Shown here: in pieces, positions 1-46,751 of the stretch
How the letters are laid out: every line of letters begins with the position of its first letter
Position numbering within the stretch: the first letter of the stretch is position 1
Source of the DNA: Paramecium tetraurelia
Taxonomy: Eukaryota
Length of the DNA stretch: 46,751 nucleotides
Assembly (NCBI GenBank): GCA_000165425.1
Contig: CT868028.1
Coordinates: forward strand, 62,001-108,751
Reading direction: 5' to 3'
Notes under the pieces: model-generated
Databases searched by the model: none
What the model saw: only the letters and a program-made list of their open reading frames with translations
Told to the model about the DNA's origin: nothing
Made by a program: the position numbers and the translations under genes

Positions 1-281
1 TGTCTTGTTCTCACTGCAAATTTGAGGATATATTCAAAATTCGAGTCCAAACCATATTTTTCAATCTGCAGGGTGTTTTTCTGGGTGATAGGAGGAGAAT
101 GATGTTACTACTTTTTTATGGATCTAGCAGAATTCTTTTCATGTAAACTGAAGAGTGGTTTTCTGAGAGTCACAGGCGAAAACGAGTTTTAATATGGATT
201 CACCTTAAATTATGGATTGACATGGTTTGTCAATTTTAATGGCAAGAGTTGTTGTTTGTATTTATTATTTAATTATTTCAT
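1..281 (-). CDS. 5' part of a gene, possibly a PP2C-family phosphatase (runs off the window edge)
   Basis: ATG at 281, open in code 6 to base 1: MKQLNNKYKQQLLPLKLTNH...KYGLDSNFEYILKFAVRTR. 'FAVRTR' resembles the first strand of ciliate PP2C domains; the catalytic part is outside the window. Confidence 0.5.
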
Positions 282-292
282 AATTTATTAAT

Positions 293-1164
293 TCAGACAT
301 CAAATCCAAAGTACCCCAATATGTATTGGATTTTCTCTCCTTCATTGACTTGCCATCTACTAAGTATTGATTGCCAAATGAATTCAATTATTCTTATATT
401 ATCTTGCTATCCATTTCTGTATGCCAACCCATAATCATAAGAAACCTTATGCCAAAGTTCTGGTCATTCTTCTTTATTGTATAAGTCCCCTTGAGTATTC
501 ATTTAGACTTGAACCATCCTTATAATAGTACACAATCGTGATATATTTCAAATCCATGACAACAGGACCCTTACTTATAATGTGATCTTGTATGTCTTGG
601 GTTACTGTAAGTTCTATAAGATCATTAGCTTTCAACGCTGATTTCTTCAAACTTAAGTCGTCTCATCTGATTAGACATTTGTTCTTTAGCTTGAAATTGA
701 CAGTCTGCTTATATGAAAGACATTTATTGATACTAAGACCGTTCTCTGTCAAATAGCTTGTTTATTTAGTAAGTTAAGGTGATACTTCTTAATACTATTA
801 ATAATCCGTAATGATTTGGAAGTAGAAGAACATTTTTCTTCATCCCATTTGGTATATTGCAATAATTCCTCTACTTAAAGACAAGGTTACTTGAATGTTG
901 ATTTGAGACAATTAGTCAAGTTTTGGTAGAGATGTGAACCCCCAATTTTCTCTTTGGCAAAGACCCTGCCATATAATGGATTGAATACTTCAAGGAACAC
1001 TGTCTAATAGCAATTGTCCATCTGGGTTATCAGATTAGAGTGCTTCAAATCCAGATGTCACATCAGATTCCTTTGGGCGATATATGAGGATACTAGGAGT
1101 CTATTCTAGACCAACAAGGGTAACAACTAACTACGATTATTGTGAGTGTAGTATATCTATTCAT
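293..1164 (-). pseudogene. decayed papain-family (C1A, cathepsin B-like) cysteine protease
   Basis: Papain-like blocks in shifting frames: IIWQGLCQRENWGF (cf. NQGxCGSCWAF), SYLTENGLSINKCLSY, QDHIISKGPVVMDLKYITIVYYYKDG, FLMIMGWHTE, NSFGNQYLVDG. In-frame TGA at 990-992 and 663-665, plus frameshifts. Confidence 0.7.
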
Positions 1165-1204
1165 TATATAATAATATTGAGACTGTTAATTATTTTAAAT
1201 TCCA

Positions 1205-2838
1205 ATGAAGCATAGAGCAGCTGCGAATAGTCTGAATCAGAAGGAGAATGAAAAATGCATAGGCAATCAATATTCATACAAGTCAAGACCTCCTTTGTAA
1301 TAAGATTTACTGATGAGCTTAAAGAATTAACAACTCAGAAATCTTGATGCCATCAGTTAGATTCTATAATCCAAAATTTGTAAAGTTGAAAAACGTGATA
1401 ATGTTGAATACTTCAAATTCGACTTCAAAAAATAACAGAATATCTGTGACAGAGTTAAGTTTCTTAGTAATTAACCTGACGATGATATCAATAAAACTGA
1501 GATCTTTAAAGCTCAATATAAGGTTGGGAGTCGCATCGGCCAAGGAGCTTATGCCTCTGTCAGAGTGGCTATTTAAATTGAAACTGGCACTAAGGTGGCT
1601 ATCAAAATATACGAGAAATCTAAAATACGCGATTTATAGCGTCGCAAAGGAGTGCGTAGAGAAATCGAAATTCTTGAAAAGTTGGATCATCCAAATATTG
1701 TCAAGATCATCGACACCTTGGAATCCAATAATCATGTCAATATTATTATAGAATATGTGAGTGGAAGTTCACTCCACCATTTCATTCGAAAATAATAGGT
1801 ATACTCTTTATATCAATCTCATTAGGAACGCAGACTCGATGAAGACACTGCTAAAACTATATTTAAATAGATCCTTGATGCTGTTTAATATTGTCACTCC
1901 AAAAACATTGCTCACAGAGATCTCAAATTAGAAAACATTCTACTAGAAGCCTAAACACCCAAACTCATAGATTTTGGCTTCTCCACTTCCTTTCCCATCG
2001 ACAAGAAAGTCAAAATGTTCTGTGGTACCCCTAGTTATATGGCTCCAGAAATCGTCACCAGGTAAGAGTATCGAGGTGATAAATCAGATGTTTGGGCCTT
2101 AGGAGTCGTCCTCTTCACTATGTTACAAGGAGTCTTCCCCTTCAAAGGAGATACCGATGCAGAACTCTATTCTAAGATTTAATCAGGAGAATTCACTATC
2201 ACTCATGACATATCCAAAGAAGCCATCGCATTACTCTATGGAATGCTCACAACTGATCCTGATGAAAGACCCACTGTAATTGAATTACTCAATTACCCTT
2301 GGTTTAAGAAAAATGACTTAAGTGATGAAAAAGAGGACGTCAAAAAGAAACATAAACTACCTTAAGATCTAATTGAAGATCTTAATACAATTACTAAAAA
2401 TATGTCCTTCATTACTCCTACTAGTTAAATCAAATAATAATTTTGCTTTGATTTCTCGCATCTAAAAAATTATTCCAAACCCAGCACCAATAAGGTATAC
2501 ATCTATTCTATCAATAGGCTATCATCCCTAAGCCTTCCTACTTTACTACTACCAATGCCTAAGCCAAATCGAGAGAACCCTAGTTTTTCAAAGTTGAAAA
2601 AATATTAACTAAAAATGACAGACACACTACTACTCATTCAAAGGAAAGACATCCTACTTTATCGAAAGAAAGACAATCCTCCTATAGTTTTGAATCTAGT
2701 AGAGGATTGTCCCAGAAAAAGAATCCTCATCAGTTGACTGTCCATCCTAGTTTCATACCAAGTGAAAAGAGTTTTCACTCTTTCAAAAGTCCTTAAATGG
2801 CTATGAATGATAAACGTTTCAATTTTTTTTATAATTGA
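1205..2838 (+). CDS. Ser/Thr protein kinase, CAMK group (AMPK/MARK-like)
   Basis: IGQGAYASV, VAIKIYEK, HRDLKLENIL, IDFGFS, CGTPSYMAPE, DVWALGV; introns 1799-1825 and 2495-2517; TGA at 2836-2838. Confidence 0.93.
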
Positions 2839-2911
2839 CTTTTAATTGTGTAATAATGATTGTGTGAATGAATATTAAAAGAAGCATTATAAATAACATA
2901 AAAAAATTTGA

Positions 2912-4070
2912 TCATTCAGAGGTGATTCTATAATTCTCAGACCATATCAGACGCTGATTTTAGTTGGCTTAAATTCCACATAAAAAATTCTATATATATT
3001 GATGATCTTTACATTTGTGAATATTGGTTCAATTGAAATGATATTAGAAGAATGTCTCCAATAAAAAGTACCTGAAAAATGACTTAAGTATGGTGAAATT
3101 GTAAAATACTTGTCTATTGGTTCATTAGGATTTTAATAAAACTAATTTTTGTCTTCTTGTTGCTCCTGAGGATAAGTGAATTTAATATTTTCTAGTTTGA
3201 TTTTATTTGTTGTAAAAATGGGTTTCTTCTATTTAATATTCTCGATTATTTTTTATTGTCTTTTTAAGTCTTATGATAGTTTAAGAGACCTCCTTTGTTT
3301 TAATTTCTTAAGCTTAGCCTTCTCTGCCTATTTACTAATCTTTCTCTTTAAATAAATATCGCTAGAATAATGAGATCAAATTACTTTTGCTCTCCAAGGT
3401 AGTTCATTATTAATTTCACTTATTCTATCGTTTGATGATCAACTTTAACACCAACTTCGATATTTTTGTTGCTTCGTATTAACTATTTAAACAGAGTCTT
3501 CATCTCTTCATCTATTTTTAAAATTTTATCATTTTCTTCCTCATCATGACAATATATACTAGAAATTAAGAGTGGCTGTATTCTGGCAATTATTAGGGAA
3601 CCTGTGTAATCAAAAAATAAATACTTTCTGTAGTTTAATATGCAGCTTTAATCAATCTGCGAATTATTTTCTTAACATGAGCATAAAATTTATTCTTTAT
3701 GTCCTAATCAGTTCTATTGTTCAACTATCCAGCAATTATTGTCTATGGTTTGATAAAAATATTTACCCATTTATTACCATGTACTTCAATTAAATCAAAG
3801 AGTAAATCTATTTCTTTTTCAGTTAGATCAGCCTTATTATAGGCGCTGTCTAGATGATTTGAAAACCTCTCTCTACATGCTTTAGTGTCCCTATTAAATC
3901 CATGCTATTTTAGATGCTTTGAAATTATTTTCCAAGCTAGCCTATCGTTTTGGAATTTTTTCACTAATTTCCTTAAAAAGCTAGTCTTCCTTTTGATATT
4001 TTTACAAAAATACTTGGATTATCCAAGGCTTTCGTTTCTATTTAATTTCTTGAGGGGGTTAGTTCACCAT
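2912..4070 (-). CDS. Myb-domain transcription factor (two repeats; apparent frameshift)
   Basis: RKPW..ED..LRKLVKKFQNDRLAWKIISKHL...RDTKACRERFSNHL...HGNKW..IAGQLNNRTDQDIKNKFY; several 23-24 nt introns. One extra base in the A-run at 3975-3979 breaks the frame. Confidence 0.82.
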
Positions 4071-4589
4071 ATAAATATTATAAAAATATAACTAATTTAG
4101 AATTATTATTCACATACTTGTACTGAAATTTTCGATTCTACCTAATGAATACCAAAGTAAGTAATTTTCCTCTTAATAAAAAAATAATTCATTTTCCTTA
4201 CAACTTACTTCATTTCAACAGACGCTATATTGAAATTTCAATAATCGCAAAAAATGGAAGTTGCAAATATTTATTCTAGTATATTTTTGAAAATAATTTT
4301 GTGTAAAATTAACTTTCTCCTTGCTATGATAGATAGAGAGAATGTACTTCCACTTCATTAAAACAGTACTCAAACGTACCCATACATTTAGTGAATGCAT
4401 GTGTAAGTAGATTGTTTATATGATAATTTGAGCATTCATTCTTATGACTTGTTTGAATACACTATTCATATTCCGATTGATTGATAATAAGTCAGACAAG
4501 TTTATTAATAAGAAAGTTATTATAAAAAGAAATAATTAGTTCTGATTTTTGGATTATTAATTTAATAAAGAATTTTATAAAACTCATTC

Positions 4590-5408
4590 ATGGCAAATAG
4601 ATGTTAATTTGAAAACTCCAATGATATTGGTGTTTTTTCTAAACTTACAAACTCATATTGTCTTGTTGCACTTGGAGGAAGTGAAAATTTCTACTCAGTG
4701 TTTGAATCTGAACTTGGATTAAGTATGCCAGTCATCCATTGTTCAATTGGAGGTACCAGAATTATCGGAAGATTGACTGCAGGTATCGTATATTTTTTAA
4801 ATGAAAACAGGAAATAAAAATGGATTATTGGTACCAAATACATGCACTGACTAAGAACTCAAGTAAATTAGAAATTCATTACCAGATGAAGTTAAATGTA
4901 AATATGTAAATTAATATTATAGGTTAAAAGAGTCGAAGAGAAATTATCTGCTTTAGGTAATTAGCGTGGCTTGTAATGATTATGTTGCTTTGATACATTC
5001 TGACTTGGACAAAGAGACAGAGGAAATCATTGCTGATACTTTGGGAGTTGAAGTGTTCAGAACAACTGTGGCTTAATAGGTTTTGGTTGGAACTTATTGT
5101 TGCTTTAATAATCAAGGAGGATTGGTGCACCCCTTGACAACAGTAGAAGAATTAGATGAATTAGCCAATTTATTGCAAATACCATTGTGTGCTGGTACTG
5201 TGAACAGAGGTAGTGATATCATAGCCTCTGGTCTTGTTGTTAATGACATTGCTGCTTTTTGTGGTACATATTGAATATAAACTTCATAGGTTTGGATACA
5301 ACATCCACAGAAATCACAGTTATTGAAAAGATCTTCAAATTGTAAGATAAAAATAAGTAAAATATGGAAGTGCAAATTCGTTAAGATATGATGCAAGAGT
5401 TGGAATGA
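4590..5408 (+). CDS. eIF6: eukaryotic translation initiation factor 6
   Basis: [39 protein letters not shown]...[19 protein letters not shown]...[29 protein letters not shown]; three tiny introns; apparent 1-nt insertions at about 4897 and 4963. Confidence 0.96.
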
Positions 5409-5440
5409 TCTAATAATTATGTTGATTAATGTTATATATA

Positions 5441-6404
5441 TCATTTATTATCAACATTATCTGTTGAATCCTAATCATGATTGATCATACTATGATATTT
5501 ATTGAATTCTGATCTAATGAACTCTACTTTTTGATTTAATTCACCATAATTTTCAGTTTCATCTTTTTTCATCTCAGCCTGAAAATTCTAAGCCTTATTA
5601 CACAAAGCCAAGATATCCTACAGATACTATTATTAACTCTTTTTCTTCTAAATCCCAGATTTTTGCTAAGCCTGTGGAGAACATTAAACTAATGGAAATA
5701 AAATAAAACTCTAATTCTATCTTTGTGGAGAGTTGATTTTACTAGTCTTATCTTAAGAATACGAATTTTTCTGAAGATTGCTCCTTTGATGATTGAGTTA
5801 TTCATCCTAAGGGATACCAATTTTTTTATAATACTTTTTGAATCTCATATAGAAAGGATCCATTTTAATTCCAATTGTTTTTGGTGTAGTTCCTATAGGG
5901 GATTATTATTGAGATTTAATATCTTCAATTCTTAGGTCTATTGACTATCTTCGAGTCAAAAACTTAGTATTATTTTTTTTTAGTTTTTGAGGATTTGGAA
6001 AGAGTTCACTTGAGGATTGTCTTAGAATATGAGAATTATTTGGTTTTCCCAAACTAATTCTGGATTTTTCTAAGATGTTCCTACAATTTTTTGATAAAAT
6101 GCTCCATTTTTCTTCTCTTATTTCATCCAATTATACTGGAGGCTCTAAATCTATCTTCTCGAAAGTATTTAAGTAGGTTGGTTATGGTTTAGTTTGTGGT
6201 TGATGATATTCAACTTTGTGAAGAGGAGCCTATAATTTCTCATCATTCTTGGTCTTCATCATATACTTAACAACTCCTGGAGCTAAATCATCCTTGATTG
6301 TCCTTATTTTGATGTCTAATTTTTCCCTTCTTAACTAATGAATTTATCATAGATACTTATTCTGGACTTTTATGCATCTAGGATTTATCAAAGTTTAATT
6401 ACAT
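5441..6404 (-). CDS. hypothetical protein
   Basis: Long code-6 frame MQLNFDKSQMHKSPEQ/LRREKLDIKIRTIKDDLAPGVVKY... with a 22-nt GTA..TAG intron; TGA at 5441-5443; no recognisable domain. Confidence 0.7.
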
Positions 6405-7082
6405 TATTTTAATAATATGTGTTAAATAATTAATGTTTTTTTTTCATTTGGTCTCAGGGCAATCCAAGGTTCTTAAAGTATAAAACATGGTTTATTAATA
6501 TGCTCTTGTACATTGATATCTCAAAGCAAATGGATTAATTAATATATCAACCACTTTAAAATTTGGCCCTTTTCTGGAATATTTTTTGGTGTTTTTTTGA
6601 TGAGATTTTGCTTACTTTTTGTATTTGGTTAGAGATGGTCTAGAAATTTAAATTGAGAATGGATTTGCTTGGATACTTGAATAGGGAAGGCCAAAATAAT
6701 TATTATTATAATAAAAATTCCTATTAATTTCCGATGGAAATGCAGAATCTATATTAATCAGTAATAAAGAAAAAAATATTAATTTTATATTAATTTGAGA
6801 TATATTTAAACAAAAATTATAATTCGATGCATTTTAAAAAACATAGACATCGATAAAGATGGAATAATGAAAAAATTAATTTGGATTAAGATTTGCTATG
6901 ATGCTATGAGGTAGATCATTTTGTGGTATCCTGATTTGGAGTGCACATTGACATTTTGGGAATAGTGTAGACAATGTGCAATATTCCATTTACAATAAAT
7001 TAAATTAAGATTTTAGCAGATTATAATAAATAAATTCATACGTAGTTAGTATAGGGAATTTAAAATAATAATATACAGGTAA

Positions 7083-8051
7083 ATGAACATTTCTGAGGCT
7101 AGAACAGCTGGTTAATCACCACCTCAAAAATTCTCGAAGTTAAACCAATCTTAATAATTAATTCCTGAAGAATGTCTTCCTCCCACTCTTCAAAGTCTCT
7201 ATCTTTCTCCTAGAAGGGATGCTTATAAAAAAGGAATCAAGAAAACTTATAAAATGAAAGTATCCCTTATTACTAACTCACAATTTAGGATAATGAGAGG
7301 AAGAAGATGGTATGGTGTAATATATATGTGAATGAAATGGATCCAATCTAATTGGCTAGGTCAAAAAAAGGAAGTATGAAAATTAAAATACTTGTTTAGA
7401 GTAGTGTCGTATTTGCTCGATGGAGGAGGAAACATCAAGATTCGTATATCCATGTATGTGTAGTGGAACAGCAAAATATGTGCACGAGGAGTGCCTTAAA
7501 AATTGGATTCTCTTAAAGAATGGAGTTGAAAAGGTTTATAAAAATGATGTAAGCAAATTATTATTATAATGTATCAGATTAAATGTGAAGTTTGCTAACA
7601 TAAGATATCTATGAAGGTTCAATTTCAAGAAGAAGTACACTCATCAATATTTTAAGAAGTGCCTAAACATTAAAAAGCCTGTTGGCTGATATTAATCTTT
7701 ATAATTTTATTATAGATAGCTGGAGCTGTTATATTGGGAGTCTTGGTTGGCTTTTCCAATGTCGGCTTAGCGGCAGCTATTACTTTATTGGGAGTTATTT
7801 CAATCGTGTTGATAATTTATCTTGTTGCAAAGGTTATGCACAGCTTAACAGTTGAAACCATTGTCTAATGGGTGTTTCAAAATTACCAAAAAGAATATAG
7901 TCCCGATAAGATTGGAACTATTATTAACATCCCCCAATAATCGGTAATAAACACAAGTCCAAGGAGTCCCAGACAAAGAAGACAATCCTGTGTACCCCAA
8001 TTCTCTGGGCTTTAAATAATATAATTTGAATAATATCCCTCAGATGTTTGA
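7083..8051 (+). CDS. RING-CH (RINGv/MARCH-type) membrane E3 ubiquitin ligase
   Basis: CRICSMEEETSRFVYPCMCSGTAKYVHEECLKNWI...CEVC (C4HC3) followed by two hydrophobic TM segments; three short introns. Confidence 0.9.
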
Positions 8052-9450
8052 ACATCTAACATACGACTATTTAAACTATATAAATATGTACTCATCATTT
8101 TATAATAATATCCAAGATATTCTATATTGTCTAACTTCATTTTTGCATTAAAAATTTTGTCGGAATTATAATATATTTTTGAATAATTATTATTATACAC
8201 AATTGTTAATCATTTAATAAGTCTTCATCTACTATCATTTAATAATTATATTTTAATTATCAGGAGTACTTCTAATCCCTATCATTCATACTCTTCTTAT
8301 GACTCTTATGATTCTTCTATTCACATGATTTAAAATCTAATCCGATTCATTTTATGCTTTGAAAAATTGCTAAATCTCTTTGCAATTCTCAAAATTTCTA
8401 TAATGATTTGCCAACATCATCTTTTGCTTAGAAATAATGATTTTTGGAGTAATTATTTGAATATTTCAAGTTGGTTGATTCTATTAAATTTTTGGGTCAT
8501 CTAATTCATAAAATTCACATAACTCAGAAGATGAAAATTTTGAGAATGATCATTGTAAAGTGAACAACAATATGAGAAATATTTTATTCTGGTCAAACAT
8601 AAATGAATAAAGAATGATAAATTAATAAAATTAAAGCGTGGATTTTAATTGATCTTTAATTAATTTCAATGCATATTATATATCAACTGATATACTCATC
8701 AAGTACAACCAATTTATGATATTCAAAATTAATACTAAGGATATACACCCTCGATTCTTAAACTTACTTATTTCATTTTTATATTAAAGAAATCAGAATT
8801 ATCAAAAAATTAATTTGAATAATTAAAGAAAATAAATGATTAAACATTATAAATATTTAAACACAACTAAAGAGATTAATGTCTATTATGACCTCGAAAC
8901 TTATTTCCTAAAACACATTTCTTCAATGATTAGTTGAATCTATTATTGTAATTAAGAAACTATTATTTAGTATTTCGGCGACTATTTTAATTTGCAAGCG
9001 TGATATCTATTAAAGATAGTAAACACTTTAATACTAAAAAAAATAAACTTAGATCATAAAGAAAATAAATCAGACTACTGAATAGAGAGATATCATTTTA
9101 TAAGTAGCTTAGATACAGATTAGGTTAATTAGCACCCGCATTTAGACACGGTTACTTAAAATTATTAAGACTTGAAATTGAAAAGTATTATATTTTGCAT
9201 TTAATAATAGTATATTAGTATATGACTTTAATTATTAGGAGTAATTGACATAAAAAATCATTTAGAAATTGAACCAAAATATATAAAACTATACACAAGA
9301 CTATGTTTACTGTTAATCAAAGAACCTCAACTAACTATAGTCAAAAAGAAATAAAATCTCACTTTGTTAAAATTCAACTTCTAAAGTAAATCCAATTAGT
9401 ATTTTATGAAAGGAATAAAAGAAAGAAGAACTTCTCTTATTAAACCAAAA

Positions 9451-9505
9451 GATAGAGAAAAATACCAAAAAAAAAAAAAATTTTTTCGATAGAGAAAAAT
9501 ACCAA
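9451..9505. repeat. 18-bp direct repeat flanking a poly(A)/T tract
   Basis: GATAGAGAAAAATACCAA at 9451-9468 and 9488-9505, separated by an A-run and TTTTTTC. Confidence 0.85.
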
Positions 9506-10414
9506 TTCATAAGAAAGTTTAAATCTATGGGAAGTACATATATCGGAGGCTTATTTTATCCAAATTGCTCCCAATTCAAGTCATAGTATTAACAATTCAA
9601 GAGTTTATTTCTAATTTTGTGAATCTGATATTTTAGCAAAAAGGTTTCAATACTTCAACTAAATCAATACTGAATTATTCTCAATCAATCGAATATATTA
9701 TATGCTTTTAGTTTAATTGAGATCTTATTTAGTAATGCATTGAATAAATTGAATATTACGAAAATAATATTTTAGGAAATTAAACTATATTAAAGAGTAA
9801 TATTCTTTATGCTTTTCTTCCGAAATGAAATTTAAAAAGGAGTAAGGCTATCTTATACATTGATATATAATTTTTTTCCGAATTTTAAATAATATTACGA
9901 CTAAATAGTGCATAATTTAATATAAAAGTGCATCTGTTATTATTCCATTGCTATTCTATTATTTAGGGGTTGAAAATTGAAATATTTTTAGGTCTAATTT
10001 TAACTATATAGCAACGTCAGACAAATACATCATGCAATTCTTTAAAATACTGTCTTATTTTTGTTTCAACATGTTACAAAATCTTTTGATATTTATTTTA
10101 CACTTTTATTTACCTTTTGATAACAACTTTATATTTCAGTATATTAAACATATATAAATAAAATTCTGATCCTTCTATAATTATCCTTTAAATATTCTAG
10201 CAAAAGAAGAGATACTTAATCACCAAACTGTTAGGCCAATATTAAAATAATTTTCATTTCTCACCTCCATATATTCAGGGTAAAAATTATTAGGCGTGGT
10301 TAAACAAACTTATATTACAATAAGTAGGGAGAATTTTAGGAATGACTTACGATGCCTTCTCCATGTACTATTACATAGTTATAAAAAATAATGTAATCAT
10401 TGCTATTAAATGAA

Positions 10415-11434
10415 TCAATGTTTTCCATCTTTTGCTACTAATTTTTTGAATTCGTCATAAAGAACTAACACTAAAGATGGACTAATATATTTCCAATTAT
10501 ATGATAGATGTCTATAGAATACTGTTGGGCCTCTATTCGATAAGATTTTTGCAAAACAGTCTATGGCTCCCTAAATTTCTAAATATGGAGATTACTGAGT
10601 ATTCAACGTTAGTTTTTTGTCCAGCTTGAATCATCAACATCCTTCTTACGGTATCAAGTGGAGATGCAAGTATTTCAGATGTTGATACTACAAATTTAGC
10701 AAAGATTAATCTGGCAAACATGGATGAATTTCTTTAAGTAGTATCATCTCCCCAAATGGCTATTTTACCAGCATCGTAACCGCTAAAAGGATAATAAATT
10801 TAGATTACCCAAAGTATAAAGCTCTATAAACAAAAACAGACAATAGAGAGATGCCAAATCCTTAATAGATTACAGTGAAGCCTTCGGTTTTGATAATTTA
10901 ACCCAAGCAGTCCATCAATCCTTTGAATTGTCTTTCGTTTGCTCCCTTTCTGATATCTGCTGCTAATCTTGTTCTGCTGAAATCAAGAGGATACAAAATT
11001 AATAATCCAATACATCCTGCAAAACCACCACTTAACAATGAACCAGCAAAGAATCTATTTACTTTTATTGAATACCTGCCTGGTCTTTTTTGGGGATCAA
11101 CACCAGCTAAGAATTATCTTTTAAGAGCATCATTCATAGAAAAATTAATGGCCTATGTTGGGAAGTTTCTGATGAGATTAGCCAAATTTCCTCTCCAAAA
11201 TGAAAGAACACCCTCATATACAAACACTCGCTTGAACCAATCCAAAATTCCTAATCATAGTCTAAATATCTAATTGCTTGTATAAGGTGTTGTAATTCTA
11301 GTAGGATCAGTGGATAGCAACAATTTCACTCTTTCGATTGGGGCTGCAATTGTTTTTGCTATAGCTCCAGAAACACCACCTCCTAAAAAGTCATATAAGA
11401 AATTCGATGATCCACTTGTTGATGAGTGTGCCAT
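10415..11434 (-). CDS. mitochondrial ADP/ATP carrier family protein (divergent copy)
   Basis: [87 protein letters not shown]; four tiny introns, the first with a GC donor. Confidence 0.92.
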
Positions 11435-11911
11435 TTATAATTAATTTATTGTATGCAATAAATCTATTTAATAAAATTATTTTTGAAATGTTTTGAGTAT
11501 GGCAGAAAGCAAAATAACAAATTATAAAAGAGACCACATAAAAGCTAATTTACTAATACAAATTTAGGCCATATATAATAAAGAAGCGTAGCATTTTACT
11601 CACTTGTCTATCGCAATCGATTTATTAGTTAAGATTATTGGATACTTCTTAAATGATTCAGATATCAACTCATTAAAGAAATTATTTTTAAACCTGAAAT
11701 TGTATTCCATGATTAAATGATTTCTTGGTTAAGGTAGCTACTTAATTAATGATAAAATATTCTGATAAAGAGAATACCATTAAAGTCTACTATTGCATCC
11801 TGGGTTACTCAATTTGATTATATGTATTAGTAGAGTATATGTTATTTTATAAATATTTAGATTACATTTCAAATTGAATTATAGTTATCAAAGATAAATC
11901 ATATTAATATT

Positions 11912-13014
11912 TCATTATGGTTTTTTAATGTTCTTGCTCTTCGGACCCAAGGGAGTGAAATGGTTGGTAGAACCTCTCCTATCAAGGAAGTTCTTGATCA
12001 TTTCTGAACTAACTCTAGAGGAAATTGAGCTGCCCACTCTATAAGGCGTTATGGAACTCAATCTTCTTTTTAGCAATCTAAAAAATGAAGTAAAAATTGT
12101 ACTCTTATTATTGCTTCTATTCATTCCTCTTCTTGACATTTAATTATTATGTTAGATTCTACCCTACCTTATCTCTTTAAGAACTTGGAGGAATCATGTA
12201 TGATCTATCCAGTTATACAGGAGTTTCACCTAATTCTCCCCAAGTCATCAAGGGAGTTTTCATGTTTTGAGGAGCAGGCGAGAAGAGACCAAGCATGTCA
12301 TCATCTTCAAATCTTTGGGCTCCAACCAAATTTGGAGTGCTTCCATAGAATACATTAACACCCTATGCATTTAAGCATTCTTGAAGTTTTCTCTTTTGAA
12401 GCTTTTAGTCTATTTGATCGATTGCAAAGTCTAAGGGTATATGATGATCAGAAAATCTCGTATTTTGAATTTCGACTTTTTGCAAATTCAAAGAGTTGTC
12501 AGTTTCTTTGAGTTCTTAGATTGCTGGTTGTAGTCTAAATAGCATGTATTCTTACCTTTCATTTCTGGGGTCCATTCTAAAATACAAAGGATTCAAAGCC
12601 TTGTATTCATTTAATTGGAGGTTGTTTTCTCTGTTGCCTTCAATCATGTGCTATAATTTATCAGATTGAAGTGCTGCTTATTTAAGTCTGTGTTATTCTT
12701 CCACTTAAAACATCCATGCATGTTTTTAGTACCATTAATCATCACCCTTCTTGATAATTTGATTTAAGGTGACATTTTCATCAGAAGTGTAGGTACTGAG
12801 AAATTTGCTCAATGACATATTTTCATCTGGGTTTCTAATTTCTGATTATTTAAAAATACTACCCATCCTCGTTTCTCATTTTGTCTAGTTTATACAATTC
12901 AGGATAGTAGTCTCTCTTGATTATGATTTCCAATCTTCTCAAGTATTCCTCCTCAGGTAACACATTCCCCTCTACTCTCTGTATGGGTTTAGGCACAGGA
13001 AACTCATCACTCAT
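11912..13014 (-). CDS. ESS2: splicing factor ESS2/DGCR14 (Es2) homolog
   Basis: VLPEEEYLRRLEIIIKRDYYPELYKL and MSLSKFLSTYTSDEN match the conserved Es2 N-terminal blocks (VLDEEEY...IQRDFFP; LSLD.FL..YTSEDN). Confidence 0.82.
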
Positions 13015-13079
13015 TTTTAATTTATATATATAGTATAATAATCATCGTTCACCTAAAGTAACTACGAAAATTTAATTCA

Positions 13080-15237
13080 TCAGACACTTCCATGCTCAAA
13101 TTTCTTTTTAAGAATGGCTCGTAATTCTCTTTCCCAATCCTACTCTAACTACTCTTCTCATGAGAACAAATGTGTTTCAAAGGTTCCTTAATTTATTAAC
13201 TACTTGCCTACAATTCTATATAAGATGGACTGCTCATGTTTAGTTGAGATTAAAAGTAACTCTAAAATGACTCAATTTCGCTTTTATTCTACTCTTCAGT
13301 TGTCTTGTTATCAGCAACATCCCAAAATAAAACGTTAACCGCAGATGTATCAAATAGATACTTAGGATACTTAATTGGTTACGAGGTTACTAATTTTAGT
13401 GTTTCAGAGTTCTCCCCCTTCGATTTGGTTTCCTTTCTTAACTTCACTTTATAAATGTTCTGCATCAAAATCTGTAAATTTTCAGTCATTTGATCTAAAG
13501 TATCATTGTTCAACAACATCATTTCATCCATTTCTATCATATTGTGATAGCAAAGAGCTATTTTCTACAATTTGTTTTTTTCATCTTATAAATCCTTGCT
13601 TAATTACTTATATTTCCTCGTCTTTGCTTTTTAATTAGCATATCTCTTTTTTGTTTAAACTACTGTCTCTTATTGTTTCTACTTTAAATCCATAACCTAA
13701 TTTTCCAAACTTTGTTTTTCTGATTTTAAAATAAATAACTCTTCTTATAATCTCTAATATTTTTTAATAGTTCCAAAAGAATCTATTACATCTTGTTTGA
13801 CTTCCATTTCCTTGGTTCCTTTTTCAGGCACCCATAAAACCCCAACTCCATGATAATGCAAATGAGTCCATTGATAATTGAGTTCCTTATTAATCATAGC
13901 TTGAATATGATCAGAGGCTGTAAACTATTATCTAAATATCTTCCTTTATTCTTCTAGCTTCTCAATAATCTTCAACATCATCTCTTGTTATTACTTATCA
14001 TCAACTCTAGCTCTTTGTAGTTCATTAATTTTGATTTCATAATCCTTAATTACTCTATTGAGACTCTCGTCATTATCGAATCCAACAATGTTCTTAGACA
14101 CATTATTTTCAATCTTCTTAGCATTTGTACCAAATCTCAAAGTGGATAATGTCTATTCAAATTAACTATAACATGGATTAACACAAAGAATGATAGCAGT
14201 TCTGGAATTACCCCCCAAAGAAGATCGCAATATTTTGGTTAGGGGTGAATTTCTATAGGGAATATGTTGATCGCTAAAACGATATCAATTGGATGATTAC
14301 TTTTTATCCTGGGCTCTCAATGAAATGACTTAAGTTAAAAAGAATAGACTCTTATTAATATGTTTTGATTCATTCTATCTATCCTTGTATTGGGTTCCTC
14401 CATTCCCACCAGCTGATGTGCCTCTCTTCTTAAGCATTGAATCATGGATATTGATCTTTTCAGATCCTGCCAAATCCACAAAATTCAGAATTGACTCTGT
14501 AATTACTGAATTAGGTCCAATGTAATTGGGAACACATCTGACATACAATCTAAAAATCGTGTGAGATCGACTACTGCAATGGTTCATCACTGTTGAAGCA
14601 TAATGCCTGTTGCTTTCTCCAAATTAGAGGATGTCCATGATTTCATTAATGTTGGTCACTACTTCCTCGATTGCTCCTTTGATTACAAACTCTTTATTGT
14701 AATCCTCATTGATCAGTAAAGTTTCACTCAATCTCTCTTGAGTAGCCAATAAGTCATAGACTTAATCAGTATAGATTTCAACATAACTACACCTTAAGAA
14801 ATATTATCTATCAGATTGCTTTGCTATTTCTCCAAACAAATCCTTCAATCCTTGTTTTAGAATGCCTTCCTCCTAATCGTAACCCATCATAGTGTATGTT
14901 TTACCACTCCCAGTCTAACCGTACATGAATACGGTGCCATTAATGCCTTACAAAGATGATAGAGTAATCCTCTAAATTTATTATTAATAAATAAATTTGG
15001 TGGTGTGTTTGGAATCAAAACATTAGTCTATTCATTATTGATTAAAAAGGCTTTACTAAATGTAAATTCCACTCTCTATCCAGGGACGAACTTCCTCATT
15101 CTTACTAAATCATTGAATCTATCATTTGAAATTGTAATCGTGTCTTGGTTCTGAACTGACCAGATTTCCAAATCATTATTGTCTCTTTCAGCGCCATTGG
15201 AAGGCCTGATTCTGACCACAACTTGGATGTTCTCCAT
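13080..15237 (-). CDS. kinesin with N-terminal motor (kinesin-7/CENP-E-like)
   Basis: [25 protein letters not shown] (P-loop), SSRSHTIFR (switch I), [10 protein letters not shown] (switch II), [23 protein letters not shown], then coiled coil. Confidence 0.93.
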
Positions 15238-15322
15238 TTATTTTAAATTAAATTATTAACAGATAATTTACGCTGAAATGAATTATTATATATTGATATT
15301 AATATTTCTGATAATTCATTAA

Positions 15323-16494
15323 TCAAAAGACCTCTTCTCTGATTTAAAGGAATTCGGAGGCAGCACTCACCTTCTAAGTAAGGACTTCTTATAATCTTTC
15401 GACGACTTCCAATTATTATTCTCTTTCAAAAGTTTAAGCTTCGTATTAAGCTTCTTATTCGGCAGCCCATCTCTCTTAAATGGCCAATGAATCTTCAGCA
15501 TCTTCAAGGAATAACTAAGAGGGGATTAATCGTAAAGGTTACAGTTTAGTCTTCCAAATCTTCAACAGCCTCTTGGATGGTGACTTTGAATTGAACAATT
15601 GAGTTCTCTAAGAAAGCCTTTCTCTCAACTAATCTCTTGTGTTCCTCTGTCAAGTGACCACTTTAGACTTCCCAGTTGGCAGCTTATTTCTCTTCTGTTG
15701 CAAGGAGGGAAGCTCTGCTGGCAACCAATTGTTATCTGATTTGAGCCAAGAGTTCCAAGATCTTGATGATGCTCTTGTTGTCGACCTTTGAGGCCAATTG
15801 TGTCAAGGCGTTGATGAGTGGCTATTGATATAGTTTATTTAATACCTTGAAGAGAGCATGTTTGCTTTCCATCAATTTGGCTTAGACTTTCTCGAATCTG
15901 CTCTTGAGTTGAGCAAATGCAACACCTGCTTACAAATGTTAAACAATCTTTGAGGCTTCGTCAATGGCATCGATTTAATCAACATGTTCAGCATCCTTTC
16001 TAACCCATGTTTCGTGTTGTGAATTTCTAGTAGCTTATTCATCAGCAAAGCTCTTTTCGTTATTGGCAATATCGGATGTGACAACTCTGACTTCTACTTC
16101 AGCTTCACCCAAAGCCTCAGTGGTGGAGTCTCTCAAATTAGAAAGAGCAACAATCTAAGTTTAATGATAAGCGATCTCTTATTCTAAGTCAGCGATGATC
16201 TATTCAAATTTATACGAGTTTCAATACCTTTTCAAAGGCAACTGTGTCACTTTCGTGAACCTTGTCGGCTTTCTTTTAATCTCCATTGAGTTATGAAGCA
16301 ATGTTGTTCAAGAGGATTTAGATTTCTCCCACTGGGCCTCCTGTTGCCAATTGAAGTTGAAGGACTGACAATATTGAGTTTCCAAATGAATCCTTATTGA
16401 TTTAAGCCAAAACTTCTTTTGGACTCTCACTTCTTGTTACTCTTGCAGTAGCGACTGCCAAGATAAGTGCCAATACAGGAATTATTCTTGCCAT
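15323..16494 (-). CDS. TMP4: trichocyst matrix protein precursor, T4 family
   Basis: Signal peptide, then ...LQLQLATGGPVGEIQILLNNIASQLNGDQKKADKVHESDTVAFEK and C-terminal QIREEVF, characteristic of Paramecium T4 TMPs; one intron at about 16200-16227. Confidence 0.9.
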
Positions 16495-17051
16495 GTTAAA
16501 ATTAATAATGAAATATAATCAAATCAGACACAGAAGAGACATTAAAAAAAAAACCCGTTTTTCAATTATTTGTTAAAATATAAAAATAAACATTTTTTAT
16601 TATTATGTTTTTGTTAGATTTAATCATCCTACTTATTAACATTTTAATAGCATAAACATATTCTCACTCGAATAAGTCTTCTCACCAACATATAGAAAAT
16701 TTACTAATACAAAATTATTACTTATTAATAATTATAAATTTTCAACTATAAACAATTTTAGATAAATTATATGAATTTTTAGTAAATCTTACATAGTAAT
16801 ATAAAGCATTGGAATTCAGTCTTCTTTTTTCTAATTTTTAGGGAAATCTCGTTCAGATGATTGATAAAGTCCAGATAGTTATTGGAAGTACCTATTGTGT
16901 AGAGTGTATGATTAAATGGTATTCGACTAATATGATATTGGGTTGATGGTTTTTTAATAGATTTTGGTCATGAAAATTGGAGTTAATGATTAACAATAGA
17001 TTATGGGTTTTTAAAAAATAATTTATTTATCTTTTATTACTAATCTATATA

Positions 17052-19949
17052 ATGAGTAATTCAGGAGATGATATTCAATTACTAAAAAAAACTATTAATG
17101 AGAAAGACTAACAGATAGGTGACCTCGAAAAAAAATTGAGATTAGAGTAATTTAGAGTCAAAAAGCAATAGAACGAACTAAATGCAAAAATAGAAAATGA
17201 GAAATCCACTGCCCAAAATAACGCTGATCAAATCAATCGCTTTGAATTGCAGATAAGTGATCTCAAATCTAAGGTAGCTATGAAATTCATATTTAAGTTA
17301 AGCGAAACTGAAAAAAAAAATTTGTAATTAATAGAGGAAATAAGTGCCTTGAAGAAAAGAAGAGCATCAGGTTCCACAGACGAAGATTTTCAACCGAAGA
17401 AAGAGCATCAAGGAGATTTTCCCTCTCTCCAATAGATTCTAGGAATAATACAGGCTAATCAAGGCAATTACCAACCTGAACTTACTAAAATGTATGAATG
17501 TTACACAGAGGCTTGCCAAAGTAAAGACGAACAGATAAATTCTCTAAAGGAGGAAATTAAGGATCTTACTCAACAACTAGATATTAAAGTATGCTTATTG
17601 GTAATCAATATTGTAGTAATCTGATTCAACAAAATAACTGGAACAACTAGAAGAGCGAATTAAATCATTAAAATAGAGTCTTGATGAGAGAGAGAATGAA
17701 TTGAAGAATGTTGTTCAATAAACAAGTGATAACAGCGATCAGAAGATCTAAGAATTAGAAAAATAATATCAAACTTAATTAAGCGAAAAAGATAAATAAT
17801 TATAAGAAACTACTAAGAAAGCTAAGTTTGATGTTTTCAAGTTAAATAAACAACTTACTGAATAGAAGACCGTGGTCGAGAGTGAACAAGCCAAGACTAA
17901 CTTGCTTCAACAACAAATTGATAGACAAGAGAGTTCTTTGAGAGAATTCGAGATCAAGGTAAAATAAATAATTTAAATAATTCAAGCTTTCTGAATTAGA
18001 ATAAAAGAATTTACTCCTGATTGAAGAGGCTAAGCAAAAGTAATAAGAAATTGAGAGACTGAATGAGGAAAGTCTCACTAGAGTCTAGGTTGAAGAGATT
18101 CCTTAGGATAAACCATCATATGAGGAATTGGTTGAGTTTATTTAGAAATTTTAAGTTAATGAGATTAATTATCAATAAGAACTGAAGAATTTAGAGGAGG
18201 AATTGAACTTGAAAAATACTCATTCTTTCGAATTATAAGAGGAATTGAATCAATATATTGAAAAAGTCTAGTTGCAGGATAGAAAAGTAATCTGATTTGC
18301 TTAAATTTAGTATTAAGAGAGCATGAGAGCAATTAAAGCGTTGGAAGAATAATAGATTAGTGAAAGATAAGTGGCCTAAGAATTGTAACACTATGTTGAA
18401 CAATTAAAATAAGAGAAAGAACATTAATAAGCAGAATTCATACATAAAATTAAAGAACTAGGTGAACATAATACTAACGTTGATGATGCCGTTAATGATG
18501 TGGAATAGAAGTTTCAAAAGATGATGATGATTCAAGAAGAGCAATATCAAAGAAGAGAGTAGGAATTAATTCATTAAATTGAATAATCAGAGGAAAAATT
18601 AAGTTAACAAGAATAATTATTGAAGAAGTAAGAACAGAAGTATAAAAATGAAATCAAATAATCAGAAGAAAATAACAGTCAAATGATTTAATAGAAACAA
18701 CTGTAAGTTACTTAGTTACAAAAATAACTATAGGATGAAACACATAAGATTAGAGAGGATAGTAACAAATAGATAAATGAACTTAAATAAGAAAACTATA
18801 AAAAAGAGAAATCACTTGAATAAAAGATCTAAGAGGTTACAAAGTAGTATGAGGGTGAACTTAGTAAGATTAGAAAGATGGAAATAGTGTTAAAGAAGAA
18901 GGAAAGAGAGATTGCAGAAGAAAAAGAAGCAAAGAAGTTTGCTGAAGAATAATTATAAATTCTAACAGAGAAAAGTAATAAGATGATCGAACAATATGAT
19001 AACAAAATCAAAGAAATTTAGATAGCAAATCAAGTAAACAAGCAGGATTAGCATAGAAATTCCATTTTTGATTAGAGAATGTCAATTTCAAGTTCAGACA
19101 TAAACAAAACATTCGAAATTGAAGTCTTGAAGGCTCAAATTGAATAATTACAATCTAAAGGAGATATAGAATTATAGGCTGAAATCAATAGATTAAATGA
19201 AAGAGAAAGAGCATTAAAAAAAGAACTGCTTGATTTATAGAATGAAATAGGAAATGAAAGACTCAACTTTATGGTTGTTTAAAGATAGTTGGAAAAGGAG
19301 GTAGAAAGCTTGCATTAAGAAATTAACAATCTTAAATAGGATCATCAAAGTGAGTTAGATGAAATTAATAAAGAAAGTAATAAAAATTTGTCATCTTAAA
19401 AAAATGATTTCTAAACCAAAATTAATAAATTGGAATAAAAGTTGGAACTACAAGCGTCCTAGTTTTCAAAGAAGCAAAATGACATTGAAGAAGAGAAAGA
19501 AAATATTATTTAATAATTAAAGAGTATAATATATTCATCTATATATCTTAGTTAAGATTAAATCACTCGAAGAATAAATAATTGAGCTGAAAGATAAGAA
19601 AACCATTAAGAATAATTCTCAGCAAGTGGTCACATAAGATGATACTATATAGCTTTAATAGGAAATCGTTTCTTTGAATGAAAAGGAGAGAGTATTGAGG
19701 AAGGAGTTATTGGATTTGTAAAATGAGATAGGGAATTTGAAATTGAGTCACACTATAAAAATCAGAGAGTTGGAAACTTTGAGTGAGTAGTATAAATAAG
19801 AAGCCAATCATGCTCAGTAAGAGTAGGATTATGCAGAATAAATGGCAGCCAAACTTAGTGTGTAATATGCAGAATTGGCTATGGAATATGAAAATGTAAT
19901 ACTACAAAACAGAACTTATCGGAAATCAATATCAAAACTTAAGTAATGA
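17052..19949 (+). CDS. large Q/E/K-rich coiled-coil protein
   Basis: About 2.9 kb code-6 frame from MSNSGDDIQLLKK, heptad-like composition, several tiny introns, TGA at 19947-19949. Confidence 0.85.
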
Positions 19950-20102
19950 AATACATTTATTATCATTATTACGAATTATATACTATGAGTATAAATTATA
20001 ATGAATGATCTTTTCTATTGATTTTAGGAATTGATGAGGATATATCTAACTGTAAGGTATTTTTAACAAAGGTTCTGTAATATTTTTCATTTTTATAATA
20101 AT

Positions 20103-22548
20103 ATGAAATCCAAAAATATAAACAACGATAGTTCAAGCGAGGATGATGCTAAGGTCTATGAGACTCTAACAAAACTACCTCCAGCCAATGACTTGATGCC
20201 ACGGAAATTGACAATTGATATTGATGTGAAATCCTTGTTTCCTTTAAAGTGAGAATTTTATTTTCGAAAAGTCAAGACCTTTGCCTTAATTCAATCAGTT
20301 TTATTCCACATTCATTGAAGAAACATAGACGACGCAACAATCTGTAGAAACGGTGCAGCAGGAGGAAAGAACATTGCTTGAATATTTCGATGAGAATAAA
20401 TAACACTTAATTTACAAACGATTTGATCAACTTGATCTATCCAAACGGAGTCCAAATGATAGAACTTATTTTTCAACTCTATTTGCTAATTTCAAGAAGT
20501 TCATTTAGCATATCATTTAATAGATCATATCCATAAGTATATTTTCGAGGAGATCCACTATTTGATTAGAAGCTCATTCCATGTCAAACCGATTAATTGA
20601 AGTTTGATTCAAATTTCGAATCTGGAAATTTGTTTTGTGCCTTCAAAAGAGCTGAAGATGTCTATGATCTAATACTTCAGAACGACATCAATACTCGAGG
20701 CAATACACAATGGTTTTTTTTTAGTGTAACTGGAGCCAGAGCTGGCCAAACAGTTTAATTTAATTTACTCAATCATGTATTATAAATTAGTAGTACTAGC
20801 TCAAAAGCAGCAGTTTATTTAACGAAGGATTGCAACCGGCCATCTATTCAATCAAAGAGAACGAAATCAATAAGAATGAATGGACTCGAGGTGGATTCAA
20901 CATCAGTTATTTCAAGAGTCCCTTTATTAAAGAATACCCGTAAGCCATGAGAGCCAAATATTACTAATTGCGATTCAGTTACACCTTCAAACACAATAAT
21001 GATAAGGTTTATTTTGCCCATTCCTATCCCTATACATACACTAACCTCTTAGAATTTTTGAATTCAATTCTTGATAACCCTGATAAGAATCAATATATGT
21101 CCAGGAAATCATTGTGTACAACCCTGGGAGGGAACACATGCGAAGTACTGACAATAACATCCAACTCAATTTAACGTAGAGCATATAGAAAGGGAGTAGT
21201 CTTTTTGGCCAGACAACACCCAGGAGAACCGCAGGGATCGTATGTAATGTAGGGGATTATAGAGTACTTGACTTCGAATAACCCTTAAGCAGAATATTTG
21301 AGATAGAATTGCATCTTTAAAATATTTCCCATGATGAATAGCGATGGAGTTGTAAATGGAAATTACAGATGTGGTTTGGAAGGTGGCGATTTGAATAGAA
21401 GATGGAAAAAACCTAATAAGTATTTGCACCCAACTGTTTATTATGCCAAGAAATACATTAAAGGATTTAGTAAGGAAAGGCAAATCATTTTAGTGATTGA
21501 TTTACATGGTCATTCAAGAAAGCAATCATCATTTGTCTATGGATGTGCTTATTCCTCTTAAGTCAAGACTATAGAGAGGGTCTTCGCCTTACTTATGGCT
21601 AAAATGAATCCTTTCATGGATTATTCATCTTGCACTTTTAAGGTTGAGAGTTCAAAGGATAAGACTGCAAGAATTCAGATCTGGAGAGAATTGAAAATCA
21701 ATTGGGTATACACATATGAATGCAGTTTCTTTGGGCAACAGAAGAAACATTTCTAAATCAAAGATTATATCAACTGTGGAGTAAGCATCTGTAACTCCTT
21801 ATCTTAAATTGTAAAAGACACATCCAAAGAATTCACAAATTAAGCCAATATTCCAGATATTTAGTAATAAATCCTAGAGGAATTAGGAAAGATGCCTTAA
21901 ACTGATGATCAAGATCAAGGGTCGGATAATAGTTAATCAGATGCAGAATTGTCCGATGATGAAATTGTACAATTGTTTTAACCTAAAACTTATTCTTTGA
22001 AATAGAAGAACTTTCTTAAATAACTAGATACAAAAAAGAAACAGATCACTACTAAACAAACATTAGTTACTCAAAAAAACAGTATATTATAGGAATCACC
22101 ATCCAAAAACTAATAATAACATTAGGATAATAAACTTCCTATTAACAGTCTAAAACCTAAAAATGTTACATAAAGGATTCCATTACACGTTAAATTACGA
22201 TAAATTGAACCAGTTAGAGAATAGTAATAGTAGCCAACCAAGGTTGATAAAAGTTGCCAAACTGATGATTGGATGTATAGATAATGGTTGATTCAAATTG
22301 GAAAACAGAAAAAAAAAGAAGAATATCAAAGCTAAACGCCTACAAGAAACATCTAAAAGTCTTCATCACAATCAGCCACTAGGTTCATTGTTAAAAATAC
22401 ATCTAAACCTGATCGAGGACGAATTGATTCTATTTCTTTAGTTAATTCTGGAATATAAAAAAGTATTAATAATATTAAAATATTATTAGCTTCATTTAGT
22501 TAACAAAGATAGATTATGAGATATTCAGGAAGCAACTTTATGTACTGA
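20103..22548 (+). CDS. cytosolic carboxypeptidase (M14D, CCP/AGBL tubulin deglutamylase family)
   Basis: FDSNFESGNL, NTQWFFFSV, FAHSYPYTY, ARQHPGE (Zn ligands), PMMNSDGVVNGNYRC, DLNRRW, IDLHGHSRK, YTYECSF. Confidence 0.93.
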
Positions 22549-22674
22549 TCTAAGTTCAATTTTGTTTTTTTAAATTAATTCATTAACTTTAAGGTTTGAG
22601 AATTAAATTCTCCATATTATCTATTTAATAAAAGTAGATGATAGAAATTATGTATAGTAATAATATGATTTAAA

Positions 22675-23103
22675 TCAATCTAATTGCAGATTTGCAAATT
22701 TCACTTCAGCTCTTTTATGCTTTCTTGGAAATTGAGGTCTATCTTCAAGTTTTTACTAAGAAATTATATAATCTTATACTTCTGATTAACCTTCCACCCC
22801 TAATTAAATAGGCCCATGTCCTTTTCTTACACCGAAAAGTGTCTCACCTCCTATTTTATGTTAAAGTTCCTAAATTCGTTTCGAAATCTGATATTTTGTT
22901 GTTTATTTTTCAGGGTGATTTCCAGAAAACAAGGGCTTTGCTTTATTCTAACTTGGTTCCTAATAATCTATCACTGTAAAAATTGATTTATTCAAAGTTG
23001 ATTGCCTCAAATTTAAAATTTTCTTTGGCTTCTCTATCTCCAAAATCTCCCATTCATCATCGTATTGTTGATTTTAAAATTGTTATTGGGGATTATTTCC
23101 CAT
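22675..23103 (-). CDS. small hypothetical protein (possible N-myristoylation, MGNN)
   Basis: Code-6 frame MGNNPQQQFQNQQYDDEWEILEIEKPKK...; one GTA..TAG intron; ends RPQFPRKHKRAEVKFANLQLD-TGA. Confidence 0.7.
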
Positions 23104-23252
23104 CTTTTGATTTTCTATAATTTTATTATATATTAAATAATGAAACCATATCATCTTTAAATTTAATCATATTTACATAAACACTATATAGTATTACCAT
23201 ATTCTTAACAATTCTTGTGTAGAATAATTTAGCAATCCAATTTAAAAAACTT

Positions 23253-23623
23253 TCATTTCTTGAATATATTGGCATCTTTGGAACAAAAAATTAGGAAATG
23301 GACCTTTCCTTCTTCTTTATGAATCGTACTTTGTCGAGTTATATAAAATTCAACTATAAAATATTCAATTATTATAGATTAAATATTGTCATGTAAAAAA
23401 GGTCATGTCAATAAGTTTCTCATGGTCTTTTGGCTTGGTTTCTTACTGAATTTATTAATTTAGGTTAATTAGAACCTGGAAGTTTGATTGAAGGGGTCAT
23501 CGGTGAATCTAAACCATCATTCTTATCCCACATCTCATAAGAAATGGATTTATTAGATCCATCAAGATTTTTTTGGCTGAGTTCAATAGATCTTTATGAC
23601 TTTCTCTCCATTGCTGATTGCAT
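23253..23623 (-). pseudogene. short hypothetical gene or remnant with a broken frame
   Basis: ATG at 23623 (MQSAMERKSQRSIELSQKNLDGS...) reaches TGA early; coding-like sequence continues in another frame. Confidence 0.35.
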
Positions 23624-23739
23624 AAATTTATTGTTTAAGATATTGAAAGAACTCATAAACTTTAAAACAATTATTAAAAAATTATATATTATTTTATATA
23701 ACATCTGCAACTACTCATTAATATTAATCATAACATTAG

Positions 23740-23887
23740 TATTACTTGATAAATATTAATTGAGAATCATATATGATAATATAACCCTTTGTTTTTTTTC
23801 TAAAATTTAAGTTTATTTTAGAATATAGAAAAGCTACTTTAATCATACAATCTTTATAAATATTAAGATAAATTTAACATAAAATCA
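23740..23887. repeat. duplicated Rab 3' flank, copy 1 (pairs with about 25207-25364)
   Basis: Shared blocks AAAATTTAAGTTTATTTT, AAAAGCTACTTTA, CATACAATCTTTATAAATATT, AAAATCAGCA. Confidence 0.85.
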
Positions 23888-25087
23888 GCAATTACAAGAT
23901 AGGCTTTAATTTCTATTTTCGATTTGTACTGTTTTTTGATTACTTTGAATTTGTTGTTTTTCGTTTAACTTAAGAAATTGCTCCAGAACATAATTTATTG
24001 GATCTTCTAGAGGATTGTCATATCTAGCTGACGTTTCATAGAATTTCAATTTTAGATCTTAAGCCAATTATTATCCTTCTGTTGAACTTACTTATCTACT
24101 AGAGTTTAAATCGATTTTATTTCCAATAAGTACATTTATTGTATTGCGTGATGCTGATTTTTTGGCCAAATTTATCCATTTAATTATTCCCTAAAAAGTA
24201 TCCTTTGATGTGATATTATAGATGAAAAAAACACTGTTAGCATTATTACAATGTGGTTAAACGATTGGCATAAATGCCTCTTAACCTGAAGTATCCCAAA
24301 GAATTATCTTTAACTTTTTTCCCTAAAATTCAACAATTTTATCATAACAGTCAACCCCAATGGTTGGTGTTGTTGAAATTATAGTTTAGAAACAGTATTT
24401 CTAATAGAGTGAACTCTTACCAATTCCATTATCTCCAAGCAAAATAATTTTTAATATCTGATCAAACTACTTAGTCTTTTTATTTAACATCGGTACTATT
24501 TAATTTGACAAGGCAACATTAATTTGATTCTTTTAAATATTTTATTTTTATTCCAATTCCTTTTACTTAAGAAATTGCTCCAGAACATAATTTATTGGAT
24601 CTTCTAGAATTCTGTCCTGGAGAACTGAGGTTTCAAAGAATTCAAGGCGATTTTCTTAAGCGAATTATTTTCCTTTATCATAACTTACCTTTCTATTACT
24701 GTTTAAATCTATTTTATTTCCAATCAGTATTTTTATTACATCAGGTGATGCTAATTATTCGACATCATTCAACAACCTAAGCACTTCCTCAAAGGGTTTT
24801 TAGTTTGTGATGTCATAGAAGAAAAAAAAACAGTTAGCATTCTTAAATTAAGTTTAATTGATAGACCTATATCTCTCTTAACCAGCAGTATCCCAAATTT
24901 ATATACGAATCATTTTTCCCTAATACCCAACAGATTTATATTTGAAATCCACCCCAATAGTTGTTTATGAAGGGTCAAATTTTCCTGTTACATATTTTAA
25001 GAGGAGCGTAGTCTTTCCAGTATCAGTATCGCCAAGGAATAGAATTTTTATTTAATGTTGAAATTTCTCTTACTCTATTTTCTACAT
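23885..25087 (-). CDS. tandem double-Rab GTPase (two Rab domains in one 400-aa ORF, C-terminal CXC)
   Basis: 1203 nt with no TGA and no intron. Domain 1: GDTDTGKT, TIGVDF, WDTAGQERY, GNKID, FETSV. Domain 2: GDNGIGKS, TIGVDC, WDTSGQEAF, GNKID, YETSAR; ends SCNC-TGA. Confidence 0.88.
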
Positions 25088-25206
25088 CTTTTCATAATTA
25101 AAGAAAATTTTTCTGAAATTTAAAGATAGAAATAAATAGTAATAGAATTTCATATAATTTCATTTAAAAATTAAACATCATTATTAAATTCCTTTAAAAT
25201 ATAATA

Positions 25207-25364
25207 TTATTACTACATGATAAATATTGAATGAGAATTTTATCAATTAATATAATTCCTTTGTATTATTAACTAAAAATTTAAGTTTATTTTGAAATAT
25301 ATAAAAGCTACTTTAGAATTCATACAATCTTTATAAATATTTATGTAAATTTATTACAAAATCA
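25207..25364. repeat. duplicated Rab 3' flank, copy 2
   Basis: Same blocks as 23740-23887 in the same order. Confidence 0.85.
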
Positions 25365-25988
25365 GCATTTACAAGACTGATTTTAATTGATATTTTCAAT
25401 TTATACTATTTAATTTGATAAGGCAAGATTGTTTTCAATAATTTAGTTTTATTCTGATTCCTTTTACTTAAGAAATTGTTCTAGAACATAATATATTGGA
25501 TCTTCTAGATTCCTGTTCCCGAAAGCAGACAATTCAAAGAATTCAAGGTCATTTTCTAAAGCAAATAATTTTCCTTCATCAAAACTTACTTGTCTCTTAT
25601 TAATTAAATCGCTTTTATTTCCAATGAGAACTTTGATTAAATCAGAAGGTGCTAATTATTTGGCTTCATTCATCCATTAATATACTCTCTCAAAAGATTG
25701 CTTGTTTGTGATATCATAGATGAAAAAAATAGAGTTCGCTTTTCTATAATAATTTTGACTTATTGATCGAAATGTCTCTTAACCTGCAGTATCCCAAAGT
25801 TATAGTTTAATCATTTTTCTCTAATATTCAACAAATTTATTGTGAAATTCAATCCCAATAGTTGGAGATAAATTTTAACAAAATTATTATTCTGCATGTT
25901 TCATGAAGAGTGTAGTCTTACCACTTCCAGAATCACCAACCAATACAATTCTTAATAAATACTCAAATTCTATTTATTTTTCAGTCAT
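25362..25988 (-). CDS. Rab-family small GTPase (single domain, intronless)
   Basis: LVGDSGSGKT, PTIGIEF, LWDTAGQETFRSI, IGNKSD, FELSA, C-terminal SCKC-TGA; 627 nt. Confidence 0.94.
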
Positions 25989-26173
25989 TTTTAATAATTA
26001 GAATTTATAATTTTCTTAAAACACACTTTGAGAGCGTTGATGACAGAAATAAACAGTTTGTTGAATTTTGAAATAATTGCATTTAAAAATAAAACATCAT
26101 AAATCTTAGTAATCTACAATTAATGGGATGATTATTACTTAAAAATATATATATATCTAAATTTTAATAATTA

Positions 26174-27476
26174 TCAATTCATTTAACTTGAAGCAAAATA
26201 AGCACTTAAGTTTCTCTATCTTTAAAATTAACTACTCTATCTTTTGCTTTGATTACTATCAAGATATTTTCTAAGTTATATTAATGATATACTGTTATTT
26301 AAGTCTATTGTGATCAACAAATATGCCTGGAACAATTCCAACATTTAATGCTTCATTGTTGTAATAGTTTTAATTAATTTTCATTTCAATAGCACTCATT
26401 GATTAATCTCTTTTTTTTTTGGTTTATTGTTCTTCAATTTGCATTATCAAATCTTATCGATACTATTTTTACTTCTCTACCTTCCTATACAGATCATCCT
26501 AATCCTTTCTCTTGTATTGCTCATTCACAACTCCATAATACTCCAATTCCTATGATTTCTATTATTATTCTCGCTCTTTCCATTGTCGCTTGTATTCGAT
26601 TTAGTCCATGATAGAATTATAGGTTTCTTTGTTTTTCTTTTGTCTGATAGCTCTCTCTATAATTTATCTTTGCTCATCCTGTTGTCTCTTCTATTCAGCC
26701 GCCTCCTTTATTATTTTATTCTCCATTTCACTTTTTTCTCTTTCTTTTTGTATATAGATTTAATTATATCTTTCCAACAATCCTTCATTTTGATGATAGT
26801 TCTGTTTTAATTTATTCAAGAACTAATATAAATAGTGAAGTAATACATTTCGTCTTTGTTCCTCATCCTATTGTAGTTTATTGAGTTCTTCTTACATGCT
26901 TTACTTTTCAAATAACTTTGTTTTAACCTGTTCAAATTTTTTCTTATCTTCCATGTCTTTGTAGGATTAATTTAACTCATAAATAACTTTGTTTTTTTTA
27001 TTTTATTTTTCAATTAGTTCTTCCTTAAAAATTTATTAATTTCTAAACATTTGTTCGCTAATCTATTGTTTTTCATTTAAATTCTATTGCTTTTAAAGCA
27101 CCCTCTTAATTTCTTACTATTCCAAACTATATTTAGCGAATTCAGCCTCCTTTTATTTCAATTATTGGTATTTCTGAAATTATTCAATGTCTTGCCTCTA
27201 CAAACTTTGTTATACTTAATCTGTATATTGGTTAGTATCAAAGCTTTCTGAGTTCTTTTTTTTCCTTTCCTGCATTGCAGTTTGAAGTTCTTGTCTACAT
27301 ACGATTTCTATATTAAGTTACCTGTATTGCAATTTGCGTTGATAGTCCTCGTATTTTAGTAATTGTTATTGCTAATCAGACTGAGAATTTTGCTATTGGA
27401 TTAATCTGCTCCATTCTCCTGTGGGATCTAAGAATTGTTAATATATATTATTACTATTATTGCAATATTTATTCAT
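26174..27476 (-). CDS. Q/E-rich coiled-coil hypothetical protein
   Basis: Code-6 frame MNKYCNNSNNIYQQFLDPTGEWSRLIQQQN..., tiny introns, TGA at 26174-26176. Confidence 0.75.
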
Positions 27477-27581
27477 TAAATAAAATTATATTGTCAAATT
27501 TTGACTAATTAATTAGAATATGTGATTGAAAGAAATTGGTAATTTATACACTAACAAGATTTAAAAAAATGAATTATATTC

Positions 27582-28180
27582 TCATTCAGAAGTCTTGAAA
27601 TATTCACTAAAGCTTGAATGTTTTCGAATGGACATGGTGAGTTCGTATGTCTAGATTTTAGATTCTAAGACTCTGTACTCTTCGCAGACTTTTTAATGAG
27701 AATCAAAGAGCAGGTTATATTGTTCTCCAAACTCAAGGATTTTCATCTATTGTTCTTGGACCAACTATTTGAGTTGCTCATTTTCATAGGCCAATTTCTA
27801 ATTGGCAAGGGCTTCACTCTTCAATTCGCAATTTTCATTTAGGAGCATCAGCATTCTTTTCTCTAATTATAAAATTTCAGGATAATTATTATTTAAACTC
27901 CTAGTTTAACTTTGTTCCAATTTATTGATTTCTATTGAGCTAATATAACATATCTACTTTGTTCTAATTCATTGATGTAATCATATATGGTTGTACTGTC
28001 CTTTCTCTTCGAAATGGTGCTGGATTGGTAATTTTTGAATTGATTTTCGTTTTTCTAAAAGGGACTACATTTAACTCCTGAGTTGGCTTAAACCTTAACC
28101 AATCTCTCCGGGGTAGTGAAATTGCCTTGCGAAGTTCTCACGGTGTGAAAGGACTAACAAGGTGATCTGTGGACTTTCAT
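27582..28180 (-). CDS. small coiled-coil hypothetical protein (frame irregular near 27940-27960)
   Basis: MKVHRSPCQSFHTVRTSQGNF...IYDYINELEQ../..IEINKLEQ...LEKRMLMLLNENCELK...TSE-TGA. Confidence 0.65.
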
Positions 28181-28640
28181 AACTATTTATTAAATTATTC
28201 AAATTCCAAATAAGCAACCGATTATTATAAAATAAACTTAGTAATATTATTGACATCTTCTTTTAGAATTTAACCGGAAACTTAAAGTAATAACGTGATT
28301 CTCATTCTGCACTTGGAAGGGGTAGCAATTTGATGAGTATACATGAAAAAGAATTCAAGCGAAAAGATCACATAACATCTTTTGTGGGAAATAAGGATGT
28401 GAGTCGAAATAGAGACAAGTTTAAGAATGATTCTGCGAAACTAGCATCAGTTTCTTTGTTTAGTTGCATTCTAGTGTGCAGATTTTGTTTTGCCTGAAAT
28501 TATAGTTATATCTTAGATTTTATGGATGATGAGTGTGGATACGAATAGTTTGATCGGTAAGGTAAATGATAAGTAAAATCAAGAGGAAAAATGTAGAGTG
28601 CAAGTAAGATATTTTAACATTATAATATGAGGATGTTAAA

Positions 28641-28868
28641 TCATGATTTCATTTAGTTAAGATGAGATTTGCTTTTTACCACTTTAGCAACAATAGCCCA
28701 AGCATTTTGGAGGAACTCTTCAGTTCTGGCTATTTCTTCTCCCAACTTCCTTAATTCTTCCCTCTTCTTTTGTTCTTCGCAATTCTTCTTTCGGAACATT
28801 TATTTCCAAGAGCAGGGTTTCTTTGTAATTGATTTGGATGCAGAAGGCAAGCTCTTTTCTTAACTCAT
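28641..28868 (-). CDS. short hypothetical protein (75 aa)
   Basis: MSQEKSLPSASKSITKKPCSWKQMFRKKNCEEQKKREELRKLGEEIARTEEFLQNAWAIVAKVVK...-TGA; AT-rich context upstream of the ATG. Confidence 0.55.
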
Positions 28869-28904
28869 TATTTTTAATTTTTTAAGTAATTTAAACTATG
28901 TTAG

Positions 28905-29080
28905 TTCACTACTCAAAACGGATATAGCAAAAACGATCTCTCGTTTCTCTCATGATTGGATCGCAGAACTACGGTATTCAAGGGGAAGAATCAAGTTGAA
29001 ACCTGAATTACTGCCCAATCAACGAATAGCTAATTAGTAGATATTTGATTTTATTTGACAGTCGAGTACTACTAATTAAT
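28905..29080. ncRNA. candidate structured non-coding RNA, family not recognised
   Basis: Non-coding island richer in GC/CpG than its flanks, with nested complementary segments (see findings); no diagnostic snRNA, SRP or telomerase motif seen. Confidence 0.35.
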
Positions 29081-29166
29081 TTGTTTAATCAATTTTTGTT
29101 ATATGTGTATAAATATATTAGTATATAACTATATATTCATAAAATTAAATTATTACTTCAGGTAAT

Positions 29167-30560
29167 ATGAAAAAGTTCAGAGAATTAAAAAAGAACGGGG
29201 ATGGAACATTTGGAGTGGTGATCAAGGCTGAAGACATGTAGAGTCATGATTTGGTCGCCATCAAAAAGATGAAATAGAAGTATCACAATTTTGAAGAATG
29301 CACTAACTTAAGAGAAGTTAAAGCTCTGATGAAACTTTAAAATCACCCAAACATTGTCAAGCTTAAAGAACGTAAGAATTGATTCAAATTAGTGTTTCTG
29401 GACAATGACACTCTCTGTCTCGTCTTTGAGTTCGTAGACAAAAGCATCTATCAAATGTACATCCAGCAAAAAGAGATGGTAACCAAATATAAGATGGAGC
29501 TTAGGGCAAAACCATTCCAGAAGACCAAATCAAATCCCTCATTTACCAAGTAGCCAATGGACTCAGTTACATGCATAAACATGGCTACTTTCATCGAGAT
29601 CTCAAACCAGAAAATCTCTTGGTCTCTAACAACGGCGTTGTCAAAGTTATAGATCTTGGATGCGCAAGAGAAATCAGATCAAGACCACCATACACAGATT
29701 ACATTGCCACCAGATGGTATAGGGTAAATTCTTTCAATTAATTCAATCCAAGGCTCCAGAGATTCTATTGAAACAAGCCAATTACAATAGTCCAGTCGAT
29801 ATATTCGCTCTAGGTTGCATCATGGCTGAATTGTTTTTAAATCGACCTCTGTTTCAAGGCAATTCAGAATTAGAATAATTCAATAAGATCCTTTCCACTC
29901 TTGGGTAATTTCATTATTTAACTTAGTACTTTCACTTAATCCGAATGGCCAGAAGGATGTAGACTAGTCTCCTAAATGGGATTAGCATTAGCATAATTTT
30001 AACCTCTCTAATTACAATAGCTCATACCCAATGCCAGCACTGAAGCCTTGAATTTATTGACTCAAATGATTAGATGGGATCCCAATAAGAGAATCACTGC
30101 CACTCAAATGTTAACTCATCCATTCTTCTACAACATTGAAAAAATTGCACCTCCCATCATTTTTGAAGAGCAAGTCAAATCTAAAGATGAATTGAAATTT
30201 CCAGAAATGGAAAAAAAACCCAAATCTTACAGTCAAAAAGAAGAACCTTAGAATCAATTCAAACAAAAATAATTTGTGCAATAATAACCGATGGAAGACG
30301 ATAGCAATGATCTAGATGACATTTTGGATTTCATCACTACTGAAAATAAACCCCTGCCTTCCAAATAATCTACCTAATCTTCCAAGAGTTTAGAATATGG
30401 GGAATACGTTCCATCTATTCCTTAAAATAGATAACCGAGGAATTTGTAATCAAGCTAATTATAAGAATAATAAAAAAAGGACAATAGTTCGATCTACGAT
30501 TTTAGTCATTTGCAGAGTTTCAAACCTGCCAAAATGCCTAATACAAATTCTAAATATTGA
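29167..30560 (+). CDS. MAK/ICK-like (RCK family) CMGC kinase
   Basis: [67 protein letters not shown] (TDY loop); four tiny introns. Confidence 0.94.
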
Positions 30561-31248
30561 TCAGTGATTCTAGGTTTTTTTGTTTAAGTTATTTTGATGT
30601 TTCAATTAAATAAATTTTTTTCAAAAATTCACTTCAATACCCAATGTATTCAATGCTTTCTATGCTTTTGTTCTTCCATCATAAATTATGTATAAAATAA
30701 CTGCATTCTATACAATATTCGATTATTTATTTAGTTTTAATTTATTTATTAATTTAATTGATGACAATCCATTAATTTTGTCAATTCCCCATTCTATTTT
30801 CTTTGGGTATTTTTTATACTTTATTACATTTCAATTTACTTATAATATATATTTTTTTACATTCAATTATATAAGAAAGGTTAAACAAATAAATTATTAA
30901 CAATTTTGAACTATTTAAAAAATTGCGAGGTACCATAATATTCTAATTCATTTAATCATTATAAATATCTGGCTCTAATCTATTTATTTCAACTTCTGGG
31001 AATTCAATGAAGAATATTTTTAAATTCTTCTTTTTAATTAAAAAAGAAAGAAAAATTAGCAGATAAATTGATTTTAAATACTTGCTGGATTTATATGGAT
31101 TTTTGTTAAAAGATTGTAGGATATAGAATATTTAGTAAGTAAATTTATAATAATCAATTACTTAAAAAAAATTATTTTAAGTATCTAGAAACATTGTGTT
31201 TTAAAATTGATACTTAAAAATCCTTATCTTACAATCTTTATTTCAGAC

Positions 31249-32159
31249 TCATTTAGAAAATAGTTTCATTTGTTAAGTAGTTTAATTTATCAATAATTTA
31301 TGGATTTACTTATGATTTTGAATTAACACTTTCTATAAATTGCTTAATTTTACTGTAATTCTATCCCAATTCTTATAAACCATTTGTCTTTGGGATTTCG
31401 AATTTTTGTTCTTACTAAATATAAGAATTCTAATTGCTTTTTCCTTCTTCAACCTTTACTAATTCTTCCAATTTAGTTAATTACTAATGTTTTTTTAGTT
31501 CCTTTAACTTTTTTGTTTCTTACTTACTCAGACTGACACCATCCATTTTTAACTTTGACTAAATTAATTATAAACTCATGTTGACTCCTCGGGCAATATT
31601 TTCTGGAGCTTTTTCATCTGGATTGTTGTCCTTCGAGATTGTTTATTATACATTGTAACAGCCAGTTTGCAGTTCTTCCAGTTGTGCTAAGATTTCCTAT
31701 TAGAGTCTTCTTTTGAGTTATTTTTCTTCCTTTCTACTCAGAACTTTTTCTTCGGTATACATCTAAAATATTTTAATAAGTTTATTTTATATACTTTAGA
31801 ATGTTTAATATTAATGTATTCTTAGTTCGATCGTCCCAAAGGGTCTACTACAATTATTTTAAGGAGTGATTGTATCTCTACTCTTTCTCTTCTGCTGGTC
31901 TTCTTCTCCCTTCTGCCTTCCTGCTCATACGTTTGTAAAATTGCCTTGCAGGTACAGGCCTTCGTTTTAAACATTTCAGCCACCTATTCCAATAGAAAAA
32001 TCCACTTACATTGCATAAAGACAACTTCTCAACCGTCAAGGCTTGGAGAATTTGAGATCGTGTTTCTTAAGAAATTTTTTGATAAGGTCTTTTTGGTTTA
32101 TTCGCCTCAAAAGTCGATTAAACAGACTAATTTCGGAGTTGTTCAACTTGTTATTCCAT
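31249..32159 (-). CDS. hypothetical protein with an N-terminal helix-turn-helix (homeodomain-like) motif
   Basis: KRPYQKISQETRSQILQALTVEKLSLCN/VAEMFKTKACTCKAILQTYEQEGR has HTH spacing; two introns; TGA at 31249-31251. Confidence 0.65.
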
Positions 32160-32638
32160 GGGGAATGGGAAATATAATATACTAATTATTTATTGGGAAT
32201 CTTTTTTTCCAAACCATATAAATTATTTTTCTAATTTAGATTTGATGATTGTTAATAAATTATAATGTTTTATGGATTTATTTAAGAATTAAAAATTATT
32301 TATTTTTTCCTTTGAATTTATTATAATATTCAATCAGATGGTAATGTTTATATAGACTCAAATAGAAAAGATAGCAAAGATTTAAATTTTTTTTATTTCT
32401 TCCTTATTCAAATTATTAAATTCTTTATTGATATATCAACCATTTAATTAAATATGAGAATAATTTTTTTAATTCTCGATTTCAATTCAATATCAATTTT
32501 AGCCCTTATGAATAAAGATAGGAAAGTAATTACGGGATGTATGTTTTATTTCTATTTATTTTTCCAATTGGCAAAGTGTAATAAATGATATTTAAAATTT
32601 AATATTAGAAAAAAGAGTTTAAAAATTAAAATTTATAC

Positions 32639-33703
32639 TCAGTTGATTCTTCCCTTGATGTAACTGGAAGCACCTTCTAATTTGGTAGCCAAGATTTATT
32701 CAACCTATCTGATGATACTGATTTCAGTTGATCTTTATTCAGTATCTCTGGCATATAATGATCTCCAATTATCACATTGAGCCTCCTTCATCTTCTTTCC
32801 ATTGGTAGCAGACTCTAATTCTCTTCCTGCATCATACTTTCTCTTTTTAGCAGCAGCCAACATATGCTCAACCTAAACAACCTTGGTTTCAGCTTCAGCC
32901 TTAGCAGATTGAATGGCTTCTCTTTATTCTTCAATTTAGTAAATTTAAGCTTCGAAATTGAGTTAGGATTGGATCTCTTATTCTCTGTCATCAATTAAAG
33001 CTTATTCCAAGGAGGCTCTCAACTCTCCAATTTTAGCTTAAACGCTTTATAATTTTTCAGCTGAAAATGTTGAAGCTAACTAAACGAGAGCAAGGATGGG
33101 ATTCTCTCCACCGACTCTTTCTAATTCAGCAAGTACAACTTCAGCATCAGCTTCAGGTTGGATGGCACTTAATTTGGCAGCAATAACGTCAAGAGCTTCA
33201 ACTACTTTTGGTGTTTAAATTTCTCTTTCCTCATAAGCAGCATGATCTTCAGCTCTTTGTTCTCTCAATTATTCTTCTTATTAGTTGAGGATATTTAATT
33301 AAATAACTTAATTCTCAATTTCTTATTCCAAAAGTTCGATATCAGAAGTGTATTTATTAATATCCATAGTTGCTTCAGTGATTTCATTTGAAGCGAATTC
33401 AATTCTTCTATTGTATCCATAGATTTCAGCTTCGCAATCAGCCTCTTAAGCAACGTGAACTAATTCAGCATCTTATTATTAAAGAACTAAATTCTCTCTT
33501 AAATCTTAAAGCATTTTAGCAATGTCAGATAAAGGAGATTGGTTTTTCATTTGGAGGGCGATTGTGTCAAGAATCTTTTTTCCTAAAGGATTATCCTCAA
33601 GGTTCTCAAGCTAGGCAAATACTGCAGCATGTGGATTTGAAGCATGTTTAATCACAACTGCCTATGTAAATGCTATCAAAGCTAAACAAATTAAGAACTT
33701 CAT
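32639..33703 (-). CDS. trichocyst matrix protein-family precursor (intronless, 354 aa)
   Basis: Signal peptide MKFLICLALIAFTQA; LGKKILDTIALQMKNQSPLSDIAKMLQDLRENLVLQQQDAELVH..QEADC, the TMP/GRL pro-region plus acidic helical repeat pattern. Confidence 0.85.
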
Positions 33704-33942
33704 TTTAATTAGTATTAATCAAAGAATATCGTTTTTGTCTTCAAAGCAATCTGTTAGTTTACTGTTTAAGTTTTTATTAATTTATTATATGGAACGGCTA
33801 TTAAAATAACATTAATTCTATAAATTTATAAAGCTAATGAATTTTTTAGCCTATTATTTAATAAGAATTAATTAATTACTAAAATAACTAAATAAAATAC
33901 TCTTAAAACAATAGTTCAATAAAATTAATGATTAATATTTGA

Positions 33943-34287
33943 TCAAAAACAACATTCGCAATCGAAAGGGCATAAATTAGTATTGCCACCTTTACCAATT
34001 TTTAAGTCATCTGTACTATACACTTTATACCCTTCCTCTGTGTATTTTGTTTTGCTTTGCTCTTACTTGGAGTTTTGGAATCTCTTGGCTTATGGATTTT
34101 TGGCAGCTTATGGGTTTTGAGTTTTTTTGGATTTTTCTGATTTTTTCTATTTTTGTTCCTGATTCCCTTATTCATTTTAGACTTAATCAGGATTATTCAC
34201 CCTCTGTTTATTTTGTTTTTTTATAGGCTTAAAGATATCGTTGATGTCTTTATTGGAGATTGGCTTTTACTCTTTTTTTTTACCCAT
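33943..34287 (-). CDS. DUF1764-family protein
   Basis: INDIF near the N-terminus and C-terminal TEEGYKVYSTDDLKIGKGGNTNLCPFDCECCF-TGA. Confidence 0.88.
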
Positions 34288-34357
34288 AAAATAATTTATA
34301 AATAATATTGGGGAAATATTGTATGTATTTATTATACAATTAATATGATTAAGCTCA

Positions 34358-35667
34358 TCATTCTGCTTAGGCAGCTCCCTTTTGAACTGAGAAATATTTA
34401 ACTTTGATGTCTTGTTCCTCTTAGACGGCAGCCTTAGTAGCATCGCTTAAGGAAGCAGCAACTTTGTTGAAAGCAGCTTTTGAGGCCTTCTTAAGTGCCT
34501 TATTCTAAGGGAAATATAATGATTAATGAATACCTTCTTGATCTTCTTTGTTCCCTTGGTGTTGGCTTTGATGGCAGCAACGGCAGCAGCTCTTTGTTTT
34601 TTAGCATATGGGTTCAATCTGTCCATAGCCTTGGTGTTCTTCAATGGGTTCTTCTTTTAGACATCATGGAGGACTTTGGTTGTCTTGGCTGGTTGAACCT
34701 TCTCTTAGACTTAGTTGGAGTTGATGATTCTAGCCAAATCTGGGTTGGTGAGGAGTGGTCTCAACAATTGATATCCGTCCTTGAGAACTGAAGCATATCT
34801 GTATGTTCCGAACAATTTATCGAGGTGGGCAAAGGCGCTTTAAGTCCAAATGACGAATCTTCCCAATTGACCTCCTGGGGCAAGTTAGAGGAGATTTAAT
34901 CTGGTGACATTGACGACTTCAACTCCTGGGACATCTAATGGATTTATCGATGAATGTAATTACTTCTGAAGGCTTTCAACAATTTGGCATTCTCGTTGAA
35001 GTAGACAACCAATGGTCCCTTTCTGACTCTGTATTTCTTTCCTCTTTATTTGCTGATTCCAGCTCTGACAACTTTGGTGGAAACAACCTTTTAGACATCT
35101 TCAAAAGCACCGAATCTCTTCAAGAAATTGAGAGCATCAGTAGTCTTTTCATATGATTCAATCTTGTCTTCAACAACAAGTGGGATTTATGGGACTTAGC
35201 TGATTCTGTGACCTCTAGCCAATACCAATGGGACAATTCCTGTGGCGGCAACAGCTGTGGCAGCTGCATGTCTCTTTTATTTGATATTGACTCTTCTGTG
35301 CCATCTTCTCCATACTTTGATTGGTAAACTCATTCTTCCCTTTCTGCATTGATTACCAAAGGCAGCTTGGCCAGATCTGTGTGTTCCTGATCCAGATACT
35401 CTTGGAATACGAGCTACGGCTCTACCAGTACCCCAGGATTCAGCACTGTGTTACATACCGGCTTATGGGTTGACAGCATGAGCTATAAGAGAAGATTATC
35501 AAAATTCAAATACCTTGTCTTCTGTTCTTAGCAATGTTAGTATGAACGAATGAGACGATATCTGGTCTAATTGGTGTTTAGAACACAGCTGGAAGTGGGA
35601 TGTGTTTGGCTGTGACCTTGGTTGAGTCGTCGGCTGAAAAAACTGATACTAAAGGAACGGATGTCAT
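34358..35667 (-). CDS. RPL4: 60S ribosomal protein L4 (uL4)
   Basis: [76 protein letters not shown]; three tiny introns. Confidence 0.98.
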
Positions 35668-36062
35668 TTCTTAAGATATTTTTTTAAATAAAAAATTTGG
35701 GTTTTTAAATTCTTGCCATTAATTAATATATGATAAAAGACTAATGTAAATACAATTCAAATATTCATTTGCTTTACATTACCAAGACTTTAACAATTCA
35801 GCAAAGCAACTCATTATTAGAATACTTCCTATTCCTCTATGAATAAATAAATAAAATTGGATTAGTGAACCCCTTATTTTAATAAGTCTTATTAATACGA
35901 TTCTTATTTTATAATAATTGTCATTATTCATATTAGAAGAACAAACAAAGGTTTCATTAAAATGGAAGAAAAGTTAAACCTATCTTAATTTTTAGATATT
36001 ACAAACTAAAACATTATTATTTTTGTTTATTTTCATTTATTAAAAATGAACATCATAATTAA

Positions 36063-37543
36063 TCATTGTGTTGGCTGCATGGCCCTGTAGGAAGTTTAAA
36101 AACCTCTTTCTCCATCTTCTTCAAAATGATGCATTCTTAAGTCCTTCTATAGTTATGCATCCAACTTATTAGGAGGACCTTGTCTAGTGCCATATTCTGA
36201 ATTGTGAGTATTGTATGTTCCTATCTAACTTCCATAAACAAAATGCTATCTTCTTAAATCTTTGAGTTGATCTTCACTCAAAGCATTAGGTTGTGGAGTA
36301 ATTTGACTAGTTTTTGATGGATATTCAATAGGGTCAGTTCCCAATTAAAAATGATGTTATCTTAAATCTCTTATCTAATTTCTATCCAATTTAAATTAAT
36401 CTACTTTTTCTGGTATCTAGTAACTAAACTATTATTATTATAGATTACTTTCTATTGTTCTCAGTATTATAATCTACTTGTTCATCTCCAAATTTGACAG
36501 CTGTGATTCTGGGATCTTTGACAAGTTCTGGTTTCTAAGTATTTGGATTAGCATAATTAGTAGCATAACTAGTTTGATAGTATCGATCATTCAAGAATCC
36601 ATGAGTACCAATGGTCAATGAACTGGTAGGTAAGTTTGGTTATGATACTGCAATGGCTGTTTTTTAGAACATTGATTATTTTGTTGTTTAAGGCATTTCT
36701 GCTTTTTGATAAGCAAAATCAAAATGAGCTGTTCTTAAATCTAATAAAACTTCTTTATTGACTCTAATGACTTCTTTATTCTATTATCCTTGGAAGGCAT
36801 CTTTGTTCTGTGAACTCTTGACTGTAGGATCTTCACCCAAGACAAGATGAGACTCTTTAAGAAATTTCTCCAGATTTCCTTTGTTGTGGGTTTGGGGATT
36901 CTGTTACCCATCATGATATCGAGCGTAATGAGTAGTGTAATCCATTGGATTCTAAGATGATTGATGAATGATACATTTCCTATATTGATATTGGTCTTGC
37001 GAATATCTGGTGCATGATATTCTTCCTTTTAAACGTGATATTCCTTGTTTGTGTCTTGATATGTTGTTGTGAAGTAAGTTTTCAGATCTCCAAAGTCGTG
37101 ATGATGTTTACGAATATTTACTTATTGTTTCTTCTGGATATCCAAAGGCTGATTCTTATATTGGGAATATTCAGTTTCACTTGGGACACTGTGGAATCCC
37201 AATTTAAAATGATGATTACGTAGATCTTTCTAGGTTTCTTCAGACAGTTGTGCTTTTTATGATTCTTTTGGATTAAATGATAATTTTGCAATAGATTAAT
37301 AATTGACATTGTCTTCTCCTAATTCAAAATGGGCTTTTCGAGGATTTGCTATGTATGCTTCAAAGTGCTTAGCTTCTTCAGTAGTTGGCAATTCCTTATC
37401 CGGTTTTTTGGCAGTATAATCATCCACGTAATTAGTACTGCCAGAGGCTAACATGATATGTAATTGACTATACATTTATCAAACCCAACTGTAAAATGAG
37501 CCTTACGAAAATCATTCATTTGTTTCTTTATGTCACTACTCAT
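36063..37543 (-). CDS. repeat protein with about 12 (L/I)RxxH(F)x(L/F)G motifs; putative axonemal microtubule inner protein
   Basis: FRKAHFTVG, PRKAHFELG, LRNHHFKLG, IRKHHHDFG, LKESHLVLG, LRTAHFDFA, LRQHHFQLG, LRRQHFVYG, each followed by a T/S-x-Y/F segment. Confidence 0.75.
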
Positions 37544-37603
37544 TAATATTAAACTTAGAAATAATTATTATATATTAAATTTATATTTGTTGTTTAATCC
37601 TTC

Positions 37604-38667
37604 TCATTAAGTTTACCCAACAAGTACTTCAGCAGCCTAAGGCACATCATCTACAGAAGCTTATTATTCTTAACTTGATGTTTCATTTTATTGAATTTCA
37701 GGAGTTTCAGATTACTATTAATCTTATTATTATGATTATTCTTATTATTAAGCATCAACTTCTACTTATTATTATTATTCTTAAACTTATTATTCTTATA
37801 CTTATTCTGTTTATTAAACTTGTTCTTAAACTTATTCTGTTTATTAAACTTATTCTTATACTTATTCTGTTTATTAAACTTATTCTTATACTTATTCAGT
37901 TTATTAAACTTATTCTTATACTTATTCAGTTTATTAAACCTATTCTTATACTTATTCAACGTTAACTTATTAATCTTCTTCAATTTATGGTGCATCAAAT
38001 TAGTCTTATGTTTCTTATATCAACTATGGTTATGGTCCAGTAACGTCATCACCTGATACATAAAATAGAGTAGATTACTTGATGCAATATCAGATCCAGC
38101 CAATGATAATGATGGTTTTGCAATGAATACATCCTTTTATGTGTCAGCCATAACTAATGGGTCATTTAAACATTTCTCGCTTGTCAAGAAGGCTACTTAT
38201 TCATTTTTGGTAGAGTCTAATGTAGTGAATTGTTATCTAAATTAAAAACGATTATGTTACCCGATTGGAACATAGATTGAAAAGATTGGGATTTGGAAGT
38301 TCATGGCATCCTCAGCTTTACATACTTTTCCTGATGTGCCTTTGAAGTCGCATGCAGAATAAAGTACAACACAATCTCCAGTGGCTGGTAAATCATTTTC
38401 ATATTAGGCAGCCAATAAGACTTAAGATTGATCTGCACTATTTAAGGCTGATTAGTTTTCATCTTCAAAATTGAATCCAGATTCATATTGTTTGGCAGGC
38501 TCTGAGTTTCTAGCCAATTCTTCGTCTGTAAACAACGAAGATTGTTAGGCAAAGACTGTGAATTACATGTATGGTTTTTCATCGTCCTCCAATAGTACTG
38601 CAGGTTCGTCTAAAAATTTGACTGCTTTGATGGCAACAATGAGCAATAAAATATGAGAAGCACGCAT
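37604..38667 (-). CDS. secreted protein with a beta/gamma-crystallin-like motif and EQVQ-repeat tail
   Basis: Signal peptide MRASHILLLIVAIKA; DCVVLYSACDFKGTSGKVC..SIYVP crystallin-like Greek key; two introns; Q/E-rich tail. Confidence 0.75.
37775..37960. repeat. 30-bp coding tandem repeat (about 6 copies)
   Basis: Unit CTTATTC(T/A)GTTTATTAAACTTATTCTTATA at 37801, 37831, 37861, 37891 and 37921; encodes EQVQEQVQQT on the minus strand. Confidence 0.95.
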
Positions 38668-38711
38668 ATTTATATATAATATTAAAAACGAATTACATAA
38701 TTTGCTATAAA

Positions 38712-39475
38712 TCAATTGGATGCACTTACTTTTATTATTATTGGTACGATAATGTATAAAAGTCCAGCCAATATGATCAATCCAATGATGATCTTTAACT
38801 TCATGTTTCTCCAATACATAATGGAAGCCTAAGTTTAAATTGCGAATCTTACTAATTCAGCAGAATTCTTAGCAAATTATTTTGCGTTCTTGTTCAGATC
38901 TTCACTCTTTATTTAAAGCACATCTAACTACTGTCCATTGTTAATCATGTTTTTAATGTTGTCTTCCATAACGATTTTGGTTTGATCTACCTAATTATAG
39001 AATAACATCATATATGGAAACATTTGATTATGCTTGATATATTTTATCCAAAGAAAGCAAATCGTTATACTTCGACCCCAAGTCCCTGAGAGGTTTCTTT
39101 ATATGTAATTTAAGACTGGTATCATCCTTCAATGTTTCACTATTGCCCAACTTGGAGAATTCATTTTAAATCTCCTGAATCAAAGCATAGGCATGCCTCT
39201 CCGGATAGGTGGAAACTAACTTAATGATCAATACCCATACTTCCCAAAATTAAATAGAAAAGCCCTTTATCGTCAATTTTACAAAACCAACTCCCATTTG
39301 CGGAATCAACTTTTTATCTTTCCTCTATCCTTAGTTGATTTCTCTTTAACTCATAACAAACTTTGGATGACTCACTTTTTAAAGGTTCCTCACTCCCAGA
39401 TTAAATCAGGTATGAGGCAATTAATTTTTCAGTTTCGTGACGATAAATCACCAAGTATTTCAAAGAATTCGACAT
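38712..39475 (-). CDS. longin-type R-SNARE (synaptobrevin/VAMP7-like)
   Basis: Longin-like N-terminus (TYPERHAYALIQE), SNARE helix VDQTKIVMEDNIKNMINNGQQLDVLQIKSEDLNKNAKQF, MYWRNMKLK and a C-terminal TM segment. Confidence 0.88.
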
Positions 39476-39519
39476 AAAATTTATTATTTAAACTTAAAAT
39501 TACAATTGATATTTATTTA

Positions 39520-39943
39520 TCATTTCTTCTACTACTCCAAACCCTACTTGATACGAGGCACCAACTCCTCTATTATTAACAAATGATGTGAATTCCATAC
39601 CTCTCACTTATCTGGCCTTTTCTCTTATTTATTGCATGTTCTTGCTCTTGGCATTGGCTCTGATCTTCTTAAACATAGGCGCATATTTAAACACATCTGG
39701 AATCACAACAAATCTAATCTAACTGCCTCTCAAATAGACCTATTCTAATGACATTGGTCTGCCATCTCGAGTGACCATCTGCACTTCATCCAATCGGACA
39801 TTCATTGTGTCCTGGCAATGATACTCAAAGCTACCTCTGCCTCTGCCATGTATCCAGTGAACATCTCGCCTGTTTTGAGTTCGACTGTAACTATATGATG
39901 AACATGCTTCGTGCATGATTTTGAGAGGGACGCCTAGGGACAT
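39520..39943 (-). CDS. SmD3: small nuclear ribonucleoprotein Sm D3 (apparent +1 insertion)
   Basis: MSLGVPLKIMHEA(V)HHIVTVELKTGEMFTGYMAEAE/DTMNVRLDEV...[28 protein letters not shown]; two introns; extra base at about 39904-39905. Confidence 0.94.
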
Positions 39944-40020
39944 TTTTATTTATATAATATATTTAATATTAGTATAAATATGCTTCTATATATATAAATT
40001 AATAAAAAGATTTTAAAGAA

Positions 40021-40425
40021 ATGGACAACAAGAAATCACTATACGAGAGATTTGGAGGGGATCAACAAGTGTCTGAATTGATCGACTAATTCTATTACAA
40101 AGTCTTGTTCGACAAGTTGCTAAGGGACAAGTTCTTGAAGGCGGATATGAGCCGGGTTAGGTATCAGTAGAAGAGATTCTTTTCTCAAATGATGGGCGAC
40201 AAGAATACTCAATACACTGGCAAGTATACATAATCTAAGAATCCATTAGAGATTTAGTGGAAGTTCATAAAGACTTGAATATCACAAATTAGCAGTTTGA
40301 TAAATTTAAAGTGCATCTCAAAAACATCGCTCAGGATATGGAAGTGAGCGGAGCTGCATTTAGAAGAATTACTCGATCACGTTGAAAAACACAGAGACCA
40401 AATAGTATTTAGTAAAGCCGTATGA
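40021..40425 (+). CDS. group I truncated (2/2) hemoglobin (apparent +1 insertion)
   Basis: SLYERFGG...IDQFYYKVLFD...QQKRFFSQMMG..QYTGK/DLVEVHKDLNITNQQFD; intron 40224-40249; extra base at about 40357. Confidence 0.9.
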
Positions 40426-40491
40426 TTTAACAATAACAAGTATAAGTATAAATAAGCCAATTCATAATTCTACTTTATTATATATATATAT

Positions 40492-41962
40492 TCATTAATA
40501 ATACTAGTGTCTATGTTTAGAAGGCTTTAACTAAATTGAATTGAATTTCTGCAGTCTGTCTTTGCAAGTTGTCAGCCGTAAACTCCTTATCCACCTTATC
40601 CTCAATGAAAGTGCTCGACGGAATCTGACATTGCATACTAAACAATAACATCCCCTTCGTACCTGTGAGTGATATCCACTGAATTCTCAATTATTGTTGA
40701 AAGAGACTTCCCCTTTATAATATTCTTGTGGAACTTTGCCTACTGTTTAGTCCCCATCTTGATGAACCAATGATGTTGAAGAGCCTATTAAGCCGACAGC
40801 CTCTGTTCTGGATCTGCGATCAGGAGAGCCTTCAACAAATTTATCCCAGAAGAAGACACCTTCCTACAAAGTTACTTCCTTCTTTAACTATAAGACATTA
40901 CTAAATTTGATAGTCCACTACTGCAGCCTCATTCCGTGACAGTATCTCTTCTTAAGAGGATCCACTGAATGGGATTTTCCCAAAATAAAGCACGTAAAAT
41001 AAACAGCCTAAACTGAACATATCTGCTTTGGGAGTGTACAACTTAGTTTTGAAGATCTCTGGGGCTATGAATCCTGGAGTTCCACACTTCTTAAATGGGG
41101 TTTATGGGATGTAGGTCTCAGAATAGCAGAAATTAGTCAATAACACGGAGGGTAATTGGCTCTGAATTAGAATGCTATCCAATTTGATGTCTCTATGAAA
41201 CACTCCTCTGGCATGCATGTGAGATATGGCTGTTAGAAGATTGAACATGATTTAAGCCACCAATCTCTCTTCCAAATTTTGGGAATTCTCCTTTAACCAA
41301 CTCCTCATGTCCAAACCCTAATAATGATTGTATACAATGTAAATATTAGTATCATCTTCATAAAGTTCATTAAAGAAGATCACCAAAGGAGAACTAAGTT
41401 ATATAAATAATACCTCAATTTACGAAGACTGCTAATTTCTTTGCTTAAACATTGTAATTAATAATTCGTTATATTTGCCTTATCAATTATTTTTACTAAT
41501 TTGTAATTATTGCTGTGGATGCAATTAAAATAACATTGTCCAAATAAGGGATCTTCCAACTTAGACTTGTTTAGAACTTTAAATTTTTGTTTGAATTTAT
41601 CCAAAACGCAATATCTTTTGAATAAGAGAAACCATTTCCTAAACTCATCTGCTGAGTCTATTAGGAATGTTTCCTATTGGTCTCTTTATTGCAGTGCTAT
41701 GCCGAATTTGTGATGGGGTAGAACTTAATCATAAAATGTAAATTTTCTCAACCTGCACTTGTCTAATGTGCAATATACTAGCTGATTTGGTGAAAGCCTT
41801 TTATATAATCTCTCAGGACATATTTCCAATTAGACTGGGATAAATTTGTCATATTATTTCATCAATACATTTCCTGGATAAAGCACAATTGAATTGTACC
41901 TTGTTATTATAAGGGAAGGGGAGGTGGTTGATTGTCTTATTTCCACATGACTGCGTCTTCAT
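40492..41962 (-). CDS. CAMK-like kinase-fold protein, probable pseudokinase
   Basis: FHRDIKLDSIL, LTNFCYS in place of DFG, CGTPGFIAPE, DMFSLGC, PEQRLSAQQALQHHWF; no GxGxxG loop. Confidence 0.85.
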
Positions 41963-42039
41963 TTTAATCAAAAATAGTTCTCCTAAATTATAACATGTAA
42001 TTATATAATATTTTTATATTTGTATATTGATGATCAATG

Positions 42040-42458
42040 TCAACCCTTCTTGTTTTCCAAATTCTCGAACTTTACCCACGAAGATCCAGATTCAATACTT
42101 TCTAACTAAAATGCAGATATTCACACACAGTTTACTTCATCTGCTATTTCTTCCTCTGTGTGTCCGCTGCGTAATACTTATGTCCAAAAGTTTAGCCACT
42201 CCTCTTCTGATATCGTACCACTATTATCAGTGTCTACTGACTTAAATAATTCCTCTGTATTCAATTTTGCAAAATTACTCTTCCTTCATTACCATTGACA
42301 TTTATATAAATACCAATATTTTATTGTTTCCGACTTCTCAATCGACTTTGACCCATCCACATCGAATCTTGCGAATAACTTTAACACTCTCTCCCTCATT
42401 TATGGAGATAACTGAATCATATACAATTCTATACCTCTTTGCCTTAAGTTGGACCCAT
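42040..42458 (-). CDS. small two-EF-hand Ca2+-binding protein (possible N-myristoylation)
   Basis: MGPTQGKE/LSPQMRERVLKLFARFDVDGSKSIEKSE...LFKSVDTDNSGTISEEEWLNFW; three tiny introns; TGA at 42040-42042. Confidence 0.9.
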
Positions 42459-42483
42459 TCCTTATATTTTTATAAATTTATTA

Positions 42484-45400
42484 ATGAGTGACTAGGATTC
42501 TGGTCCAAACTTTCCACAGACTCTCCAAGTCTCAAATCAAATAGAAATCGCAAATCGAACCTATAGCGAAATCCTTATGGAACAGATTGTCAACGACGAC
42601 GACTTCTTGTATCAATCCATGATTGATGATGATCAATACTCAAGAGCCAAAGTCATACCTACCATAGCCAATCAAACCATCATCTACAGAAATACAATAG
42701 ACATGAAGAGATAACAACCAAACATATTTTAAAGATGCTTTGGAAGTAAGAAATCTTCCAACAAGGTTACAATGGCAGAGATTATTGATCTTAGACAAAA
42801 AGAGTTATTTAATGATTATGTATATGAGACTGAAAAGGATGGATTCCTAAAGGATGTCTAAAAGTACATTCATAAAGTCAAAGTTCTTGAACCAGACTCT
42901 TAATTTTACATACTTTGGTAGGTTCTAAATAGTATTTTGGTCGTTCTCTTCTTCTTTTAAATACCTTTCATATTTGCTTATTAACCCCTTATACAGGAAA
43001 ATAAATCAAATGACTATTAGGACTTCGAAACTTTTGCTCTAAATATAGCAATCTGTATATTTATTATTGACATTGCTCTCACTTTCAATATTGCTTTTTA
43101 CAAATAAGGATATTTGGTAAGTGGAAGAAAACTAATTGCTGTAAACTATATAAAAACTTATTTCTTCCTAGATCTAATCCCCTTATGTTGTTTAATTGAG
43201 TATCGAATATTTCTTCACAAGGACACGTAATTTGGAATTACAATATTCTTATTCATTCTTAAAATTTACGAAGTCTTTAAAACAAGTAAGATGATATAAG
43301 AATATTTGTAATTGGAACCTTAAAAATTGGCAAAATATAGATTATTGATTGTTATGTTGACAATCACATGGTTGTGTCATTTATTTGCATGTGTATTCTT
43401 TTTTGTGGGAAGAAGGGAGCTATGTAAAGGAGATGAAAGTGTATCTTGGCTAAGTGAAAGTGATTTGATCACAATGCATGGTGGATATACTTATTTGAAA
43501 AAACATATATTTGAACTGCATTTATACTCATTTTATTGGGCAGTCACTACGATGATTTCAGTGGGTTATGGAGATGTAACACCTAAAAATGCTTATGAAG
43601 TTCTTGTTACTGTGGTGACTTAATTCATCTCTTGTATCGTTTTTGCTTATTCTGTTAATGCAATTTGGGAGATGATTAATTAATAGAATGAAAATAAACA
43701 GAAATTTCAGTATTTCTTAAACCATTATTTATTCTAGAAAGTATGTTAATGCTATAGAAAGATTTATGCGAGAACACAATGTGGATAGAAAATTAAAAGC
43801 TCGAATAGAAGCCTACCTTTATCATCTATGGGAATCTGAAAAAGCTAGGGATCACGAACTGGAATAAGCCATGATTCTAAAATTAGCTCCTGCTCTCAAG
43901 GAAGAATTAATTTACTAAACCCTAGGCAAGATGCTCAATCACAACCAATTTTTCAGTTACTTCTAATAAGACCTCTTAATTGAGTTGGCTTAAGACATCT
44001 AATAACAATACTACTCACAAGAGGAAGTGATATTCCAAGAAAGAGAAGAAATAGATGACTTTCCAGTCTTCTTTCTAACAAAGGGTTCAGTGGAAATATA
44101 CTTAGATAGCGATAAACCAATCAAATTACATATAATGAAATCCGGCATTTTCGGAATAGTAGCTTTTATTACTGGTTATAAGAGAACTGCTTCAGCTCGT
44201 TGTTTAACATATTCAGTTATCTACAAATTGTCTAGAACTCAATTTTTAAAAAGACTAGAGAAGTATTCTATTGAAAAATAGAAATTTTTTGAAATCAGAC
44301 ATCAAGTTCTCTTCAATAACAACAATGTTTAATTAAAATTAAAATGCTACATCTGTGAAAGTAAGAAACATCTAGTAATTAATTGCAAAAAGACACTCTA
44401 TATACCTGAAAAAATGCCTATTATTCTAGAGACTTATAATCTATAAAATTAAAGAGATCATCTCTATTAAAGAAGAGTAGTTAAACAATAATTCAAAGCT
44501 CTGTCTCACATACGAGAAGTGTAGGTTAATGCAGTAGCCATTAAGAAGTACTTCTAAAATATCACATTCACTCAAAATTCAAGTGATGAAGACATAGAGT
44601 ATAGTTCAGATGTGGATGATTATGAGGAGGAGATGGAGGATATTAAGAAGATAGTCGAGTAAGAGAAAGAAAAGGCATAATTAAGAAAGAGAGGGCAATG
44701 GGTAGCTGATGATGATTATGAGATGAAGATTGATGAAAGTAAGGACAATCATAGTATAGAGTTATCAGATGGATAAAGAAAGTCTTAGTAATTGATTAAG
44801 CATTCAGATGAGGAAATCAAAAAGAAATCAAATCTCACTAAAAAAAAGAAATTCTAAAGTTTCGTAAAATTAGAAAAACTTAGAAATGTTAGAACATCAT
44901 CTATGTCTAGTCTTACACCGATCTAAGAATAAGTCAAGAAGGCTGTTCCTGTGAAAAAAGACAAAGGCATGAGTGCTCTATTGCCTAACAATTACTTAGC
45001 TCAAAGGAAGAAGAGTAAATTGTTGTAATAAAATGAAATTCCAAATTGTAACAAATCTTAGTAGATTCCCCAATAAAATGAAAAGTATGAGAAGGTACAA
45101 TCTCCTGATCGACACATTTATAATGAATCTAAAAAATCAGAACTTCTAAGAAAGATGAAATTTCTTTAGATAGCTTAGCCTAAAAATAAAGAGATTTAAT
45201 CTATCATAGACGAACTAAAGTATTTCATATATTCATATTATGATAGAAATTATATTTAAAATAGTTAGAATTTACAAGGCAGTGTTACCAAGGAACCTGG
45301 CTCTGTGTTGAAGACTGAGAAGGTTGATAATAATATTTAGTAAATGGAGAGTCACTCTGATGTTGATAGCTAATTTAGTATTGATCATATGGCGAATTAT

Positions 45401-45511
45401 GATGCTTACTTTTAGGAAGAAAATCCAGAAAAAGTGATAAAGAAATATAAAAAACAAACTAAAGATAAGATCAAATAAAGAAGGACTACAATGATGAGAC
45501 AATTTGTTTGA
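42484..45511 (+). CDS. K+ channel with cyclic nucleotide-binding domain (EAG/HCN-like ciliate family)
   Basis: Six TM segments, pore YWAVTTMISVGYGDVTP, C-linker, CNBD (FFLTKGSVEI..FGIVAFITGYKRTASARC), CYICESKKHLVINC motif. Confidence 0.94.
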
Positions 45512-45666
45512 AAATCAAGATACACATTTATTTTAATCTATTGATAATTTATTTTATACTGCTCATTTGCATTTGAGATGGAAATGTTCATTGTAATTAC
45601 TAAAATTTATTTTCAGAATTTATTCGAAATTTTATTAATAAATTATAAATAAAATTTAACGTATAT

Positions 45667-46751
45667 ATGAGTTAATTAGAGCCATTTGAACATCATTATA
45701 GTAATTAATACTTCGAAGTATTTGGATGTTCTCATAAGAATAGACACATCTATTCAGAGAAAATGATTTGCACAGATTGTGGCATTTTCTTAAATAATGT
45801 AAAATTCATCACTACATCCTAGCCAAATACCAAGGTTTATAAAACACTCAGGATGAAATACAGTGCATTTTTCAATCCAATTAAAGTGCTACAAAGGATG
45901 ATGGTTGATGGTTAACCAAGTGGGCCTACCAAATAAAGATAATAGTTCATAGAATTCATTTTGTAAGTGTCAGAAAGACTTAATCTTTCAATCAATACCT
46001 CCTTTTTGGCAATCAATTATATTGATGAGTATTTCAATAAGGTTGCTGTGGCTGAAAATCAGACTTATCTATTTGTTTCTACTGCTCTTATGTTGGCTGC
46101 TAAAGCACAAGAACTTGATGAGAGAGTACCATTCATAAGCAAGCTAAAAAGATATGCCTCCTTAACTAATCATCCTGAAATCAGTCACTTTAGCATTTAG
46201 GATTTCAAGTCAGCAGAACGTTAACTAATACAAAAAATGGAATGGAAACTTCAAAGAAACACCTTATTAGATAGAATTGAAGCTTTACTATCATTTGGAG
46301 TGATCGATGATGATGATAGTTTAGTGCAATAACAGTAAAAAGAAAATAAGGATTCCATTAATCAATAGCATATCAAACTTAGGGACTTATAAGAAAATTA
46401 GATTTTATATTATGTTAAGGAAGTGGAAAGCAAGTATGTTGAAATAGCTTTGTAAATTATTAGAGGTATTTTATTCGAATTTTAAATTTAGATGATTAAC
46501 TCTACTTCCAAACTGATTAGACTATATTGGCATTATCTTGTGTTGCTTATCTAAGAAAGAGAGCTGGTCTATTAAATATTTGGTCGTAATAATTGTAAAG
46601 TTTGACTGGAGTGGGTGCTTAGAAAATATCTTCTTCAGTTTCCTAAATTATGACTCTGATTGCAAAAAGTAAGAGTTTCAAAACCATTACAAAAATGCCA
46701 ACCAATCCTTCAGATCTATATTATTAATAGATTAACACGCCTTCAAACACT
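45667..46751 (+). CDS. cyclin-box protein (runs off the window end)
   Basis: RQQFIEFILQVSERLNLSINTSFLAINYIDEYF...ALMLAAKAQE...AERQLIQKMEWKL cyclin N domain; N-terminal CSH...CTDC motif. Confidence 0.87.

Follow-up and report, generated by a model that had tools for sequence, protein, structure and literature searches.

Rabs are almost always single-domain switches, and the locus described here raises the question of what two neighbouring Rab genes have become once they share a single reading frame: a protein with two working switches, one with a single meaningful switch, or a gene on its way out. The window, by which we mean the whole analysed stretch of 46,751 nucleotides from Paramecium tetraurelia (contig CT868028.1), has its Rab array embedded in AT-rich ciliate macronuclear DNA whose genes are readable only under the ciliate code (table 6), and its other genes are ordinary ones, among them kinases, a kinesin, ribosomal protein L4, a cyclin and an ion channel.

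The fused frame and the array around it

On the minus strand, positions 23885-25087 translate under table 6 as a single frame of 400 codons followed by TGA, with zero internal stops, and this is the uninterrupted, intron-free frame with two full sets of G1-G5 motifs that the original prediction had claimed. A TGA-free frame of 400 codons has a probability of ~0.0003 from base composition, and the other five frames of the same interval contain 4-15 TGAs. Pfam PF00071 (Ras family) matches two stretches of the fusion protein (E = 1.6e-87, 291.6 bits vs. a cut-off of 21.6), and our own Rab HMM places its two domains at residues 5-192 and 205-392. Both domains, hereafter head 1 and head 2, are complete from G1 to G5 by the usual patterns (G1 GxxxxGK[ST], a Thr for G2, G3 DxxGQ, G4 NKxD and an SA-type G5). 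Head 1 carries G19DTDTGKT, TIGVDF, D66TAGQ, N124KID and E152TSV, with Val in place of Ala in G5, and head 2 carries G218DNGIGKS, TIGVDC, D265TSGQ, N323KID and E351TSA, together with a C-terminal C398NC. The differing sequences that the original prediction gave for the two heads (DTAGQ/ETSV vs. DTSGQ/ETSA) were seen as well.

The strand carries three tandem units of one Rab-like gene, A (25362-25988), B (24491-25087) and C (23885-24490), and the fusion is made of the last two. The features of the array are as follows.

25362-25988, minus strand: unit A, an ordinary single Rab of 208 aa ending in SCKC and TGA (ORF; PF00071, E = 2e-51; 200/208 identical to P. octaurelia CAD8207140.1)
25088-25361, minus strand: 274-nt spacer, the 3' flank of A and 5' flank of B (DNA alignment; repeat families D2 and D4)
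23885-25087, minus strand: fusion ORF, 400 codons and TGA, encoding protein P0001 (exact sequence equal to a public gene model)
24575-25087, minus strand: head 1 G domain, residues 1-171, the former unit B, G1-G5 complete (motifs; Pfam; AlphaFold pLDDT >90)
24491-24574, minus strand: linker, the former hypervariable tail of B, residues 172-199, ending in SNQIVP (tail alignment with A, P. primaurelia and P. pentaurelia)
24488-24493, minus strand: junction, CCG (Pro199) followed directly by ATG (Met200, the old start of C) (sequence; alignment)
23888-24490, minus strand: head 2, residues 200-400, the former unit C, G1-G5 complete, with diverged switch II (EAFMPIVQPHCNNAN), its own tail and CNC
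23888-23896, minus strand: CNC, the sole prenylation-type Cys motif of the fusion protein (sequence)
23740-23884, minus strand: 3' flank of C, homologous to the 3' flank of A (alignment; repeat families)

At 24491/24490 the protein reads ALSNQIVP up to residue 199 and MLNKK from residue 200, and the stretch of unit A that matches this linker is its tail, ending ALSNQIVQIENINQNQSCKC. The linker therefore matches, as predicted, the tail of the neighbouring Rab and runs into the Met at 24490, but the statement that it stops just before the CXC was too tight, the tail of unit B being cut 12 residues short of the full tail end and 9 residues ahead of the CXC. The repeat finder and the DNA alignment give direct-repeat spacings of 901 nt from A to B and 597 nt from B to C, which leaves a shortfall of ~304 nt between B and C. 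It corresponds to the last ~12 codons and the stop of B, the ~274-nt spacer and everything upstream of the ATG of C, and in the DNA alignment the spacer at 25088-25361 has no counterpart between B and C. Alignment and repeat spacing thus confirm the earlier proposal that a deletion between tandem Rab genes produced one ORF with a single C-terminal CXC. Since all three units are colinear with Rabs in the alignment, an intron is unnecessary. In P. primaurelia and P. pentaurelia, whose Rabs here are single, SNQIVP likewise stands at the place of the junction, which indicates that the Pro codon is probably ancestral, with the cut falling exactly between this codon and the former ATG of C.

The 3' flanks of A (25215-25361) and C (23740-23884) are ~79% identical (114/144) over ~150 nt, and the duplicated block of ~900 nt therefore included the flank. 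These flanks are also less diverged than the coding synonymous sites (pS 0.34), a likeness that hints at constrained 3'-end or promoter signals in the very short spacers and is suggestive of either gene conversion or constraint.

The origin of the fused gene can be read from this anatomy. It began as one Rab gene, from a Rab1/Rab8-like family specific to Paramecium, which was tandemly duplicated to give three units of ~900 nt, and a deletion of ~304 nt then took the ~12 last codons and the stop of the second unit, the spacer and the entire 5' flank of the third, joining Pro199 directly and in frame to the start Met of the third unit. The predicted product, of ~46 kDa, would consist of two G domains, each followed by a tail, the first tail being flexible and ~30 residues long and the second ending in CNC. 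A bolder and speculative variant is that the germline micronucleus still contains the missing ~304 nt, to be eliminated each time a somatic nucleus forms, in which case the genes would be fused only in the soma.

The predicted structure fits two beads on a string. AlphaFold2, run with 33 aligned two-domain sequences, gave pLDDT >90 for both G domains, <50 for the connector at residues 190-205 and a pTM of 0.54 for the fusion protein, so that a fixed mutual orientation of the heads is not predicted. The solved chains nearest to head 1 are Ypt1, Rab10, Rab8A and Rab1A (E = 5e-38), and those nearest to head 2 belong to the same Ypt1/Rab1/Rab8/Rab10/Sec4 group (E = 1e-32).

Inheritance, age and expression of the fusion

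Tandem repeats collapse easily, and the original prediction had itself named an assembly collapse among the findings that would refute it. The P. octaurelia protein CAD8207138.1 (410 aa; P0002) is 69% identical to the fusion protein over its whole length and, in the independent assembly of another species, shows the same SNQIVPM junction. The fusion is therefore inherited and older than the species split, and no assembly artefact. The units are 67-74% identical as DNA, too different to collapse, and this together with the P. octaurelia junction rules out the collapse; moreover, 12 sequencing runs contain 0.98-0.99 of the words sampled from 23600-26100, a measure of word content and not of alignment. 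We consider it very likely that the fusion ORF is real and inherited, and scarcely credible that it reflects a collapse or a gene-model artefact.

The orthologue of unit A in P. octaurelia is CAD8207140.1 (96% identical). Its accession number and that of the fused protein are two apart, and in the window merely a 274-nt spacer separates the two genes; hence, one further P. octaurelia gene model may exist between or beside them.

The age of the fusion could be bracketed from its relatives. Among the best matches of a search limited to shorter proteins, P. primaurelia and P. pentaurelia have only single relatives of 208 aa, and the same matches include no single-domain copy of B or C from any species. 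In the maximum-likelihood tree, A, B, C and the P. primaurelia/P. pentaurelia sequences form four well-supported clades, although the tree does not settle the order in which these branch. Synonymous divergence among the paralogous units of the window is dS 0.45-0.52, and the genome-wide medians are 0.214 between P. tetraurelia and P. octaurelia and 0.60-0.61 between P. tetraurelia and P. pentaurelia or P. primaurelia, the latter 0.609 (PMC8354472, S6 Table). As the divergence of the units lies between 0.214 and 0.609, these distances date the duplications and the fusion to after the split from the P. primaurelia group and before that from P. octaurelia. Of the species represented by proteins in the database, this one pair of siblings is alone in having the fusion.

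Expression was followed in three oligo-dT runs of raw reads (X21, X22 and X23) over 23400-26200, with 33-42% of each run sampled, and in the contigs of an RNA library (X10). The three runs placed 22, 34 and 22 reads, respectively, on 23400-26200. X21 had a depth of 1.0-1.5 in five bins between 24528 and 25091 and X23 a depth of 0.6-1.8 in 24810-24997, X22 had zero on the fusion gene in the sampled part of the run, and with 22-34 reads per run, all three had zero depth over 23682-24527, which covers head 2 and the junction. The X10 pieces lie at 24058-24253, 24596-24766, 24812-25049 and 25497-25946, that is on head 1, head 2 and unit A, with 24254-24595 bare, the spacers empty and both heads at similar depth. 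No read or contig in X10, X21, X22 or X23 spans the fusion junction, and these data list neither joints nor transcript starts or ends, the read numbers being very small. Where reads exist, first mates lie on the plus strand, as would be expected of minus-strand genes in a stranded library of the usual type. The fusion gene is lowly expressed in the runs examined. Just downstream of it, the depth in X21 and X23 peaks (at up to 7) in 23400-23681 on the minus strand, within an ORF at 23420-23770 that has no Pfam match; X22 has a depth there about level with that on unit A, and first mates are again on the plus strand.

These data bear on whether head 2 might be expressed separately as an ordinary single Rab, through Met200 and a start site in the linker or in the head-1 coding region. 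Both species retain Met200, where translation of unit C once started, and the few oligo-dT reads are confined to head 1, the last bin reached being 24528-24621, with zero on head 2. However, the former 5' flank of the third unit is entirely gone, with CCG standing directly before ATG, head 1 would be left with neither stop codon nor anchor, and the X10 contigs cover both heads at similar depth between empty spacers, on tiny read numbers either way. Two separate products are very unlikely in our judgement, and we infer a single transcript and a single protein.

Unequal constraint on the two heads

The three units have diverged very differently between the window species and P. octaurelia, as listed below; the rough omega values were obtained from protein distances with 2.39 non-synonymous sites per codon and the genome-wide median dS of 0.214.

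Unit A, window vs. P. octaurelia: 200/208 identical (96%); tree path 0.041; rough omega 0.08
Unit B (head 1), window vs. P. octaurelia: 148/199 identical (74%); tree path 0.35; rough omega 0.58
Unit C (head 2), window vs. P. octaurelia: 120/196 identical (61%); tree path 0.71; rough omega 0.96

Head 2 is the fastest-evolving unit, with an about neutral amino-acid rate between the two species. In relative-rate tests with P. primaurelia as outgroup, unique changes numbered 10 in A vs. 52 in C (p = 1e-7), 16 in B vs. 41 in C (p = 9e-4) and 22 in A vs. 37 in B (p = 0.05), and the picture was unchanged with P. pentaurelia as outgroup. Within the window, the paralogue dN/dS values are 0.59 (A-B), 0.90 (A-C) and 0.83 (B-C). 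The changes in head 2 are unevenly spread: residues 1-110, with the P-loop surroundings, switch I, interswitch and switch II, are identical at 60/105 positions (57%), compared with 52/65 (80%) for residues 111-175, with G4, G5 and the last helix (Fisher p = 0.003), and the tail is identical at 9/26 (35%). An omega near 1 for head 2 can be a mixture of constraint and positive selection.

The motifs themselves have also changed in P. octaurelia. In the gene model of that species, Asn replaces the switch-I Thr of head 2 and DTSGQ is lost from it through an in-frame gap of 5 residues, head 1 reads DSAGLE (Leu at the catalytic Gln, Q->L) and GSKID (Ser at the Asn of NKxD, N->S), and the C-terminus is GCC vs. 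CNC in the window protein. These motif changes, the 5-aa gap and the longer tail are those of the P. octaurelia gene model. Paramecium introns are ~20-35 nt long, and the 15-nt gap in head 2 is shorter than that.

The original prediction saw in the two heads two working switches that might bind two effectors or act as an intramolecular cascade, and in its strongest form this would be a true two-switch protein in which both heads work on different effectors from one lipid anchor, the fast change in head 2 meaning that its effector surface diversifies adaptively. In the window protein, the G1-G5 sets of both heads are complete and their folds confidently predicted, the frame is open in two species, change in head 2 is fastest in the half with the two switches (60/105 identical), the part with G4, G5 and the last helix being retained (52/65), and paralogue dN/dS reaches 0.9. 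Yet head 2 of P. octaurelia lacks both the switch-I Thr and DxxGQ, head 1 there has the Q->L and N->S changes, and expression in the three oligo-dT runs is very low. The per-domain dN/dS that had been suggested as a check could be had in the rough form above and, against the two-switch idea, finds both heads much less constrained than the single Rab A. From the P. octaurelia motif losses and the about neutral rate of head 2, the two-switch design is not what selection conserves, being absent already in P. octaurelia, the nearest species known, and that part of the original prediction is not supported; we regard a true two-switch protein as unlikely.

A gene in decay would show much of the same pattern. 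The fusion would then have disabled redundant duplicates, and the ORF would be a young pseudogene that has yet to acquire a stop, as it easily could be in a code whose only stop is TGA. Such decay is in keeping with an omega of ~0.6 for head 1 and ~1 for head 2, with catalytic-motif changes in both P. octaurelia heads and with a depth of ~1-1.8 or zero in the polyA runs. On the other hand, 33 codons in B and 37 in C are one step from TGA, and the probability that neither lineage gained a new TGA in B or C after the split is ~0.007, counting nonsense mutations alone and leaving frameshifts uncounted (half of 0.214 changes per site per lineage, four domain-lineages). Zero out-of-frame indels separate the proteins, B having none at all and C in-frame ones only. 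Residues 111-175 of head 2 are 80% conserved vs. 57% for 1-110, and the terminal Cys motif is kept in both proteins, although the terminal Cys pair is not significant alone, with a roughly estimated P of ~0.3 under neutrality. Decay as the explanation is possible but rather doubtful, and the fusion gene is probably not just decaying.

On balance, we favour as somewhat the more probable reading that head 2 serves mainly as spacer and anchor carrier in a young, fast-evolving fusion gene that arose as modelled above. Head 1, which has no prenylation motif of its own, would reach the membrane only if translation passes through head 2 to the terminal Cys motif. Because head 1 would depend on that motif, selection would keep head 2 in frame, free of stops and foldable. 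The parts kept in head 2 would be G1, G4, G5 and the last helix, and its switch half would be unprotected, free to drift or diversify, and already dead in P. octaurelia. Head 2 would then be on the way to a pseudo-GTPase, and on head 1, still Rab-like, the constraint would be relaxed. That head 1 depends on the anchor and that head 2 acts as a spacer are deduced from these patterns, and together they would explain why the frame and the fold half of head 2 are kept, why its switch half and tail evolve about neutrally, why head 2 is dead in P. octaurelia and why head 1 is loose. As judged from its sequence, the window protein has G1-G5 intact in both heads, so that head 2 may still bind and hydrolyse GTP in P. 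tetraurelia.

In the window species, a working two-headed Rab would place a canonical-looking head ~200 residues off the membrane on a still GTP-competent head 2 whose switch surface positive selection is diversifying, a reading to which we give a low probability. If it were true, one prenylated molecule would read two nucleotide states, and P. octaurelia would represent the other outcome, a head 2 arrested as a pseudo-GTPase.

Two local patterns in the units are of separate interest. With unit A as outgroup, head 1 has 27 unique changes in the window lineage vs. 11 in P. octaurelia (p = 0.009), and around switch II the P. octaurelia head 1 is the more similar to unit A; this would follow from a faster rate in the window lineage or from conversion of unit B by unit A in P. 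octaurelia. In addition, the ~44 nt encoding LEDPINYVLEQFLK (24030-24075 in C and 24627-24672 in B, minus strand) are the same in B and C, synonymous positions included, with 3 differences in unit A and an overall inter-unit dS of ~0.5. Local gene conversion or a nucleotide-level constraint could account for this identity.

Relation to known GTPases and meaning of the locus

The features of the Ras superfamily (the PF00071 profile, and G1-G5 in each head) are present in the fusion protein, and the closest known systems are the members of the Rab1/Ypt1-Rab8/Rab10/Sec4 group, with which it shares these features and a CXC end after a hypervariable tail. The whole protein has the Rab-type double-Cys end after such a tail, as CNC with predicted prenylation, whereas head 1 alone is without it. 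Unlike that group, the fusion has two G domains per chain for one prenylation motif, its head 2 has a switch II (EAFMPIVQPHCNNAN) off the usual Rab pattern, and its family is seen only in Paramecium and is fast-evolving. RabF patterns reportedly lie around switch I, the interswitch and switch II, and are said to go back to Pereira-Leal and Seabra. By eye, head 1 keeps the RabF-like text IGVDF, RIQIW, RYRSIN and FFYDIT, with QFKNAN replacing the YYRGA-like motif, and head 2 reads IGVDC, KIILW, AFMPIV, HCNNAN and FIYNIT, its switch II motifs being clearly diverged. Five "RabFs" are named in the Paramecium Rab survey (PMC5391186).

Several proteins outside this group combine similar elements. Miro has two GTPase domains per chain and a C-terminal membrane anchor (PMC4810086), but this ancient, conserved protein is anchored by a transmembrane helix and has its domains separated by two EF-hand pairs. 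In the fusion, by contrast, the linker is an old Rab tail of 28 residues, the anchor is a prenyl motif, and the distribution covers two sibling species only; Pfam, with 9 families at E <= 0.001, finds neither an EF-hand nor any further domain in it, and its C-terminus is polar and ends in CNC, so the defining features of Miro are lacking. The bacterial EngA/Der likewise has two consecutive G domains (PMC4245960), but it belongs to the TrmE-Era-EngA class, contains a KH domain, acts in ribosome assembly and has an origin that is not homologous to the Paramecium duplication. Pfam finds no KH domain in the fusion protein, its best families being Ras, Roc and Arf, and the defining features of EngA/Der are thus lacking too. 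The large Rabs (Rab44, Rab45 and Rab46/CRACR2A) have extra N-terminal parts ahead of a C-terminal Rab domain with a prenyl motif (PMC8303950), but these parts are EF-hand and coiled-coil domains and not a second Rab domain. Pairs with a pseudo-GTPase offer another likeness, since P. octaurelia head 2 is without G2 and G3 and keeps the fold-defining parts, an active-looking head standing beside a dead one. In contrast, head 2 of the window protein keeps all motifs, and the origin is a recent tandem duplication: the loss of residues required for GTP binding or hydrolysis in head 2 (Thr->Asn, DTSGQ gone) is present in P. octaurelia and absent in the window protein.

The two-Rab architecture itself is not unique, as predicted proteins with several Rabs are not rare in databases. 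With our own Rab HMM, 2-4 near-complete Rab-like domains were found in 61 of the 150 best representatives of 50%-identity clusters, the query included, and multiple Rab domains in 19 of the 120 near-length matches listed, from rotifers, Tulasnella, aphids, a clam and plants. Among the matches listed, all such proteins except the P. octaurelia orthologue are at most 38% identical to the fusion, and they are unnamed or uncharacterised gene models, a good part of which may have arisen by merging adjacent genes. A tandem Rab-Rab protein is undescribed in the full-text literature searched. The Paramecium Rab survey (PMC5391186) does not mention a double Rab in the passages and supplements searched, although its Rab list could name the fusion gene as misannotated.

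What is new from this locus is a datable origin, an orthologous copy and the parent gene next door. It represents a dated natural experiment in which the parent gene, the fusion and the orthologous fusion of a sister species can all be compared. With a G domain placed in mid-chain, one head has lost its anchor and would depend on the other, and the other has lost the constraint on its switch, and the locus therefore bears on the origin of pseudo-GTPases and of proteins with several G domains. It also carries a caution, in that a complete G1-G5 set in one genome is no proof of a working switch. Its practical importance is modest, with two sibling species, low expression and a gene that is already an uncharacterised public gene model.

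Adjoining the Rab array, at 26259-27476 on the minus strand, lies a Q/E/K-rich coiled-coil ORF of 405 aa. Neither its exact sequence nor a syntenic orthologue is among the database matches, and since the exact sequence was not returned, the gene model in public databases is probably not the same as the plain ORF. The gene was considered as a calibrator of species distance and rejected, the matches being paralogues and the orthologue missing. Its best matches are trichohyalin-plectin-homology proteins on other contigs of P. octaurelia, P. pentaurelia and P. tetraurelia, at 78-80% identity, and these are probably paralogues from whole-genome duplication.
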